Assembly: GCA_910588235.1 (NCBI GenBank)
Contig: CAJUOQ010000008.1
Location: forward strand, 476 to 64,475
Direction of reading: 5' to 3'
DNA from: an uncultured Atopostipes sp.
Lineage (GTDB): Bacteria; Bacillota; Bacilli; Lactobacillales; Carnobacteriaceae_A
Length of the DNA stretch: 64,000 bases
Part shown: piece after piece, positions 1 to 64,000 of the stretch
How positions within the stretch are numbered: position 1 is the stretch's first letter
Layout of the letters: the number at the start of each line of letters is the position of its first letter
Position numbers and translations under genes: made by a program
The notes under the pieces: model-generated
Seen by the model: only the letters and a program-made list of their open reading frames with translations
The model's database searches: none
What the model was told of the DNA's origin: nothing

Positions 1-1
1 T

Positions 2-1468
2 CCACAATTAATTATTACTTCGGAAGTCGAAAAAGACGGAGCAGATTACTTCGGACCTTATCCAAACGTGGGAGCTGCTAAACAGACACAGCAACTCTTA
101 CAAAAAACATACCCTTTAAGAAAATGTAACGGACATCAAAAACGAGCATGCTTGCATTACCATATTGGGCAATGTATTGGGCCGTGTGATCATTATGTCT
201 CAGAAGAAGAATATGCCGCTCAAATTAAAAAAATTAAGTCCTTTTTAAAAGGCAATGTTTCCACAATCAAAAAAGACTTAAATGAAAAAATGGAAAAAGC
301 ATCTAAAGAATTAAACTTTGAAGCAGCGGCTGAATTCCGTAACCAAATTAATTACATCGAACAAACTGTTGAGAAACAATCTATTGTGTTTGATGATTTT
401 GTCTCACGAGACTTTTTCAATTATTATGTGGATCGTGGTTGGATTTCGATTCAAGTTTTCTTCGTACGCCAAGCTTCGCTTACGAAACGAGAAGTCGCGA
501 TGTATCCAATCAAAGACGACGCCAACGAAGAGTTATTAAAATATATTTTACAGTACTATCAAAGTAAAAATAATATAATTCCAAAATTTGTCTATGTTCC
601 CGCAGGGATCGACCGCGAAATCTTAAAAGAAGAATTAGAAACAAATATCCATACTCCCCAACGAGGAGAGAAAAAACATTTATTAGATTTAGCGGGTAAA
701 AATAGTAAATTAGCTTTAAAACAAAAATTCCATTTAATTACAATGGAACAATTAAAAACAACCGGAGCTTCTGAAGAATTATCGGAAGCTTTGGGTCTGC
801 CTTATATTGAACGGATCGAAGCCTTTGACCATTCAAATATTCAAGGGACAAGCCCGGTATCTGCGATGGTGTCTTTTAATGAAGGACAACCGGATAAAAA
901 TAACTACCGGAAATTTAATATTAAAACAGTTGAAGGAAGTAATGAAGCAGCAACGACTCGAGAGGTTATTCGACGTCGTTATTCTCGTCTATTAAAAGAA
1001 GAGGCTGAAATGCCAGATTTAATTTTAATGGATGGTGGAAAAATTCAAGTGAATGCAGCCAAAGACGTTCTCGTGAATGAACTAAATCTGGAAATCCCAG
1101 TAGCCGGAATGGTAAAAGACGATCGTCACCAAACCGCGCAATTAATCTACGGAGAGCCTTTAACACCTGTTCCTTTACATCCGCGAAGTCAGGCGTTCTA
1201 TTTGGTGCAAAGAGTGCAGGAAGAAGTGCACCGTTTCGCTATTAAGTTCCACCGAAATGTTCGCAGTAAAAATAGTTTTTCTTCTGTTCTTGACGATATT
1301 CCAGGCGTTGGACCTAAGACGCGCACGAAATTACTTCGTCATTTTAAGTCACTTAAATTATTAAAAGAAGCGGACATTGAAGAGGTTATCGATTTAGGTA
1401 TTAATCGAAAAACGGCAAATAATATTAAAGAAACAATGGCTGACTATGGTGTAAAAAACAAAACATAA
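2..1468 (+). CDS. uvrC: Excinuclease ABC subunit C, 5' end cut by the window edge
   Basis: The frame is open from base 2 (..DYFGPYPNVGAAKQTQQLL..), so the track Met at 68 is internal. A C-terminal helix-hairpin-helix (IPGVGPKTRTKLLRHFKS) typical of UvrC is present. Confidence 0.93.
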   Translation, partial: PQLIITSEVEKDGADYFGPYPNVGAAKQTQQLLQKTYPLRKCNGHQKRACLHYHIGQCIGPCDHYVSEEEYAAQIKKIKSFLKGNVSTIKKDLNEKMEKASKELNFEAAAEFRNQINYIEQTVEKQSIVFDDFVSRDFFNYYVDRGWISIQVFFVRQASLTKREVAMYPIKDDANEELLKYILQYYQSKNNIIPKFVYVPAGIDREILKEELETNIHTPQRGEKKHLLDLAGKNSKLALKQKFHLITMEQLKTTGASEELSEALGLPYIERIEAFDHSNIQGTSPVSAMVSFNEGQPDKNNYRKFNIKTVEGSNEAATTREVIRRRYSRLLKEEAEMPDLILMDGGKIQVNAAKDVLVNELNLEIPVAGMVKDDRHQTAQLIYGEPLTPVPLHPRSQAFYLVQRVQEEVHRFAIKFHRNVRSKNSFSSVLDDIPGVGPKTRTKLLRHFKSLKLLKEADIEEVIDLGINRKTANNIKETMADYGVKNKT

Positions 1469-1480
1469 AAAAGAAGTAAT

Positions 1481-1535
1481 AAAAAAACCAGATAATGTGA
1501 GAAGAACTTCTTCTCACATTATCTGGTTTTTGTTT
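1481..1535. terminator. Bidirectional intrinsic terminator shared by uvrC and the convergent gene
   Basis: Inverted repeat ccagataatgtgagaagaa / ttcttctcacattatctgg is flanked by an A-run (1481-1487) and a T-run (1527-1535). Confidence 0.85.
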
Positions 1536-2127
1536 TGTCTTTAGAAGGTGGATGAGCGAAATAAGAGACTTGCAGAGGTTCACTTTGAAAATTATTCAGT
1601 AAACCGAGATTATAATCTTCCGTTGTCGTTTTTTCTTGGGTCATCTCTTCGTCTTTTTTACGTGAATAGTGATCAAAAACAGTCGAAATTAGAGCAGAGA
1701 GGGGTGCATCCTCTTCTTGTTTAATCTTCAGAACATAGATGGCATTTCCATCTTTAAATCCTTTCTCGCATTCCATAATAAAATGATTATCGCGATGGAC
1801 AGTGAAATAAAGATCTTCAAAGTCACCGGTCACCACCCATTGATGCGGATGGATAGTGAAGTAAGAATCGCGCAGGCCAAATAAACCTGGATGTTTACGC
1901 ATGAATCCCACCTTTTCACCATTTTCCATTAAATCAAAAGTCGCCAGAGGAGCTAATTTTTGTTGCTTCAAACTCATTAAATGCTGCCCATTGATTTTAT
2001 ATAAAGAGATTAAATCATTTTTTCGCCCCCAACGACCTTCGATAAAATAGATAATCTGTCCTCGATCATCTCGAACAGTCAAACGTTGTCTGTTGGTGGC
2101 GTTTTCTTTCATGAATAGTTGTATCAT
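1519..2127 (-). CDS. LURP-one-related / YxjI-like (tubby-fold, DUF567-type) protein, function unknown
   Basis: 202-aa ORF. The pattern ..LTVRDDRGQIIYFIEG..LYKINGQHLMSLKQQKL..NGEKVGF..W.V.GDF.. resembles the YxjI family from memory. An extended -10 (tgttataat on the minus strand) lies about 40 nt upstream. Confidence 0.6.
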   Translation of the reverse strand: MIQLFMKENATNRQRLTVRDDRGQIIYFIEGRWGRKNDLISLYKINGQHLMSLKQQKLAPLATFDLMENGEKVGFMRKHPGLFGLRDSYFTIHPHQWVVTGDFEDLYFTVHRDNHFIMECEKGFKDGNAIYVLKIKQEEDAPLSALISTVFDHYSRKKDEEMTQEKTTTEDYNLGLLNNFQSEPLQVSYFAHPPSKDKTKTR

Positions 2128-2191
2128 TTTAGTACCTCCTAAACCAGTACCTACACAAATTATAACACGTTTTGCTGCTTTATTAAAAAAT

Positions 2192-2236
2192 AAAGCAGAA
2201 CCAGCTATTCTACTGGCTCTGCTTTGGTTTCTTTTA
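2192..2236. terminator. Intrinsic terminator downstream of the HAD hydrolase gene (bidirectional shape)
   Basis: 13-bp stem aaagcagaaccag / ctggctctgcttt (one mismatch) with A/T runs on both sides. Confidence 0.7.
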
Positions 2237-2319
2237 TTCTAGCGGGCGAACATTTATTTTCTGGTTTTATCGTCTGATCGTATTTCAGAAGCGAGCAAGG
2301 TGATGCGTGCTTGCCGTGA

Positions 2320-3207
2320 TTAAAATCGTAAGCTTTTTCCATCAAGAACACGCTCGATGATTTGGGCGACGGCGTCTTCGGTGTGGCTAGGAGCATGGTA
2401 AGCAGCTACTTCTTTTGCTTTGGTGTGGGCATTGGCTACTGCGTAACTATGATCAGCCCATTCCAACATAGTTAAATCATTAATATTATCGCCGATAGTA
2501 ATCACTTCACTTGCTTTATAGCCTTGTGAAGCTGCATACTCAGCCACTGCTTTTCCTTTGTTAGCATGGATGTTGTTGATTTCTAGATTGTTTGTACTTG
2601 CAGAAGTGACAATCAAATCAGGAAGTTCTTTTTCAACATCCGTTTGAATATCACGTAAGATCGAAAGATCATCGGTTGCGTTCGCTAAGGTTTTCAGTAC
2701 TTGAACATTGAAATCTTGGTATAAGAAATCATAATTATCAACTTTTTGAACATTCAAGTTATGGAGTCGTTCACTAACGATTTTTGTAGCTTCTTCATCC
2801 GTTAACGATTTATTAATGGATTGAAAAACAGCTTTAAAAGCTTCGACATAGTCTGCTAATGATTGTTTTGAGTAAGTGGCGTCTTGGGTGATAAATTCAT
2901 GATGAACCCCATAGTGATGGAGAATCTGGATCAATGATTTTGTGTCTTCTTTATCGATTGCACGCGTAAATTGTAACTGTTCGTCGCGGTCAAATAATCT
3001 TGCGCCATTTAATTCAATAAATGGACAAGTCAGGCCATGTTCTTTAACAAGTGTATAACCTGAATCAACGGTTCGTCCAGTCGCTACTGCAAAATCAAGT
3101 CCTGCATCTTGTGCACGAGCGATGGCGTGGGCAGCTCGTGATGTGATTTCGATGTTTTCGTTTAACAAAGTTCCGTCCATATCTGTTACAATTAATTTAA
3201 TTGACAA
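2320..3207 (-). CDS. Cof-type HAD-IIB family hydrolase (sugar-phosphatase-like)
   Basis: 295 aa with a TTG start. HAD motif I is DMDGTLL at the N-terminus, followed by ..ATGRT.. and a C-terminal GDNINDLTML motif. Confidence 0.85.
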   Translation of the reverse strand: MSIKLIVTDMDGTLLNENIEITSRAAHAIARAQDAGLDFAVATGRTVDSGYTLVKEHGLTCPFIELNGARLFDRDEQLQFTRAIDKEDTKSLIQILHHYGVHHEFITQDATYSKQSLADYVEAFKAVFQSINKSLTDEEATKIVSERLHNLNVQKVDNYDFLYQDFNVQVLKTLANATDDLSILRDIQTDVEKELPDLIVTSASTNNLEINNIHANKGKAVAEYAASQGYKASEVITIGDNINDLTMLEWADHSYAVANAHTKAKEVAAYHAPSHTEDAVAQIIERVLDGKSLRF

Positions 3208-3334
3208 AATCTTCTTCCTTTCTTTTTAGTTCCTTTACAATTCTATCAAAATATGTGACGAATTACAGTGAATAGTATATTTTATTTATGTAAAGTTTTT
3301 AAAATGAAGAAAAATAGAAAGTGAGCGAATTGAA

Positions 3335-4015
3335 ATGACGATCACCATTCAAAATAGTTGGCAACCTATTATAGAGGAAGCAACTGCCACAGACTCCTAC
3401 CAAAATTTAAGACAATTTCTAAAAAAAGAGTATAGTCAGTACACGATCTACCCAGAGATGTATGATATTTGGACCGCCTTTCAATGGACGAGTTATGAAG
3501 ATGTGAAAGTGGTTATTTTAGGGCAAGACCCTTATCATGGCCCGGGTCAGGCGCATGGTTTGAGTTTTTCCGTCCAACCAGGCATTAAAATTCCACCTTC
3601 TCTACGAAATATTTATAAAGAATTAGAAGATGATTTAGGAATCCCACCGGTTTCCCACGGATATTTAAAAAGTTGGGCAGAACAAGGCGTGTTTCTGCTA
3701 AATTCGGTCCTCACTGTTCGCAGTGGCGAAGCGAATTCACATCGCGGAAAAGGTTGGGAAGAAGTGACGGATTTTGCGATTGCTTCTTTAAATAATCGCG
3801 AAGAGCCCATTGTATTTATTTTGTGGGGAGCAGCGGCCCGAAAGAAACAAGCATTGATTGATACGGATAAACATTCTATTATTACATCGGTACACCCAAG
3901 TCCTTTATCCGCTTATCGTGGCTTTTTTGGTTCTAAGCCTTTTTCGAAAACCAATAAAATCTTAGAAGATTCAAATCAAGAGCCGATCGACTGGGCCTTA
4001 CCAAAAGAAGTTTAA
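3335..4015 (+). CDS. ung: Uracil-DNA glycosylase
   Basis: 226 aa with the family-1 UDG motifs [18 protein letters not shown] and HPSPLSA. Confidence 0.95.
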
Positions 4016-4111
4016 GAAAGGTCAAATCTTCCTTTAAATGTTGACAATAAGCAGTCGTTGATGCTAATATACTATGAGAATAAATTAACTAAAGAAAAGA
4101 GGAGACCATAA

Positions 4112-4264
4112 ATGAAACAAAACAAAGCAGCTTTAGCCTGTACAGTTTGTGGATCTCGGAATTATTCGCTTGATATGGGTACAAAACCACGGACAGAACG
4201 ATTAGAACTTAAAAAGTTTTGCAAATATTGTGGGAAACACACACTACACAAAGAAACGAAGTAA
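4112..4264 (+). CDS. rpmG: 50S ribosomal protein L33 (zinc-ribbon type)
   Basis: Not in the ORF track because it is under 60 aa. ATG follows SD aaagaggag. Translation is [50 protein letters not shown] with CxxC..CxxC. It sits directly upstream of secE-nusG, as is canonical. Confidence 0.9.
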
Positions 4265-4297
4265 TGGAATGCTTACTGAAGGGAGTTTGGTTGAATA

Positions 4298-4474
4298 ATG
4301 AGCAAAGTTGGAAGTTTTTTCAAAGAAGTAAGGCATGAAATGCGAGAAACCTCTTGGCCTTCAGGAAAAAATATGCGTAAATATTTATCATCCATTTTTA
4401 CGATTGTTATTTTATTTGCGGTATTTTTCTATGCGGCTGAATCAGTCATTGTATGGCTACTTTCTCTTATTTAA
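4298..4474 (+). CDS. secE: Preprotein translocase subunit SecE
   Basis: Not in the ORF track. 58 aa, MSKVGSFFKEVRHEMRETSWPS..., followed by one TM helix. The position between rpmG and nusG is canonical. Confidence 0.88.
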   Translation: MSKVGSFFKEVRHEMRETSWPSGKNMRKYLSSIFTIVILFAVFFYAAESVIVWLLSLI

Positions 4475-4529
4475 TGCGTTTAACTCTAGCAAACCATAAA
4501 AAATCATGATATAATACGAATCAGTTGAG

Positions 4530-4565
4530 AACCTTCTAGACGAATGCAGTCAGGAAGGTTTTTTA
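4530..4565 (+). terminator. Terminator-like hairpin in the secE-nusG spacer (possible nusG leader attenuator)
   Basis: Stem aaccttc / gaaggtt with a 17-nt loop, followed by TTTTT. It is preceded by an extended -10, TGaTATAAT, at 4507-4515. Confidence 0.55.
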
Positions 4566-4636
4566 ATTTGAATAAAACTTGCGTAAAAGTTGATGAAAAT
4601 AAATAGATAGATAAAAAAAGATATAGGGGTGAAAAA

Positions 4637-5212
4637 ATGAGTACTTTTGATCGAATTAGCCAAGAAAAAGCATGGTATGTTTTACATACTTACTCTGGAT
4701 ATGAAATGAAGGTTCAGCAAAACTTAAATTCCCGAATGACAAGTATGGGGATGGAAGATAACATCTTTCAGATTTTAGTTCCTGAACAAGAAGTGTATGA
4801 AGAAAAAAATGGCGAAACAGTTTCTAAAATGAAAAAAGCCTTCCCAGGTTATGTACTGGTACAAATGATTATGTCGGATGAAGCATGGTATGTCGTCCGT
4901 AATACACCAGGGGTGACAGGTTTCGTGGGCTCTCATGGAGCGGGAAGTAAACCTTCACCACTTTTACCAGAAGAGGTCGACGATGTCATGCGTAGTATCG
5001 GCATCAATCCTCGTAAAGTAGCGATTGAACTAGAAGTCGGCCAACTTGTTGAGATTACAAGTGGTGCCTTTGCAGGAATGGAAGGTATTGTCGAAGATTT
5101 TGATGAAGACAAAGGTAAAGTAACCGTCTCAGTAGAAATGTTTGGTCGAGAAACAGATACAGAACTTGACTATTCAGAAGTAAAAGAAGCTGAAGAAGGG
5201 TTTAGTCTTTAA
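4637..5212 (+). CDS. nusG: Transcription termination/antitermination factor NusG
   Basis: 191 aa. NGN domain (WYVLHTYSGYE..) and a C-terminal KOW motif (GQLVEITSGAFAGMEGIVEDF). Confidence 0.95.
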   Translation: MSTFDRISQEKAWYVLHTYSGYEMKVQQNLNSRMTSMGMEDNIFQILVPEQEVYEEKNGETVSKMKKAFPGYVLVQMIMSDEAWYVVRNTPGVTGFVGSHGAGSKPSPLLPEEVDDVMRSIGINPRKVAIELEVGQLVEITSGAFAGMEGIVEDFDEDKGKVTVSVEMFGRETDTELDYSEVKEAEEGFSL

Positions 5213-5254
5213 GGATAAAAAAGCAAGAAGAGCAAGGAAACTGTAAATAACACC

Positions 5255-5283
5255 TTGCATTTCATTGCTTGAAATGTTAAAAT
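5255..5283 (+). promoter_or_regulatory. Sigma-A-type promoter for rplKA
   Basis: TTGCAT, 17-nt spacer, TAAAAT. It lies about 110 nt upstream of the rplK start, leaving a leader (5284-5393) with a G-rich/C-rich hairpin (tgggagggg..cccca). Confidence 0.5.
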
Positions 5284-5393
5284 ATTGCGGTACGTTTATA
5301 GGCAAGGTGTCTATAAATTGTATTGATAGGTGGGAGGGGAAATTACTTAACCCCATTTTAACCACTCGCGGACAAAACAAGGAGGTATGTCTC

Positions 5394-5819
5394 GTGGCAA
5401 AAAAAGTTATTGACGTAGTAAAATTACAAATTCCTGCGGGAGCAGCATCACCAGCTCCACCAGTTGGTCCAGCATTAGGACAAGCGGGTATTAACATTAC
5501 TGGCTTTACTAAAGAGTTTAACGCTCGTACTGCTGATCAACAAGGAACTATTATACCTGTAGTTATTACTGTATATGAAGATCGGTCATTTACATTTATC
5601 ACAAAAACACCACCAGCTTCTGTCTTATTAAAAGAAGCAGCAGGTATTGACTTAGGTTCAGGCGAACCAAATACCAATAAAGTGGGAACTGTTACAGCTG
5701 ATCAAGTAAAAGAAATTGCAGAAACGAAATTAGAAGATTTAAACGCAGCAGACATTGACGCTGCTATACGTGTTGTCGAAGGAACTGCACGAAGCATGGG
5801 AATCACTGTAGAAGGATAA
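5394..5819 (+). CDS. rplK: 50S ribosomal protein L11
   Basis: The track ORF 5265-5819 is over-extended. A GTG at 5394 lies 8 nt after SD aaggagg and gives [30 protein letters not shown].., 141 aa, the normal L11 length. Confidence 0.93.
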
Positions 5820-5937
5820 ATCGATTATTTTTCGATTTTTTATTGAGATATCTCGTGCTAGTTGCACAAAATGATGATATTTTGTGTAAATAAAGTGGGA
5901 GGTCTATCCGCTAATACCACATAAGGAGGATTTAATC

Positions 5938-6654
5938 GTGGCAAACAAAAAAAGAAGTAAAAAGTATTTAGCTGCTTTAGAACAAGTAGACCGTGAAAAA
6001 GATTACGGGGCTCGTGAAGCAGTAAGCTTAGTAAAAGAAATTGATTACGCAAACTTTGATGCTAGTATTGAAGTTTCATACCGATTAGGTGTTGATCCTA
6101 AGCATGCTGATCAACAATTACGTGGTGCCTTAGTACTACCAAATGGTACAGGAAACACAGAAACAGTTGTTGTGTTTGCAAAAGGTGAGGCTGCAGAAGC
6201 TGCTAAAGAAGCAGGCGCAGACTACGTTGGAGATTCAGACCTAGTTGAACGCATTGAAGATGGTTGGTTAGATTTTGATGTTGTCGTTGCATCACCAGAC
6301 ATGATGGCAGAAGTAGGTAAATTAGGACGCGTTTTAGGACCTAAAGGACTTATGCCAAACCCTAAAACAGGAACTGTTACACAAGATGTAGCAAAAGCTG
6401 TTGAAGACATCAAAGCAGGACAAGTTGCATACCGTGTAGATAACCAATCAAACTTACACGTACTTGTTGGTAAAGTATCATTCTCAGATGATGAATTACT
6501 TGAAAACATTAAAGCTGTTCATGAAGAAGTAATCGAATCTCGTCCAGCAAGCATTCCAGGTGGAAGCTATATTAAAGCTTTAACAATGGCAAGTACATTT
6601 GGACCAGGTGTCAAAATTGATCACCGTACACTTCTTGCAAAAGAAGAAGCTTAA
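5938..6654 (+). CDS. rplA: 50S ribosomal protein L1
   Basis: 238 aa with a GTG start after SD aaggagg; sequence includes ..[15 protein letters not shown].. Confidence 0.95.
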
Positions 6655-6660
6655 AAAAGC

Positions 6661-6689
6661 TTGCATATTAAATCATAACTTGTTATAAT
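6661..6689 (+). promoter_or_regulatory. Promoter for rplJL
   Basis: TTGCAT, 17-nt spacer, TATAAT, with an extended TG (tgtTATAAT). Confidence 0.7.
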
Positions 6690-6695
6690 TTAAAA

Positions 6696-6860
6696 GTTCT
6701 TAATGAATTGAATATCCAAACATTACCGAAGACAGTATGTGGCAATCGCCTTAATTTCATACCGAGGAGATGTTGTTAGATAAGTTTATGCAAATAATCT
6801 TATTATAAAAACATTTAACACTCCCTTATGTCCTCGGTGACTAAGGGAGTTTTTTAATTT
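6696..6860 (+). promoter_or_regulatory. L10(L12) ribosomal-protein leader with terminator
   Basis: A ~165-nt leader upstream of rplJ ends in the hairpin ctcccttatgtcctcggtgactaagggag plus TTTTTT (6822-6856). This position and architecture match the Firmicute L10 leader (Rfam L10_leader class), recognised from memory and not scanned. Confidence 0.7.
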
Positions 6861-6892
6861 AGGGCTAAAACAAGCTTCAGGAGGTGACGTTC

Positions 6893-7402
6893 GTGAGTCG
6901 TGAACAAGTATTACAAGAAAAACAAGATATCGTTAGTGCATTAGTAGATAAATTCGAAAGCTCAGCTGCATTTGTGATTGTAAACTATCGTGGTTTAACA
7001 GTTGCTGAAGCAACTGACCTACGTAAACAATTACGTGACGCAGGCGTTGACATGCACGTTGTTAAAAATACAATGATTCGTAAAGCTGCAGAAGTAGCTG
7101 GAATTGAAGGTTTAGACGACGTATTTGTTGGACCTACTGCTATCGCATTCTCAGAAGAGGAAGTTGTAGCACCAGCTAAAATAATGGTTGAGTTTGCTGA
7201 AGAGGTAGAAGCACTTGTTGTAAAAGGTGGATACATGGAAGGTGAAGTTGTTCCTGTTGAAACGATTGAAGCAGTTGCTAAATTACCAAGCCGTGATGGA
7301 TTACTATCTATGCTATTATCAGCACTTCAAGCACCTGTTCGAAATGCTGCATTGGCATTCAAAGCAGTTGCAGACAAAAAAGAAGACGAAGACGCAGCAT
7401 AA
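6893..7402 (+). CDS. rplJ: 50S ribosomal protein L10
   Basis: The track start at 6884 overlaps the SD aggagg (6879-6884). The GTG at 6893 has 8-nt spacing and gives 169 aa. Confidence 0.93.
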
Positions 7403-7485
7403 TTTTGATGTGGTCTCCGCAGTCGCATAGACTATAAATTATTTAAAAAACAAAAAATTATTTAACATAACGGAGGAAAATAAAA

Positions 7486-7854
7486 ATGGCTTTAGATGTA
7501 GAACAAATTATTGCTGATTTAAAAGAATCATCAATTCTTGAAATCAACGAATTAGTAGAAGCAATTGAAGAAGAATTTGGCGTAGAAGCAGCAGCACCAG
7601 TTGCAGTAGCAGGTGCAGGCGGAGGCGCTGAAGAAGAAGAACAAACAGAATTTGACGTTGAATTAACTGACGCAGGTTCAGCTAAAATTCAAGTAATTAA
7701 AGCAGTTCGTGAAATTACTGGTTTAGGCTTGAAAGATGCGAAAGGTCTAGTAGACGAAGCACCAAGCGTTATTAAAGAAGGCGTCGACAAAGACGAAGCT
7801 GACGAAATCCAAGAAAAAATTGAAGAAGCTGGAGGATCAGTTGAACTTAAATAA
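7486..7854 (+). CDS. rplL: 50S ribosomal protein L7/L12
   Basis: 122 aa with an Ala/Gly/Glu hinge and a C-terminal domain ..[24 protein letters not shown].. Confidence 0.96.
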
Positions 7855-7879
7855 GTTTAACGATCGGATAGAACTTTTT

Positions 7880-7916
7880 AAACCTCAGGTAGCCATTGCT
7901 GCTTGAGGTTTTCTTG
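7880..7916 (+). terminator. Intrinsic terminator after rplL
   Basis: Stem aaacctca(gg) / (gc)ttgaggttt followed by a T-rich tail. Confidence 0.75.
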
Positions 7917-8172
7917 TTATATAGATGTTTTTAGCGGTGTGAAATAGTCACGAATAAAGGCTCTCTTCATATTTATGTCTGCGGATAGAATAAATAAAGC
8001 ACATCTCTTTCTCTCAGATGCTCTTCCTCCTCGAAGAAGAGCAGATTTTCACAAAAATATTACAATAATTTCTTTAGGAACCACATATTCTATTGGAAAC
8101 TTATGCTATAATAGCACTTGCAAACTTAAAAAGCTTACCAGAATTTAAAAATGCTGATCAGGAGTGTAAAAA

Positions 8173-9363
8173 ATGAAAAGTAAAAATGAAAACACATCAA
8201 GGATCGATTATGGAATTGTCTTATGTATTTTATTACTGGCGATTATTGGTTTAGTCTCTCTTTATTCAACGACCGTTTTAATCCAAGGTAGCAGTATCAG
8301 TATGACGATTATGCAAGGAATATGGTACATCTTGGGGACAGCAGCGGCAGGTATGGTTATGCTATTTGACTCTGAACAACTGTGGAAAGTCACCAATTAC
8401 TTATATTGGATAGGGGTTGCAGGTTTAGTCTTAACGTTGATTTTTTATGACCGTGGACTGGCAGCTACCGCAGGCTCTCGTAGTTGGATTAATATTCCGA
8501 TTATTAATTTTACGTTACAGCCTTCTGAATTTGCTAAACTTCCTTATATTTTAATCCTGGCTAAAACGACAACAATACATAATGCGACATACGGTAGCCG
8601 AACAGTCGAAAGTGATTTTTTACTGCTCGGGAAATTAATTGCATGGTCTATTATCCCTTTAGCGTTAATTATTATCCAGCCGGATCTAGGAACCACGTTA
8701 GTTTATTTAGCAATCCTTGCTGGGGTTATTTTACTTTCAGGGATTCAGTGGAAGATTCTGCTCCCAATTATTTCGGTAGGACTAATTATTAGTGTAGGAA
8801 CCATTCTTTTAGTCGTCTATAACCGAGATTTTCTGAAAGATGTCTTTGGTTTTCATGAGTATCAATTTTTAAGGGTTGATACTTGGCTAGATCCTTACCA
8901 TGACACCACGGCTTCCTCTTACCAAGTCACACAAGCTTTCAAAGCGATTGGTTCGGGTGGCGTTTTTGGAAAAGGTTTAGGAGCTTCGGAGGTCTATGTC
9001 CCTGTTCGAGAATCTGATATGATATTTGCGACCATTGGCGAGAACTTTGGTTTCGTTGGTGCTTCCTTTTTAATTTTTGTATACTTCGTTCTAGTTTACA
9101 ATATGATTAAAATTGTTTATGACACGAGAAATGAATTTTATGCTTATATCGCAACGGGCGTTATTATGATGATTGTCTTCCATGTGTTAGAGAACGTTGG
9201 GATGAATATCGGACTCCTACCAGTAACGGGAATCCCCTTACCTTTTGTCTCACAGGGTGGCTCGGCTTTACTTGGAAATATGTTAGGTATTGGATTAATC
9301 ATGTCAATGCGTTATCACCATCGATCTTATATGTTTTCAGGCGAAGACGAAGGTTTTCACTAG
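8173..9363 (+). CDS. SEDS family peptidoglycan glycosyltransferase (FtsW/RodA/SpoVE), copy 1
   Basis: 396 aa, polytopic. Motifs LQPSEFAKL, QPDLGT and PVTGIPLPFVSQGGSA. An extended -10 (tgcTATAAT, 8104-8112) lies upstream. Confidence 0.9.
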   Translation: MKSKNENTSRIDYGIVLCILLLAIIGLVSLYSTTVLIQGSSISMTIMQGIWYILGTAAAGMVMLFDSEQLWKVTNYLYWIGVAGLVLTLIFYDRGLAATAGSRSWINIPIINFTLQPSEFAKLPYILILAKTTTIHNATYGSRTVESDFLLLGKLIAWSIIPLALIIIQPDLGTTLVYLAILAGVILLSGIQWKILLPIISVGLIISVGTILLVVYNRDFLKDVFGFHEYQFLRVDTWLDPYHDTTASSYQVTQAFKAIGSGGVFGKGLGASEVYVPVRESDMIFATIGENFGFVGASFLIFVYFVLVYNMIKIVYDTRNEFYAYIATGVIMMIVFHVLENVGMNIGLLPVTGIPLPFVSQGGSALLGNMLGIGLIMSMRYHHRSYMFSGEDEGFH

Positions 9364-9420
9364 GAGTCTACAGAGAATGAAAAGAGCTTATTATTTTATG
9401 ACTAGAGAGAAGGGAAAACA

Positions 9421-10563
9421 ATGCTAAAAAAACGAATCAAAATGATGGATAAATGGATCGTGTTTCCTTTTCTTTTTCTAATTTTATTCAGTATTGTTGC
9501 TGTGTATAGTGCGAGTAGTTATAGTGCTTTGGAAGATTATGGAGATTCTAACCACTACCTTATTCGACAAAGTGCCTATGTTTTTGCGAGTCTTATTTTT
9601 GCAGCTATTGCTTATATTTTTCCGTTTCGTGTTTTAAAGAAAAAGAATTTTGTGCTGATAGGGACCATTGCCATGTTTGGTTTATTAACAATTGTCTTAT
9701 TTATGCCCGCTATTCAAGGAGCACGACGTTGGATTCCACTGCCAGGCTTTAATATTCAACCGGGCGAGTTTGCGAAAATTTTCGTTATTTGGTATTTAGC
9801 CTATATTTTTTCTAGGAACCAAAGCGAATTAGAAACACGTTTCATCGCCACGGCTTTAAGACCAGGAATATTAGTGGGCTTGGTCGCTATGTTTATTTTC
9901 TTTCAGCCTGATACAGGAACTGCTATCATTATTGGCATGATCATTCTCGTGATGCTTTCAGCGAGTGGTGCTTCTCTAAAGTATGGGCTACGTTTTTTCT
10001 TAGCCATTGGCATTGCCATCGCTGTTGTTGTATTTTTGATCTATAATTTCGGTGAACACCTTCCTTTCTTGGATTATCGTTATGATCGCTTTTTAGGGTG
10101 GTGGGACCCATTTGGCTATTATGAAACAGAAGGGCATCAGTTAGTTAATTCATACTATGCTTTAAACCGAGGCGGTTTTTTTGGAGTCGGCATTGGCAAT
10201 AGTATTCAAAAAACAGGTTATCTACCTTTCCCATATACGGACTTCATTATGGCTATTATTGGTGAAGAATTTGGTTTATTGGGTATTGCATTGATCTTAG
10301 GAGCCTTTGGTTTAATCATTGGCCGTGCCTTTTATATTGGCAGTCACTCCAAAGACAGTTTTAACAGTCTAATTTGTATTGGGGTAGGAGCGATGTTACT
10401 GATACAATCTTTAATCAATGTGGCCGGTGTGACGGGACTGTTACCTATTACAGGAGTCACCTTCCCGCTGTTAAGTTATGGAGGATCTAGTTTAATGGCC
10501 GTTTCTATAGGGATTGCTCTTGTGGGCAATGCTTCAACTTTAGATCGGTTGAAGAAAGATTAA
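9421..10563 (+). CDS. SEDS family peptidoglycan glycosyltransferase (FtsW/RodA/SpoVE), copy 2
   Basis: 380 aa. The same motif set appears in diverged form: IQPGEFAKI, QPDTGT and PITGVTFPLLSYGGSS. Confidence 0.9.
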   Translation: MLKKRIKMMDKWIVFPFLFLILFSIVAVYSASSYSALEDYGDSNHYLIRQSAYVFASLIFAAIAYIFPFRVLKKKNFVLIGTIAMFGLLTIVLFMPAIQGARRWIPLPGFNIQPGEFAKIFVIWYLAYIFSRNQSELETRFIATALRPGILVGLVAMFIFFQPDTGTAIIIGMIILVMLSASGASLKYGLRFFLAIGIAIAVVVFLIYNFGEHLPFLDYRYDRFLGWWDPFGYYETEGHQLVNSYYALNRGGFFGVGIGNSIQKTGYLPFPYTDFIMAIIGEEFGLLGIALILGAFGLIIGRAFYIGSHSKDSFNSLICIGVGAMLLIQSLINVAGVTGLLPITGVTFPLLSYGGSSLMAVSIGIALVGNASTLDRLKKD

Positions 10564-10724
10564 ATAATAATGAGAAATTCCTTGTGTTCCATCAGAAAAC
10601 TTGCTATCCTTGTAAAGGCAAAATTTTGGAGGTTAAAATAACCTCTGAAGAGTAGTTGTCACCTGGGTTAAATGATTGATCACAAAATCAATGATTAATA
10701 TATAACGAGAGATGACGACCTCAA

Positions 10725-10761
10725 AGAGTTCTTTTGCTTGCTAAAAGAGCTCTATTTTTTT
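10725..10761 (+). terminator. Intrinsic terminator immediately upstream of the permease start (leader attenuator or end of the SEDS unit)
   Basis: 11-bp stem agagttctttt / aaaagagctct with a 7-nt loop, then aTTTTTTT. Only about 28 nt remain before the permease ATG, so there is no room for a promoter after it. Confidence 0.7.
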
Positions 10762-10789
10762 GCGCAAAATTAAATATGGAGGAGAAAAT

Positions 10790-12052
10790 ATGCAAAAAGA
10801 CCAAAAGATGTTATTAGGTGTCGATGAGAAACCAGATTTCTGGCCAGGTTTATTGTTGAGTTTTCAGCATGTATTTTCAATGTTTGGAGCAACGATTTTA
10901 GTTCCAATTATTTTAGGGTTACCGGTCTCGGTCGCATTATTAATGAGTGGGATTGGAACGCTGATTTATCATTTTGTTACAGAATCAAAAGTACCCGTGT
11001 ATTTAGGTTCCTCTTTTGCTTTTATTGGTGCTATGCAAATTGCAATCGATCAATTTGGCGGTGATATCAGTGCTTCGCAATCAGGTATTATCATTTCTGG
11101 AGGAGCTTATATTATTATTGCCTTACTATCGAAGAAAATAGGGACGAGCTGGTTAGATAAACTGATGCCACCCATTGTCATCGGACCAATGATTGTTGTG
11201 ATTGGTTTAGGCTTATCAAGCACAGCAATTGAAAATGCAGACCTAGTAATCGGTGGACAGTGGCAAAACGTTCTCGTAGCTATTGTTACCTTTCTCATTG
11301 TGGCTTATGTCAATACAAAAGCGACTGGTTTTCTCAAAATTATTCCTTTTCTGACAGGGATTGTTGGGGGATACCTTACAGCTTTTCTTCTCGGAACGGT
11401 CGATATCTCACCGATTATAGAAGCAGATTGGTTGAGCCTTCCAGAATTGTATCTTCCTTTTGAAACCTCTTTATTTAATCACTATAATTTTTATTTAGGA
11501 CCAGAATCGTGGGCTTTTCTTCCGCTCGTTTTAGTGACGGTAGCTGAGCATATAGGAGATCATACGGTTCTTGGAACAATGACAAATCGTAATTACTTAA
11601 AAGACCCAGGACTTTCAAGAACACTCTCAGGAGACGGCGTAGCCTCGCTTCTATCAGCTTTTTTCGGCGGTCCAGCAAATACTACATATGGAGAGAACAC
11701 AGGTGTTATTGGTCTGACTCGGATTGCGTCTGTTAGTGTGATTCGAAATGCGGCGATTATAGCGATCTTATTGAGCTTTTTTGGGAAGTTTACAGCTTTA
11801 CTAACGACGATTCCAAGCGCCGTGATCGGTGGAATGTCAATTGTTTTATATGGCGTAATCGCTAGTAATGGCCTAAAAGTGATGATCGACGAACAGCTTG
11901 ACTTTACAAAAGCGCGTAATTTAATTATCGCTAGTAGTATGCTAGTGATTGGTCTTGGAGGAGCTGTTTTAGATATGGGACCGCTAGTTATTTCTGGAAC
12001 GGCTCTAAGTGCTTTAGTCGGTATTATTTTAAATCTCATACTACCGGATTAA
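10790..12052 (+). CDS. NCS2 family nucleobase permease (uracil/xanthine permease-like)
   Basis: The track start (TTG 10760) lies inside the terminator T-run. ATG 10790 follows SD ggagga. 420 aa, polytopic, with the NCS2 signature region ..NTTYGENTGVIGLTRI.. Confidence 0.88.
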   Translation: MQKDQKMLLGVDEKPDFWPGLLLSFQHVFSMFGATILVPIILGLPVSVALLMSGIGTLIYHFVTESKVPVYLGSSFAFIGAMQIAIDQFGGDISASQSGIIISGGAYIIIALLSKKIGTSWLDKLMPPIVIGPMIVVIGLGLSSTAIENADLVIGGQWQNVLVAIVTFLIVAYVNTKATGFLKIIPFLTGIVGGYLTAFLLGTVDISPIIEADWLSLPELYLPFETSLFNHYNFYLGPESWAFLPLVLVTVAEHIGDHTVLGTMTNRNYLKDPGLSRTLSGDGVASLLSAFFGGPANTTYGENTGVIGLTRIASVSVIRNAAIIAILLSFFGKFTALLTTIPSAVIGGMSIVLYGVIASNGLKVMIDEQLDFTKARNLIIASSMLVIGLGGAVLDMGPLVISGTALSALVGIILNLILPD

Positions 12053-12177
12053 TTTGTAAAAGGTGAACTAGATTTTCAGCTACTGACGAGTGGATTGATT
12101 TCTCTTACGTTGTATTTTGATAAGGATTTGATAAAATATAAAAGAAGACAGAACAGAATAAGAGAGGACAATCAAAA

Positions 12178-12786
12178 ATGGATCATTATTATACTTCTAA
12201 ACCTACGTCAGAAAGCAAACAAGAGACTTGGACCACCGAAATTGAGGGAAAAGATTTTACCTTTACAACAGATTCAGGCGTCTTTTCAAAAAATAAAATT
12301 GATCTTGGTTCAGAAGTTTTAATGACAACAGCTGAAAAAGTAGCATTCCCAGAGGGGGATCTTTTAGATGTAGGCTGTGGTTATGGATCCATTGGCCTTT
12401 ATTTAGGAAAAGCTTTCCCTGACCGACAGATTGAAATGGTGGATATTAATGAACGAGCTATAGCGCTCGCAAAGATGAATGCGGAAGCGAATCACGTTTC
12501 AAATGTAGAGATTTACGCATCCGACTTATTTGAAAATATTCAAAATCAAGAATTTGCAGGAATTATTTCAAATCCACCGATTCGAGCGGGAAAAAAGGTT
12601 GTTCATGAAATTTTGGAAACAGCCTATAACTATTTAAAGGAAGATGGATTCTTACTTATTGTCATTCAAAAGAAACAAGGGGCACCTAGCGCTCGGAAAA
12701 AAATGGAAGAAGTCTTTGGGAATGTTGAACGCGTTCATTTAGAAAAAGGGTATTGGATTTTAGCATCACAAAGAATGAAGGAATAA
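12178..12786 (+). CDS. Class I SAM-dependent methyltransferase, RsmC/YbxB-like small-domain type
   Basis: 202 aa. SAM motif I is LDVGCGYGSIG and the N-methyltransferase motif is NPPIRAGK. It occupies the same rplL-rpoB interval as B. subtilis ybxB. Confidence 0.85.
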   Translation: MDHYYTSKPTSESKQETWTTEIEGKDFTFTTDSGVFSKNKIDLGSEVLMTTAEKVAFPEGDLLDVGCGYGSIGLYLGKAFPDRQIEMVDINERAIALAKMNAEANHVSNVEIYASDLFENIQNQEFAGIISNPPIRAGKKVVHEILETAYNYLKEDGFLLIVIQKKQGAPSARKKMEEVFGNVERVHLEKGYWILASQRMKE

Positions 12787-12830
12787 GAATATATCCCTCC
12801 GATCGCTATAGAATAAATATTGGATAAAGA

Positions 12831-12882
12831 AAAAAGAGTTACTTAACAGCTTTAAAAAATCTGCTGATAAGTAACTCTTTTT
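12831..12882. terminator. Bidirectional terminator between the methyltransferase and the AbgT gene
   Basis: 15-bp stem agagttacttaacag / ctgataagtaactct (one mismatch) flanked by an A-run and a T-run. Confidence 0.8.
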
Positions 12883-12902
12883 AAATGCTTAAGCATCGTA
12901 TA

Positions 12903-14441
12903 TTAAAAGATAATTGGAGCTCCTGGTCCAAGTGGTAATTCAAGTAAATACCAAGCAGAGAACAACAAGGTCCAGCTAATGAGGAAGGCTATCGAATAAG
13001 TAACCATAATGGAAATTAATGTACCGATTCCTGAGTCTTTATCATATCTTTTCATGAAGACTAAGATCATCGCAAAGTAACTCATGAGTGGTGAGATAAT
13101 ATTGGTTGTTGAGTCAGCTATTCGATAAGCCATTAACGTTGCTTCTGGCGTAATGTTTAATTCATAAAACATTGGCGTAAAAATAGGGGATAAGAGCGTC
13201 CATTTTGCAGAAGCAGACCCCATAAACAAGTTGATAATAGCGGTTAGAATAATGAAACCAAGTAAGATAGGTAACCCAACTAAATTAATCGATTTTAAGA
13301 AGTCAGCACCGACTGTTGATAAAATGGTTCCCATATTCGAATAGGCAAAGTAATCAATTAACTGAGCAGCGAAGAAGGATAAGACAACATAGCCACCCAT
13401 TGTCTTCATAGATTCAGTCATTCCTTCAACGAAATCATCAGAATTATTGATTTTATTCACCGTTATTCCGTATGCTAAACCAGGTAGGGTGAATAAAAGG
13501 TAAAGACCGAATAAAAGCCCGCTACCTAAGAAGGCGTTTAAAGATTGACCGCCTGTCGTTTCATCAAAAGATTGGAACAACGCATTAGGACCAAACATTA
13601 GATAAGCCATAATCGCTACATAAATAATTAAAACAATGAATGCATTTCGCAGTCCTTTTAATTCTTTATCGGTCAATGGTTCATCACTTGGCCGGTAACT
13701 GCCGGTGTACTCCCCGAGACGAGGTTCAATGATTCGATCGGTTACCACAGTTCCTACAATCGTTAAAAGAACAGTAGAAACAATTAAAAAGTACCAGTTG
13801 GCCGTGATGGACATTTCATAGTTAATTCCTGCAGACGCTAATGATTCGTTCGCGATTCCGACTATTAGTGCATCGAGTTGTCCAGGAAGTAAATTCGCTG
13901 AGAAACCAGCAGAAACTCCCGCAAAAGCCGCGGATAAACCAGCAATTGGATGGCGTCCTGCCGCAGCGAAGATGAGAGCACCTAAAGGAATAATAACGAC
14001 ATATCCTACATCAGCCGCCATGTTCGACAGAATTCCGGCAAAAATGACTGCCGAAGATAATAAGGCTTTTGGAACATTTGCGAGTAGACGTTTCATTGCG
14101 GCAGCAATTAATCCTGTCCACTCGGCGACGCCTACCCCTAACATGGCTACAAGAACTGTTCCTAACGGGGCAAAGCTTGTAAAGTTTTCAACCGCCGAAT
14201 TGAAGATATGATTAATGCCGGAAGCATTTAATAATGAAACAGCCTCTACCGTAATATTTTCTTCAGCAGCTGTATCGAAATAGCTAACCTCAACACCTAA
14301 TGACGCTAAGATATGAGACAAAACAATAACAAAGCCAGCTAGAATAATAAATAATACGACTGGATGGGGAAGTTTATTTCCTACTCTTTCTATCCATCCC
14401 AACACCCCAGATGACTGTTGTGAATTTTCTTCTTTACTCAT
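12903..14441 (-). CDS. AbgT family transporter (p-aminobenzoyl-glutamate transporter family)
   Basis: 512 aa, polytopic. The N-terminus ..GVLGWIERVGNKLPHPVVLFIIL.. and the overall length are typical of AbgT/MtrF family members. Confidence 0.85.
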   Translation of the reverse strand: MSKEENSQQSSGVLGWIERVGNKLPHPVVLFIILAGFVIVLSHILASLGVEVSYFDTAAEENITVEAVSLLNASGINHIFNSAVENFTSFAPLGTVLVAMLGVGVAEWTGLIAAAMKRLLANVPKALLSSAVIFAGILSNMAADVGYVVIIPLGALIFAAAGRHPIAGLSAAFAGVSAGFSANLLPGQLDALIVGIANESLASAGINYEMSITANWYFLIVSTVLLTIVGTVVTDRIIEPRLGEYTGSYRPSDEPLTDKELKGLRNAFIVLIIYVAIMAYLMFGPNALFQSFDETTGGQSLNAFLGSGLLFGLYLLFTLPGLAYGITVNKINNSDDFVEGMTESMKTMGGYVVLSFFAAQLIDYFAYSNMGTILSTVGADFLKSINLVGLPILLGFIILTAIINLFMGSASAKWTLLSPIFTPMFYELNITPEATLMAYRIADSTTNIISPLMSYFAMILVFMKRYDKDSGIGTLISIMVTYSIAFLISWTLLFSAWYLLELPLGPGAPIIF

Positions 14442-14469
14442 ATTTCTCCTCCTTCATTTGAAAAATGCA

Positions 14470-14552
14470 TCTAAAAACAGAAATAAACCCTACAAAGCAA
14501 CAGCCAGCATCTTTTAGACTGAAAAACTTAGAGGCTACTTTGTAATGGGTTT
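14470..14552 (-). promoter_or_regulatory. Structured leader element with terminator shape upstream of the AbgT gene
   Basis: Minus strand: aaacccattacaaag, ~40-nt internally pairing insert, ctttgtagggttt, then atttctgttttt. It ends about 30 nt before the abgT SD. I could not assign a class. Confidence 0.4.
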
Positions 14553-14734
14553 ATGCTCATCCACTGAGTCAATGAATAAAGCAACATTTGCCTTTTAGGG
14601 TATCAAAAATAAGGAAAAAATAAAAGGGCATTTATGTCTCTACTATATAAACATAAAAAACTAAAAGATGGAAAATGAGCGACAATAAAGCTAAAATAAA
14701 ACTTTGAAGAAATAAAGAAAATAGAGTTTACCCC

Positions 14735-14763
14735 TTGACAGGAGCCTGAGGATAGCCTATACT
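14735..14763 (+). promoter_or_regulatory. Sigma-A-type promoter for rpoBC
   Basis: TTGACA, 17-nt spacer, TATACT. It lies about 250 nt upstream of the rpoB start. Confidence 0.7.
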
Positions 14764-15016
14764 ATATAAACGCTATATTGTTGGAAATATTGGATAGAGC
14801 CGCCTGAAATATTGTCCAGGCAAGCTTTTAGGAAAAACAAAAGACATTGTGCATTTACTGAATACACAAATCTTTTGTATTTTTTTTGCTCAAAAACATG
14901 AAAAAAGGTCATTTGTTACTTAAACGTAACTAATTTGTAACATTTGTAATGTGACAAAAAATACTGCAAACCTTTATTTCCGCAGAAGTTAGTGAAAACA
15001 ATGAGAGGTGAATAGA

Positions 15017-18000
15017 GTGCTAGGTAATGAAGTTCACTATGGTAAAAAACGAGTTCGTCGAAGCTTTTCAAGAATTCGCGAAGTGATGGAAATTCCTAAT
15101 TTGGTTGAAATTCAATCTGACTCTTATCAATGGTTTTTAGATGAAGGATTGAAAGAATTATTCCGAGATATTTCTCCGATTGAGGACTTTTCAGGTAATC
15201 TGTCGTTAGAATTTTTGGATTATTCATTTGATGAACCAAAATACACGGTTGACGAAGCGCGCGAACACGATGCTAACTACGCAACTCCAGTCTATGTAAA
15301 ACTACGATTAATAAACAATGAAACAGGCGAAGTAAAAGAACAAGAAGTCTTTTATGGTGATTTACCTACTATGACCGATCAAGGGACATTTATTATTAAT
15401 GGTGCTGAACGTGTCGTTGTATCACAACTTGTTCGTTCCCCAGGAGTATATTATAGTCCTAAAATTGAAAAGAACGGTAGAGAAGGATTTAGTGCAGTGA
15501 TGATTCCTAACCGAGGTGCTTGGTTAGAATTTGAAACTGATACTAGAGGTTTACTCAATGTACGTATTGACCGTACACGTAAATTACCTTTAACTACATT
15601 TATTCGTGCTCTTGGTTTTGGCTCAGATGATGAAATCATGGAGATCATTGGTCATAACCCAGCGATGGAAGGTACGCTAGAAAAAGACGCACATAAAAAC
15701 CCAGCAGATTCTCGTGTGGAAGAAGCTTTAAAAGACATCTATGAAAGCTTACGTCCAGGAGAACCTAAAACTGCAGACTCTTCTCGAAGCCTACTAAATA
15801 CTCGATTCTTTGACCCAAGAAGATATGACCTAGCTTATGTCGGTCGTTACAAACTAAATAAAAAATTAAACATTAAAACACGCTTATTAAACCAAACGTT
15901 AGCTGAAACATTAGTAGATCCTGAAACAGGGGAAATTTTAGCTGAAGAAGGAACAGTTATTACCCATACTATAATGGATGAACTAGCTCCTCATATCGAA
16001 AATGGTTTATTTGATGTTACTTTAAACCCTTCAGATGAAGCGGTTGTTCCTGAACCAATGGAAGTCCAAATGGTGAAGGTTTATTCGAAAGAAAATGAAG
16101 AACGTGTTGTTAACATGATCTCAAATAGACAACCTTCTGAAGAGAAGAAATGGTTATTGCCAGAAGATGTTTTAGCGGCAATTAGCTACTACTATGGTTT
16201 GTTGGAAGGCATTGGCAGCACAGACGATATTGACCACTTAGGAAATCGTCGAATTCGATCAGTCGGTGAGCTTCTACAAAATCAATACCGTATCGGAGTT
16301 TCTCGTATGGAGCGTGTCGTTCGTGAACGTATGTCGATTCAAGACGCGGACACAACAACGCCTCAACAATTGATCAACATCCGTCCGGTCGTTGCATCGA
16401 TTAAAGAGTTCTTTGGTTCTTCACAACTTTCACAGTTCATGGACCAAGTGAACCCGCTCAGTGAGTTATCTCATAAGCGTCGTCTATCGGCTTTAGGACC
16501 TGGTGGTTTAACGCGTGAACGTGCTGGTTATGAAGTACGTGACGTGCATTATTCTCACTATGGTCGTATGTGTCCAATTGAAACCCCGGAAGGTCCAAAC
16601 ATTGGTTTGATTAACAGTCTTTCCACTTATTCAAAAATTAATAAATTTGGTTTCATTGAAACACCTTATCGAAAAGCAGACCGTGAAAATGGTCGAGTAA
16701 CGGATGAGATTGTCTATTTAACAGCAGACGAAGAAGATCTATATACGATTGCACAAGCGAACTCATTACTTGATGACGATGGTTACTTCGTTGAAGATAC
16801 TGTACTTGCCCGTCGCAGAAACGATAACGAAGAAGTTCCAGTCGGTGAAATTGATTATATGGACGTTTCACCAAAACAAGTGGTTTCTGTTGCTACAGCA
16901 AGTATTCCTTTCTTAGAAAACGATGACTCGAACCGTGCATTAATGGGTGCAAACATGCAGCGTCAAGCAGTTCCATTACTGAAACCAGCTGCGCCATTAG
17001 TAGGTACAGGTATTGAAAATACAGCTGCTAAAGGTTCGGGCTCAGCGATTGTTGCGAAAAACGAAGGAACCGTTGATTATGTAGATGCACGAAACATTAA
17101 GATTCGTCAATCAAACGGAATGGTTGATCATTACTCAATGATTAAGTTCCAACGTTCAAATGCCGGAACTTCTTACAACCAAAAACCAATTGTACAACAT
17201 GGAGACAAGGTTGAAAAAGGCGATATTATTGCTGATGGACCAGCGATGGACCGTGGCGAAATTGCTTTAGGTAAGAACCCATTGATCGCATTTACTACAT
17301 TTGATGGTTATAACTTCGAGGATGCGATTATTATGAGTGAGCGTCTCGTGAAAGATGACGTCTACACCTCTATTCACCTTGAAGAATTTGAATCAGAAGC
17401 TAGAGATACAAAACTAGGACCTGAAGAAATTACACGCGAAATTCCAAACGTCGGCGACGCTGCTTTAAGAAACTTAGATGAAAATGGCATTATTCGTGTC
17501 GGAGCAGAAGTGCGCGATGGGGATATTCTTGTAGGAAAAGTCACACCAAAAGGAATGTCAGAACAATCTGCAGAAGAAAAACTATTGCACGCAATCTTTG
17601 GAGAAAAAGCACGAGAAGTTCGTGACTCTTCTCTACGTGTACCACATGGTGGAGGCGGAATTGTCAGTGAAGTGAAAGTCTTCAGTCGTGAAGAAGGCGA
17701 TGAATTATCAGCGGGTGTGAATGATTTAGTCCGCGTGTATATCGCTCAAAAACGTAAAATTAACGTTGGAGACAAGATGGCGGGACGTCACGGAAACAAA
17801 GGGGTCGTATCCCTCATTCTTCCAGAAGAAGATATGCCATATTTACCAGATGGTACGCCCGTAGATGTTCTATTGAACCCATTAGGTGTTCCTTCTCGAA
17901 TGAACATCGGGCAAGTCTTTGAGTTACATCTTGGTATGGCTGCTCGGGAACTGGGTGTTCACTTTGCAACGCCAGTCTTTGACGGAGCGACAGAGCCAGA

Positions 18001-18583
18001 TATTGAAGACGTACTAGAAGAAGCAGGCTTTAATAAAGATGGTAAAACGACATTATATGATGGTCGTACTGGAGAAGCCTTTGATAATCGTGTATCTGTA
18101 GGAGTTATGTACTTCTTGAAATTATCACACATGATTGATGACAAGATGCATGCACGCTCTACAGGACCTTACTCACTTGTTACTCAACAACCTCTTGGAG
18201 GTAAAGCACAGTTCGGTGGACAACGATTTGGTGAGATGGAGGTTTGGGCACTGGAAGCGTATGGTGCTTCATACACATTACAAGAAATCTTGACTTACAA
18301 GTCAGATGACGTTGATGGTCGTGTGAAAACTTATGAAGCCATCGTTAAAGGAGAACCACTCCCTCAACCAGGTGTACCAGAATCTTTCCGTGTTCTTGTT
18401 AAAGAATTACAAGCGCTCGGTTTAGAGATGAAAGTACTCGACCATGATAATAATGAAGTTGAGCTCGAGAGTGCTGAAGAAGATGATGGGTTCCGAAGTG
18501 TTGACTCATTAGAAGAAATTAAAAAACAAGAAGATGCTAAACGTGAAGCTGAAGCTGCTAAAGAAGCGGAAGCGAATAAATAA
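15017..18583 (+). CDS. rpoB: DNA-directed RNA polymerase subunit beta
   Basis: The start is probably the GTG at 15017, 8 nt after gagagg. The track start at 15008 overlaps that SD. Sequence includes ..[18 protein letters not shown].. and ..[15 protein letters not shown]... A C-terminal acidic/Lys-rich tail is present. Confidence 0.97.
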
Positions 18584-18709
18584 TTATCAGAATTATTTAG
18601 GTGTGAATCGTAAAAACAAGTAAGAGAAAAGTAAAATTCTTACTTGTTTTTCGAAACACCATTGAACAGAGGGCAGTTCAAAAAAATCATAAAAGGGAGG
18701 TTTGCCCCC

Positions 18710-21700
18710 TTGATTGACGTAAATAAATTTAATCATGTTCAAATTTCTATTGCTTCTCCTGAAAAGATCCGCCAATGGTCCTTTGGAGAAGTCAAAAAAC
18801 CAGAAACTATTAATTATCGTACACTAAAACCAGAACGTGACGGTTTATTCTGCGAGCGTATTTTTGGTCCAACTAAAGACTATGAGTGTGCTTGTGGTAA
18901 ATATCGTCGTATTCACTATAAAGGGATCGTTTGTGACCGTTGTGGTGTAGAAGTAACAAACTCTAAAGTTCGTCGTGAACGTATGGGTCATATCGAACTT
19001 GCTGCACCAGTCACACACATTTGGTACTTTAAAGGAATACCAAGCCGTTTAGGACTTATTTTAGACATGAGTCCTCGTTCACTAGAAGAAATCATTTACT
19101 ATGCTTCATATGTAGTGATTGAACCTGGTGATACACCGCTTGAGAAAAAACAATTATTAAATGAATTCGAATATCGTGACTACCGCTTAGAGTACGGGAA
19201 TGAATTCCGTGCTGAAATCGGAGCAGAAGCAATTAAGCATTTACTAAACGATGTTGACTTAGAAGCAGAAGTGAAAGAATTGAAAGATTTCTTACACACA
19301 GCAACTGGTCAAAAACGTACACGTGCTATCCGTCGACTAGACATTATGGACTCATTTGTATCCTCTGGTAACGAATTGGATTGGATGATTATGGATGTAT
19401 TACCGGTTATTCCACCAGAATTACGTCCGATGGTTCAATTAGACGGAGGACGCTTTGCAACAAGTGATATGAACGACTTATACCGTCGAGTCATTAACCG
19501 TAATAACCGACTAAAAAGTCTTTTAGAGCTGAATGCTCCACATATCATTATTCAAAACGAGAAACGTATGCTGCAAGAAGCAGTAGATGCTTTAATTGAT
19601 AATGGTCGTCGTGGTCGTCCAGTAACAGGACCAGGTAACCGTCCATTAAAATCACTTTCTCATATGTTGAAAGGTAAGCAAGGACGTTTCCGTCAAAACT
19701 TACTAGGTAAGCGTGTAGACTATTCAGGACGATCTGTTATTGTGGTTGGACCTGAATTGAAGATGTATGAAACAGGAATACCAAAACAAATGGCTGTTGA
19801 GCTCTTCAAACCGTTTGTTATGCGTGAATTAGTTGCTCGAGAAATTGCAACAAACATTAAAAACGCAAAAAGAAAAGTAGAGCAATTAGATGATGAAATT
19901 TGGGAAGTATTAGAAGATGTCATTAAAGAGCATCCGGTACTTCTAAACCGTGCGCCTACACTACACCGTTTGGGTATTCAAGCCTTCCAACCGGTTCTTA
20001 TCGATGGAAAAGCGATTCGTTTACACCCATTAGTCTGTGAAGCTTATAACGCCGACTTTGATGGGGACCAAATGGCTGTCCACGTACCACTAAGTGAAGA
20101 AGCTAAAGCAGAAGCTAGAATTTTAATGCTTGGTGCACAAAATATCCTAAACCCGAAAGATGGTAAACCAGTTGTTACACCATCACAAGATATGGTCTTA
20201 GGTAACTATTATCTAACACTAGAAAAACCAGGTGCGATTGGAGAAGGTATGGTCTTCTCAAGCCCGGAAGAAGCTTTCCAAGCTTACAAAACAGGGTACG
20301 TTCATCTACACTCACGTGTAGCGATTCATGCTGTAGATATGCCGAACAAGCCATTTACAGATGAACAAAAAGACCAATACTTGATTACAACTATCGGTAA
20401 AATTATCTTTAACCGTATTATGCCGGAAGAGTTTGCTTATTTAAACGAACCTTCAATGCATAACTTAGAAGAAAAAACACCAGATAAATATTTCGTGCCA
20501 TATGGTACAAATATTGTAGAGCACATTAAAAATCAAGAACCTGTAAGACCATTTAAGAAAAAAGATTTAGGAAATATTATTGCTGAAGTCTTCAAGAAAT
20601 TCCAAGTGACTGAAACGTCAAAAATGTTGGATGAGATGAAAGACCTCGGTTACTACTACTCAACAATTTCTGGTATTACAGTGGGTATTTCTGATATCCC
20701 TGTTTTAGATGTTAAAGAAGAAATTATTGAGGAAACCAGTGCAAAAGTTGACCGTATTAATGCGACTCACCGTCGTGGTTTGATTTCGGAAGACGAACGT
20801 TACCAAAACGTTATTGATATCTGGACGCAAGCAAGAGATGACATCCAAGACCACTTGGAAACAGACGTTGATCATTCAAACAATATTTTCATGATGAGTG
20901 ACTCTGGTGCCCGTGGTTCGATCTCGAACTTTACACAGTTAGCGGGAATTCGTGGATTAATTGCTGGTCCAAATGGTCAAATTATGGAGCTTCCAATTAC
21001 GTCAAACTTCCGTGAAGGTCTATCCGTATTAGAGATGTTTATTTCAACACACGGTGCCCGTAAAGGTATGACGGATACGGCGCTTAAGACAGCTGACTCG
21101 GGTTACTTAACTCGTCGTCTAGTTGATGTTTCACAAGATGTTATCGTTCGTGAAGACGACTGTGGAACTGAAGGCGGAATTGTTGCTCGTGAATTGAAAC
21201 AAGGAAATGAAGAAGTGGAAACACTAGAAGAACGTATTTTAGGTCGTTACGCTCGTCAAACAGTTGAGCATCCAGAAACAGGCGAAGTGATTGTTGAAGA
21301 AAACGAAATGATCACAGAAGAGAAAGCACGCGAAATCGTGGAAGCTGGACATACTCAGATTTATATTCGTTCAGTCTTTAACTGTAACTCACGCCATGGT
21401 GTCTGCCGTAAGTGTTATGGACGTAACTTAGCAACAGGTCGCGAAGTTGAAGTTGGAGAAGCAGTAGGAATTGTTGCTGCTCAATCCATTGGTGAACCTG
21501 GTACTCAGTTAACAATGCGTACATTCCATACAGGTGGTGTAGCCGGAGACGATATTACTCAAGGTTTACCACGTGTTCAAGAGATCTTTGAAGCAAGACA
21601 TCCAAAAGGTCAAGCAACTATTTCAGAAGTAACGGGTGAAATTGATGCAATCGAAGAGAACCCAGAAGAAAACGAAATAGAAGTAACAGTTAAAGGTTAC

Positions 21701-22330
21701 ACAGATACGCGCACATACAAATTACCAAGAATTGCACGTCTACGTGTAGAAGTTGGCGACACGATTGAACGAGGTGACCCACTTAACGAAGGTTCAATTG
21801 ATCCGAAAGAACTTCTGGCAGTAAGTGGTATGACGAAACTTCAAGAATATATCTTGAAAGAAGTTCAATATGCCTACCGAAGTCAAGGGGTAGAAATCGG
21901 AGATAAACACGTTGAAGTGATTGCTCGTCAAATGATGCGCAAAGTTCGTATCCTTGACCCAGGCGACACAGATATTTTACCTGGTGAATTACTTGATATT
22001 CATGACTTCAAAGACCACATCACGGATACTTTATTATCTGGTGGACAACCAGCAACTGCTCGTCCAGTATTGCTTGGTATTACAAAAGCAGCTCTTGAAA
22101 CAAACAGTTTCTTATCTGCTGCATCCTTCCAGGAAACAACACGTGTCCTAACAGATGCTGTCATTCGAGGTAAAGAAGATGACTTAATTGGTCTGAAAGA
22201 GAACGTCATTATCGGTAAACAAATTCCTGCTGGTACGGGTATTCAAGCTTATAGAGACTTAGAACCAAAATCAGTTGGAGCTGAAGCCGAGGAAGTTTAT
22301 GCTGTCGCTGAAGAAGAAGCCGAAGAATAA
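18710..22330 (+). CDS. rpoC: DNA-directed RNA polymerase subunit beta'
   Basis: The track ORF is extended by 22 codons. A TTG at 18710 follows SD aaagggagg and gives [38 protein letters not shown], aligning with known N-termini. The catalytic NADFDGDQM motif is present. Confidence 0.97.
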
Positions 22331-22373
22331 TTTTGTGAAATAAAAGAATTTCCTAATCAAAAAGAAAAATAGT

Positions 22374-22420
22374 CAGCGAAGAGTAAGTTTTTGAACTTAC
22401 TCTTCTTGCTGATATATTTA
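22374..22420 (+). terminator. Hairpin terminator after rpoC
   Basis: 11-bp core stem gaagagtaagt / acttactcttc, extended by cagc/gctg. The downstream T-tract is weak. Confidence 0.6.
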
Positions 22421-22449
22421 TAAAAAATAAGGAAAAATTCTATAAAAAG

Positions 22450-22478
22450 TTGACATATTCATCTTAAAGTGCTATTAT
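22450..22478 (+). promoter_or_regulatory. Promoter of the rpsL-rpsG-fusA-tuf operon
   Basis: TTGACA, 17-nt spacer, TATTAT. Confidence 0.75.
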
Positions 22479-22647
22479 TTTAAAGGTGCTTTTTATAAAA
22501 GAAATAAATAATCATTTATCATTTGAAGAAAGCAAAAATAATCTATACACCAGCGAAAATCGCATAGTGATGCGGTTTAATATTTTTTAACTAAAATGAC
22601 ACGGCTGGATGTGTGGACTTGAAAATACAAAAGGAGGGAAATACTAA

Positions 22648-23058
22648 ATGCCTACAATTAACCAATTAGTTCGTAAACCTCGTAAAACTAAAAAGAAAAA
22701 ATCTGAATCACCAGCTTTAAACCGAGGATATAATACGTTAAAACGTCAACCGACTCGAGTTTTATCTCCACAGAAACGTGGTGTATGTACACGTGTTGGA
22801 ACAATGACTCCTAAGAAACCGAACTCAGCATTACGTAAATATGCACGTGTTCGTTTATCTAACCAGATTGAAGTTACAGCTTATATACCTGGTGAAGGAC
22901 ATAACTTACAAGAACATAACGTAGTACTTATTCGTGGTGGTCGAGTTAAAGACTTGCCAGGTGTTCGTTACCACGTTGTTCGTGGAGCTCTTGATACAGC
23001 AGGAGTTACAGACCGTAAGCAAAGTCGTTCGAAATACGGTACTAAAAAGCCTAACTAA
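22648..23058 (+). CDS. rpsL: 30S ribosomal protein S12
   Basis: 136 aa: [13 protein letters not shown].. and ..[10 protein letters not shown].. Confidence 0.97.
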
Positions 23059-23105
23059 AAAAATAATTTCTTAAATTAAATAATTCTCGAGGAAGGAGGA
23101 TGGTC

Positions 23106-23576
23106 ATGCCTCGTAAAGGACCAGTAATTAAAAAAGATGTAACGCCGGATCCGATTTATGATTCGAAACTTGTATCACGTTTAATCAACCGTTTAATGGT
23201 TGATGGTAAACGCGGTAAAGCATCTACTATCTTATATAGAGCATTTGATATTATTAGTGAAGAAACTGGAAATGAACCAATGGAAGTATTTGAACAGGCG
23301 TTGAAAAACTTAATGCCCGTATTGGAGGTACGTTCACGTCGAGTGGGTGGTTCTAACTACCAAGTACCGATTGAGGTTCGTCCAGAACGTCGAACAACAC
23401 TAGCATTGCGTTGGTTAGTAAACTACGCACGCCTACGTGGAGAAAACACTATGGTTGAACGCTTAGCACATGAAATCATGGATGCAGCAAACAACACAGG
23501 TGCAGCAGTTCGTCGTCGTGAAGAAGTCCATCAAATGGCAGAAGCAAACAAAGCATTTGCTCACTACCGTTGGTAA
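23106..23576 (+). CDS. rpsG: 30S ribosomal protein S7
   Basis: ATG 23106 (MPRKGPV..) lies 6-7 nt after ggagga and gives 156 aa. The track start at 23100 abuts the SD. Confidence 0.96.
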
Positions 23577-23680
23577 GATTTCTCGCAAATTGAACAATCC
23601 CTATAGAACATCTATAGGACAACAGAACAAGTAAATGAAGCCTAAAAAGGCGAGATTATAAAAATAAGGGGTGTAGAATT

Positions 23681-25774
23681 TTGGCTAAAAGAGAATTTTC
23701 TCTGGAAAAAACGCGTAATATCGGGATTATGGCTCATATTGACGCTGGTAAAACAACCACAACAGAGCGTATCTTGTATTATACAGGCCGTACGCACAAA
23801 ATCGGCGAGACCCATGATGGTGCGTCACAAATGGACTGGATGGAACAAGAGCAAGAGCGTGGAATCACGATCACATCAGCAGCGACAACTGCTTCGTGGA
23901 AAGACCACCGTGTAAATATTATTGATACTCCAGGACACGTGGACTTTACAGTTGAAGTTGAGCGTTCATTACGTGTACTAGACGGTGCAGTTACAGTGCT
24001 TGACGCACAGTCTGGTGTTGAGCCACAAACAGAAACAGTGTGGCGCCAAGCAACAACTTATGGTGTTCCACGAATTGTCTTCATTAACAAAATGGATAAA
24101 ATTGGTGCTGACTTCTTGTATGCAGCAAACACTCTAACTGAGCGTCTGCAAGCAAATGCACATCCAATTCAATTACCAATTGGTGCTGAAGATCAATTCA
24201 CAGGAATTATCGACCTTGTCAACATGAACGCAATTATATATCATGATGAAATGGGTCAAGATGTTACAATCGAAGAAATTCCTGAAGAATACCAAGATCA
24301 AGCAGAAGAATATCATGAAAGCCTAGTAGAAGCAGTTGCTGAACTAGATGATGAACTAATGATGAAATACCTTGAAGGTGGAGAAATCACTTTAGAGGAA
24401 TTGAAAAATGGTATCCGTGAAGCAACAGTAAACGTAGAATTTTACCCAGTGCTTGTCGGTTCTGCATTTAAGAATAAAGGGGTTCAACCTTTATTAGACG
24501 CAGTTGTTGACTATTTACCGTCTCCATTAGATGTAAGAGCTATTCAAGGTCATTCAGCAGATAACCCAGATGAAGTTATCGAACGTCATGCAGATGACAA
24601 TGGACCATTCGCAGCACTAGCATTTAAAGTAATGACAGACCCATATGTTGGTCGTTTAACTTTCTTCCGTGTGTACTCAGGTTCTTTAGAAGCTGGATCA
24701 TACGTATTAAATGCGACAAAAGACTCTCGTGAGCGTGTTGGACGAATCCTACAAATGCATGCAAACTCTCGTGAAGAAATCCCTGAAGTTTTCTCAGGAG
24801 ATATCGCAGCAGGTGTTGGATTAAAAGATACAGCAACAGGAGATACACTAAGTGCTGAAGATTCACCAGTTATCTTAGAATCTATGGAATTCCCAGAACC
24901 AGTTATCCAGGTAGCAATTGAACCTAAAACAAAAGCTGACCAAGATAAAATGGGCGCTGCATTGCAAAAACTTGCAGAAGAGGATCCAACATTCCGCGCT
25001 GAAACAGATCACGAAACAGGTGAAACATTAATTTCTGGTATGGGTGAACTTCACCTTGAAGTTATTGTTGACCGACTAAAACGTGAATTTAAAGTTGAAG
25101 CAAACGTTGGTGCTCCACAAGTTTCTTACCGTGAGACATTCACGAAAACTGTTGAAGCTGAAGGTAAATTCATCCGTCAATCAGGTGGTAAAGGACAATA
25201 CGGTCACGTATTAATTGAGTTCGGACCACTTGAAGAAGGAGAAGGCTTCGAATTTGAAGATGCAATTGTCGGTGGGGCTGTTCCTCGTGAATATATTCCA
25301 TCTGTTGAAGAAGGTTTAGTCTCAGCAATGGAAGGCGGAGTATTAGCTGGTTATCCACTAATTGACGTCCGTGCTAAACTTTACGATGGTTCATACCACG
25401 ATGTTGACTCGAGCGAGACAGCATTTAAAGTTGCAGCTTCTTTAGCACTTCGCGAAGCAGCTAAAAAAGCAGGTGCTGTAATTCTTGAGCCAATGATGGC
25501 TGTAGATATTACGGCTCCGGAAGAATACCTAGGAGACTTGATGGGACATATTTCTTCTCGTCGAGGAACTATTGAAGGACAAGAACAGCATGGTAATGCT
25601 ATGACTGTTACGGGTATGATTCCATTATCAGAAATGTTTGGTTACGCAACAACATTGCGTTCTGCTACACAAGGTCGTGGAACATTCGTTATGCAATTTG
25701 ACCATTATGATGCAGTACCAAACAGTATCGCTGAAGAAATCATTGCTAAACAAGGTGGATCATCTGAAGAGTAA
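23681..25774 (+). CDS. fusA: Elongation factor G
   Basis: 697 aa with a TTG start. The G1 motif is AHIDAGKTT. Confidence 0.97.
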
Positions 25775-25954
25775 TCACCTTTAAGATACCTTCAAATGAA
25801 TCACTATTAAACTTATTAAAAATGAGTGGAGTGAAAGCATAGAAACACTTGCTTTCACCTACTTATGTAAGTATAATTGTAAATTAGAAGAGTGGGTTAA
25901 TCTGCTCATTTAATTAATAAAATATTTAACATCCTTAAGGAGGACTTTTTTAAA

Positions 25955-27136
25955 ATGGGAAAAGAAAAATTTGATCGTTCGAAACCACATATGAATATTG
26001 GTACTATCGGACACGTTGACCATGGTAAAACTACTTTAACTGCAGCAATCACAAACGTATTAGCTTCAAAAGGTTTGGCAGATGCACAAGCTTATGACGC
26101 GATTGATGGTGCTTCAGAAGAGCAAGAACGTGGAATTACAATTTCAACTTCACACGTTGAGTATGAAACAGAAAACCGTCACTATGCACATATTGACGCT
26201 CCAGGACACGCGGACTACGTTAAAAACATGATTACTGGTGCTGCTCAAATGGATGGTGCTATCTTAGTAGTATCTGCTGCTGATGGACCAATGCCACAAA
26301 CTCGTGAGCATATCCTATTATCTCGTCAAGTTGGTATTCCATACATCGTTGTTTTCTTAAACAAATTAGATATGGTTGATGACGAAGAATTAGTAGAATT
26401 AGTAGAAATGGAAGTTCGTGACCTATTGTCAGAATATGACTTCCCTGGTGACGAAGTACCAGTTATCGCTGGATCAGCTCTAAAAGCTTTAGAAGGCGAC
26501 GAAGAATATCAAGAAAAAATCATGGAATTAATGGGTGCTGTTGATGAGTACATTCCATTACCAGACCGTGACGACACTAAACCATTCTTAATGCCAGTTG
26601 AGGACGTATTCTCAATTTCTGGTCGTGGTACTGTTGCTACAGGTCGTGTAGAGCAAGGTAAAGTCGAAGTTGGTGACGAAGTTGAAGTTGTTGGTTTAGC
26701 TGACACACAAAAAACAACTGTTACTGGAATCGAAATGTTCCGTAAAATGTTAGACTACGCTGAAGCGGGAGACAACATTGGTGCACTATTACGTGGACTT
26801 AACCGTGACGACATTGAGCGTGGACAAGTTCTTGCAGAACCAGGTTCAATTACTCCACACTCTAAATTCAAAGGACAAGTTTATGTTCTATCTAAAGAAG
26901 AGGGTGGACGTCATACACCATTCTTCACTAACTACCGTCCTCAGTTCTACTTCCGTACAACTGACGTAACAGGTGTTGTTGACTTACCAGAAGGTACAGA
27001 AATGGTAATGCCTGGTGACGATACAGAGATGGAAGTTGAATTAATCGCTCCTATCGCTGTTGAAGAAGGTACACGCTTCACTATCCGTGAAGGTGGACGT
27101 ACAGTTGGTGCTGGTGTTGTTACAGAAATTCTATAA
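25955..27136 (+). CDS. tuf: Elongation factor Tu
   Basis: 393 aa with motifs [14 protein letters not shown] and NKLD. Confidence 0.98.
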
Positions 27137-27183
27137 TTTTTATAGAATCTGTATGACTCAGACATTCAATGTTTGAATTTAAT

Positions 27184-27226
27184 AAACTCGTTATTCTGTA
27201 AAGTTACAGAGTAACGAGTTTTTTTA
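27184..27226 (+). terminator. Intrinsic terminator after tuf
   Basis: 17-bp stem aaactcgttattctgta / tacagagtaacgagttt with a 4-nt loop and a T-run. Confidence 0.9.
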
Positions 27227-27495
27227 TTTCGTTTTTTAAAACTCTAGAATATTAAAATAGAGAAGATCGATTTTAAACAATAAAAATAGATGAACCAACA
27301 TTAGGAAACTTATTATGAAATTTGTCTGAGACTCACTTCAATTTGCTAAACGACCTGCGCTTATTTTAATTACTCAACGATAAACGATATAAAATCATAA
27401 AATAACTCACATTTTTCTAAAAAAATCGTTTATTTTCTTTAAAAATAAATCGAAGAAAAAAACTTTAACTTTTTCCGAAAAATAGCAAATAAAGC

Positions 27496-27524
27496 TTGAA
27501 ACCTCAAGTAAATCATTGTATACT
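27496..27524 (+). promoter_or_regulatory. Promoter of the S10 operon
   Basis: TTGAAA, 17-nt spacer, TATACT. Confidence 0.7.
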
Positions 27525-27530
27525 AATCAA

Positions 27531-27735
27531 TGTGTCTATTGAGGGGATCTTATACACTAAATAAGAAAAGTAAAATGCTAAACGTTGAAGTAAAGCAGTT
27601 ACGACCTCTATGATAGAAATATAAAAGGCGATGAAGCGAGAGGTTGCGACACGCTCGGACGCGTTGCCATGAACGGGCGTCGTGGAAATTTTCGCAGAGC
27701 CAGGTTTATTATAAAATAAGCGAAGGAGGGAAATC
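27531..27735 (+). promoter_or_regulatory. Long structured S10-operon leader
   Basis: A ~200-nt untranslated leader contains a locally GC-rich block (27640-27700: gaggttgcgacacgctcggacgcgttgccatgaacgggcgtcgtgg) in otherwise AT-rich DNA. Confidence 0.5.
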
Positions 27736-28044
27736 ATGGCTAAACAAAAGATTCGTATTCGTTTGAAAGCATATGAACACGGAGTGCTTGATCAATCAGC
27801 ACAAAAAATCGTTGATACAGCGGAAAGAACAGGTGCAGGAGTTTCTGGACCAGTTCCATTACCAACTGAACGAGAAGTGTTCACAGTGGTTCGTTCACCA
27901 CACGTTTTCGACAGTTCACGTGAGCATTTCGAAATGCTAACACATAAACGTTTAGTAGACATTGTTAACCCAACACCTAAGACTGTTGACGCATTAACAA
28001 AATTAGATCTACCATCAGGTGTGGACATCGAAATCAAACTATAA
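27736..28044 (+). CDS. rpsJ: 30S ribosomal protein S10
   Basis: 102 aa, [15 protein letters not shown].. It is the first gene of the conserved S10 operon. Confidence 0.97.
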
Positions 28045-28138
28045 GCAAAAAAAATGAAACTAGAATTGGTAGGACGTAGGAATATGTTCTAAAAGAATTA
28101 ATCAATAAAAATACTTAAAAAATAATGGAGGTGTACTC

Positions 28139-28774
28139 ATGACCAAAGGAATCTTAGGAAAAAAAGTCGGAATGACACAAATCTTTGATGAAGCAGGATT
28201 ATTAGTTCCTGTTACAGTCTTAGAAGTTCAACCAAACGTTGTATTGCAAGTAAAATCTGAAGAAGCAGATGGTTACAATGCAGTTCAATTAGGAGTTGAT
28301 GACAAACGTGATATTTTGTCAAATCAAGCCGAACAAGGTCATGTTAAAAAAGCAGAAACTGCTCCTAAGCGCTTCGTTAAAGAAATTCGCGATGCTGAGC
28401 TTGGAGAGGTTGAAGTTGGAAGTGAAGTTACTGTTGAATTATTCGAACAGGGTGAAATGCTAGACATTACAGGTGTTTCAAAAGGTAAAGGATACCAAGG
28501 AAACATCAAGCGCCATAACCATGCAAGAGGACCGGAAACACACGGTTCACGTTACCATCGTGGAGTTGGGGCAATGAGTGCAGCAGCTACACCAGGACGT
28601 GTTCGTAAAGGTAAAAAGCTACCTGGACAAATGGGTGGAGACACAGTAACAATTCAAAACTTAGAATTAGTACAAGTTGACGCAGAACGTAATGTTCTTT
28701 TAGTCAAAGGAAATGTTCCTGGAGCTAAAAAATCATTCGTAGAAATCAAATCAGCAGTTAAATCTGCAAATTAA
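28139..28774 (+). CDS. rplC: 50S ribosomal protein L3
   Basis: 211 aa, [16 protein letters not shown].., in conserved order. Confidence 0.97.
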
Positions 28775-28795
28775 ACTGGAAGGGGGATTTGACAC

Positions 28796-29419
28796 ATGCC
28801 AACTATAGACTTATTAAAACAAGATGGAACAACGGCTGGTGAAGTCGTATTGAACGATGAGCTTTTTGGAATCGAACCAAACCAAAGCGTAATGTTTGAT
28901 GTTATTACAAACCAACAAGCTGCTCAGAGACAAGGTACACATGCTGTGAAGAATAGAAGTGCTCGACGTGGTGGAGGCAAAAAACCATGGCGTCAAAAAG
29001 GTACTGGACGTGCTCGTCACGGATCTACTCGTTCACCAATCTGGCGTGGCGGTGGAGTCGTCTTTGGACCAACTCCTCGATCATACGGTTATAAAGTACC
29101 AAGAAAATCTCGTCGTCTAGCAATCAAATCTGTCCTTTCACAAAAAGTATTGGACAATGAACTGGTTGTTGTTGACTCACTAGAATTAGATACACCAAAA
29201 ACAAAAGACTTCAGAGCAATTTTAGAAAACTTAGGAGTAGACAAAAAAGTACTACTTGTGTTAGAAGATAGTAATGAGAACATTTATAAAGCAGCAAGAA
29301 ACATTCCAAATGTGAAAATTGTTTCTTCAAATAATGTTTCTGTACTAGATGTAGTAGCACATGATTACTTACTATTTACTCAAACAGCTCTAGAAGAATT
29401 AGAGGGGGCTCTTCAGTAA
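28796..29419 (+). CDS. rplD: 50S ribosomal protein L4
   Basis: 207 aa with ..[15 protein letters not shown].. Confidence 0.97.
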
Positions 29420-29727
29420 TGGATGCACGTGATGTAATCTTACGTCCGGTAATAACAGAACAGTCTGTTTATGAAATGGACGAGAAAAAATACACATTCA
29501 TCGTTGACCCACGAGCAAATAGATCTCAAGTAAAGCATGCTGTACAAGAGGTTTTTGATGTAGATGTTAAGAAAGTTAACATCGTAAACACTGCTCGTAA
29601 ACCAAAAGCAATGGGACAAATGCGACAATATCAAGGCTTCAAAAAGAGCCGTAAAAAAGCAATTGTTACATTAACAGAAGCTTCAGCTGACATTGATGTG
29701 TTCGGCGAAGACAATGATGAAGAATAA
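29419..29727 (+). CDS. rplW: 50S ribosomal protein L23
   Basis: 102 aa. The start overlaps the rplD stop (TAATG). Confidence 0.95.
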
Positions 29728-29791
29728 TTAGATAATAAATATAAAAGAGATTTAAAAAAACAAATCATGAAATTTTAAGGAGGGGAAAATA

Positions 29792-30631
29792 GTGGCTATT
29801 AAGAATTATAAATCTACTACAAACGGTCAACGCCATAAGTCAGGATTAGATTTTTCAGACATTACAACCAGTAAGCCTGAAAAGTCATTACTAGTTAAAA
29901 ATCCTAAACAAGCTGGTCGTAATAATAGAGGTAAAATCACAACCCGTCATCAAGCCGGAGGCCACAAACATCAATACCGAATTGTCGATTTCAAACGACA
30001 AAAAGATGGAATCCGCGGTATTGTTAAAACGATCGAATATGATCCAAACCGTTCAGCAAACATTTCCTTGATTCAATATGAAGATGGTGTGAAAACATAT
30101 ATCTTAGCACCTAAAGGAATTGAAGTTGGTCAAGATGTTATGTCAGGAGAAGACGTTGATATCAATGTAGGTAATGCATTGCCATTAGCAAACATTCCAG
30201 TTGGTACAACCATTCACAACATCGAGTTGAAACCAGGTAAAGGTGGACAATTAGTTCGCTCTGCTGGTGGATCTGCACAAGTATTAGGTAAAGAAGGAAA
30301 ATACGTACTGATTCGTTTAAGTTCGGGAGAAAACCGTTTAATCTTAGCTGCATGCCGTGCAACTATCGGTACTGTTGGTAATGAACAACATGAGCTAGTA
30401 TCAATCGGTAAAGCTGGACGTAATCGTTGGTTAGGTAAAAGACCTGCTGTACGTGGTTCTGCAATGAACCCTAACGATCACCCGCACGGTGGTGGGGAAG
30501 GTCGATCACCTATTGGTATGCCAAGTCCATTATCACCATGGGGCAAACCTACACTTGGTAAGAAAACTCGTCGTCGTAAAAAATCTGATAAATTAATCGT
30601 TCGTGGACGTCGTAAGAAAAAACGCGGTTAA
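29792..30631 (+). CDS. rplB: 50S ribosomal protein L2
   Basis: 279 aa with a GTG start; sequence includes ..[13 protein letters not shown].. Confidence 0.97.
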
Positions 30632-30703
30632 TTAAACAGTTACTAATAAAACAATTTAAAGATTAAAAGAAACTAGAATTCAGAAAAATAAAGGAGGGTA
30701 ATC

Positions 30704-30988
30704 ATGGCCCGCAGTTTGAAAAAAGGACCTTTCGCTGATGATCATTTAATGAAAAAAGTCCGCGAAATGGATGATGACAATAAACGCGTAATTCGCACTT
30801 GGTCACGACGTTCAACAATTTTCCCAAATTTCGTTGGACACACAATTGCAGTATATGATGGTCGTAAACATGTACCCGTTTATATTCAAGAAGATATGGT
30901 TGGACATAAATTAGGTGAATTTGCTCCAACTCGTACATTCCGTGGACACGGAAGAAGTGACCAAACCTCATCTGGTATATCTATTTAA
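30704..30988 (+). CDS. rpsS: 30S ribosomal protein S19
   Basis: 94 aa: [10 protein letters not shown].. and ..[13 protein letters not shown].. Confidence 0.97.
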
Positions 30989-31009
30989 TTTGTGAAAGGA
31001 GGAAACAAA

Positions 31010-31366
31010 ATGGCAGATACAGTAACGTCAGCAAAAGCTACAGCTAAAGTCGTACGCATTGCTCCGCGAAAAGTTCGATTAGTCGTTGATGCAGTTCGTG
31101 GAAAAAGTGTTGCCGAAGCTATTTCTACCCTTCGTTTCGCAAATAGAGGTGCAGCGAAACCAGTAGAAAAAGTATTAAACTCAGCAGTAGCAAACGCTGA
31201 ACATAACTTTGATTTAAACGCAGAAGATTTAATTGTAAGTGAAGCTTACGTAAACGAAGGACCAACACTAAAAAGATTCCGTCCTCGTGCACAAGGTGCA
31301 GCTTCAGGAATTAATAAAAGAACAAGCCACATTACAATTGTGGTATCTGAGAAAGAGGAGGCGTAA
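31010..31366 (+). CDS. rplV: 50S ribosomal protein L22
   Basis: The start is moved to ATG 31010 behind SD aaggagg (the track start at 30992 is upstream of the SD). 118 aa. Confidence 0.95.
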
Positions 31367-31371
31367 ATAAA

Positions 31372-32031
31372 ATGGGTCAAAAGATAAATCCACATGGTTT
31401 TCGAGTCGGCGTTATCCAAGACTGGGACGCTAAATGGTACGCAGACGATAATAACTTCGCAGACGTACTACATGAAGACTTAAAAATTCGTGAACACATT
31501 GATACAGTCTTAGCAGATGCTTCTGTTTCTCGAGTAGAAATTGAACGTGCAGCTAACCGCATTAACGTATCAATCAATACTTCTAAACCAGGTATGGTTA
31601 TTGGTAAAGGCGGTTCAGAAGTAGACAAACTAAGAAGCCAATTAAACAATTTAACTGGTAAACGAGTGCACGTGAATATCGTTGAAATCAAAAAACCAGA
31701 ATTAGATGCAAAATTAGTTGCAGAAGATATTGCAGAACAATTAGAAAACCGTATCGCTTTCCGTCGTGCTCAAAAGCAAGCAATTCAACAAACAATGCGT
31801 GCAGGAGCAGAAGGTGTCCGTACAGTAGTATCAGGACGTTTAAACGGAGCAGATATGGCTCGTACAGAAGGATTTTCAGAAGGAACAGTTCCATTACACA
31901 CGATTCGTGCAGATATTGATTATGCACACGCTGAAGCAGATACAACTTTCGGTAAAATCGGTGTTAAAGTATGGATCTCTAAAGGAGAAGTTCTTCCTGA
32001 AGTAGCCGAAGAATCGGAAGGAGGAAAATAA
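31372..32031 (+). CDS. rpsC: 30S ribosomal protein S3
   Basis: 219 aa, [13 protein letters not shown].. Confidence 0.97.
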
Positions 32032-32034
32032 TCG

Positions 32035-32466
32035 ATGTTAGTACCTAGACGTGTTAAGTACCGTCGTCAGTTCCGTGGTAAAATGCGCGGTGAAGCAAAA
32101 GGCGGTAAAGAAGTAGCATTCGGACAATACGGATTGCAAGCACTTGATTCAAAATGGATTACAAGTCGTCAAATTGAAGCAGCACGTATTGCAATGACTC
32201 GTTTTATGAAACGTGGAGGGAAAGTATGGATTAAGATCTTCCCTCATAAACCAGTATCAGCTAAAGCAATCGGTGTTCGTATGGGTTCAGGTAAAGGAGC
32301 TCCAGAAGACTGGGTAGCCCCTACAAAACGTGGTAAAATCATGTTTGAAGTCGGTGGAGTTTCAGAAGAAGTAGCTCACGAAGCATTGCGCTTAGCATCA
32401 CATAAACTACCAGTTAGAACGAGAATTGTCTCTCGTGAAGAAAGTGGTGACTCGCATGAAAGCTAA
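32035..32466 (+). CDS. rplP: 50S ribosomal protein L16
   Basis: 143 aa, [15 protein letters not shown].. Confidence 0.97.
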
Positions 32467-32656
32467 AGATTTAGTAGGATTATCCACTGAAGAATTATTA
32501 GAAAAAGAAGCAGACTATAGACAAGAGCTATTCAACTTACGCTTTCAATTAGCGACAGGACAACTAGAAAACACTGCGCGAATTAAACAAGTAAGAAAGA
32601 ATATTGCTCGAGTAAAAACAGTTTTACGTCAAGCAGAAATTGCTCAAGAAGCATAA
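32456..32656 (+). CDS. rpmC: 50S ribosomal protein L29
   Basis: The true start is ATG 32456 ([14 protein letters not shown]..), overlapping the rplP end. 66 aa. Confidence 0.94.
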
Positions 32657-32693
32657 TTGACATTTCCTTATAATGAAAAAAGGAGGCAATAAA

Positions 32694-32957
32694 TTGGCAG
32701 ATCGTAATGAACGAAAAGTTTACGTTGGACGCGTTGTTTCGGACAAAATGGACAAAACAATCGTCGTAGAGATTTCAGCTCGTAAACAACACACTAAATA
32801 CAGAAAAAGACTGAACTATTCAACAAAATTAACAGCTCATGATGAAAACAACAGTGCAAAAGATGGGGATTTAGTAAGAATCATGGAAACCCGTCCGCTA
32901 TCAAAAACAAAACGTTTCCGTTTAGTTGATATAGTGGAAGAATCTGTAGTTCTATAA
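32694..32957 (+). CDS. rpsQ: 30S ribosomal protein S17
   Basis: A TTG at 32694 lies 7 nt after aaggagg. 87 aa, (M)[21 protein letters not shown].. Confidence 0.93.
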
Positions 32958-32999
32958 TCATCTGGAAATTACTTGAAACTGTGAAGGGAGGACTCTGAC

Positions 33000-33368
33000 A
33001 TGATTCAAACAGAAAGTAAAATGAAAGTCGCTGACAACTCTGGGGCACGTATCGTAAAAGTGATCAAAGTTTTAGGTGGATCCGGTGCGAAATATGCAAA
33101 CATTGGTGATGAAGCAGTTGTTGCTGTACAACAAGCTACACCAGGCGGCGTTGTCAAAAAAGGTGAAATAGCACGTGCAGTTATTGTGCGTTCAAGAACT
33201 GGAGTTCGTCGACCAGATGGTTCATACATCAAGTTTGACGAGAATGCCTGTGTTTTACTTCGTGATGATAGATCACCACGAGGAACACGTATTTTTGGGC
33301 CGGTTGCAAGAGAATTACGTGATAATAACTTTATGCGTATAATTTCGTTAGCACCGGAAGTACTATAA
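33000..33368 (+). CDS. rplN: 50S ribosomal protein L14
   Basis: 122 aa, [17 protein letters not shown].. Confidence 0.97.
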
Positions 33369-33398
33369 TTATTAATCGAATACAAGGAGGTGCACGAA

Positions 33399-33704
33399 AT
33401 GTTTGTTAAAACAGGAGATACTGTAAAGGTTATTTCAGGTAACCATAAAGGTGAAACAGGCGAAGTTCTTAAAGTTTTACCAAAAGTAAATAAAGTAATT
33501 GTTGAAGATGTAAACATCGTCAAAAAACATATCCGACCAACAGGAATGGGCCAAGAAGGCGGAATCGTTGAAGAAGAAGCAGCAATCGATGCTTCAAATG
33601 TTCAACTCGTTGACCCAGAGACTGGGGAAGCTTCAAGAATCGGGTATAAAGAAGAAGACGGCAAAAAAGTGCGCTATTTTAAAAAATCAGGAAACACTTT
33701 ATAA
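33399..33704 (+). CDS. rplX: 50S ribosomal protein L24
   Basis: ATG 33399 ([14 protein letters not shown]..) follows aaggagg. 101 aa with a KOW motif. Confidence 0.95.
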
Positions 33705-33733
33705 AATAGTGAAGAAGGGAGGATATCTCTGAG

Positions 33734-34273
33734 ATGAATCGTTTGAAAGAACAATACCAAAATGAAATTGTAGACTCATTAATGGAAAAATTTGATTATG
33801 AATCAGTAATGGAAGTTCCAAAAATTGAAAAAATCGTTCTAAACATGGGTGTAGGTGATGCAGTATCAAACACTCGTAATTTAGAAAATGCAGTCAACGA
33901 ACTTACGTTAATCGCTGGTCAAAAACCAGTTGTTACTCGCGCGAAAAGATCAGTTGCAGGCTTCCGTTTACGTGAAGGAATGCCAATTGGTACGAAAGTA
34001 ACTCTTCGTGGTGAGCGTATGTATGATTTCTTAGACAAATTAGTTTCTGTCTCATTACCTCGTGTACGTGACTTCCGTGGTGTAAATAAAAACTCATTTG
34101 ACGGACGTGGAAACTACACTTTAGGTGTGAGTGAGCAATTAATTTTCCCTGAAATTAGCTACGATGACGTAAGCAAAGTTCGTGGATTAGATATCGTAAT
34201 TGTTACAACGGCAGAAACAGATGAAGAAAGTAGAGAATTACTTTCACAATTAGGAATGCCATTCCAAAAATAA
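33734..34273 (+). CDS. rplE: 50S ribosomal protein L5
   Basis: 179 aa, [13 protein letters not shown].. Confidence 0.97.
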
Positions 34274-34300
34274 TAAAGATCGAGGAGGACTTGATACAAC

Positions 34301-34486
34301 ATGGCTAGAAAAGCTTTAATTGAAAAAAACAAAAAACCAGCTAAATATTCTACTCAAGAGTACACAAGATGTGAACGCTGTGGTAGACCTCACTCAGTAT
34401 ATCGTAAATTTAAATTATGCAGAATTTGTCTTCGTGAATTAGCACATAAAGGACAAATCCCTGGATTGAAAAAAGCTAGCTGGTAA
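34301..34486 (+). CDS. rpsN: 30S ribosomal protein S14, short zinc-binding (type Z) form
   Basis: 61 aa with CERCGR..CRIC. Confidence 0.96.
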
Positions 34487-34522
34487 TACCCTAGACAGAT
34501 TTGGAATAAGGAGGCTAATGTT

Positions 34523-34921
34523 ATGGTAATGACGGATCCAATCGCGGATTTTGTAACAAGAATCCGAAATGCAAATGATGCAAAACATGCACAAGTTGAC
34601 ATCCCTGCATCAAACATTAAATATGAAATTGCAAAAATCCTTAAAGAAGAAGGATTTATTAAAAACGTTGACTATATTAAAAACGACAAACAGGGAACTG
34701 TTCGTATCGATTTAAAATATGGTCCAAATGACGAAAAAATCATCACTGGATTGAAACGTATTTCTAAACCTGGTTTACGTATCTATGCTAAAGCAGAAGA
34801 AGTACCTAAAGTACTTAACGGTTTAGGAATTGCACTTGTTTCAACTTCAGAAGGAGTAGTTACTGATAAAGTTGCTCGCGCAAGAAACATCGGTGGCGAA
34901 GTATTAGCATACGTTTGGTAA
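34523..34921 (+). CDS. rpsH: 30S ribosomal protein S8
   Basis: 132 aa, [17 protein letters not shown].. Confidence 0.97.
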
Positions 34922-34949
34922 AATTTAATAACAAGGAGGTGCGGACGTA

Positions 34950-35486
34950 ATGAGCCGAATCGGAAATCTACCTATTGAAATTCCAGAAGGTGTAGAAGTA
35001 GAACTTAATGGAAATACAGTTACTGTAAAAGGTAAAAATGGTGAATTAACTCGTGGTTTAAGCCCGTTAATTGATGTAAATATAGAAGATAACGTAATTA
35101 CTTTTACTCGTACAAACGAGAGTAAGAAAAGTCAAATGCTTCATGGAACAACTCGAACAACAGTTAATAACTTAGTTGAAGGTGTTTCAGAAGGATACTC
35201 TAAAAAACTAGAAATTGTGGGTGTTGGTTACCGTGCACAAATGCAAGGGAACAAACTCGTTTTAAACTTAGGATTATCACATCCAGTAGAGTTTGAAGCA
35301 CCAGAAGGAATCGAAATTGAAGTTCCTTCAAACACTGAAGTTATTATTAAAGGTGCTGACAAAGAGGCTGTTGGAGCTTTAGCAGCAAATATTCGAGCAG
35401 TACGATCACCTGAACCATATAAAGGAAAAGGTGTCCGCTACGAAGGCGAATTTGTTCGTCGTAAAGAAGGTAAAACAGGTAAATAA
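34950..35486 (+). CDS. rplF: 50S ribosomal protein L6
   Basis: 178 aa, [15 protein letters not shown].. Confidence 0.97.
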
Positions 35487-35573
35487 ACAATATAATTTAT
35501 ATATTGTTTTTATCTGTCTTAAACTATGAAATTAAACTTATAAAAAATAGATAATTAGTATAGAGGTGACATT

Positions 35574-35933
35574 GTGATTACAAAACCAGATAAAAATAAA
35601 ACTCGTAAGAAAAGACATCAAAGAGTACGTCGTAAAATTTCTGGTACTGCAGAGTGCCCGCGTTTAAACGTATTTCGTTCAAATAAAAACATCTACACTC
35701 AATTAATTGATGATGTAGAGGGTGTAACGCTAGCAAGTGCATCTACCTTAGATAATGAAATTTCTGATGAAGATACAAAAGTAGAACAAGCTGCAGCAGT
35801 TGGTAAGCTAGTTGCTGAACGCGCGCAAGAAAACGACATTAAAGAAGTTGTTTTTGACCGTGGTGGTTATAAATATCATGGCCGTGTAGCAGCATTAGCA
35901 GAAGCAGCTCGTGAAAATGGCTTAGAATTTTAA
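35574..35933 (+). CDS. rplR: 50S ribosomal protein L18
   Basis: 119 aa with a GTG start; sequence includes ..[27 protein letters not shown]. Confidence 0.96.
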
Positions 35934-35953
35934 GTAAAGGAGGAAATATATAA

Positions 35954-36457
35954 ATGGTATCAAATATTGATGCATCGACTTTAGATTTAGAAGATCGTGT
36001 TGTCGAGATTAACCGAGTAACTAAAGTTGTTAAAGGTGGACGTAACCTCCGTTTTAACGCTTTAGTAATTGTTGGTGACAGAAATGGTCACGTAGGAATG
36101 GGAACTGGTAAAGCACAAGAAGTTCCAGAAGCTATTCGTAAAGCAGTTGAAGATGCAAAAGAAAACTTAATCGAAGTACCACTTGTTGATACAACAATTC
36201 CTCACGAAGTAATTGGAGTACATGGTGGTGGACGAGTTATGTTGCGTCCAGCTGTTGCCGGTGCAGGAGTTTCTGCTGGTGGACCTGTTCGTGCAGTCTT
36301 AGAATTAGCTGGTGTTGAAGACATTTCTTCAAAATCAATCGGTTCAAGTTCTGCGATCAACATGGTTCGTGCAACACTTGAAGGAATTACACAACTTAAA
36401 AAAGCAGAAGATGTTGCGAAATTACGTGGCAAATCTGTTGATGAATTACTAAATTAA
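35954..36457 (+). CDS. rpsE: 30S ribosomal protein S5
   Basis: 167 aa with ..[20 protein letters not shown].. Confidence 0.97.
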
Positions 36458-36470
36458 GGAGGATGGCGCA

Positions 36471-36659
36471 ATGGCGAACTTAAAAGTTACATTGAGAAGA
36501 AGTTTGATTGGTCGTCCAGAGAAACAACATCGAGTGCTACAATCTTTAGGATTGGGCAAGAAAATCAATTCATCCGTTGTCGTACCAGACACAGATGCTA
36601 ACCGTAAATCAATCAAACATGTTGAACATTTAGTAGAAGTAGAAGAAATTACTGAATAA
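36471..36659 (+). CDS. rpmD: 50S ribosomal protein L30
   Basis: 62 aa, [19 protein letters not shown].. Confidence 0.96.
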
Positions 36660-36687
36660 ATCATTCGAAAAGGAGGTGCCTATAATC

Positions 36688-37128
36688 ATGAAATTACATG
36701 AATTGAAATCGGCAGAAGGATCTCGTAAAAAAAGAAACCGCGTAGGTCGTGGACCTTCATCGGGAAATGGTAAAACTGCAGGACGTGGTCAAAAAGGACA
36801 AAAAGCACGTAACACTCCAGGACCAAATCCATGGTTTGAGGGTGGACAAACACCACTATTCCAAAGATTACCTAAACGAGGTTTCACAAACGTTAGCCGT
36901 AAAGAATACTCAATCATTAACTTAGACGCTTTAAACAGATTCGATGAAGGAACTGAAGTTACTCCAGAATTATTGTTAGAAACAGGCGTTTTAAGTAAAG
37001 AAAGAGCTGGCGTAAAAGTATTGGCAAAAGGATCGATTGATCGCAAATTGACAGTGAAGGCCCATAAATTCTCCAGAGCTGCTCAAGAGGCAATCGAAGC
37101 TGCTGGAGGATCCATCGAGGTGATCTAA
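36688..37128 (+). CDS. rplO: 50S ribosomal protein L15
   Basis: ATG 36688 ([14 protein letters not shown]..) follows aaaggagg. 146 aa. Confidence 0.95.
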
Positions 37129-38447
37129 TGATCGAATTGTTAAAAGGGGCATTTAAAGAAAAATTTATTCGAAACCGAGTACTCTTTACACTTGGGTTGA
37201 TTTTAGTTTTTCGATTTGGAACTTATATTACGGTTCCGGGTGTAAATGCTGCCGCTATACAAGACCTTTCTACATCAGGGCTATTTAATTTATTAGATAC
37301 CTTTGGTGGAGGAGCGCTTCAGAACTATTCGATCTTTGCACTGGGAATATCCCCATACATTACATCCTCAATCATTGTTCAACTATTACAAATGGATGTA
37401 GTTCCAAAGTTTACAGAATGGGCTGAACAAGGTGAAGTAGGGCGACGTAAATTAAATCAAACAACTCGTTATTTAACCATCTTTGTGGCATTTTTACAAG
37501 CATTGGCTATCTCACTAGGGTTTAATACCTTAGCGGATCTTGATTTAATTATGAATCCAGGATTAATGACCTATCTTAAAATAGCAATCATTATGACAGC
37601 CGGAACAATGTTCGTTATGTGGTTAGGAGAAATGATTACTGTCAAAGGAATTGGGAATGGAACTTCTCTTATTATCTTTTCAGGAATTGTTGCTCGAATT
37701 CCACATGATCTTGTAGACATCTATAATACACAAATTAGAAATGCGGGAGAAGAAATTGTTCAATCAACGATCTTCTTGATTGTATTGGCAATTATCTTCC
37801 TTTTACTCGTCGTTTTTGTGGTGTATATGGAGAATGCACGTAGAAATATACCAATTCGTTACTCAAAAAGAGCTGTCTCGTCTGAAGAGGCTGTTTTACC
37901 GTTAAAAGTAAACTCAGCTGGCGTTATTCCAGTAATCTTTGCGAGCTCATTTATGATGGTGCCACAAATCATTTTAGGGTTGTTTGCATCAGGTAACCAA
38001 TCAGCAACATGGTTCCAAGTAATCAATAGCATGTTTAACATGCAAGAACCTGTTGGGGCAATTTTATATATCGCATTAATTGTACTCTTTACTTACTTTT
38101 ATGCTTTTATTCAGGTAAATCCTGAAAAAGCCGCTGAAAACTTACAGAGACAAAATGCTTATATTCCACGTGTCCGTCCAGGAAGAGAAACAGAAAACTA
38201 TATTAATTATATGCTCGTTCGCTTAAGTACCGTTGGAGCATTTTATCTTGCTTTAATTTCGATTCTTCCAATCATCGCATCATCTATTTGGAACCTTTCA
38301 GCATTAGCGCTTGGAGGAACCAGTCTATTGATTGTTGTCGGTGTTGGTTTAGACTTTACAAACCAATTGGAAGGCTTACTAAGCAAAACGAGTTATACTG
38401 GCTTTATTTATGAATACGAACCAAAGTATTCTACTGAAAATAAATGA
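37128..38447 (+). CDS. secY: Preprotein translocase subunit SecY
   Basis: 439 aa, polytopic. The start overlaps the rplO stop, and the position in the spc operon is conserved. Confidence 0.97.
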   Translation: MIELLKGAFKEKFIRNRVLFTLGLILVFRFGTYITVPGVNAAAIQDLSTSGLFNLLDTFGGGALQNYSIFALGISPYITSSIIVQLLQMDVVPKFTEWAEQGEVGRRKLNQTTRYLTIFVAFLQALAISLGFNTLADLDLIMNPGLMTYLKIAIIMTAGTMFVMWLGEMITVKGIGNGTSLIIFSGIVARIPHDLVDIYNTQIRNAGEEIVQSTIFLIVLAIIFLLLVVFVVYMENARRNIPIRYSKRAVSSEEAVLPLKVNSAGVIPVIFASSFMMVPQIILGLFASGNQSATWFQVINSMFNMQEPVGAILYIALIVLFTYFYAFIQVNPEKAAENLQRQNAYIPRVRPGRETENYINYMLVRLSTVGAFYLALISILPIIASSIWNLSALALGGTSLLIVVGVGLDFTNQLEGLLSKTSYTGFIYEYEPKYSTENK

Positions 38448-38497
38448 TAGTATTCTTTAAGCATACATTTTATGCATAAATAGGGGAGGATATAAAG

Positions 38498-39145
38498 ATG
38501 GATTTAATCTTATTAGGTTTGCCTGGTGCTGGGAAAGGTACACAAGCAGAATATTTAGTGGAGGAATATAATATTCCACACATTTCGACAGGTGATATCT
38601 TCCGAGCAGCAACAAAAAATGAAACCCCTCTTGGATTAGAAGCGAAAAAGTATATGGACGCTGGTGAATTAGTACCGGACGAAGTTACGAATAATATCGT
38701 TAAAGAAAGATTACAAGAAGAAGATGTAAAAGATGGATTTTTACTTGATGGTTATCCTAGAACTTTAAATCAAAGTGAAGCTTTAAGAGATAATTTACAA
38801 GAACTTGGTAGAGAATTAGATGCTGTTATTTATTTAAATGTTCCGAAAGATATTTTAGTGGAACGTTTAGCAGGTCGTTACATTTGCTCAAACTGTGGAG
38901 CGACTTATCATAAACTCAATAACCCAACAAAGGTTGAAGGAGTATGTGATCGATGTGGCGGGACAGATTTCTATCAAAGAGAAGACGATAAACCTGAAAC
39001 AGTTAAAAAGCGGATCAAAGTAAATGAAGAACAGACCGATAAACTTGTTGATTTTTATCAAGAAGAAGGCGTTCTAATTGAAGTCGATGGGAATCAAGAT
39101 CCTGAAGATACATTCGCTGAAATTAAAGAATTGTTGAAGGGCTAA
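38498..39145 (+). CDS. adk: Adenylate kinase (zinc-lid type)
   Basis: 215 aa. P-loop GLPGAGKGT and lid CSNCG..CDRCG. Confidence 0.97.
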
Positions 39146-39269
39146 ACGTTGAAACACTGGCGGTTTTGTAGTATAATACTAAGAGTGTTTTCCTATAAGA
39201 TAAGGGAAACAATTTGAAGTAATAATAAATAACTAATAATTGTGATGACATTAGAGGAGGGATCCAGGC

Positions 39270-39488
39270 ATGGCAAAAGAAGATATGATTGAAGTAGAAG
39301 GAACAGTTACTGAAACTTTACCCAATGCAATGTTTAATGTAGAGCTTGAAAATGGGCATGAAATTCTAGCGCATGTTTCTGGCAAAATTCGTATGAACTA
39401 CATCCGGATTCTGCCTGGAGACAAAGTAACAGTCGAAATGTCACCGTATGACTTAACTAAAGGACGTATCACGTATCGATACAAATAA
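39270..39488 (+). CDS. infA: Translation initiation factor IF-1
   Basis: 72 aa, [22 protein letters not shown].. Confidence 0.97.
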
Positions 39489-39518
39489 AAATTCCTGATA
39501 TTCATGGAGGTTTAAAAA

Positions 39519-39632
39519 ATGAAAGTAAGACCATCAGTAAAAAAAATGTGTGACAATTGCAAAATCGTTCGTCGTAAAGGACGAGTACATGTAATTTGTA
39601 GCAATCCAAAACACAAACAAAGACAAGGATAA
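39519..39632 (+). CDS. rpmJ: 50S ribosomal protein L36
   Basis: Not in the ORF track. [37 protein letters not shown] follows SD ggagg. Confidence 0.93.
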
Positions 39633-39651
39633 TAAGCAGGAGGTGCAATAA

Positions 39652-39993
39652 ATGGCACGTATAGCTGGAGTAGATATTCCACGTGACAAACAAATCGTTA
39701 TCTCATTAACTTATATTTATGGAATCGGAAAAACGACTGCTCAAAAAGTTTTACAAGCAGCAGGAGTACCGGAAGAAACCCGTGTAAGTGAACTTACAAA
39801 CGATCAGTTAGACGCAATTCGCTCAGAAGTTAACGAATTAAGAATCGAAGGTGACCTTCGTCGTGAAGTTTCACAAAACATTAAACGACTAACTGAAATT
39901 GGTTCATACCGTGGTTCACGTCACCGTAAAGGTTTACCTGTACGCGGACAAAAAACTAAAAATAACGCACGTACTCGAAAAGGTTCAAAATAA
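39652..39993 (+). CDS. rpsM: 30S ribosomal protein S13
   Basis: 113 aa, [13 protein letters not shown].. The C-terminus is slightly shorter than many S13 proteins. Confidence 0.95.
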
Positions 39994-40026
39994 TAATATA
40001 CGAGTAGATAGGAGGAAAAGATTCGA

Positions 40027-40419
40027 ATGGCAAGAAGAAATAGAACACGTTCACGTAAACGTCAAAGAAAAAATATTGAGCATGGAGTTGCTCATGTTCG
40101 ATCAACATTTAACAACACGATTGTCATGATTTCAGATGTACACGGAAATGCAATTTCTTGGTCATCTGCTGGTGCATTAGGTTTCAAAGGATCTCGTAAA
40201 TCTACACCATTTGCTGCTCAAATGGCTGCGGAAGCTGCTGCAAAAGTAGCAATTGAAAATGGCATGAAAACTATTGAAGTATCAGTTAAAGGACCTGGGT
40301 CAGGCCGTGAATCAGCAATCCGTTCATTACAAGCTAACGGATTAGATGTTACAGCAATTCGTGATGTAACACCAATTCCACACAATGGTACCCGTCCTCC
40401 AAAACGCCGCCGCGTGTAA
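40027..40419 (+). CDS. rpsK: 30S ribosomal protein S11
   Basis: 130 aa with ..[14 protein letters not shown].. Confidence 0.97.
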
Positions 40420-40491
40420 TAAGGAAGTGCATTTTAATTTACTTAAAAACCGTTATGAGCACTGAACGTTTGAAAGGGGTAAACGGATTTT

Positions 40492-41436
40492 ATGATCGAA
40501 ATTGAAAAACCAGTAATCGAAACAGTTGAGATCAGCGATGATGAAAAATTCGGGAAGTTTGTCGTTGAACCGCTAGAACGTGGTTACGGGACAACTTTAG
40601 GAAATTCAATGCGTCGCATTTTGCTGTCATCATTACCGGGTGCAGCTATTACTAGCGTACAGATTGATGGCGTATTGCATGAATTTTCAACTGTTGACGG
40701 CGTTGTAGAAGATGTTACAGCGTTGGTCTTAAACTTGAAAAAGGTTGCTATGAAAATACATTCTGAAGATGTAAAAAACTTAGAATTGGATATTGAAGGC
40801 CCAGCAACAATTACAGCGGGCGATATTATTCATGACAGCGAAGTCGAAATTAAAAATCCTGATGTATATATTGGTACTGTAGCTGAAGGTGGCCATTTAC
40901 ATGCTCGAATGAATGCCCAAAGAGGTCGCGGATATGTCAATGCTGAAGATAATAAGCAAGACGATATGCCAATTGGTGTAATCCCAATCGACTCAATCTA
41001 TACCCCAATCACACGAGTGAACTACCATGTAGAAGATACTCGCGTAGGTGAAAGTGACCAATTTGATAAATTGACACTTGATGTATGGACAGATGGTTCC
41101 ATTTCACCAGAGGATAGTGTAAGCTTGGCTGCAAAAATTTTAACTGAGCATCTAAATATTTTCGTTAACCTCACTGAAGAAGCTCGTGAAGCAGAAATCA
41201 TGGTTGAGAAAGAAGAAACGAAAAAAGAAAAAATGCTTGAAATGACTGTTGAAGAACTTGATTTATCTGTTCGTTCATACAACTGTTTGAAACGTGCAGG
41301 AATCAATACTGTCGAGGAATTAACTGATAAAACAGAACCTGAAATGATGAAAGTCCGTAACTTAGGGAAGAAATCATTGACAGAAATCAAACAAAAATTA
41401 AATGAATTAGATTTATCTTTAAAAGATGAAATTTAA
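40492..41436 (+). CDS. rpoA: DNA-directed RNA polymerase subunit alpha
   Basis: 314 aa. The N-terminal domain has ..[24 protein letters not shown].. and the C-terminal domain has ..[20 protein letters not shown].. Confidence 0.97.
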
Positions 41437-41474
41437 AAATATATTACTTTGTAGGTAAGGAGGATTTCAACTAA

Positions 41475-41993
41475 ATGGCATACCGTAAATTAGGACGTAC
41501 AAGTTCACAAAGAAAAGCTCTATTACGTGATTTAGTTTCTGACTTAATCATCAACGAGCGTATTAAAACAACAACTACTCGTGCGAAAGAAGTAGCCAAA
41601 TTAGCGAATAAATTAGTTACTCTTGGTAAACGAGGTGACTTGCATGCACGTCGTCAAGCAGACCAAATTTTACGTAATGAATTAGCTACTGTTGAAGAAA
41701 CTGAAGAAGCAATTATTGTAGAATCAGTTGTACAAAAATTATTTAATGAGATTGCTCCACGTTTTGAAACACGTAATGGAGGATATACACGCGTATTGAA
41801 AACAGAACCTCGTCGTGGTGATGGAGCTCCAATGGCAATTCTAGAATTTGTTGAAGAAGTTAACTTTGACGAAGTAGAAGATGAAGAAGAGCCAGCAGAA
41901 GAAGTAGCTGAAGATTCTGTAGAAGAAACAGAAGAAGTTGAAGCAGAAGATTCAACAGAAGCTGTAGAAGAAACAGAAGAAGCAGACGAATAA
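41475..41993 (+). CDS. rplQ: 50S ribosomal protein L17 with a ~45-aa acidic C-terminal extension
   Basis: 172 aa. The L17 core runs [20 protein letters not shown].. to ..[12 protein letters not shown], followed by a Glu/Asp/Val/Ala-rich tail. Confidence 0.95.
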
Positions 41994-42085
41994 TATTCGT
42001 TCGAACTGAATAATACAATGACTCACTTTTTATGATGTATGGAGAGCGTTATGATGATGGATTATTCCAAGTGTCTAGCTCTAGT

Positions 42086-42113
42086 TTCTCCTGGGAGCTA
42101 ACTCCCGGGAGAA
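42086..42113. other. Strong GC-rich hairpin after rplQ with no U-tract
   Basis: 12-bp stem ttctcctgggag / ctcccgggagaa with loop ctaa. There is no T-run on either strand. Confidence 0.5.
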
Positions 42114-42237
42114 GCGTATATATCAAAAAGTGATTTTTTGTTTATATAAGGAGATTTTTATCAAAAAGTCGAAGGGGTAGCGTGAACTTGATCCTCTTAT
42201 AGCGACTAGTATCTAATGATGTACAGGAGTAATTAAA

Positions 42238-43074
42238 ATGAGCCTAATATCACTTCAAAATTTATTTTATCGATATACGACAAGTTCAGAAAAATTTGTG
42301 TTAAACGATATCTCTTTAACGATTGAAAAGGGCGAATGGATTACGCTAATTGGAGCTAATGGTTCAGGCAAGTCTACATTAGTTAAAACATTAAATGGTT
42401 TAAATGTCCCACAAAAAGGGGAAGTCACCATTGATGGCTTAGCCTTAAATGAAGAAAACATATGGACTATTCGCCAAAAAGTAGGCATGGTTTTTCAAAA
42501 TCCAGACAACCAATTTGTCGGTTCGACCGTTCAAGATGATGTAGCTTTTGGGTTAGAGAATATTGGAGTCCCTCGCGAAGAGATGATTGAGCGAATCGAT
42601 CAGGCCCTCATCCGAGTAGGGATGGAAAACTTTAAACAAATGGAACCTGCTAGACTTTCAGGTGGTCAAAAACAACGTGTAGCTATCGCGGGTATATTAG
42701 CATTACGCCCTGAAATTATTGTCTTAGACGAAGCCACAAGTATGTTAGATCCAAAAGGACGAGCGGAAGTTCTCTCCACTGTAAAGTCAGTAAAAGAGGA
42801 AAGTAACGTAACTGTTATTTCAATTACACATGACATTAATGAGGCTGCTCAAGCGGATCGAATTTTTGTAATGGAACAAGGTCAAATTAAGCATGTGGAT
42901 ACACCAGAAGAAATATTTAAGCTTGGAGAAGAACTAATAGATCTTGGTTTAAATGTTCCTTTTGCTGAACAATTGAAAGAAGAACTCGCGCGCCGTGGCT
43001 TAAATGTTCCAGAGGAATATATGACGGAAGAAAGGTTGGTGGAGTGGTTATGGAAATACGATTCGAAAATGTAA
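42238..43074 (+). CDS. ecfA1: ECF transporter ATPase subunit A1
   Basis: 278 aa. Walker A GANGSGKST, signature LSGGQKQRV, Walker B IIVLDEATS. The ecfA1-ecfA2-ecfT-truA order is canonical. Confidence 0.92.
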   Translation: MSLISLQNLFYRYTTSSEKFVLNDISLTIEKGEWITLIGANGSGKSTLVKTLNGLNVPQKGEVTIDGLALNEENIWTIRQKVGMVFQNPDNQFVGSTVQDDVAFGLENIGVPREEMIERIDQALIRVGMENFKQMEPARLSGGQKQRVAIAGILALRPEIIVLDEATSMLDPKGRAEVLSTVKSVKEESNVTVISITHDINEAAQADRIFVMEQGQIKHVDTPEEIFKLGEELIDLGLNVPFAEQLKEELARRGLNVPEEYMTEERLVEWLWKYDSKM

Positions 43075-43946
43075 ACTTCACTTATCAGCCCGATACGCCT
43101 TTTGAAAATAAAGTCTTACACGACATCAACTTCACGATTAAAGATAAAAGCTATACGGCTATTGTGGGGCACACTGGAAGTGGGAAATCAACGATTTTAC
43201 AGCATCTGAATGCACTAAAAATCCCAACTACAGGGAGTGTATGGATCGGTGACACTGAAATATCCGCGAAAGATCAAGTAAAATCACTCAACGATATTCG
43301 AAAAGAAGTCGGTGTTGTTTTTCAATTTCCAGAAGCACAACTTTTTGAAGAAACGATCGGAAAAGATATCGCATTTGGTCCCCAAAACTTTGGATTATCT
43401 GAAGAAGAAGCGCTCAAACGCGCGGAAGAAATACTGCCTGTGGTCGGCTTAGATGCTTCATTTATGGATCGCTCTCCTTTTGATTTATCTGGGGGACAGA
43501 TGCGTCGAGTAGCGATTGCTGGGGTCCTCGTGATGAAGCCAAGCGTTCTCGTTTTAGATGAACCGACGGCTGGTTTAGATCCAAAAGGCCAGTTTGAAAT
43601 GATGTCGCTTTTTAAAGAACTTCATGAAAAGCAAGATATTACAATTGTGCTAGTCACTCACCAAATGGAAGATGTGGCTGATTATGCGGATCATATGATT
43701 GTGTTAGATGAGGGAAGAGTCGTTGGTGAAGGTGCTCCAGGAGAAGTCTTTCAAAATGAACAGTGGCTCCAATCGATACAATTAGATGTTCCAAAAACGG
43801 TTGAATTTGCCCAGATGTTAGCTGAAGATGAACAATGGGTATTAGAAGATGTACCGTTAACCATTCATGAGTTATCGGATTTCATTATGGAAAAACTACA
43901 AAAATCAGCAGTACAAGGTGAAAGAACAGGTGATGTCGATGGATAA
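43050..43946 (+). CDS. ecfA2: ECF transporter ATPase subunit A2
   Basis: About 298 aa, overlapping the ecfA1 end; the start could be 43044 or 43050. Motifs GHTGSGKST, LSGGQMRRV and VLVLDEPTA. Confidence 0.92.
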   Translation: MEIRFENVNFTYQPDTPFENKVLHDINFTIKDKSYTAIVGHTGSGKSTILQHLNALKIPTTGSVWIGDTEISAKDQVKSLNDIRKEVGVVFQFPEAQLFEETIGKDIAFGPQNFGLSEEEALKRAEEILPVVGLDASFMDRSPFDLSGGQMRRVAIAGVLVMKPSVLVLDEPTAGLDPKGQFEMMSLFKELHEKQDITIVLVTHQMEDVADYADHMIVLDEGRVVGEGAPGEVFQNEQWLQSIQLDVPKTVEFAQMLAEDEQWVLEDVPLTIHELSDFIMEKLQKSAVQGERTGDVDG

Positions 43947-44739
43947 ATTAATTCTGGGGCAGTATATTCCGGGAGATTCGTTTATTCACCGTTTGGATCC
44001 AAGAACAAAGCTGATTTCATCTATTTGGTTTATTTTGTTGATTTTTATGGCCAGTGGTTGGTGGACTTATGGCTTACTGATTGCGACCGTATTTATCGCA
44101 GCTAAACTCTCACAAATTCCTATCCGCTATTATATCAATGGCCTTAAACCTTTAACGTTTTTAATACTGATTACCGTGATTTTCCAATTGATGTTTTCTC
44201 AAGGAGATACGATTCTTTTTGAGTTCGGTTGGCTACGAATTACGCAAGAAGGACTGATCAATGCAGTCTTAATTATTATTCGTTTTGTCTTGATTGTTTT
44301 TATGTCAACGATCTTGACATTAACAACGACACCTCTTGAGATTGCGGATGGGATAGAAGCTTTACTACGTCCATTGAAACGATTTAAAGTCCCTGTACAA
44401 GAAATTGCCCTTATTCTATCGATTGCCTTACGTTTCGTCCCTACTCTAATGCAAGAAACAGAAAAAATCATGAATGCGCAGAGAGCACGCGGGGTTGACT
44501 TTAGTGCCGGGAATTTACTTGAACGGATGAAAAAAGTTGTCCCATTATTGATTCCTTTGTTTATCAGTTCCATTGACCGAGCTGATCAATTAGCGGTTGC
44601 GATGACCGCTCGAGGTTATCATGGAGGAGAGATGCGGACAAAATTACGGCAATTGGTTTGGAGCCGCAATGATTGGCTAATATTCGGTATTTTCACTGGC
44701 CTTACACTCTTTCTTGTTGTTGGACGATTTATTATTTAA
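43933..44739 (+). CDS. ecfT: ECF transporter transmembrane (T) component
   Basis: The likely start is ATG 43933 (MSMDKLILGQYIPGDSFIHRLDPRTK..), overlapping the ecfA2 end. The track start at 43867 lies inside ecfA2. CbiQ-family topology. Confidence 0.9.
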   Translation: MSMDKLILGQYIPGDSFIHRLDPRTKLISSIWFILLIFMASGWWTYGLLIATVFIAAKLSQIPIRYYINGLKPLTFLILITVIFQLMFSQGDTILFEFGWLRITQEGLINAVLIIIRFVLIVFMSTILTLTTTPLEIADGIEALLRPLKRFKVPVQEIALILSIALRFVPTLMQETEKIMNAQRARGVDFSAGNLLERMKKVVPLLIPLFISSIDRADQLAVAMTARGYHGGEMRTKLRQLVWSRNDWLIFGIFTGLTLFLVVGRFII

Positions 44740-44764
44740 CCAAGGTATGGAGGAGGTGGCGTGA

Positions 44765-45568
44765 GTGGAAAAAGCAGAAACTATTCGTTATAAGGCGACG
44801 ATTGCTTATGATGGGACGAATTTTTCAGGTTTTCAAATTCAACCAAATGAACGAACCGTTCAAGGAGAAGTTGAAAAAGCTTTAAAAACAATTAATAAAG
44901 ATAAATTTATTCGGATCCATCCGTCTGGACGAACCGATTCAGGAGTGCATGCACGAGCGATGGTCTTTCATTTTGACTTTCCGCGTTCGATTCCAAAAGA
45001 AGGTCTGTTTAGAGCGATCAACGTCTTAACGCCTGCAGATATATCTTTATATCATTTAGAAGAGGTCGCACAGGACTTTCATGCGCGTTACCATGCAGTA
45101 GGAAAGACCTATACTTATCGTGTGGATAATCAGAAGATCCGTAATCCATTTACAAGAAATCATGTATTACATCATCCTTACTCTATGGATATTGAAAGGG
45201 CCCAACTGGCTTTAGATGTCTTAGTTGGTACGCATGATTTTACAAGTTTTTGTTCAACAAAAACAGATAAGGAAGATAAGGTCCGAACGATTTATAAAGC
45301 GACTGTCGAAAGAGATGAAACAACGCAAGAGTGGGTTTTTACATTTGTCGGCAATGGCTTTCTTTATAATATGATTCGAATTATCATTGGGACCGTTTTG
45401 GCTATCGCGGACGGTCGACGAGAAATTGCGATTATGGCGGAAATCCTGGAGGCTAAAAAACGAGGAGCAGCAGGTCCTACAATTTCTCCAAAAGGACTCT
45501 ACTTAGAAGAAGTGCATTATGACAGAGAAAAATTAAAAACCCCTGAAAAAATCCGGGATAATCGTTGA
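44765..45568 (+). CDS. truA: tRNA pseudouridine(38-40) synthase
   Basis: 267 aa with a GTG start 7 nt after ggaggagg. The catalytic motif is GRTDSGVHA. Confidence 0.95.
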   Translation: MEKAETIRYKATIAYDGTNFSGFQIQPNERTVQGEVEKALKTINKDKFIRIHPSGRTDSGVHARAMVFHFDFPRSIPKEGLFRAINVLTPADISLYHLEEVAQDFHARYHAVGKTYTYRVDNQKIRNPFTRNHVLHHPYSMDIERAQLALDVLVGTHDFTSFCSTKTDKEDKVRTIYKATVERDETTQEWVFTFVGNGFLYNMIRIIIGTVLAIADGRREIAIMAEILEAKKRGAAGPTISPKGLYLEEVHYDREKLKTPEKIRDNR

Positions 45569-45593
45569 CATTGAGCCCGATTAAAGGTATTAT
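45565..45593 (+). promoter_or_regulatory. Promoter for rplM-rpsI
   Basis: TTGACA (overlapping the truA stop), 17-nt spacer, TATTAT. Confidence 0.7.
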
Positions 45594-45599
45594 AACTAA

Positions 45600-45766
45600 T
45601 GGTATTGTTTACCACCATGATAAGCCCCGGAACTTATTATGTGAAAAACAGTAAAATTATACGATGAATTTAAATAATGAATGAAATTAATTTTATTTTT
45701 TTCTTTCGGAACAAAGATTAAAATAAATAATAAAAGATTCAAGAATTTATTTTGGAGGGAAAACTA
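45600..45766 (+). promoter_or_regulatory. L13 ribosomal-protein leader (candidate)
   Basis: A ~165-nt leader precedes rplM, with the hairpin catgataag-ccccggaa-cttattatg. The position matches the Firmicute L13 leader class. It was not scanned with a covariance model. Confidence 0.5.
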
Positions 45767-46207
45767 GTGCGTACTTATATGGCTAAACCAGCTGAAATTG
45801 ATCGCAAATGGTATGTTGTTGACGCTACAGACATTTCTTTAGGACGTCTTTCAACAGTTGTTGCAGCAATTTTACGCGGTAAAAATAAACCAACTTACAC
45901 ACCACACGTTGATACTGGTGATCATGTTATTGTTGTAAATGCTGAAAAATTACAATTAACAGGTAAAAAAGAATCAGATAAATTATATGCTCGTCACTCT
46001 GGATATCCTGGCGGACTTACACAAGTTTCTGCTGGAGAATTACGTGAGAAGAATGCAAAACGTTTAGTTGAAACATCAATTAAAGGAATGCTTCCTAAAA
46101 ACTCACTTGGACGTAAAATGATTAAAAAATTACATGTTTACGCAGGTCCAGATCACAAGCAAATAGCACAACAACCAGAAGAACTAGACATTACAGAATT
46201 GATTTAA
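45767..46207 (+). CDS. rplM: 50S ribosomal protein L13
   Basis: A GTG at 45767 follows SD ggaggg and gives (M)[19 protein letters not shown].., 146 aa. The track start at 45752 overlaps the SD. Confidence 0.95.
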
Positions 46208-46228
46208 TCTTAGGGAGGGAAATCCACA

Positions 46229-46621
46229 TTGGCACAAGTACAATATTTTGGAACTGGTCGTCGTAAAAACTCTGTTGCTCGCGTTATTTTGACACCAGGT
46301 ACAGGTAAAATTGAATTAAACGGTAAAGATATCTCAGAATACTTACCATATGACTATTTACAAACAGTTATTAGACAACCATTTGTCGCTACAGACACTG
46401 AAGGTAGTTACGATGTTCGTGCAAACCTTCAAGGTGGAGGTTACGCAGGACAAGCAGGAGCAGTCCGTCACGGAATCGCTCGCGCTTTATTATCAGTAGA
46501 TCCAGATTTCCGTTCTTCATTGAAATCTGCAGGTTACTTAACACGTGACCCACGTATGAAAGAACGTTACAAACCTGGTCGTCGTAAAGCACGTAAATCA
46601 CCACAATTCTCAAAACGTTAA
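46229..46621 (+). CDS. rpsI: 30S ribosomal protein S9
   Basis: 130 aa with a TTG start; the sequence ends ..[13 protein letters not shown]. Confidence 0.96.
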
Positions 46622-46706
46622 TACGATTACTATTGGATCAACAACGAGCAGTCTTTTTGGCTGCCAGTTGTTGCAAATCTCAATATAGTGATAAAGTTTG
46701 CTTGAA

Positions 46707-46736
46707 AGCACTGGCAGAAATGTCGGTGCTTTTTTG
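46707..46736 (+). terminator. Intrinsic terminator after rpsI
   Basis: 10-bp stem agcactggca / tgtcggtgct with a GAAA tetraloop, then TTTTTTgccTTTTTT. A second, imperfect hairpin lies at 46639-46673. Confidence 0.85.
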
Positions 46737-46924
46737 CCTTTTTTATAAGGAGCCTAATAGAAGAGCGAGAAAGATTTTTACTTGTAGAGATGTACAAGTT
46801 TCTGGGTCCCTCTCGTTCAATTATTGCAGCGACGAAAGATAATCTGATGTGACCATAGCATTCAGAAGAAAAACCAAAATAAGCAGCCACGCTTAAACAG
46901 TTGCTTAAAAAGGAGATTATATAT

Positions 46925-47498
46925 ATGCATCATTCACATGATAAATCTAGCAATGGAAAAGTATCGTACTTGGAAAGCCCTGAACGGAAAAGAGAATTTT
47001 CTCCGGAACAATTACTGAATTTCATTCCTTTAAAAGAAACGGATAGCATTTTAGACTTTGGTGCTGGAACGGGTTATTTTTCCATTCCAGTAGCGAAGAG
47101 AACCACGGGTAAAGTATACGCACTAGATATCGATGCTGAAATGTTGGAAATAATAAAAGAAAAAGCTTTAAAGGAACAGCTTACGAATATTGTGCCAGTG
47201 CAAGAAAGTATCGAAGAACTTTCCTTACCAGACGGGCTCTATTAATCTGATTATTGCTTCTCTAGTATTGCATGAAATTCAGCCGTTGGGTCCACTATTA
47301 CAACAAATGAGAAATGTAATGAAAAAAGAAGGCTATCTAATCTGTCTGGAACTCGAACCAAAAGGTAATGCAGATCAAGGACCTAGACTTACCAGGGAAA
47401 GAATGGAGCAAGAAATGAAAGACGCTGGCTTCCAGATAACTGAGAAACATTTCCCCGCGGAATCTCTGTATATGCTCGTTGCACAGAAAGCAGATTAA
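46925..47498 (+). pseudogene. Class I SAM-dependent methyltransferase interrupted by a +1 frameshift
   Basis: Two overlapping track ORFs (46901-47245 and 47190-47498) together form one methyltransferase: motif I LDFGAGTGYF in the first, ..LIIASLVLHE.. in the second. Frame 1 reads ..LPDGLY* and frame 2 continues SINLIIASLVLHE. Removing one base from gacGGGCtct (47231-47237) restores PDGSINLII. Confidence 0.7.
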
Positions 47499-47536
47499 TC
47501 TGTTGCTTGTTGTTTAATTAAGGAAATGAGAACTTT

Positions 47537-47815
47537 AGCCAGACGATAAACGTCTTATCTTCCTGTGGTAGAGTTCTATCAGGTCGATAAACAGTTTATC
47601 TTCCTGCGGTAGCATTCATCGGGACGATAATCGATTTATCTTCTGGTGGTAACATCCCAGCGAGCCGTTAACTGATTTATCTTCCTGCGGTGGTGCTCCA
47701 GTGGGTCGCTAACTGATTTATCTTCCTGCGGTGATGCTACAGTGGGTCGTTAATTGGTTTATCTTCCTGTAGCGCCACTCCAGCACGACGTTAAATGATT
47801 TATCTTCTCGCAGAG
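47537..47815. repeat. Seven-copy direct tandem repeat, period 40-41 bp, non-coding
   Basis: The anchor TTATCTTC(C/T) recurs at 47555, 47596, 47636, 47677, 47718, 47759 and 47800. Each unit carries a 15-bp imperfect palindrome, perfect in copy 2 (GATAAACAGTTTATC, 47586-47600). There is no ORF of 60 aa or more on either strand. Confidence 0.9.
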
Positions 47816-47935
47816 CTTTCTTTTTTGGCGTCCTTTTTAATCTTCGCTTCAAGTGCTAGTCCTTGATGTGTTATTATATGTTTTGTAGTTACTCAGGAAT
47901 AAGTAGCTCATGGTTTAAAAGGAGAGATCGACTGA

Positions 47936-48577
47936 ATGAACTGGTTATTATTGGGACAAATTTTCTTAATCAATTTGCTTTATATTACTTTAAATACAAT
48001 TCGAGTTATTTTGACGATGAGAGGATATCGCAAAGCAGCGCCCTTGTTGGCTATTATAGAGGTAACAATTTATACATTAGGTTTATCTTTAGTGATCGAA
48101 TATTTATCCAATCCCATCTATCTAGTCGCTTATGCTTTAGGCTTTGGGGTAGGAATCTATACCGGTATGATGATTGAAGATCGTTTGGCACTTGGTTATT
48201 CTGTAGTCTATATCATTACCGATTCTGTAGATCATACCCTTGCGGATAGTCTACGAAAATTGGGGTATGGAGTCACTATCCAAACCGGCTATGGACGTGA
48301 CGGAGAGCGTTTAGTTTTAACAGTTTTAACGCCTCGTTCGACTGAAATCCGGCTCTTTCGTGCGATTGAAGAAATCAGTCCGACGGCTTTTTATTATTCA
48401 TTTGAGGCGAAATATATTCAAGGCGGTTTTTGGACGAAGAATATCAGCCCGCAAGAAATTGCAGAAGCTCCTTTGCCGGAAGAAATTATGGCTGAGGAAG
48501 AAGATTTTATGTCTAAAGAAGAGTATCAAGAGGAAAATGATCTTAAAGAAAGTTCAAATCAAGACAATTCAGAATAG
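47936..48577 (+). CDS. UPF0316 family membrane protein (DUF2179-type C-terminal domain) with an acidic tail
   Basis: 213 aa. Three N-terminal TM helices, then ..GYGVTIQTGYGRDGERLVLTVLTPRSTEI.. typical of the UPF0316/DUF2179 family from memory. SD is aaaaggagag. Confidence 0.75.
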   Translation: MNWLLLGQIFLINLLYITLNTIRVILTMRGYRKAAPLLAIIEVTIYTLGLSLVIEYLSNPIYLVAYALGFGVGIYTGMMIEDRLALGYSVVYIITDSVDHTLADSLRKLGYGVTIQTGYGRDGERLVLTVLTPRSTEIRLFRAIEEISPTAFYYSFEAKYIQGGFWTKNISPQEIAEAPLPEEIMAEEEDFMSKEEYQEENDLKESSNQDNSE

Positions 48578-48586
48578 CCAGCTACG

Positions 48587-48619
48587 AAAGCACTTGCTCA
48601 TTTGAGGGGTGCTTTTTTT
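48587..48619 (+). terminator. Intrinsic terminator after the UPF0316 gene
   Basis: Stem aaagcact / ggtgcttt with a T7 run. Confidence 0.7.
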
Positions 48620-48700
48620 GGTTTTGTACAAATTTATTGCTAATATATGTCTAATACGATTCAATAAAAAAATAATTTTTTATGTAGAAGGAGTCAGGCA

Positions 48701-49867
48701 ATGAACGAATTATATCCAGAAATTTCTAAGTATATGTCAGAACAACGAGAAGAGATGGTTTCATTATTAGAAACGATTGTAAATATTGAAAGTGGGCCGG
48801 AACAGCCTGAAGGCGTGGATGAAATCCTTGATATTTTCAAAACAGCATTCGATGATCTAGGGCTCGATTCCCGCATTATTGAATGCGAACATGCCGGAAA
48901 TATTATTGTTAGTCAGTATACACCGGAAGATGTAGAAAACGAAGCCCCAATTGTGTTGAGTGGTCATATGGATACTGTCTTTCAGGAAGGTGCTTTAAAA
49001 GAGCACGCGTTTCGAAAAGTTGATCAGCAATGGGCAAAAGGAGCAGGAATTGCTGATATGAAAGGTGGACTAGTCATTGCTTTATATACCTTAAAAGCAT
49101 TGATTCATCTGGATTATAAAAAGCATCCGATTAAAATGTTATTTATTGGGGATGAGGAAACCTTGCATCGCTACTCGAATACACGCGAAGTGATGTTAGA
49201 AGAACTTGCAGGAGCAGCCATGATGCTAAACTTTGAACCTGCGGATGCATTTGGTCATTTAGGAGTCAGTCGTAAAGGTGGCGGAATGGTAAGCTTAGAA
49301 GTTGAAGGCATTGGAGCTCATTCCGGAATGGGCGCAACAATCGGACGTAGCGCTATTATTGAATTATCACATAAAATTATCGAATTAGAAGAAAAAACTG
49401 ATATTGAACGTGGAAAATTAATTAATTGTGGTTTGATTGAAGGGGGCGTAAGTGCTAATACTATCCCTGCTTATGCGAAAGCAAACCTTTCAATTCGCTT
49501 CCCTGATCAAGCGACAAAAGAGGAAATATTAGATGACTTTGAAGCGGTAGTGAGTAAAACGACGATTCCAGATACAACTGCCCATTACAAAGTGGAAGGT
49601 CTCTTGGATGCGATGGAATTTACTTCTAAAGTAGAGCAGTTAGCGGATCATTTTATCAAAGTAGGAACAGACTGTGGTTATGATGACTTAGTAAAATATA
49701 AGAGTGAAGGCGCAAGTGACGCTTCTCTAGGTGTCGTCGCGGATGTCCCAACATTATGTAGTATGGGTATTGTCGGTGATGGCGCGCATACAATGGACGA
49801 AATTGCTGACTTAGATTCGCTAGTTTCAAGAGCAATCTTAGCGACTGCGGGCGTTTTTACTTTCTAA
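48701..49867 (+). CDS. M20 family metallopeptidase (carboxypeptidase G2 / glutamate carboxypeptidase-like)
   Basis: 388 aa with the motifs SGHMDTV, ADMKGG and GDEE in M20 order. Confidence 0.85.
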   Translation: MNELYPEISKYMSEQREEMVSLLETIVNIESGPEQPEGVDEILDIFKTAFDDLGLDSRIIECEHAGNIIVSQYTPEDVENEAPIVLSGHMDTVFQEGALKEHAFRKVDQQWAKGAGIADMKGGLVIALYTLKALIHLDYKKHPIKMLFIGDEETLHRYSNTREVMLEELAGAAMMLNFEPADAFGHLGVSRKGGGMVSLEVEGIGAHSGMGATIGRSAIIELSHKIIELEEKTDIERGKLINCGLIEGGVSANTIPAYAKANLSIRFPDQATKEEILDDFEAVVSKTTIPDTTAHYKVEGLLDAMEFTSKVEQLADHFIKVGTDCGYDDLVKYKSEGASDASLGVVADVPTLCSMGIVGDGAHTMDEIADLDSLVSRAILATAGVFTF

Positions 49868-49890
49868 TCATTGGTTAAATAAATGACAAT

Positions 49891-49927
49891 AAAAAAGAGG
49901 TCGGGCGACGATGCCTGACCTCTTTTC
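49891..49927. terminator. Bidirectional terminator between the M20 peptidase and ilvE
   Basis: Stem agaggtcgggc / gcctgacctct with a 6-nt loop, an A-run upstream and a T-run downstream. Confidence 0.85.
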
Positions 49928-49930
49928 AGT

Positions 49931-50971
49931 TTATACAGTGACTTTTTCAATCCATCCTTCAGGTCCTTCTAAATCTCCAAATTGAATAGAAGTTAAGGTG
50001 TCATACAATTTCTTTGTAAGGGGGCCAACTTCTGTTTCAGAATGAAAAACATGGAAATTATCTTGCGTTTGGATCCCACCGATAGGAGAGATAACCGCTG
50101 CTGTTCCACAAGCACCCGCTTCTTTAAATTCATCTAAACGATCTAAATAAATATCGCGCTCTTCAACGCCTAACCCTAAATAATGTTCGGCTAAATAGAG
50201 GAGAGAATACTTTGTGATACTAGGTAAAATAGAAGGAGAGTCTGGTGTCACAAACACATCCTCGTGCGTAATTCCGAAAAAGTTTGCGGCCCCGACTTCT
50301 TCAATTTTTGTATGTGTAGCAGGGTCTAAATAAATGCAATCACTGAATTCTCGCTCTTGTGCTTGTTTTCCAGGGAGTAAACTAGCGGCATAGTTGCCAC
50401 CGACTTTAGAAGCGCCTGTTCCATAAGGAGCTGCCCGGTCGTAACCTGAAACGATAAAGTTCGTAGGGGCGAGTCCACCTTTGAAATAAGGGCCAACGGG
50501 GGTTACAAAAACCGAAAAGATATATTCTTCTGCAGGTTTGACCCCAATATTATCACCCACCCCGATCATGTATGGGCGAATATAAAGAGTACTCCCCGAC
50601 TCATAAGGAGGAACCCAATGGGCATTCGCAGCCACAACTTTTTCCACCGCATCAACAAATCTTTCGACCGGGAAAACAGGCATTAACAGGCGTTCGCAAC
50701 TTCGGGCAAGACGTTTCGCATTTTCTTTAGGTCGGAATAATTGAATATCTCCCTCTTTTGTTCGATAAGCTTTCATTCCTTCAAAACTTGCTTGCCCATA
50801 GTGTAAGGCAGGTGAACCTTCGCTAATCGTTAACTTATTTTCAGTGGATAATTTTCCCTCATCCCAAGCACCATTTTTCCAATGAGAGATAAAACGATAA
50901 TCTGTTTTGATATATGAGAATCCGAGATTACTCCAGTCTAAATCGACTGTTTTATTTTTTGCTTTTTCCAT
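49931..50971 (-). CDS. ilvE: Branched-chain amino acid aminotransferase (class IV PLP fold)
   Basis: 346 aa with ..[16 protein letters not shown].. and ..[15 protein letters not shown].., typical of IlvE/BcaT. Confidence 0.92.
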
Positions 50972-50998
50972 AAATTATATTTTCCTTTCATCTGTGGG

Positions 50999-52024
50999 TT
51001 AATTGACGGCTAAAGCCATATCGCCTGTACCGATTTTCTTTCTAGCATAAAGAACTTTATTGACGGCTAACGTAATGATGACGGGCAGAATAGCTCCACA
51101 TAATAGATAAACACCAAAACCAATCCAACCGTTGCTATTGATCACATACAAGGGAGCAACGAAAGAACAAAAGCCCATTCCACCCATTTCAGGAACGGTA
51201 GTAAAACCAAAAACCATCGTTGCGATAGGTGCGGCAATTGCAGAAGAAATGGTCGGGCCAATTAAAAGAGCAGGATTTTTAATAATATTTGGTAGCTGTA
51301 CTTTAGGAGTACATAAAACCTGAGCTAAGAAACCACCAATATCATTTTCTTTAGCAGATACAACAGCAAAGGCGAAAAACTGTGCCGTTGTTCCAATTAA
51401 CATTGCCCCACTAGAAACGGGATCGAGGGCTAAGGCAACAGCTAAAGCAGCAGAAGACGCGGGAGACATCAGTAACAAACCCCAAACGACGGCTAAGATC
51501 ATTGAACCAATTAGAGGACTGCCTGCGACCGCATCAGAAATGGCTGTACTGATCACAATCAAGAAAGGGGTCATGACTCTTTCAAGTAAAATACCCGCCG
51601 TTCCTCCGACCAGTAAAGCAGCAACAGGAACAGCCATCATATCAAGTGGTGTTTTCCCTGTGACTTTTTTGCCGATAAAAGTGGCTATGACACCCGCTAA
51701 TAAAGCACCAATAGGTTCACCGCCGACAATACTTAAAGCGCCATCCGCTCCGGCTTGAATGGCTCCACCACCGAGCGAAGCAGCGACCATTGCACTAAAA
51801 ATAGTTAATGTATTACTGTTTAACATGACAGCAATCCCGGCCCCTAATGCAGGCGCTAATAATACTTTAGCGACACCGCCAATGGTCATTAATAATGGAA
51901 GTTGGAACATTTCACCGATTGTTTCTAAGAGAAAACCTACACCAATAGTTAAAAAGATGGCATTCGCGACGCCGGATGAGGCCTTCAATATTTTTTCTTT
52001 TGTACTTTCTGCTGACTTCTTCAT
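50999..52024 (-). CDS. Polytopic membrane protein, PTS_EIIC_2 / PfoR-like family (putative transporter)
   Basis: 341 aa, Gly/Ala-rich and multi-TM, with a ..GGEPIGALLAG.. motif. The family name is from memory and is tentative. It is separated from ilvE by 27 nt, so co-transcription is likely. Confidence 0.7.
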   Translation of the reverse strand: MKKSAESTKEKILKASSGVANAIFLTIGVGFLLETIGEMFQLPLLMTIGGVAKVLLAPALGAGIAVMLNSNTLTIFSAMVAASLGGGAIQAGADGALSIVGGEPIGALLAGVIATFIGKKVTGKTPLDMMAVPVAALLVGGTAGILLERVMTPFLIVISTAISDAVAGSPLIGSMILAVVWGLLLMSPASSAALAVALALDPVSSGAMLIGTTAQFFAFAVVSAKENDIGGFLAQVLCTPKVQLPNIIKNPALLIGPTISSAIAAPIATMVFGFTTVPEMGGMGFCSFVAPLYVINSNGWIGFGVYLLCGAILPVIITLAVNKVLYARKKIGTGDMALAVN

Positions 52025-52076
52025 ATTTTCCCTCCTGTTTAATCTCTTTACCTGAACCTAGACTCATTATTTTGGA

Positions 52077-52150
52077 TAAAAAAATAAGCCCTCGTAATAA
52101 CGAGTGGCTCATTTGAAGAGAAGAGCCACTAACACAAATAGGACTCTTCT
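52077..52150 (-). terminator. Attenuator: three overlapping hairpins ending in an intrinsic terminator
   Basis: Minus strand: agaagagtcc/ggctcttct (52150-52119), agtggctc/gagccact (52130-52103), and gccactcg-ttatta-cgagggc plus TTATTTTTTT (52108-52077). Confidence 0.7.
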
Positions 52151-52176
52151 TTTTGCTGGTGGGCAAAGATAGAATC

Positions 52177-52269
52177 CTAAGGCTCGACTAAAATAATGAC
52201 TAAAAGGGGAGACGAAAATGTCTGCTGATGGTTATAAAACTTCATTGTCATTTTTTTAATTTTATTCAT
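52177..52269 (-). CDS. Candidate leader peptide with a Leu/Val/Ile run (30 aa)
   Basis: Not in the track. ATG lies 8 nt after aaaggagg. Translation is MNKIKKMTMKFYNHQQTFSSPLLVIILVEP followed by a TAG stop. Confidence 0.6.
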   Translation of the reverse strand: MNKIKKMTMKFYNHQQTFSSPLLVIILVEP

Positions 52270-52308
52270 TTTCGCTGCCTCCTTTTACTTGGTTTAGGTA
52301 ATGGAATC

Positions 52309-52337
52309 ATTATATAGACCGTATGAGAAGAAGTCAA
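52309..52337 (-). promoter_or_regulatory. Near-consensus promoter for the leader / membrane protein / ilvE unit
   Basis: Minus strand: TTGACT, 17-nt spacer, TATAAT. Confidence 0.8.
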
Positions 52338-52429
52338 CTATATTCTCATTTTATTTTAATTAAACATGGTTAATACCGGAATAGGATTTCTTGTTTATAA
52401 CTAAATGAGAAAAAGATTAAAATTAAATG

Positions 52430-52458
52430 TTGACATACTCATTATCCGATGTTATTCT
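52430..52458 (+). promoter_or_regulatory. Divergent promoter for the Fe-ADH leader
   Basis: TTGACA, 17-nt spacer, TATTCT. Confidence 0.65.
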
Positions 52459-52491
52459 TTCATCAATTATTTTATAAAAAGGATGTAAAAA

Positions 52492-52545
52492 ATGAAAAGA
52501 CTATTCAGCCAAGCGATTATTATTCTTATTAAGAAGAGGATTTAG
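52492..52545 (+). CDS. Candidate leader peptide with an Ile-rich run (17 aa)
   Basis: Not in the track. ATG lies 8 nt after aagga. Translation is MKRLFSQAIIILIKKRI, and the stop is embedded in the first leader hairpin. Confidence 0.45.
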   Translation: MKRLFSQAIIILIKKRI

Positions 52546-52630
52546 ACACTGTATTTAATTTTACAGTTGTTTAAATCCTTTTCATGCTTGATTCGCTGAA
52601 TGGGATTTAAAGCCCCATTCAATTGAATGA
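52537..52630 (+). terminator. Attenuator: alternative hairpins ending in a strong intrinsic terminator
   Basis: aggattta/taaatcct (52537-52579). ttaaatcc can alternatively pair with ggatttaa (52593-52600). gaatggg/cccattc (52588-52610). The terminator aaagccccattcaa/ttgaatgagggcttt plus TTTTTT spans 52599-52630. Confidence 0.7.
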
Positions 52631-52734
52631 GGGCTTTTTTACTTCTTTTAAAGATCAAACTGAAAATCACAAACAACAAAGTCCAGTCTTAACTGAAGTT
52701 ACGGAACATTCATAAAAAGAAAGAAGGAATTATT

Positions 52735-53802
52735 ATGCGTTTAAGTCAAGTCGTTCGTCCAGGGCCGGGTCAATTTCTGAGTGAGGTCGGTGCCTTAAAA
52801 TATCTAGATGAGAAGTTAGCTGCCTTTGATCAACCCGTATTGATTACGGGTGAGTTATCTTTTGCGGCATTTCAAAAACATTATCCAGGTTCGTTGGAAT
52901 TACCTGTTTTTCATTATGATGGAACAGCTTCACATGAGGATATGGAGCGACTCTCTAAACAAGTCAAAGGCACAGATTGTATTATCGGTGTCGGGGGAGG
53001 GCGAGTCTTAGATACGGCAAAAGGGACTGCCGACTTATTAAATGTGGAACATATTACGATTCCTACAGTACTAGGCACTTGTGCAGCTTATACTCCTTTA
53101 TCAGCTGTTTATCATTCCGATCATACATTTAACGAAGTGGACTATTATGAAAAAGCCCCTTTACTTTGCCTGATGGATTTAGACTTATTGGTAGCGTCTC
53201 CGAAGAAATATTTTATGGGTGGCATCGGAGACACGCTAGCAAAATGGTATGAAGCCGAAGGGATCACGCGCCATTTGGAAGGAGAACTTCCGGCAATGGT
53301 CCAAGTGGGTTTAAATACAGCGAGAGTGACGCAACAATTACTCTTAGCAGATAGTCAGGAAGCGTTAGCAAGCATGGAACGAAAAGAAGTGACCACAGCT
53401 TTCAAAAGAGTTGCGGAAGCTGTGGTTGCGATTGCTGGAACGGTGGGTGGTTTTGCCGGTGAATACGGGCGAATGGCAGGTGCTCACGCCATCCATAACG
53501 GTATGTCGCTCGTCTCTGAGACCCACGCTTATGAACATGGCATTAAAGTTTCTTACGGTGTGTTGGTCCAATTACTGGCCACGGGAGATCGAGAAGAAGT
53601 GGAACGATTACTGCCTTTTTATAAAGAAAATCATTTTCCTCATCGCTTAGCTGATTTTGGAATAGTGGATGATCTTCAAGAAAAAGCTCAACAGATTGCT
53701 GCTTTTGCTGCTGCAGACGATGAAACATTCAACTTGGTCGTTCCAAATATATCACCAGCTGTCGTTTATCATTCGATGGAGGAATTAGAACGACTGTCTT
53801 AA
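52735..53802 (+). CDS. Iron-containing (group III) alcohol dehydrogenase family protein, glycerol-dehydrogenase-like
   Basis: 355 aa with the motif GVGGGRVLDTAKG and a His cluster ..GAHAIHNGMS..THAYEHG.. Confidence 0.85.
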   Translation: MRLSQVVRPGPGQFLSEVGALKYLDEKLAAFDQPVLITGELSFAAFQKHYPGSLELPVFHYDGTASHEDMERLSKQVKGTDCIIGVGGGRVLDTAKGTADLLNVEHITIPTVLGTCAAYTPLSAVYHSDHTFNEVDYYEKAPLLCLMDLDLLVASPKKYFMGGIGDTLAKWYEAEGITRHLEGELPAMVQVGLNTARVTQQLLLADSQEALASMERKEVTTAFKRVAEAVVAIAGTVGGFAGEYGRMAGAHAIHNGMSLVSETHAYEHGIKVSYGVLVQLLATGDREEVERLLPFYKENHFPHRLADFGIVDDLQEKAQQIAAFAAADDETFNLVVPNISPAVVYHSMEELERLS

Positions 53803-53828
53803 AATATCTATTCTCGGACCCTTTAATC

Positions 53829-53870
53829 AAACCCATGTAGAGTAATTTTTCTTTTGCATGGGTTTATTTT
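53829..53870 (+). terminator. Intrinsic terminator after the Fe-ADH gene
   Basis: Stem aaacccatg / catgggttt with a 20-nt loop and a T-rich tail. Confidence 0.65.
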
Positions 53871-53937
53871 ATGCTTTTCAAGGAAAGAATGAAGCGGATG
53901 TAAAAAATAACTTTTAATGATAAAAAAGCTGGTTTCT

Positions 53938-53966
53938 TTGCTAATATATCTCGATTTCGTTATAAT
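53938..53966 (+). promoter_or_regulatory. Promoter for the GST-like / DsbA-like pair
   Basis: TTGCTA, 17-nt spacer, TATAAT. Confidence 0.7.
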
Positions 53967-53996
53967 TGTTAAGCAAAAATTGGAAGGAGTTTTCTA

Positions 53997-54881
53997 ATGA
54001 CCACTTATCATTCCCCTTATTCTTTTGAAGAGTTACCGATCGAACCTCACCGTTACCGGTTAGTTCAGGCGCGAGCTTGTCCTTTTGCTCATCGAACAAC
54101 GATTGCTCGAGAGCTTCTTGGGTTAGACGAAGTCATTTCTTTGGCAACGGTTGATTCTGTTCATTCCCCAGAGGAGGGCTGGCTCTTTCGTTTAGATGAA
54201 AATAACGAAGATCCTGTTTTAAAAGTTAAAGATGTGAAGTCTCTTTATTTAAATACGGACGCCACTTATGAAGGGCCTTATACGGTTCCGGCACTCGTAG
54301 ACACTGATTCCAAGAAGGTTGTAATGAGTGAATCTCTCGATCTTTTACGATTATTTTCAACTCGCTTTCAACCGCTTCATCAAAAAACAGCGATTGACTT
54401 ATATCCAAAACACTTAGCGGAAGAGATTGACACCTGGAATCAAGCGATCTCTGATCAGCTATTAATCATGTCTTATAAAATTGGCTATGCCGAAGAACAA
54501 GCAGACTACGAAAAGTATGTGCAGTTATATTTTGATTTTTTAGATCAAATTGAAGAAAAATTAGCAAAAAATCGTTATTTATTAGGCGAGCAATTAACAG
54601 AAAGCGATCTTGTTTTATATACCCCCCTTATTCGTTTAGAGGTGGCTTATAAATACATTTTCAGTATTTTGAAAAAGTCTATACGTACGGATTATCCAAA
54701 TATTATGAATTATATGCGTGAACTTTATCAAATACCCGCCTTTAGAAATTCTACTGACTTTGAAGCGATCAAAGCAGGTTATTACACGGGAACGCTGGGA
54801 CAACGATCTTTCAAGCGCGAAATCGTCCCTGTTGGTCCTGATATGAGTTGGTTAAACGAACTGCACCATAGAGATAAATAA
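53997..54881 (+). CDS. Xi-class glutathione transferase / glutathionyl-hydroquinone reductase-like (YqjG/ECM4 family)
   Basis: 294 aa. The N-terminal motif ..RACPFAHRTTIAREL.. matches the CP(W/F)AHR active-site signature of this family, and there is a C-terminal helical GST domain. Confidence 0.75.
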   Translation: MTTYHSPYSFEELPIEPHRYRLVQARACPFAHRTTIARELLGLDEVISLATVDSVHSPEEGWLFRLDENNEDPVLKVKDVKSLYLNTDATYEGPYTVPALVDTDSKKVVMSESLDLLRLFSTRFQPLHQKTAIDLYPKHLAEEIDTWNQAISDQLLIMSYKIGYAEEQADYEKYVQLYFDFLDQIEEKLAKNRYLLGEQLTESDLVLYTPLIRLEVAYKYIFSILKKSIRTDYPNIMNYMRELYQIPAFRNSTDFEAIKAGYYTGTLGQRSFKREIVPVGPDMSWLNELHHRDK

Positions 54882-54898
54882 ATTTTAGGAGAATGTCC

Positions 54899-55606
54899 AT
54901 GCAAGTCGAATTTTTTCATGATGTTATTTGTAGTTTTTGTTTTCCCATGTCTTACCGAATGCGTAAAGTCGCCGAAAAATATCCTCGGCTCGAGATTAAG
55001 CACCGCTCTTTCGCTTTAGGCTGGGAAAAAGAGCAATTTATTCAAATGTTTGGTTCCCATGAAGCAGTAAAACCAGGGGTAATGAGTCACTGGGAACATG
55101 CTAATCAAAATGATGATGAACATCGTTTTAATATTGAAGGAATGAAAGAGGAAGATTTTTTATTCCCGACGTCAAAAAATGGTTTAATTGCAGCTAAAGC
55201 TGCTGGAAGAGTAGCGGGAGAGGCTGGCTACTGGGATGTTTTTGATGGTATTCAAGACGCTTTATTTGTCCAAAATAAAGATATTTCTCAGCAAACGGTC
55301 CTCGAAGAAGTTGTAGAGAAGACAACAGTTGATACAGCAGCATGGCGAAACCAGTATGAGGATCCAGCAACTGAACAAGCGGTTCTCGAAGACTTACAGC
55401 GCGTGCAAAGTTATGGTATCCAAGGCGCGCCTGCTTTAGTTATCGAACAAAAATACCTGATCAGTGGGGCTCAACCGCAAGAAATTATCGAAAAAACGAT
55501 CGAAGAAATAGCTGAAAAGGAAGGGTTTCAACTGCAAGGTCTCCAATCATTAGGGAATGCTGGAGAAGCTTGTCGTTTTGAAGATGGTCAATGGATTTGT
55601 GATTAA
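54899..55606 (+). CDS. DsbA family oxidoreductase (FrnE-like, cytoplasmic)
   Basis: ATG 54899 lies 7 nt after aggag; the track start at 54893 abuts the SD. Active site ..HDVICSFCFP.. (CxxC). There is no signal peptide. Confidence 0.8.
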   Translation: MQVEFFHDVICSFCFPMSYRMRKVAEKYPRLEIKHRSFALGWEKEQFIQMFGSHEAVKPGVMSHWEHANQNDDEHRFNIEGMKEEDFLFPTSKNGLIAAKAAGRVAGEAGYWDVFDGIQDALFVQNKDISQQTVLEEVVEKTTVDTAAWRNQYEDPATEQAVLEDLQRVQSYGIQGAPALVIEQKYLISGAQPQEIIEKTIEEIAEKEGFQLQGLQSLGNAGEACRFEDGQWICD

Positions 55607-55636
55607 TAAGTAAAAAGGATGAATAAAATAAATGAA

Positions 55637-55670
55637 CCCCAGGAGCAGACAAACTCCTGGGGATCTTTTT
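55637..55670. terminator. Terminator between the convergent DsbA-like and 5'-nucleotidase genes
   Basis: 9-bp GC-rich stem ccccaggag / ctcctgggg followed by atcTTTTT. Confidence 0.85.
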
Positions 55671-55672
55671 GA

Positions 55673-57109
55673 TTAAATCAACTCAAAAGTGCCGAATAAC
55701 TGCGGATGATAAACATCTTGTGTTTTTAAGAAATTTTGCAAAGCTTCGATGGCATGGACCTCTAAATTCTTATGGTCTTTTCCGTATTTTTCAGGCACTC
55801 CTTGATGGGTGACATAACTGACAGCGTAGGTTTTATTCTTATCAATGCGTTCATCGCCAATCAATAATTTTTGGATGCGATGATTTTTAGGGTTTTCTGC
55901 TTTAAAAAACACTTTTAATCCAAGGGACCGTTTCACATAGCCACCCATTTGCTGATACGGATCAGCGGAATAGGTTCTCTCCAAATTTTCTTCAAGCATT
56001 TCGTAAATTTCGCGTCCCGTCATTTTAACAGTTGAGACGGGTGGATTTACGGGAATAATTTGATGCAACTGACGTAAAGTAATCGGACCCGCATCAATCG
56101 GAGCCCCATATCGCCATCCATTAGAAAAAGCGAGATCTGATTTTGTTTCCTGTTGGATAGCTTCTAAAAGAAAATTATCCATAGTGCTTTCTGTATTCCA
56201 CCCTCGATGAAGAATCCCGTCCGTGTAGCCAACAATTTCTTCTAGTTTCTCTTTAGAGGACGCCATTGTTTGCTCTACCTGTTCTTTCATTTGGGAATCT
56301 TCAGGGATATCTTCGGTTAGTCGGATCAAGGAATGATCCAATGCGTGAATTTTTTTATTCTCTATAGTGAGATCCAAACGACCGATAAAAGAACCTTGTG
56401 AACCCGACTGGATAATCGTTGTATCTCCAATTTGAACAGGTTCCGCGAGTCGATTATGGGTATGACCACTTAAGCAGATATCGACCCCTTCTATTTCTTT
56501 CATCATTTTTACATCTTGCGGAAAACCAAGATGAGATAAAACAACAATTAAATCGACATCTTGATCCTGTAGCTCTGTGATATATTGCGGAAGTTCTTCG
56601 TTTCCCAAAGTAAAATATACCCCTTCACTAAAATGAGCGGGCATTGTTTTATCAATAACCGTTGCCGCAATGCCAATGACGCCGATAGAAATTCCATCCT
56701 GTTTGAGAATTGTGTAAGGCTCGAAGTATAATTCGTCGGTGTCTTCTGCATAAGCGTTAATGGCTAAAATAGGGTATTTTAATTTTTTACCAATTGTTTC
56801 TTTTAAGTGAGCAGGGCCATAAGCAGTATCCCAATGAAAAGTCATGGCTTGAATCCCTAAAGTATTTACTAAAGGGATGAGATTGAGCCCTTTCGATTGG
56901 ACGGCTTCATAAGTTCCATGAAAAGTATCGCCATTATCCAGAATAAAAGTTGAACGTTCTTCGCGGAGATCATCAAAAATTGTCTGCATACGCGCAAACC
57001 CGCCTACCTTCTCCAGCGTGATACCTTCCTGATTATAAAAGTGGTCGAGATGAGGCGCGATATAGCCATGGGTGTCATTGATTTGAATCATTGATAATTC
57101 TTTTTTCAT
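55673..57109 (-). CDS. Bifunctional metallophosphatase / 5'-nucleotidase family protein (no signal peptide)
   Basis: 478 aa with calcineurin-like motifs NDTHG, GDTFHG and SGHTHN, followed by a 5'-nucleotidase C-terminal-type domain. Confidence 0.85.
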   Translation of the reverse strand: MKKELSMIQINDTHGYIAPHLDHFYNQEGITLEKVGGFARMQTIFDDLREERSTFILDNGDTFHGTYEAVQSKGLNLIPLVNTLGIQAMTFHWDTAYGPAHLKETIGKKLKYPILAINAYAEDTDELYFEPYTILKQDGISIGVIGIAATVIDKTMPAHFSEGVYFTLGNEELPQYITELQDQDVDLIVVLSHLGFPQDVKMMKEIEGVDICLSGHTHNRLAEPVQIGDTTIIQSGSQGSFIGRLDLTIENKKIHALDHSLIRLTEDIPEDSQMKEQVEQTMASSKEKLEEIVGYTDGILHRGWNTESTMDNFLLEAIQQETKSDLAFSNGWRYGAPIDAGPITLRQLHQIIPVNPPVSTVKMTGREIYEMLEENLERTYSADPYQQMGGYVKRSLGLKVFFKAENPKNHRIQKLLIGDERIDKNKTYAVSYVTHQGVPEKYGKDHKNLEVHAIEALQNFLKTQDVYHPQLFGTFELI

Positions 57110-57304
57110 CGGTCTAGCTCCTTCTTATTTGATCGTCATAAGTCAAGTCATTTAAGGAGTAAAAGCTCTTACTCGTCATCCGTTTAGCTCAACTATAGCA
57201 CGAGGAATGTATTTTCAAAAGTATTCAGTTTATCTCTGTTGATGTCGTTGACAAAAGCGATTTCTTTGTTAAATTAGAGGATATATAGAAGGAAGCGGGA
57301 GATA

Positions 57305-57502
57305 ATGCGAAAGCTTCACCATGTTTTATATCAATTACCAACGAAAATAAAGATAGCGCCTATTTATTTTTTGCTTTATTATTTTTTGTTTAGTATTTTT
57401 TCAGGGGATCAATCAACGGGTCAAAAAATAGCTGTTGTTATAATCAGTGTTCTATGTATTTTGATCGCTAATGGTATGTTTTATCCACCCAAATCAAAAT
57501 AA
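57305..57502 (+). CDS. Small hypothetical two-TM membrane protein
   Basis: 65-aa ORF with an SD-like gggaga. It has two hydrophobic segments and no recognisable family. Confidence 0.35.
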   Translation: MRKLHHVLYQLPTKIKIAPIYFLLYYFLFSIFSGDQSTGQKIAVVIISVLCILIANGMFYPPKSK

Positions 57503-57585
57503 TTAAAAGGCAGGGAGCAACGCTGACTTTTTGATATTTTAATCTGATGATTTTCTGAAAGAAGCAGTTCCAATTTTTAAAAATA

Positions 57586-57625
57586 GACTCACTCCTATAA
57601 ATGATGAGTGAGTCCATTTCTTTTC
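57586..57625. terminator. Hairpin terminator downstream of the NOX-like gene and the small ORF
   Basis: 9-bp stem gactcactc / gagtgagtc with an 11-nt loop and A/T-rich flanks. Confidence 0.65.
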
Positions 57626-57630
57626 TGAAT

Positions 57631-58974
57631 TTAAAAAGCAAATTCCTCGATAAAGGTTTGCTGATCCGTCACATTATTGTCAGTTAGTAAACCTTTAGCG
57701 GCTGCAAGCATCGGTGGTGGCCCACAGACATGCCAATTGGCCGTGTCGTAAAGCTCTTCAAGTCCTTCCTTTTGAATAAAATCATGATCGATAAAACCAA
57801 AAGGATAACCCGGAACTTCTTCACCACTAAATATCAAATGATAAGAGAAGTTAGGAAATGTTTCTGCAATTTCCTTTAGTTCATCTAAATGCATCAGATC
57901 ATCTTCAACATCAAGCCCCCAAACAAAAGCGATGCGACGATTGGAATTTACGGCAATTTCATGACGCAAAACACTTAAATTAGGAGTGACACCAATTCCA
58001 CCAGATAATAGGACCATCGGTGTTTCCGCTTTTTTCTCTTCTTCAGGATAGTAATTTCCATAAGGCCCTTCAATGGTCAGTCTGTCGTCTATTTCCACTT
58101 GATCTAAGTTATTCGTAAAGTCTCCGGATTCTTTGATCATCACTTCGACTACCTCGCGACTGTGTTCAGGTGCACTTGAGAGAGAAAAAGGATGGGCCTC
58201 ACTGGAGACGCTTGAATCAACAAAGCGAAAGAAAGCATATTGACCAGCTTCGTAATTGACCATTTCTCCATTTTCAGGTTTTAAATGAAATTTATAGATG
58301 GTTGGAGTTGGTTTTTCAATATGGACAATTTTATATTTAGGTAAACGCGCCAAATGAATTTTATAAATAAAATACCAACCAAGGGCGATCACTGTATAAG
58401 AAGTTGCTAAGCCTCTGAAAACAATATTATTCCGGATGTAAATAACATTATAAAGATGGAAATGAATAGCAATCACACTGACGATCGCTAAACGATGTAA
58501 CCATAGATGCCGATTACGTTTGAAATAAGTTTCCTTAAGCTTAAGGAGCTTATTCGACTTCTGAATAAATGTATCGGATAAGACAAAAATACCTGTGAAC
58601 ATGACAACGAACAAAGTGAGTAAGCCTACATATCCCCAGATCGATGTGTCTGAAATGTCTAACGATAAAATTCGCTCCCAGCCACTCCAACGAATCGTGA
58701 CATGGATCAACAAAGTAATCGGTAAAGCCATGGCCATCCACCCATGAACTTCATACATTTCCGTTAAACCTAATTCTTTTTCAATCATTTTAGGACGTAC
58801 AGCAATCAACACCAGGCTTAACATAATACAATAAGACAAAACACCGGTCGCAGTCGAAAAGAATACTTGGGCTGTACCCGGATTAAACTCCCGCAATAAG
58901 GCCCAAATTAAGGAACCAAACATAAGAACAGCGAGCATGGGGAAAAACCACTTCAATAAATTCTTCTTCATCAT
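57631..58974 (-). CDS. Ferric-reductase-domain flavocytochrome (bacterial NOX/FRE-like: 6-TM di-heme domain fused to an FNR-like FAD/NAD(P)H domain)
   Basis: 447 aa. His pairs are spaced 14 residues apart (HGWMAMALPITLLIH) and 13 apart (HRLAIVSVIAIHFH). The FAD motif is HPFS, the NAD(P)H motif is GGIGVTP, and a CGPPPM motif is present. Confidence 0.85.
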   Translation of the reverse strand: MMKKNLLKWFFPMLAVLMFGSLIWALLREFNPGTAQVFFSTATGVLSYCIMLSLVLIAVRPKMIEKELGLTEMYEVHGWMAMALPITLLIHVTIRWSGWERILSLDISDTSIWGYVGLLTLFVVMFTGIFVLSDTFIQKSNKLLKLKETYFKRNRHLWLHRLAIVSVIAIHFHLYNVIYIRNNIVFRGLATSYTVIALGWYFIYKIHLARLPKYKIVHIEKPTPTIYKFHLKPENGEMVNYEAGQYAFFRFVDSSVSSEAHPFSLSSAPEHSREVVEVMIKESGDFTNNLDQVEIDDRLTIEGPYGNYYPEEEKKAETPMVLLSGGIGVTPNLSVLRHEIAVNSNRRIAFVWGLDVEDDLMHLDELKEIAETFPNFSYHLIFSGEEVPGYPFGFIDHDFIQKEGLEELYDTANWHVCGPPPMLAAAKGLLTDNNVTDQQTFIEEFAF

Positions 58975-59355
58975 TCTACCTCACATTTTAGATTTAGCAT
59001 TTGCTATGCAAATCGAACTTATCGAAATCCATATTCAATTTCCCCCGATAAACCCAAAATATCGTGATGTAAACCATCGATTTTAATGATGAATGAGTTA
59101 CTACAATTTTTTTAAGTTGATCTTTTTATAATAAAAGATTGCATAACAATACTAGTTTACAAAGTGTAGTATCCATCTCATTCATTGTTTAAAACCTACC
59201 ACAATTATTTATTTTAATTCAATAATAAAGGCTTGAAAGGACACATATTTTAAACACTGGAAATGTAAAAGCATCCCTTCTTCTTAATGATCCGGTTGCA
59301 AGTAATAAACGGTGTGGTAAAATGAAAAAAATTTAGTAAATAGTGGTGATGAGAA

Positions 59356-59844
59356 ATGGAAATTAAATTAGCAACGCTTCAAGATATTCCTGCCTTGCAA
59401 GAACTTTTTAGGATAGGACGCCAAAGACAGCGTCAGAATGGAATTACCCAGTGGGCAGAGGGCTATCCTTCTGAGGAGTTAATCAGGGAAGATATCGAAA
59501 GAGAGGCTGCGTACATTTGTTTAACGGATGAAGGCGAACTAGTTGGAGCAATTTCAGTTTTTACTGCGCCAGATCCTACTTATTTTGAAATTGAAGGCGA
59601 ATGGTTAGATGATGAACCTTATGCCTCTGTCCATCGTATTGTAACTAATGGACAAGCAAAAGGTTTGGGGCAATATTTACTCAAATGGGTACAAGGGCAG
59701 TACGATAATATCCGGATCGATACGCATAAAGAAAATGAACCAATGAAGTACGTCTTAACGAAATTAGGTTTTGAATATTGTGGGGTAATTTATTTGGAAA
59801 ATAATGACGCAAGGAATGCTTATCACTATGTTGCTACGCGTTAA
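59356..59844 (+). CDS. GNAT family N-acetyltransferase
   Basis: 162 aa. An acetyl-CoA-binding-like motif ..NGQAKGLGQYLL.. sits in the usual position. Confidence 0.75.
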   Translation: MEIKLATLQDIPALQELFRIGRQRQRQNGITQWAEGYPSEELIREDIEREAAYICLTDEGELVGAISVFTAPDPTYFEIEGEWLDDEPYASVHRIVTNGQAKGLGQYLLKWVQGQYDNIRIDTHKENEPMKYVLTKLGFEYCGVIYLENNDARNAYHYVATR

Positions 59845-59939
59845 TAAGGTAAAATTTTGATAGAAGAAATCGATAAAGTCGCTTTGCTTACATAAACCTA
59901 ACACTCTTTTTTAATGAGTGTACCGAAAGGAAGAGCAAA

Positions 59940-60833
59940 ATGAAAAAAATTGTTCCGCATTTTTGGTTTGAGACAGATGCAAAAGAAGCGGTCGATTTCT
60001 ACATGTCCTTGTTTGAAGATTCAGAATTATTGGTTATACAAGAGCTCGAAGGAACACCATCGGGAGAAAATACGGTTGTTTATGAATTTAATCTGGCTGG
60101 TCAACATTTTGCAGCTCTTAATGGTGGACCTCTTTTTAAAATAAATCCTTCTATTTCAATGACTGTTCTTGGGGATAGTAAAGAAGAAATCCAAGAGCTT
60201 TGGGATCAACTAGTATCCGGTGGAAAAGCATTAATGCCGCTGCAAAAGTATGATTTTAGTGATTTTTATGGCTGGGTAGAGGATAAATATGGCTTAACTT
60301 GGCAACTTATTAGTGCTGAAGGAATGCCTTACGAACAAAAAATTATTCCGTCTTTAATGTTTTCTGGTACAGTCAATGGCAAGGCGCGCGAAGCGATGTC
60401 TTATTATACAGAACTGTTCCAAGATGGAGAAGTACTCGCCATTCATGAATATGAAGAGGGGCAGGTAAATACACCACAAGCCGAAATTGCACATGCTACT
60501 TTTAAAGTGATGGATATGGAGATGACCGTTGCTGATAATGGGGAAGAAACAGATTATACATTTAATGAGGCTGTTTCTTTAATGCTCATGTGCGTCACGC
60601 AAGCCGAGATTGATTATTATTGGGAAAAGTTATCAGCAGATCCAAAAGCAGAGCAGTATGGCTGGTTAAAGGATCCATTTGGTGTCTCTTGGCAAATCGT
60701 TCCTACTAATTTAACGGAATTGTTAAGTACAGGAACGCGTAAACAAATCAATGCTGTCATGGAAGAATTTTTAGAAATGAAGAAAATCAATATAGAAAAA
60801 CTAGAGCGCATTTGGGAAAGCGCTGGCGAATAA
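59940..60833 (+). CDS. VOC-superfamily protein with two tandem PhnB-like domains
   Basis: 297 aa. Both halves start ..I(V/I)P(H/S)..F and end with D(K/P)(Y/F)G(L/V)(T/S)WQ(L/I). Confidence 0.75.
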   Translation: MKKIVPHFWFETDAKEAVDFYMSLFEDSELLVIQELEGTPSGENTVVYEFNLAGQHFAALNGGPLFKINPSISMTVLGDSKEEIQELWDQLVSGGKALMPLQKYDFSDFYGWVEDKYGLTWQLISAEGMPYEQKIIPSLMFSGTVNGKAREAMSYYTELFQDGEVLAIHEYEEGQVNTPQAEIAHATFKVMDMEMTVADNGEETDYTFNEAVSLMLMCVTQAEIDYYWEKLSADPKAEQYGWLKDPFGVSWQIVPTNLTELLSTGTRKQINAVMEEFLEMKKINIEKLERIWESAGE

Positions 60834-60877
60834 AAAAAGAGACTTGTGAGAAAAATATCTCGCAAGTCTCTTTTTTA
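60832..60877. terminator. Bidirectional terminator between the VOC gene and the FMN reductase gene
   Basis: 13-bp stem agagacttgtgag / ctcgcaagtctct flanked by an A-run and a T-run. Confidence 0.85.
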
Positions 60878-60883
60878 TTGTGT

Positions 60884-61441
60884 TTAACGAATTGTTTTCA
60901 TTGCTTTGGCCCATAGGACTGTTTGATCAAGTGTGTTTTCAATAGATTCATTATGGTATTCACCCGGTTTGAATTCAGACATGTTTTCGAAGTCTGTAAA
61001 TATGCTTAGAGCACCAGAAGGCGAAACAACAGCAATACCTACGTTTGTTAACATTTGACGGAGAGCTAGCGTCGCAGAAACACCTAATGTAGAACCATAA
61101 GAGACTGATCCGGCAGCTTTATTTGCCCATTCTGGACCAAGGTGATCGATCGCATTTGCTAGAGAAGGTGAGATATTTCTGTTGTATTCTGGTGTCACAA
61201 AAATATAACCGTCTAGTTCGTCAATCTTTTTCGACCATGCTTGTACGTTTTCATCTTCATATTGTTTATTTAACATAATAGGTGGAACACCGTTAAATTC
61301 TTCAAAATCATAATCTTTAATATCAATTAATTCAAATTCTGCGTCAGATCTATCTTCTGTAAAAGACATGACCCAATCAGCAACTTGCGTGCTGACACGA
61401 CCATCACGAGTACTACCAATAATAACACCAATTTTAACCAT
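60884..61441 (-). CDS. NADPH-dependent FMN reductase family protein
   Basis: The likely start is the Met at 61441 (MVKIGVIIGSTRDGR..) behind ggagga; the track start at 61489 adds 16 unlikely residues. The TPEYN motif is present. Confidence 0.85.
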   Translation of the reverse strand: MVKIGVIIGSTRDGRVSTQVADWVMSFTEDRSDAEFELIDIKDYDFEEFNGVPPIMLNKQYEDENVQAWSKKIDELDGYIFVTPEYNRNISPSLANAIDHLGPEWANKAAGSVSYGSTLGVSATLALRQMLTNVGIAVVSPSGALSIFTDFENMSEFKPGEYHNESIENTLDQTVLWAKAMKTIR

Positions 61442-61546
61442 AAAATGTATTTCCTCCAATAAATAATTTAAGTAGGTGACATAAATCACACTCTCTTCAT
61501 ATTATCTTGAATCCGAGGCGAAGGCAAGAAAAGAAGATTCAAAAAG

Positions 61547-61584
61547 AAAAACTTTACGATCTCTGAGAATCGTAAAGTTTTTTA
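61547..61584 (-). terminator. Intrinsic terminator of the RGG-domain protein gene
   Basis: 12-13-bp stem aaactttacgat / atcgtaaagttt with an 8-nt loop and T-runs on both strands. Confidence 0.8.
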
Positions 61585-61595
61585 GCGACTAAAAA

Positions 61596-62654
61596 TTAAA
61601 AGTCCTCTAAATCTTCTTCTTTTGATGAGTTGTTTGCATCGTCGTTTCCGGTTTTTTTCTCTTCATCTGGTTTATTTAAGGCACTGCGCCACCAGTTGAA
61701 TAGAAGGTAAATAATAACAGCTGCTCCAATAACGATTAATACTGGAATCCAAGGACTTCTTGTAACAGTCATAATGCGATCAGCCGTATCCTTAAATGCT
61801 TCAGAGAAAAAAGCTTCCTCACTAATATCTCGAGTGTAGTGGTAATCTAAGTAATCGTATAAAATATTTTCTACTTCTGTATCCATCAACACTTTTGCTT
61901 GTGAACCAGTCACTAAATGGTAAGAAAATTCATAGTCATAAAAATCATAATTTTCAAAATGAACCAATAAGAGATGGGCTTCATCTGTGAAAAGTTCATC
62001 ATATAAATTATTTGCAAAAGCATCAATTTCATCAGGGGTTGGATTTGGATCACCATCAACATTATCTGTAATGTACACAAAAGGCTGAATATTTGTTTCA
62101 TCGTAGAAATATTTGAGTCCATCTTCTAGTTCAATCGGCTCTCGAATCCATTCGAGTTCATCTTCATAATAAGCCGTTTCATTTACCAAGCCTTCTTCAA
62201 TCGGCTCTCTTTCTCTCGATGATTGGTTGACTTGGACTGTTTCGACTGCCGTATTATTATTTGTTCCTGGCACAAGGGTCCAAGCAAAGTTAAAGATAAA
62301 TAAAATAATAATCATGAAGACAAGACCTGGTAAACAGCCGCCGCAACCCATGCAACCGCCACAACCTCCACGGCCATAACGTCTACGACCAAAGCCTCCA
62401 TAGCCACCGTAGCCGCCAAAGAAGGGTCTAGGCCCCCAAAAGCCACCTGTTCGTCTATAACCGCCGGAGTTGCCACCGGGTCTACTTCCTCTACCGCCTA
62501 TGTTTCTTCCGCCACGTCCGCGAGATCCGCCGCCACCTAAACGACGTCCACCGCCACGGCTTCCACCAAATGAGCGTCCGCCTCCGCGACCGCCACCAAA
62601 ACCGCCGCCACCGAAGCCTCCGCCGCCTCCACGGCCGCCACCGCCTCTAGCCAT
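61596..62654 (-). CDS. Two-pass membrane protein with an N-terminal RGG/Gly-Arg low-complexity domain, a CxxCxxCxxC motif and an acidic middle domain
   Basis: 352 aa with SD agaggag 8 nt upstream. Residues 1-97 are almost entirely G/R/F/S/Y (19 Arg, no Asp/Glu). CGGCMGCGGC spans residues 98-107, followed by TM1, a ~190-aa acidic domain, TM2 and an acidic tail. Confidence 0.75.
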   Translation of the reverse strand: MARGGGGRGGGGGFGGGGFGGGRGGGRSFGGSRGGGRRLGGGGSRGRGGRNIGGRGSRPGGNSGGYRRTGGFWGPRPFFGGYGGYGGFGRRRYGRGGCGGCMGCGGCLPGLVFMIIILFIFNFAWTLVPGTNNNTAVETVQVNQSSREREPIEEGLVNETAYYEDELEWIREPIELEDGLKYFYDETNIQPFVYITDNVDGDPNPTPDEIDAFANNLYDELFTDEAHLLLVHFENYDFYDYEFSYHLVTGSQAKVLMDTEVENILYDYLDYHYTRDISEEAFFSEAFKDTADRIMTVTRSPWIPVLIVIGAAVIIYLLFNWWRSALNKPDEEKKTGNDDANNSSKEEDLEDF

Positions 62655-62805
62655 ATCATCACTCCTCTTATAAAATATGCAATTTTATTTTACCACAAGT
62701 ATTTGTAAAACATAAAAAAATACAACAATTTATTAAAAACCCTACTTTAGGCGGAGTTGTTGTGAAATTTAATTTAATGAAAATATTAAAAATAATGTAA
62801 AGCGC

Positions 62806-62834
62806 TTGCATTTCTAGCGTAATACATATATAGT
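62806..62834 (+). promoter_or_regulatory. Promoter for the PTS EIIBC gene
   Basis: TTGCAT, 17-nt spacer, TATAGT. The -35 overlaps the palindrome tgtaaagcgcttgca (62796-62810). Confidence 0.6.
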
Positions 62835-62852
62835 TAAAAAGAAAAAGAGGAG

Positions 62853-62866
62853 CTTGTATAGACAAG
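62853..62866 (+). promoter_or_regulatory. GntR/HutC-type operator-like palindrome (TreR-like)
   Basis: cttGTaTAgACaag matches the HutC-subfamily core GT-n-TA-n-AC. It lies about 20 nt downstream of the -10 element. Confidence 0.4.
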
Positions 62867-62909
62867 TGTTTGTGAAAGCATACAAGTTCAAAAATAAGGA
62901 GGAAAAAGA

Positions 62910-64000
62910 ATGGCTGATTTTACAGAAGATGCCAAAAAACTCTTGGAAGATATTGGTGGAAAAGAAAATATCAAAGCGGCTACCCATTGTGTCACTCGTA
63001 TGCGTTTTGTTTTAAATGATGAAAGTAAAGCCGATGTGGATGCTATCGAAGATATTCCATCTGTTAAAGGAACCTTCACTCAATCCGGACAATTTCAAGT
63101 AATTATTGGGAACCAAGTGGCGGACTTTTATAATGAATTTTCTAAAGTGTCTGGTATTGAAGGGGTTTCGAAGGATGATGCAAAAGAAGCAGCAAAATCA
63201 AATCAAAACTGGTTCCAAAGAGCCTCTTCCGTTATGGCGGAGATCTTTAGTCCTTTGATTCCAGCAATTGTTGTTGGTGGTTTGATTTTAGGATTTCGTA
63301 ATATTTTAGAAGGGGTCGAATTTGGTGAATGGGGCTTAATTGTGGATAATTCTCAATTTTGGGCTGGAGTCAATGATTTCTTATGGCTCATTGCGGAAGC
63401 TATTTTCCATTTCTTACCTGTGGGAATTACTTGGTCCGTGACTCGTAAGTTGGGAACCACTCAGATTTTAGGAATTGTTTTAGGGATTACATTAGTTTCC
63501 CCTCAATTATTAAATGCTTATGGTGTAGCAGAGACGGCAGCGGCAGATATTCCCCAATGGGACTTTGGTCTCTTTCAAATTGATATGATTGGGTATCAAG
63601 CACAAGTGATTCCGGCAATTTTGGCAGCGCTTGTATTGGCTTATTTAGAGAAGTTTTTCCGAAGAATTATTCCGGAATCCATCTCGATGATTTTTGTGCC
63701 TTTATTCGCTTTATTGCCAACAGTGATTATTGCTCACGTCGTGTTAGGACCGATTGGTTGGCAGTTGGGACAATGGATCTCGCAAGGTGTAATGGCGGGG
63801 TTATCTAGTAGCTTTAACTGGTTGTTTGGTGCTTTGTTTGGAACACTGTATGCACCGCTGGTTATTACAGGTTTACATCACATGACAAACGCGATCGATT
63901 TACAACTTGTAGCCGATTATGGTGGAACCATCTTATGGCCAATGATTGCACTTTCGAATATTGCTCAAGGTTCAGCAGTCCTTGCTATTTGGTGGATGCA
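62910..64000 (+). CDS. PTS glucose-superfamily EIIBC component (trehalose/sucrose-type), 3' end cut by the window
   Basis: Not in the track because there is no stop within the window. ATG follows aaggagg. The EIIB phospho-Cys motif is ..AATHCVTRMRF.., followed by a polytopic EIIC with ..ITGLHHM.. Confidence 0.88.
   Translation, partial: MADFTEDAKKLLEDIGGKENIKAATHCVTRMRFVLNDESKADVDAIEDIPSVKGTFTQSGQFQVIIGNQVADFYNEFSKVSGIEGVSKDDAKEAAKSNQNWFQRASSVMAEIFSPLIPAIVVGGLILGFRNILEGVEFGEWGLIVDNSQFWAGVNDFLWLIAEAIFHFLPVGITWSVTRKLGTTQILGIVLGITLVSPQLLNAYGVAETAAADIPQWDFGLFQIDMIGYQAQVIPAILAALVLAYLEKFFRRIIPESISMIFVPLFALLPTVIIAHVVLGPIGWQLGQWISQGVMAGLSSSFNWLFGALFGTLYAPLVITGLHHMTNAIDLQLVADYGGTILWPMIALSNIAQGSAVLAIWWM

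What the first reader, a model, noticed from the sequence alone, without database searches (positions are those of the whole stretch)
52077..52337. Textbook-style ribosome-mediated attenuator with an LLVIILV leader peptide upstream of the membrane-protein/ilvE operon
On the minus strand there is a near-consensus promoter (TTGACT-17-TATAAT) and a strong SD (aaaggagg, 8-nt spacing). They are followed by a 30-codon mini-ORF, MNKIKKMTMKFYNHQQTFSSPLLVIILVEP, whose end has seven consecutive Leu/Val/Ile codons (CTT TTA GTC ATT ATT TTA GTC). About 25 nt after its stop come three mutually exclusive hairpins: 1:2 agaagagtcc/ggctcttct, 2:3 agtggctc/gagccact, and 3:4 gccactcg/cgagggc plus TTATTTTTTT. The last ends about 52 nt before the operon start codon. 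This is the architecture of enterobacterial ilv/leu/trp leader-peptide attenuation. BCAA genes in Firmicutes are mostly described as under T-box and/or CodY control, so a translation-coupled BCAA sensor here is unusual.
Basis: partly seen in the sequence, partly recalled or inferred. Interest (0 to 1): 0.65.

Follow-up and report, generated by a model that had tools for sequence, protein, structure and literature searches.

The report
Isoleucine/leucine leader-peptide transcription attenuator
A short upstream mini-gene packed with isoleucine/leucine/valine codons, followed by competing RNA hairpins and a terminator, very probably lets a translating ribosome switch on a transporter-plus-transaminase operon when these amino acids run short. 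The mechanism is a known kind, but this conserved family and its target genes appear undescribed.

Summary

It is what couples ribosome position to the distant hairpins.

Comparative evidence is strong. 36 loci from about 15 genera of Bacilli have an SD+ATG mini-ORF whose last nine codons are 63% Ile/Leu/Val. Its stop lies -1 to +4 nt from the same conserved hairpin (AGGAYU...RAGUCC), followed by the same four mutually exclusive helices.

The same leader also precedes ilvD, a Liv-type ABC transporter operon and ilvE alone.

Folding with ribosome masks shows the antiterminator forms only when the A site is on the Ile/Leu/Val codons.

A second, divergent attenuator of the same design (52430-52640, + strand; MKRLFSQAIIILIKKRI) controls the neighbouring Fe-ADH-family gene.

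Leader-peptide attenuation of branched-chain amino acid (BCAA) genes is already proven in Firmicutes (Listeria Rli60, S. aureus), so the kind is known. Rli60 is the best, sub-threshold, Rfam match.

New here are the family and its targets. These imply a BCAA-related role for the uncharacterised PF13303 EIIC-like transporter. No expression data were obtainable.

The parts
52309..52337 (-). Sigma-70-type promoter: TTGACT (52337-52332), 17-nt spacer, TATAAT (52314-52309). The transcription start is predicted near 52302.
   Evidence: 11 of 12 consensus positions, the best site in the region. The transcription start is inferred, not measured.
52278..52285 (-). Shine-Dalgarno sequence aaaggagg of the leader ORF, 8 nt before the ATG.
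   Evidence: All 36 related leaders have an SD-like sequence before an ATG.
52177..52269 (-). Leader ORF of 30 codons plus TAG: MNKIKKMTMKFYNHQQTFSSPLLVIILVEP.
   Evidence: Equivalent ORFs of 16-37 codons occur in 36 loci.
52186..52206 (-). Regulatory codons L22 L23 V24 I25 I26 L27 V28 (CTT TTA GTC ATT ATT TTA GTC).
   Evidence: In the family the last nine codons are 63% ILV, against 22% in the rest of the peptide and 25-26% in the other two frames. With the ribosome A site on codons 21-27 the antiterminator is predicted to form.
52181..52185 (-). Segment A: GAGCC (codons E29-P30), complementary to GGCUC of segment C. It sequesters C when no ribosome covers it.
   Evidence: This pairing is in the MFE structure of the full leader. 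The A:C duplex is -9.7 kcal/mol, p = 0.01 against shuffles. A comparable AGCC(C) occurs in 71% of 24 distinct class I leaders.
52139..52179 (-). Hairpin 1 (A':B), the sensor or relay hairpin. It begins with the stop codon: UAGGAUUCU-A-UCUUUGC...GCA-AA-AAGAAGAGUCCUA. Its base, AGGAUUC/GAGUCCU, is invariant in the family, and it is followed by UAUUU.
   Evidence: RNAalifold and the covariance model show an invariant lower stem and a covarying upper stem. The stop-to-hairpin distance is -1 to +4 nt in 36 loci.
52119..52150 (-).
   Evidence: It forms in silico when the ribosome covers A', that is with the A site on V28 through the stop. Across the family B:C gives z = -3.1 against shuffles, with p < 0.05 in 83% of loci. 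It is 94-100% paired in class I and 96.5% in class II.
52103..52130 (-).
   Evidence: About 7.3 antiterminator pairs are expected with the A site on codons 21-27, falling to 0-2 from V28 onward. The core is 82-100% paired in class I. Class II shows the compensatory change GGCAC:GUGCC.
52078..52114 (-). Intrinsic terminator D:E. The stem is AAAUGAGCC-A-CUCGU / ACGAG-GGCUUAUUU (52114-52082) and the U7 run is 52084-52078.
   Evidence: -17.4 kcal/mol. 13 of the 21 pairs in the family consensus (hairpin 1 plus terminator) show compensatory changes, and most terminator-stem pairs are among them.
50999..52024 (-). First regulated gene: a 341-aa membrane protein of Pfam PTS_EIIC_2 (PF13303), with no EIIA or EIIB partner nearby.
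   Evidence: E = 9e-81. The AlphaFold model has pLDDT 76.8 and best matches E. coli PtsG IIC (8qsr_A, TM 0.60).
49931..50971 (-). Second regulated gene: ilvE, branched-chain amino acid aminotransferase.
   Evidence: NF009897, 487 bits. ilvE follows the EIIC_2 gene in 13 of the related loci.
52430..52640 (+). Second, divergent attenuator of the same design.
- Promoter: TTGACA-17-(TG)TATTCT at 52430-52458.
- ORF: 52492-52545, MKRLFSQAIIILIKKRI*.
- Hairpin 1: 52533-52583, with the stop codon inside its 5' arm.
- B:C: 52570-52611.
- Antiterminator: 52597-52604 paired with 52614-52621.
- Terminator with U run: 52609-52640.
- Controlled gene: the Fe-ADH-family gene at 52735-53802.
   Evidence: (z = -5.8), which shows the antiterminator only with the A site on I9-I13. 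The region scores 28.2 bits against Rfam rli60 and 22 bits against model R1. The leader is conserved in Carnobacterium, Marinilactibacillus and Oceanobacillus.

Best explanation
This is a ribosome-mediated (leader-peptide) transcription attenuator that senses charged tRNA for Ile and Leu, and Val to a lesser extent. It controls the operon PF13303 EIIC-like transporter + ilvE.

Proposed mechanism. The sequence elements are shown; the dynamics are inferred.

Transcription starts near 52302 and the 30-codon ORF is translated. The downstream RNA has five segments:
- A: GAGCC at the ORF end.
- A': the 5' arm of hairpin 1, which starts at the stop codon.
- B: the 3' arm of hairpin 1, ...AGAGUCCU.
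- C: GUGGCUC.
- D and E: the two arms of the terminator.

C can pair with A, with B or with D.

1. BCAA shortage. The ribosome stalls with its A site on codons L22-L27. It covers A but leaves hairpin A':B intact, so C has no upstream partner. C pairs with D to form the antiterminator, and RNA polymerase reads through into the operon.

2. BCAA sufficiency. The ribosome runs to the stop codon and unwinds A'. B is freed and captures C as soon as C is made, so D pairs with E and transcription terminates at the U7 run.

3. No ribosome. A:C plus A':B sequester C, and termination again follows. This predicts super-attenuation for start-codon mutants.

The conserved hairpin 1 followed by UAUUU may also act as a polymerase pause that synchronises transcription with translation. 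This is speculative.

Physiological reading (inferred): Ile/Leu starvation induces an importer and the transaminase, so that BCAAs or their 2-keto acids can be taken up and converted.
For: Anatomy in the window.

Conservation of the ORF as an ORF.
- 36 loci from Jeotgalibaca, Atopococcus, Vagococcus, Marinilactibacillus, Alkalibacterium, Dolosigranulum, Carnobacterium, Desemzia, Sporolactobacillus, Niallia, Oceanobacillus, Peribacillus, Ectobacillus and Bacillus spp. have an SD+ATG ORF of 16-37 codons.
- The N-terminal parts are unrelated in sequence and length, while the C-terminal ILV run is kept.
- ILV fraction is 0.63 in the last nine codons, 0.22 in the rest of the peptide and 0.25-0.26 in the other frames.

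Geometry. The stop codon lies -1 to +4 nt from hairpin 1 in all 36 loci.

Switch in silico.
- Window: 7.3-7.5 expected antiterminator pairs with the A site on codons 21-27, 2.1 on V28, and 0 from E29 to the stop.
- Second attenuator: the same behaviour, with the switch exactly at the end of the I9-I13 run.
- Mean over the 36 loci: a fall from 7.9 to 5.1 pairs at the stop.

Helices.
- B:C complementarity gives z = -3.1 against shuffles and always overlaps the C segment used by C:D.
- 91-97% of cells are paired, against 23-50% when the partner is slid.
- Compensatory events: a G/C co-deletion in B:C, and GGCGC:GCGCC changing to GGCAC:GUGCC in C:D, both in Niallia; and compensatory changes in the upper stem of hairpin 1 and in the terminator.

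Functional coherence. The same leader sits upstream of ilvD, a Liv-type ABC transporter operon, ilvE alone and EIIC_2 genes in metagenome contigs.

Precedent. Listeria Rli60 is an experimentally proven attenuator of this kind in which start-codon and RBS mutants super-attenuate (PMC5864092). It is the best Rfam match for the window leader and for a class II leader. The alignment runs over the Ile/Leu codons, the stop, the AGGAYU hairpin and GUCCUAUUU.
Against: - No expression data. RNA-run contigs that hold only the leader (X25, X27, X28) were selected by leader k-mers, so they are biased. An unbiased look in Dolosigranulum shows no leader-only pattern.
- Equilibrium folding of the full-length leader always favours the terminator, whatever the ribosome position. 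The switch therefore has to be kinetic.
- In about a third of relatives (for example L003, L006, L010, L017) the equilibrium model of the truncated transcript shows no drop in antiterminator pairing at the stop codon.
- The cores of B:C and C:D are almost invariant. Covariation statistics are therefore weak: shuffle controls are not significant.
- The near-invariance of AGGAYU/RAGUCCU is more than alternative pairing strictly needs and could point to an additional trans-acting factor.
- The transcription start is unmeasured.
Confidence: 0.85

Rival explanations
1. The conserved hairpin (AGGAUUC...GAGUCCUAUUU) is the binding site of a trans-acting factor, either an RNA-binding protein or a small-molecule ligand, and that factor is the real BCAA sensor. 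On this view the mini-ORF is incidental or only modulatory.
For: The lower stem of hairpin 1 and the C element are nearly invariant in primary sequence across families of Bacilli and across unrelated downstream genes. Such invariance is typical of factor-binding RNA. Covariation in the B:C and C:D cores is minimal.
Against: - The ORF is kept open, with SD and ATG, in 36 of 36 loci, although its N-terminal sequence and length drift freely.
- ILV enrichment is specific to the reading frame and to the last codons.
- The stop codon is locked to within 5 nt of the hairpin.
- The invariance has a simpler explanation. C must pair with three partners (A, B, D) and B with two (A', C), which constrains all of them.
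- No Rfam riboswitch or protein-binding leader matches.
Confidence: 0.06
2. The mini-ORF encodes a functional small hydrophobic peptide, for example a membrane-inserted regulator or subunit of the transporter, and the hairpins are an ordinary leader or terminator with no coupling to translation.
For: The peptide has a hydrophobic C-terminus and lies next to a membrane-protein gene.
Against: - The hydrophobic run is only 5-8 residues, too short for a membrane helix.
- The rest of the peptide is not conserved.
- The same type of ORF precedes genes for soluble enzymes: ilvD, ilvE and the Fe-ADH family gene.
- A strong terminator sits between the ORF and the operon, with an overlapping antiterminator.
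Confidence: 0.03
3. The element is a tRNA-dependent (T-box-like) antiterminator or another known riboswitch class.
For: T-boxes are the usual amino-acid sensors for such genes in Firmicutes. T-boxes occur elsewhere in two of the fetched loci.
Against: No T-box or other riboswitch match was found, even at E <= 10 in a 1-kb search of the leader. Excluding the ORF, the leader is only about 100 nt, and no specifier-loop or T-box sequence is present.
Confidence: 0.01
4. The ORF, hairpins and terminator coincide by chance in an AT-rich intergenic region.
For: Runs of 7 or more ILV codons occur nine times in the six frames of the window. Promoter-like and terminator-like sites are common in this region.
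Against: The whole arrangement is conserved over about 15 genera and across several operon types. A covariance model built from relatives scores the window element at 68.7 bits, E about 1e-12.
Confidence: 0.01

Closest known systems
Listeria monocytogenes Rli60 (Rfam RF02414), the ribosome-mediated attenuator of the ilv-leu operon (PMC5864092)
   Same: - Same phylum, same signal (BCAA) and same logic: a short BCAA-rich leader peptide, overlapping antiterminator and terminator hairpins, and super-attenuation without translation.
- rli60 is the top Rfam match in the minus-strand leader (23.1 bits), in the second, plus-strand attenuator (28.2 bits) and in a class II relative (23.7 bits).
- The alignment runs over ...AUUAUUUUA(Ile/Leu codons)-stop-AGGAYU...hairpin...GUCCUAUUU.
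- The stem arms in the Rfam consensus, AGGaCUugaAc / gUUUaaGuCCU, are nearly those of class II (AGGACUGAAAC / GUUUGAGUCC).
   Different: - Scores are far below the gathering threshold of 60 bits.
- An ilvD-linked class I leader (L091) gives no rli60 hit at all, so homology is suggestive, not shown.
- Rli60 has a 13-aa peptide, is also repressed by CodY, and controls biosynthetic genes.
- The window element has a 30-aa peptide and no CodY box within 3 mismatches. It controls a transporter plus a transaminase.
Staphylococcus aureus ilvD leader (Ile/Leu-rich 26-aa attenuator peptide; PMC5794164)
   Same: It is a Firmicute with a leader peptide holding a run of Ile and Leu codons, a conserved terminator and an alternative antiterminator fold. 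Ile and Leu are the dominant regulatory residues, as in this family (99 Ile, 81 Leu and 24 Val in the tails).
   Different: It controls the ilv-leu biosynthetic operon. Its antiterminator is proposed to pair with the poly-U tail.
Enterobacterial trp, his, leu and ilvGMEDA attenuators, and the three-hairpin model of Corynebacterium glutamicum ilvBNC (PMC11857589)
   Same: The principle is the same: the position of the ribosome on regulatory codons chooses between an antiterminator and an intrinsic terminator. Multi-helix relays (A:B, B:C, C:D...) like the one here are also used by the his leader (my own knowledge).
   Different: Here the regulatory codons lie upstream of all the helices. A hairpin that starts at the stop codon acts as the relay: a terminating ribosome melts it to release an anti-antiterminator. 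C is also captured by a short segment at the ORF end when no ribosome is present. There is no sequence relationship; Rfam leader families do not match.
T-box leaders and CodY repression, the usual BCAA controls in Firmicutes
   Same: They carry the same physiological signal, and they control the same gene families in other taxa. CodY-like boxes lie upstream of the EIIC_2 and Fe-ADH orthologues in Bacillaceae and Gemella.
   Different: The mechanism is different. There is no T-box match and no CodY box near the window promoters.

Membership tests
Ribosome-mediated (leader-peptide) transcription attenuator | Short ORF with its own translation signals in the 5' leader of the regulated operon | tested here: met
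   aaaggagg-8 nt-ATG and a 30-codon ORF. An SD+ATG ORF is present in 36 of 36 related leaders.
Ribosome-mediated (leader-peptide) transcription attenuator | Cluster of codons for the amino acid(s) related to the regulated genes, conserved as codons rather than as peptide sequence | tested here: met
   LLVIILV in the window. In the family the tail is 63% ILV, against 22% in the rest of the peptide and 25% in the other frames. The N-terminal parts are unrelated.
Ribosome-mediated (leader-peptide) transcription attenuator | Intrinsic terminator between the leader ORF and the first structural gene | tested here: met
   A 14-bp stem (13 bp in the full-leader MFE) plus U7 at 52114-52078, -17.4 kcal/mol. 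A terminator is present in all relatives and shows compensatory changes.
Ribosome-mediated (leader-peptide) transcription attenuator | Antiterminator mutually exclusive with the terminator, plus upstream segment(s) that can sequester it | tested here: met
   C:D, B:C, A':B and A:C share nucleotides.
Ribosome-mediated (leader-peptide) transcription attenuator | Geometry such that a ribosome stalled on the regulatory codons favours the antiterminator and a ribosome at the stop favours the terminator | tested here: met
   Constrained folding with a 13-nt downstream footprint gives a sharp switch at the end of the ILV run in both window attenuators. The stop-to-hairpin distance is -1 to +4 nt. This is an in silico test only.
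Ribosome-mediated (leader-peptide) transcription attenuator | Read-through responds to supply of the amino acid and depends on leader translation | not testable with these tools
   Only assembled contigs of public RNA runs were available, and they are uninformative.
Rfam RF02414 rli60 | Covariance-model score at or above the gathering threshold (60 bits) | tested here: not met
   23.1 bits for the finding, 28.2 bits for the second attenuator, 23.7 bits for L026 and no hit for L091. The element is therefore not filed as a member. It works like Rli60 and may be a distant relative.
Rfam RF02414 rli60 | Location upstream of ilvD (ilv-leu operon) | tested here: not met
   The window element precedes EIIC_2-ilvE. 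However, class I leaders of the same family precede ilvD in seven metagenome contigs.
T-box leader (RF00230) | T-box covariance-model match, with specifier loop and T-box sequence | tested here: not met
   No match at gathering score over the window and none at E <= 10 in the 1-kb region.

The most novel reading that the evidence does not exclude
Two linked proposals.

1. The leader belongs to an undescribed, Bacilli-wide family of Ile/Leu leader-peptide attenuators, possibly including Listeria Rli60. The family is built around an invariant stop-codon hairpin (AGGAYU...RAGUCCUAUUU) that serves as a dedicated ribosome-arrival sensor and perhaps a polymerase pause.

2. The family's regulon reveals an unrecognised branched-chain salvage route.
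- The orphan PF13303 EIIC-like protein and an SBF-like carrier would import BCAAs or branched-chain 2-keto/2-hydroxy acids.
- The Fe-ADH-family enzyme would oxidise 2-hydroxy acids to 2-keto acids.
- IlvE would aminate the 2-keto acids to Ile, Leu and Val.
Probability: 0.3. Interest if true: 0.65.

Novelty: new member of a known kind. Interest (0 to 1): 0.5.

Why it matters
The mechanism itself is classical and already proven in Firmicutes, so it does not change how attenuation is understood. The value lies in what the leader marks.

- A conserved, easily recognised Ile/Leu-sensing module is absent from Rfam 15 at threshold. It tags a set of genes as BCAA-responsive in Carnobacteriaceae, Vagococcus, Bacillaceae and Sporolactobacillaceae.
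- That set includes two uncharacterised transporter families (PF13303 'PTS_EIIC_2' and an SBF-like carrier) and an Fe-ADH-family dehydrogenase. This gives them a testable functional assignment in BCAA or branched-chain keto/hydroxy-acid uptake and conversion.
- The element is a clean natural example of a relay design in which the antiterminator strand is free only for one narrow range of ribosome positions.
- Two such switches sit back to back and control divergent operons.

Tried and rejected
- Equilibrium folding of the full leader with ribosome masks. The terminator is always favoured, so the test does not discriminate.
- 'Fraction of terminator 5'-arm nucleotides paired' as a read-out. It was confounded by a small local hairpin in the arm. 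I replaced it with pairing to upstream nucleotides.
- Covariation statistics on class II. All four helices are 91-97% paired, but shuffle controls are not significant because the columns are nearly invariant.
- RNA evidence. Three RNA(?) runs contain only the leader out of 20 kb of the window, but they had been selected by leader k-mers. A less biased query in Dolosigranulum showed no leader-only pattern, and one contig spanned the terminator. I judged this inconclusive.
- Rfam membership. Nothing reaches gathering score. rli60 matches are weak and absent for L091.
- CodY operator. None within 3 mismatches near either window promoter.
- Fe-ADH gene next to the EIIC_2 operon in relatives. Not found in any fetched locus, so the back-to-back arrangement is specific to this genome.
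- Literature. No paper in the held library links PF13303 or these leaders to BCAA control.
- The A:C pairing as a universal feature. It holds in only about 71% of class I leaders.
Full report
**1.

On the minus strand the window has the following elements.
- Promoter: TTGACT (52337-52332), 17-nt spacer, TATAAT (52314-52309). It is the best promoter-like site in the region, matching 11 of 12 positions.
- Shine-Dalgarno: aaaggagg, 8 nt before an ATG.
- ORF: 30 codons at 52269-52177, MNKIKKMTMKFYNHQQTFSSPLLVIILVEP. Seven consecutive Leu/Val/Ile codons lie at 52206-52186.
- Terminator: 52114-52082 with a U7 run at 52084-52078. The U run ends 53 nt before the operon's ATG at 52024.

The leader folds much better than shuffled sequence (z = -4.9).

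The downstream genes are a 341-aa PTS_EIIC_2 (PF13303) membrane protein and a branched-chain aminotransferase, IlvE. The EIIC_2 protein is 78% identical to that of Jeotgalibaca caeni. The source is therefore probably a Jeotgalibaca-like member of Carnobacteriaceae. Public runs holding the sequence are largely mouse-gut metagenomes.

An ILV run alone is weak evidence: nine runs of 7 or more occur in the six frames of the window.

**2.

The RNA directly after the ORF forms a 41-nt hairpin (52179-52139) whose first base is the U of the stop codon.

This matters for the mechanism. The stop-codon hairpin is the relay.

**3. Comparative evidence**

I aligned EIIC_2 homologues and fetched 80 genomic loci.

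In 36 of the 81 (the window plus 35 of the 80 loci) there is an SD+ATG mini-ORF of 16-37 codons upstream of the gene. The genera are Jeotgalibaca, Atopococcus, Vagococcus, Marinilactibacillus, Alkalibacterium, Dolosigranulum, Carnobacterium, Desemzia, Sporolactobacillus, Niallia, Oceanobacillus, Peribacillus, Ectobacillus and Bacillus spp.
- The N-terminal part of the peptide is unrelated from genus to genus.
- ILV residues make up 63% of the last nine codons. They make up 22% of the rest of the peptide and 25-26% of the other two frames of the same nucleotides. The tail counts are Ile 99, Leu 81 and Val 24.
- In all 36 the stop codon lies -1 to +4 nt from a conserved hairpin.

ilvE follows the transporter gene in Jeotgalibaca, Atopococcus, Vagococcus, Marinilactibacillus and Alkalibacterium. 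It does not in Dolosigranulum, Carnobacterium or Desemzia. The leader therefore belongs primarily to the transporter gene.

**4. RNA architecture**

Two sequence classes share one design.
- Class I (Carnobacteriaceae, Vagococcus): stop-(A)GCC(C)-AGGAUUC[variable stem-loop]GAGUCCUAUU...GGGCUC...(N)AGCC[terminator].
- Class II (Bacillaceae, Sporolactobacillus): stop-AGGACUGRAAC[stem-loop]GUUUGAGUCC...GGCGCUCAAGCAA...AGCGCCYAUCC[terminator].

RNAalifold on class I finds hairpin 1 and the terminator. 13 of the 21 pairs show compensatory changes, while the base of hairpin 1 is invariant.

A covariance model built from class I scores the window element at 68.7 bits. It finds no other strong copy in the window.

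The strand C (GGGCUC, or GUGGCUC in the window) is complementary to three elements.
- B, the 3' arm of hairpin 1. B:C is 94-100% paired in class I and 96.5% in class II. It gives z = -3.1 against shuffles, with p < 0.05 in 83% of loci.
- D, the 5' arm of the terminator. The core is 82-100% paired and the helix is 92% paired in class II.
- In most class I leaders, a short AGCC(C) at the ORF end (A). ΔG is -5 kcal/mol or better in 71% of them, and -9.7 kcal/mol in the window.

The C nucleotides used by B:C and by C:D overlap in every locus.

Because these cores hardly vary, formal covariation is weak and shuffle controls are not significant. There are still informative events.
- Niallia has lost one G in B and the matching C in C.
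- Niallia has changed GGCGC:GCGCC to GGCAC:GUGCC, with a G-U intermediate.
- Vagococcus uses a different C:D pair, AAUGGG:CCCAUU (my reading).
- Class I and class II keep all four helices with different sequences.

**5. How it most likely works**

I folded the transcript truncated just before the terminator's 3' arm, holding unpaired everything up to 13 nt beyond the first base of the A-site codon.
- A site on codons 21-27 (P L L V I I L): hairpin 1 stands, and C pairs with D as AGUGGCUC:GAGCCACU. Between 7.3 and 7.5 antiterminator pairs are expected.
- A site on V28: 2.1 pairs.
- A site from E29 to the stop: 0 pairs. The 5' arm of hairpin 1 is covered, so B is free and captures C, leaving D free for the terminator.

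Without a ribosome, the full-length MFE has GAGCC:GGCUC plus hairpin 1 plus the terminator.

C is thus available for antitermination only when a ribosome covers A but not A'. That happens only when it sits on the Ile/Leu/Val codons.

Across the 36 loci the mean falls from 7.9 to 5.1 pairs at the stop codon. About a third of the loci show no equilibrium effect, and full-length equilibrium folding always favours the terminator. The decision must therefore be kinetic, as in classical attenuators. This step is inferred.

The invariant hairpin followed by UAUUU could also be a polymerase pause site. This is a speculation.

**6. Regulon**

I scanned metagenome contigs with the class I motif and obtained 16 loci, one of them a chance hit. 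The covariance model recognises the other 15 (50.9-95.7 bits). The same leader precedes several kinds of gene.
- ilvD: L081, L085, L086, L089, L091, L092 and L096, with peptide ...NTLLVIIMP.
- A Liv-type ABC transporter operon (Peripla_BP_6 plus a BCAA permease component): L082, L084, L087, L094 and L095, with peptides ...LLVIIIIT and ...LLLIIIP.
- ilvE alone: L093.
- EIIC_2 with or without ilvE: L083 and L090.

This ties the leader to BCAA metabolism independently of the window. It also implies a BCAA-related role for the uncharacterised PF13303 protein.
- Its model (pLDDT 76.8) has the glucose-type EIIC fold: best match PtsG IIC, TM 0.60.
- No EIIA or EIIB gene lies beside it.
- CodY-like boxes lie upstream of homologues in Bacillaceae. 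None lies near the window promoters.

**7. A second attenuator in the same intergenic region**

On the plus strand the following elements precede the Fe-ADH-family gene at 52735-53802 (fold z = -5.8).
- Promoter: TTGACA-17-TG-n-TATTCT at 52430-52458.
- An AAGGA Shine-Dalgarno sequence.
- A 17-codon ORF at 52492-52545, MKRLFSQAIIILIKKRI.
- A hairpin at 52533-52583 that contains the stop codon in its 5' arm (AGGAUUUAG).
- A B:C helix at 52570-52611.
- An antiterminator, UGAAUGGG:CCCAUUCA.
- A terminator with its U run at 52609-52640.

Ribosome-mask folding gives the antiterminator only with the A site on I9-I13. The region is the best rli60 match in the window (28.2 bits), and R1 also hits it weakly.

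Orthologues of this dehydrogenase carry the same kind of leader.
- Carnobacterium viridans: MTYSFNQTAIIIRIRI.
- Marinilactibacillus kalidii: MLIPSSLLFIIQLRT, as the second gene of an SBF_like (PF13593) transporter operon.
- Oceanobacillus piezotolerans: MNTHAHQTRLNNNIIIIS, in the same operon arrangement.
- Gemella has CodY-like boxes instead of a leader.

**8. Comparison with what is known**

Leader-peptide attenuation of BCAA biosynthetic operons is experimentally established in Listeria (Rli60, PMC5864092) and in S. aureus (PMC5794164). It is predicted in Lactococcus, Streptococcus and Corynebacterium (PMC6123439, PMC11857589). A histidine leader peptide in bacilli was reported in 2010 (PMC2965389).

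Rli60 is the closest described element.
- Its Rfam consensus aligns with the leaders over the Ile/Leu codons, the stop, the AGGAYU hairpin and GUCCUAUUU.
- Scores are 23-28 bits against a threshold of 60, and one ilvD-linked leader gives no hit.
- I therefore do not file the element as a member of RF02414.

No T-box or riboswitch matches. In the held literature I found nothing that links these leaders, or PF13303, to BCAA control.

**9. Limits**

There are no usable expression data.
- Leader-only contigs in three RNA(?) runs are biased by how the runs were found.
- A less biased check in Dolosigranulum was negative or uninformative.
- The transcription start, translation of the ORF and the response to BCAA supply are all unmeasured.

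**10. Verdict**

This is a real, conserved leader-peptide attenuator that senses Ile and Leu, and Val to a lesser extent (confidence 0.85). It is a new member or family of a known kind, of moderate interest. The interest comes mainly from the regulon it exposes and from the paired, divergent switches.

Noticed in passing
window 52430-52640 (+), upstream of the gene at 52735-53802: A second leader-peptide attenuator of the same design, divergent from the finding. Its ORF is MKRLFSQAIIILIKKRI (52492-52545), the stop codon lies inside the conserved hairpin, and it has an antiterminator and a terminator with a U run. It controls an Fe-ADH-family oxidoreductase. The ORF is too short (17 aa) to appear in the ORF list at 25 aa.
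   Followed up: yes
L098 2237-2400; L099 1329-1480; L100 1228-1400; L101 2317-2503: Orthologues of the Fe-ADH-family gene carry Ile-rich leaders in Carnobacterium viridans. In Marinilactibacillus kalidii and Oceanobacillus piezotolerans they do so as the second gene of an SBF_like (PF13593) transporter operon. Gemella has no leader but two CodY-like boxes. This suggests a BCAA-linked transporter and dehydrogenase pair of unknown substrate.
   Followed up: partly
L081, L085, L086, L089, L091, L092, L096 (ilvD); L082, L084, L087, L094, L095 (Liv-type ABC operon); L093 (ilvE): The same class I leader (AGGAUUC...GAGUCCUAUU...GGGCUC) precedes ilvD, a BCAA ABC transporter operon and ilvE alone in metagenome contigs. 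The module therefore defines a regulon rather than a single operon.
   Followed up: partly
L036, L043, L045, L047, L052, L054, L057, L074, L077 (Sporolactobacillus leaders); also L098 and window 52492-52545: Arg codons are interleaved with the Ile/Leu codons (LIRIILRLRT, AIIIRIRI, IIILIKKRI). I could not tell whether they are regulatory codons, for example rare CGA/CGC, or are kept for RNA pairing (UUGCGCUUGCGC; AGG AUU UAG forms the hairpin arm).
   Followed up: no
L021-L080, upstream 450 nt of the EIIC_2 homologues: CodY-box-like sequences (2 or fewer mismatches to AATTTTCWGAAAATT) occur in 16 of 80 loci, mostly Bacillaceae, both with and without the leader. None lies near the window's promoters within 3 mismatches.
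   Followed up: partly
window 6708-6865 (+), 45601-45654 (+), 42043-42111 (+): Rfam matches at gathering score to the ribosomal protein L10 leader, the L13 leader and the L17 downstream element. These are ordinary features of ribosomal-protein operons.
   Followed up: no
window 52056-52305 in runs X25, X27, X28: In three RNA(?) runs the only contigs matching the 44-64 kb part of the window cover the leader: 52110-52305, 52056-52227 and 52206-52292. One contig ends 3 nt upstream of the predicted transcription start. This is suggestive of an abundant terminated leader RNA, but the runs were found by leader k-mers, so the result is biased.
   Followed up: partly
L004 1700-1875 (MAG labelled Erysipelotrichaceae): The EIIC_2 homologue (70% identity) has a leader ORF, MDTSKFNAFVDTSTIVVLIL, and a terminator. 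It lacks the AGGAUUC arm, though GUGUCCUAUUUG is kept. It scores only 19 bits with the class I model, so it is a divergent variant.
   Followed up: no

Follow-up and report, generated by a model that had tools for sequence, protein, structure and literature searches.

What does a long glycine- and arginine-rich segment, resembling the RGG domains of eukaryotic proteins, do on a bacterial membrane protein? The question is raised by a gene of an uncultured Atopostipes species within the 64,000-nucleotide stretch of DNA that we analyzed (the window). A preliminary description of the locus, made from its sequence, read the gene as a 352-aa ORF with a good Shine-Dalgarno sequence and its own terminator. 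Both signals are present, and the gene also has its own promoter. Its monocistronic layout is borne out as well:

62682..62709, minus strand: sigma-70-type promoter (-35 TTTACA, 16 nt, -10 TAAAAT)
62660..62667, minus strand: RBS GAGGAGTG, 5 nt upstream of the ATG, kept as AAGGAGTG in relatives
61596..62654, minus strand: whole CDS, 352 aa plus stop, with an ATG start and the stop codon at 61596-61598
61547..61582, minus strand: intrinsic terminator with a 15-pair stem and a T-run

The -10 element is TG-extended, and TGgTAAAAT is kept across the clade relatives. An Rfam scan detected no RNA element in 61000-64000. As described earlier, the 5' part of the gene forms a GC-rich island (GC 0.636 in 62331-62654; the window has 0.384 and the remaining CDS 0.354). 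The slippage expected of such an island finds little backing, since its repeats are degenerate (63 to 73% matches and one 2-copy 9-mer at 90%, by Tandem Repeats Finder) and no perfect repeat is present; the region thus does not appear especially slippage-prone. Its unusual composition alone would favor the idea that the repeat is an assembly artifact or the ORF not a real gene. We give this idea practically no credence, and the comparative sequence data already refute it: hundreds of independent genomes and metagenomes carry this architecture in frame, a 99% identical protein (P0001) was retrieved among the 415 homologues of our first search, dN/dS is ~0.1, and promoter and RBS are conserved. 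Against eight relatives, the N-terminal region (here, the head) has a dN/dS of ~0.07 to 0.2 (dN 0.11 to 0.23, dS 1.0 to 2.7), and the reading frame is therefore real. The dN of the folded domain is similar (0.12 to 0.27), its dS being mostly saturated. Judged from the alignments, the head is under purifying selection as strong as in the folded domain, with positional motifs kept. The best genome-locus matches to the window protein are 73 to 74% identical and point to Atopostipes-like Carnobacteriaceae.

The protein can be divided into the following segments, from the N to the C terminus:

62364..62654, minus strand: head, residues 1-97, disordered polycationic Gly/Arg/aromatic low-complexity region, predicted cytoplasmic
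62532..62588, minus strand: best-conserved head motif, residues 23-41, RGGGRSFGGSRGGGRRLGG (alignments A2 and A3)
62334..62363, minus strand: Cys cluster CGGCMGCGGC, residues 98-107, at the cytoplasmic edge of TM helix 1
62274..62336, minus strand: TM helix 1, residues 107-127 (AlphaFold helix, hydropathy)
61752..62273, minus strand: acidic middle domain, residues 128-301, predicted extracytoplasmic, with a juxtamembrane segment followed by a divergent TPM fold
61677..61751, minus strand: TM helix 2, residues 302-326 (AlphaFold helix, hydropathy)
61599..61676, minus strand: acidic tail, residues 327-352, ending EEDLEDF, predicted cytoplasmic

The two TM helices proposed at the outset coincide with hydrophobic windows and with AlphaFold helices, the block around TM helix 1 reaching a pLDDT of 73 to 94 in two models. 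The positive-inside argument, which placed head and tail in the cytoplasm and the middle domain outside, also holds up: in the relatives, the median number of Lys plus Arg falls from 4 in the 20 aa before TM helix 1 to 0 in the 20 aa that follow. The charge distribution of the sequence thus predicts a two-pass membrane protein with an N-in/C-in topology. The tail is indeed acidic (net charge -6), as is the middle domain (23 E and 18 D, net charge -32); the ectodomains of the relatives have a median net charge of -24 and are Cys-free in 82 of 90 cases. The C-x2-C-x2-C-x2-C pattern is present at residues 98-107 as described, but it is not a conserved metal motif. C101 and C107 are kept among closer relatives, whereas any juxtamembrane Cys is found in only ~60% of distant representatives, and a metal site at this nonuniversal cluster was rejected.

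The head is as extreme in composition as had been reported (G51, R19, F7, S5, Y4, and P3; D, E, and K all zero), that is, 53% Gly and 20% Arg. It holds six RGG triplets, five FG and three YG dipeptides, and the first acidic residue of the protein is E138. AlphaFold models predict it to be disordered (pLDDT<50). This is no oddity of the window gene: on the sequence comparison, a Gly-rich cationic head is a hallmark of the family. Across 77 genome loci, it has a median length of 95 aa (about 90 to 95 aa across the family) and a composition of G.45, R.14, S.13, aromatic.10, K 0, and D/E 0; an N-terminal extension of at least 50 aa is present in 111 of 148 diverse representatives, with a median G+S+R fraction of.66. 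The window protein carries a head charge of +19 versus a median of +15.5 in relatives. Within the motif at residues 23-41, R23, G26, G30, G31, and R33 are invariant, and F29 and R38 are found in at least 90% of sequences (A2 and A3); the conserved elements of the aligned heads read M[GA]RGGG..., [FI]GG[SG]R[GS][GS]G.R, and GRRRY. RGG triplets, for their part, vary from 0 to 8 per protein among relatives and are missing from many Ser-rich ones; conservation thus does not lie in the triplet itself.

It had been stated that no bacterial family with a membrane-tethered version of such a domain could be named. This no longer stands, since the protein belongs to a large Bacillota family with a Gly-rich cationic head, which is uncharacterized, poorly annotated, and often miscalled by gene finders. 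Members come from Carnobacteriaceae, Aerococcaceae, Amphibacillus, Clostridia, and others, with at least 306 species genomes represented, and clustering at 50% identity gives 1039 clusters with E<=1e-3 and 747 with E<=1e-10. NCBIfam holds no model for the family.

The middle domain had left a loose impression of a TPM domain, which our analyses strengthen. The Pfam model PF04536 matches residues 175-296 with E=4.4e-4, over profile positions 15 to 124 of 125, the score of 20.7 bits being just short of the 22.1 cut-off, and a TPM match (E<=0.01) is obtained for 72 of 90 relatives, with a best E of 6.3e-7. AlphaFold gives a pLDDT>90 over about 150-300, and the model, an alpha-beta-alpha sandwich ordered beta-alpha-beta-alpha-beta-beta-alpha-alpha, includes the four canonical strands. 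The best PDB matches found by Foldseek are all TPM structures, namely, BA41 (5anp; prob 1.0, TMt 0.64) and AscF (6hwh_O), followed by Psb32 (8c7i), cg2496 (2kpt), and 7tbr. By its model and a borderline profile match, the middle domain is a divergent TPM domain. The fold spans about 160-296 and is preceded by a conserved juxtamembrane segment (S145, R149). It contains the invariant stretch LFTDEAHLL, which would form a conserved pocket with D258 and E260, and the invariant polar columns of the ectodomain are S145, R149, Q190, D224, H227, D258, and E260.

One feature of the full-length AlphaFold model disagrees with the predicted topology. Residues 34-40 form a DSSP beta-strand (pLDDT~83) docked on the rest of the protein, and this strand is gone (pLDDT~42) when residues 1-135 are modeled alone; its prediction is therefore context dependent, the two models resting on alignments of 90 and 30 sequences, respectively. 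Taken literally, the motif at residues 31-41 would pair with the TPM sheet, much as AscG does in completing AscF, and the topology would then not follow the positive-inside rule. There is precedent in AscG and BA42, where the strand that completes a TPM sheet is foreign or comes from the tail of the protein itself (PMC13456599). Nevertheless, a canonical 21-residue TM helix separates the head, with its charge of +19 and no acidic residue, from the ectodomain, the charge distribution is strongly N-in, and the four canonical TPM strands are already in place in the model. Moreover, the motif columns are nearly invariant and so offer AlphaFold little usable covariation, and the difference in alignment depth weakens the comparison of the two models. 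We consider such strand pairing highly improbable.

The gene neighborhood of the family points to a function. PspA/Vipp1/ESCRT-III proteins act in membrane repair and remodeling in all domains of life. To our knowledge, PspA-type recruitment in Gram-positive bacteria is mostly known only for B. subtilis (LiaI, YdjGHI). Directly downstream of the family member, on the same strand and after a gap of 1 to 160 bp, 63 of 80 species-genome loci carry a gene of ~225 aa whose product matches PF04012 (PspA_IM30) with E 1e-39. The median net charge of this PspA is -9, and it is 54 to 57% identical to the PspA of a B. subtilis-type pspA-ydjGHI operon. Its position next to the family gene points to a role of the family as a membrane partner of PspA. 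The commonest and ancestral role of the family is most likely, by analogy, that of an anchor or receptor at the membrane for the ESCRT-III-like PspA, PspA binding being suggested by gene order and by a nonorthologous TPM protein.

That protein is YdjH of B. subtilis, a two-hybrid partner of both PspA and YdjI on which PspA foci depend (PMC8581546). Like the present family, YdjH places a TPM fold outside the membrane and shares its operon with a member of the same PspA subfamily (PMC8581546, PMC11237479), and its cytoplasmic segment terminates in a Gly/Ser/Arg/aromatic low-complexity sequence (..GGTSYSGSRGSF) whose end GGVTKGGTSYSGSRGSF is similar to the head repeat unit. The order of parts differs: YdjH has a signal peptide, a canonical TPM domain (82.6 bits on PF04536), one TM helix, and a C-terminal tail, whereas the present family has a low-complexity head, a TM helix, a divergent TPM domain (~20 bits), a second TM helix, and a tail. 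YdjH is encoded downstream of pspA together with the partners YdjG (Zn-ribbon) and YdjI (SPFH), while the present family is encoded upstream of pspA without ydjG or ydjI, and the window gene has no pspA alongside. The family profile has no significant similarity to YdjH (2 bits). The family would thus be analogous to YdjH, with a permuted architecture and no detectable sequence relationship beyond the fold. PspB and PspC of E. coli and LiaI of B. subtilis are small integral membrane proteins that recruit a PspA homologue (PMC8581546, PMC9239133). They are likewise encoded with that homologue, and recruitment of PspA is the role that we propose for the family, but they are unrelated to it in sequence and fold and have neither a TPM domain nor a low-complexity head.

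A likely arrangement would then be a cytoplasmic-membrane protein with its divergent, acidic, Cys-free TPM domain outside and its head and short tail inside, which would serve as the membrane anchor or receptor of the PspA encoded with it in a tight two-gene operon. The head would be a module for interactions, kept by selection, at the inner face of the membrane and no passive linker, its Arg and aromatic residues possibly binding acidic partners (PspA) and/or anionic phospholipid head groups, and its repeated [FI]GG[SG]RGGG.R units possibly providing multivalency for clustering. This defines a very widespread module of one membrane protein and PspA. The cytoplasmic face of the membrane protein is predicted to consist almost wholly of a conserved, Arg-specific, Gly-rich disordered domain. 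If the head is the docking or nucleation element for PspA, the module would make a simple, tractable model for ESCRT-III recruitment and provide a rare case of a selected bacterial RGG-like low-complexity domain working at a membrane.

The window gene itself departs from this scheme. No pspA was found in the 64-kb window, and no PspA of Atopostipes or Marinilactibacillus is among the best 120 PspA homologues, where the neighboring genera are all named. In the Atopostipes-like clade of the window, pspA is not adjacent and is probably absent. The tail P[LI]DxFG..AEDLAKKY of the pspA-linked relatives is replaced in this clade by an acidic ..D[DE]F(DF) end, and the loss of the adjacent pspA coincides with that of the tail motif, a correlation behind which there are perhaps two independent lineages. 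Separately, we considered the tail motif as a mimic of the PspA C-terminal segment (..EPIDEAKALEEKY..) and rejected it; a tail profile compared with all neighboring ORFs gave no significant PspA match (best E 0.67 to 0.9). The PspA role may not extend at all to the window gene, which is monocistronic and lacks a nearby pspA. Because the protein and its head are under purifying selection without an adjacent pspA, a PspA-independent role is also to be expected, and the persistence of the head where pspA is gone indicates that its partner need not be PspA. In the window lineage, the protein would presumably act as a TPM-type scaffold or sensor at the envelope. To the explanation as a whole, a two-pass TPM protein that was ancestrally a partner of PspA and has a PspA-independent role in the window clade, we assign a probability of about 0.5.

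Scaffolding is a known use of the fold. AscF/AscG of the mycobacterial CIII-CIV supercomplex, Psb32/TLP18.3, and MOLO-1 share TPM domains and are nonenzymatic adaptors or assembly factors of membrane complexes (PMC13456599). They serve other complexes, however, and none has a Gly/Arg head; AscF, although among the best structural matches to the window TPM domain, lies on the other, cytoplasmic side of the membrane. Alternatively, the protein could be an extracytoplasmic TPM enzyme or binding protein, phosphatase- or nucleotidase-like, with a head that has no specific partner and is merely topogenic or a spacer, combining a strong positive-inside signal with a flexible bristle. Acid phosphatase or ATPase activity has been reported for TPM proteins such as TLP18.3, Rv2345, and BA41, but the enzymatic activity of TPM domains is disputed, and AscF binds neither metals nor nucleotides (PMC13456599). 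The invariant polar residues listed above do suggest a pocket. On the other hand, a few Arg suffice as a topogenic signal, against about 95 conserved residues here, and a specific function is favored by the positional motifs, the aromatic spacing, the exclusion of Lys, and a dN that is just as low as in the folded domain. The tight operon coupling with cytoplasmic PspA likewise demands a cytoplasmic interface. We regard this alternative as worth retaining, although doubtful.

Part of its appeal is that TPM proteins, e.g., YgcG of E. coli (UPF0603), commonly have Gly-rich cytoplasmic tails; a literature search for TPM proteins with glycine-rich regions returned nothing relevant. YgcG combines a TPM domain, a membrane anchor, and a Gly-rich cytoplasmic low-complexity segment, and ygcG adjoins the envelope-stress gene yqcG, so an envelope-stress neighbor is common to both. 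Its order (signal peptide, TPM domain, TM helix or helices, and C-terminal tail) is permuted in the present protein, and its tail is about 35 aa long, Gly/Ser-rich, and contains Asp and only three Arg, whereas the present head is N-terminal, about 100 aa long (~three times longer), strongly cationic, and marked by conserved motifs. Against YgcG, the family profile scores a marginal 5 bits over 50 residues, and hhalign of the family with this protein was uninformative.

We return to the resemblance that first drew attention to the locus, that of the head to a eukaryote-like RGG domain. The composition matches, but homology does not: PDB sequence searches, with the protein and then with the family profile, returned only a Gly-rich linker and no RGG protein. 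The head shares with the RGG/GAR domains of fibrillarin, nucleolin, FUS, and LAF-1 a disordered Gly/Arg/aromatic composition, a preference for Arg over Lys, and the RGG/FG/YG grammar. It differs from them in being membrane tethered and nonhomologous, with RGG triplets that are not conserved in the family, and in the lack of an RNA-related genomic context. That the head is a functional analogue of these domains, that is, a membrane-tethered module for binding RNA or DNA or for forming condensates, is suggested by its predicted disorder, its lack of acidic residues, its six RGG triplets with interspersed Phe/Tyr/Trp, the purifying selection on it, and the strict use of Arg instead of Lys despite an AT-rich genome; the Arg-not-Lys and no-acid rules are valid across the family. 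Nonetheless, we find it improbable, since the PDB searches found no homologous RGG protein, the triplet count runs down to zero in the family, the conserved neighbor is PspA and no RNA-metabolism gene, the literature that we searched contained nothing relevant on membrane-tethered bacterial RGG domains, and polycationic juxtamembrane segments bind anionic lipids equally readily. We know of no bacterial Arg-methylation system.

A bolder and unlikely version would make the head a membrane-tethered bacterial counterpart of RGG domains, forming a multivalent "sticker" layer on the inner membrane face that condenses with acidic partners and thereby nucleates or organizes membrane-repair assemblies. 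Candidate partners might, at similarly long odds, include PspA/ESCRT-III protomers, the acidic ..DF tail of the protein itself, cardiolipin, and RNA or polyphosphate. If this were true, the two-gene TPM(LC)-pspA module would be the minimal Psp system of many Firmicutes.

The repetitive coding sequence of the head also affects how the family appears in databases. Alternative-frame ORFs within the GGN repeats lead to start-codon miscalls and spurious small genes in the annotation of the family. Two apparently short, headless members (P0070 and P0083) proved to be gene-calling artifacts, as the head is found in frame upstream of each annotated start.

The gene encodes a protein whose head (residues 1 to 97) consists mainly of glycine and arginine (51 Gly, 19 Arg, 7 Phe, 5 Ser, and 4 Tyr, with no Asp, Glu, or Lys). 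The gene and its product have the following features.

61596..62654, minus strand: 352-aa open reading frame
Ribosome-binding site of the gene: GAGGAGTG
Promoter of the gene: sigma-70-type, with a TG-extended -10 box kept in relatives
Terminator of the gene: intrinsic, strong
Residues 107-127: TM helix 1 (AlphaFold helix and hydrophobic segment)
Residues 302-326: TM helix 2 (AlphaFold helix and hydrophobic segment)

The protein contains six RGG triplets, CGGCMGCGGC spans residues 98 to 107, and the first acidic residue is E138. The 174-residue domain between the two hydrophobic segments has a net charge of -32, and the tail (residues 327 to 352) one of -6. Composition and signals thus match the preliminary description of an open reading frame with its own Shine-Dalgarno sequence and terminator, a Gly/Arg head free of acidic residues before position 138, and a Cys cluster. 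The Gly/Arg-coding stretch is GC rich (63.6% versus 38.4% for the window), and the slippage anticipated there should be modest, since its DNA repeats are degenerate (63 to 73% matches). Compared with eight relatives, the Gly/Arg region shows dN values of 0.11 to 0.23 and dS values of 1.0 to 2.7; because this dN is low relative to dS and similar to that of the folded domain, sequence comparison indicates that the reading frame is truly coding, and the chance of an artefact is negligible. Alternative-frame ORFs also occur in this region (62312-62476 and 62537-62662, minus strand; 62470-62673, plus strand).

The middle domain is, by sequence and model, a divergent TPM domain. The Pfam PF04536 score for residues 175 to 296 is 20.7 bits, just under the 22.1 cut-off, and 72 of the 90 homologues match this profile independently. 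The full-length AlphaFold model, built on an alignment of 90 sequences, has a pLDDT of >90 over approximately residues 150 to 300, and its nearest PDB structures are all TPM domains (BA41, mycobacterial AscF, Psb32, cg2496, and Rhom172_1776), bearing out the early impression of a "loosely TPM-like" pattern. Throughout the family the ectodomain is acidic (median net charge, -24), and Cys is absent from it in 82 of 90 members. The invariant polar residues among the 90 homologues (S145, R149, Q190, D224, H227, D258, and E260, with the block LFTDEAHLL included) point to a conserved pocket for a ligand or metal in this domain (window 61752-62273, minus strand). The flanks of TM helix 1 obey the positive-inside rule, with a median of four Lys and Arg residues before it and of none after it in the family, which predicts a cytoplasmic head, an external TPM domain, and a cytoplasmic tail, as had been proposed.

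A search with residues 98 to 352 alone, leaving out the low-complexity part, matched 415 proteins. The family spans 306 or more species genomes (Carnobacteriaceae, Aerococcaceae, Amphibacillus, and many Clostridia) and comprises 1039 clusters (50% identity, E ≤ 1e-3). Almost all members carry an N-terminal extension before TM helix 1; judged from these sequences, the Gly/Arg head characterizes a large family and is not special to the window gene. Its median length in 77 genome loci is 95 aa (Gly 45%, Arg 14%, Ser 13%, aromatic 10%, Lys 0%, and Asp+Glu 0%), and the extension reaches at least 50 aa in 111 of 148 diverse representatives (median G+S+R 66%, median Lys 0, Asp/Glu 0). The apparently head-less members that we inspected were gene-calling errors: an ORF called in another frame of the GGN repeats had displaced the true start, and the head lies in frame upstream. 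Spurious small ORFs (VAVEA... or AEAAAA...) were called in such repeats of relatives (loci L081, 2771-3004, and L083, 2741-2950); these miscalls create false head-less members in databases and could likewise occur at window 62312-62662.

Aligned heads share the motifs M[GA]RGGG, R-GGG-x-[SR]-[FI]-GG-[SG]-R-[GS][GS]G-x-R, and GRRRY, a GP[IF]F-type aromatic patch, G-C..G-C at the membrane edge, and the invariant residues R3, R23, G26, G30, G31, and R33. Within the family, the window's clade lies at the upper extreme of Arg and aromatic content, and its four-Cys pattern is clade specific. The composition of the window protein fits the eukaryote-like RGG domain first proposed, but many relatives are Ser or His rich in the head without any RGG triplet, and the likeness to eukaryotic RGG domains is in composition only; we consider RNA binding or condensate formation by an RGG-like head unlikely.

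In the full-length model, residues 34 to 40 (within GSRGGGRRLGG; nt 62535-62555, minus strand) form a β-strand with a pLDDT of ~83, whereas a model of residues 1 to 135 only, from an alignment of different depth, gives a pLDDT of ~42 and no strand. Foreign strands are able to complete a TPM sheet, as with AscG and BA42 (PMC13456599), and the confident strand appears only with the TPM part present, as would be expected if, in an unusual topology, the head completed the TPM sheet. By prediction, though, the membrane separates the head from the TPM domain, and the nearly invariant motif columns offer little covariation for a contact. Such a topology is highly improbable, and the strand is probably a modelling artefact.

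ORF clustering in 80 species loci revealed, in 63, a same-strand gene of ~225 aa directly after the TPM gene (gap, 1 to 160 bp), which encodes PspA/IM30 (PF04012, E 1e-39). This PspA is 54 to 57% identical to that of a B. subtilis-type pspA-ydjGHI operon (metagenome contig). The B. subtilis TPM protein YdjH has both PspA and YdjI as interaction partners, and PspA foci require YdjH (PMC8581546). As a TPM-domain PspA anchor, YdjH would be nearest to the window protein in working mode, and its cytoplasmic end (..GGTSYSGSRGSF) resembles the repeat unit of the present head. Unlike the present family, it consists of a signal peptide, a canonical TPM domain (82.6 bits), a TM helix, and a tail; its gene lies downstream of pspA, whereas that of the present family lies upstream, and the two share no detectable sequence similarity. 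The window protein thus differs from the YdjH type in architecture, orthology, and the pspA operon; with YgcG-type TPM proteins it shares a Gly-rich cytoplasmic segment, but neither architecture nor orthology. From the pspA coupling and the permuted architecture, we place the family as a second TPM-type partner for this PspA subfamily, the two genes forming a minimal module.

Gly-rich low-complexity stretches with aromatics occur in all three PspA partners of the metagenome operon (L089, 901-3692; YdjG end ..MMGGGF, YdjH end ..GGTSYSGSRGSF, and YdjI with ..SGGGAASDMAGMMMG..), and stretches of this kind may recur among PspA-associated proteins. Another TPM/envelope-stress pairing is found in E. 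coli K-12 (NC_000913.3, 2905557-2906583), where the TPM gene ygcG lies 14 bp downstream of yqcG, annotated "cell envelope stress response protein." In a Bacilli MAG (L074) and in Amphibacillus sp. Q70 (L080), the TPM gene has two tandem paralogues of pspA behind it, and in Sedimentibacter-like contigs (L081, 4758-6846; L082, 1861-3949) a gene for an MprF-like lysyl-phosphatidylglycerol synthase, a membrane-charge remodelling enzyme, comes next after the TPM-pspA pair.

A conserved gene, a TPM-fold ectodomain, two TM helices, a selected, disordered cationic head, and family-wide operon coupling to pspA are established. We propose, with a probability of about one half, that family proteins would act as membrane receptors or anchors for PspA (median net charge, -9), that the head (+6 to +23 across the family) would work in the cytoplasm as a multivalent module that binds acidic partners and/or anionic lipids, and that in the window's clade an acidic aromatic ..DF tail may replace a PspA-related one. 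A TPM function confined to the outside of the membrane, the head being passive, is a less likely alternative.

The nearest relatives of the window protein, from Atopostipes and uncultured Carnobacteriaceae (59 to 78% identity; loci L001 to L008), have neighbors in common with the window (FMN reductase, glyoxalase-like, GNAT, ferric-reductase-like, and a divergent PTS gene). No adjacent pspA is present in these loci, nor was pspA found within the 64-kb window. The tail motif P[LI]DxFG..AEDLAKKY, present in 47 of 61 pspA-linked members, is missing from L001 to L008 and from Marinilactibacillus proteins, which have an acidic ..D[DE]FDF end instead; the window protein ends in EEDLEDF. Since Atopostipes and Marinilactibacillus are missing from the 120 best homologues of the operon-encoded PspA (at least 71% identity), among which neighboring genera are all named, a loss of pspA in both is suggested. 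The head is kept and constrained in this clade, so that, as far as sequences tell, it cannot owe its function to an adjacent pspA alone.

The TPM-PspA link and Gly-rich segments on TPM proteins were already known. New are the N-terminal, Arg-specific head of ~100 aa, with its motifs, and the two-gene TPM(LC)-pspA module (LC, low complexity), on neither of which we found literature. The protein is not categorically new and the window gene is without a PspA partner; the family provides a testable lead for PspA/ESCRT-III recruitment and bacterial low-complexity domains.

The 255-bp intergenic region (62655-62909) contains a cre-like (CcpA-type) near-palindrome, TGCAAGCGCTTTACA (62796-62810, minus strand), which most of the aligned Atopostipes-clade loci share, ~150 nt before the gene. 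The element probably belongs to the divergent PTS EIIBC-like gene, which begins near 62910 (plus strand) and continues past the window end.
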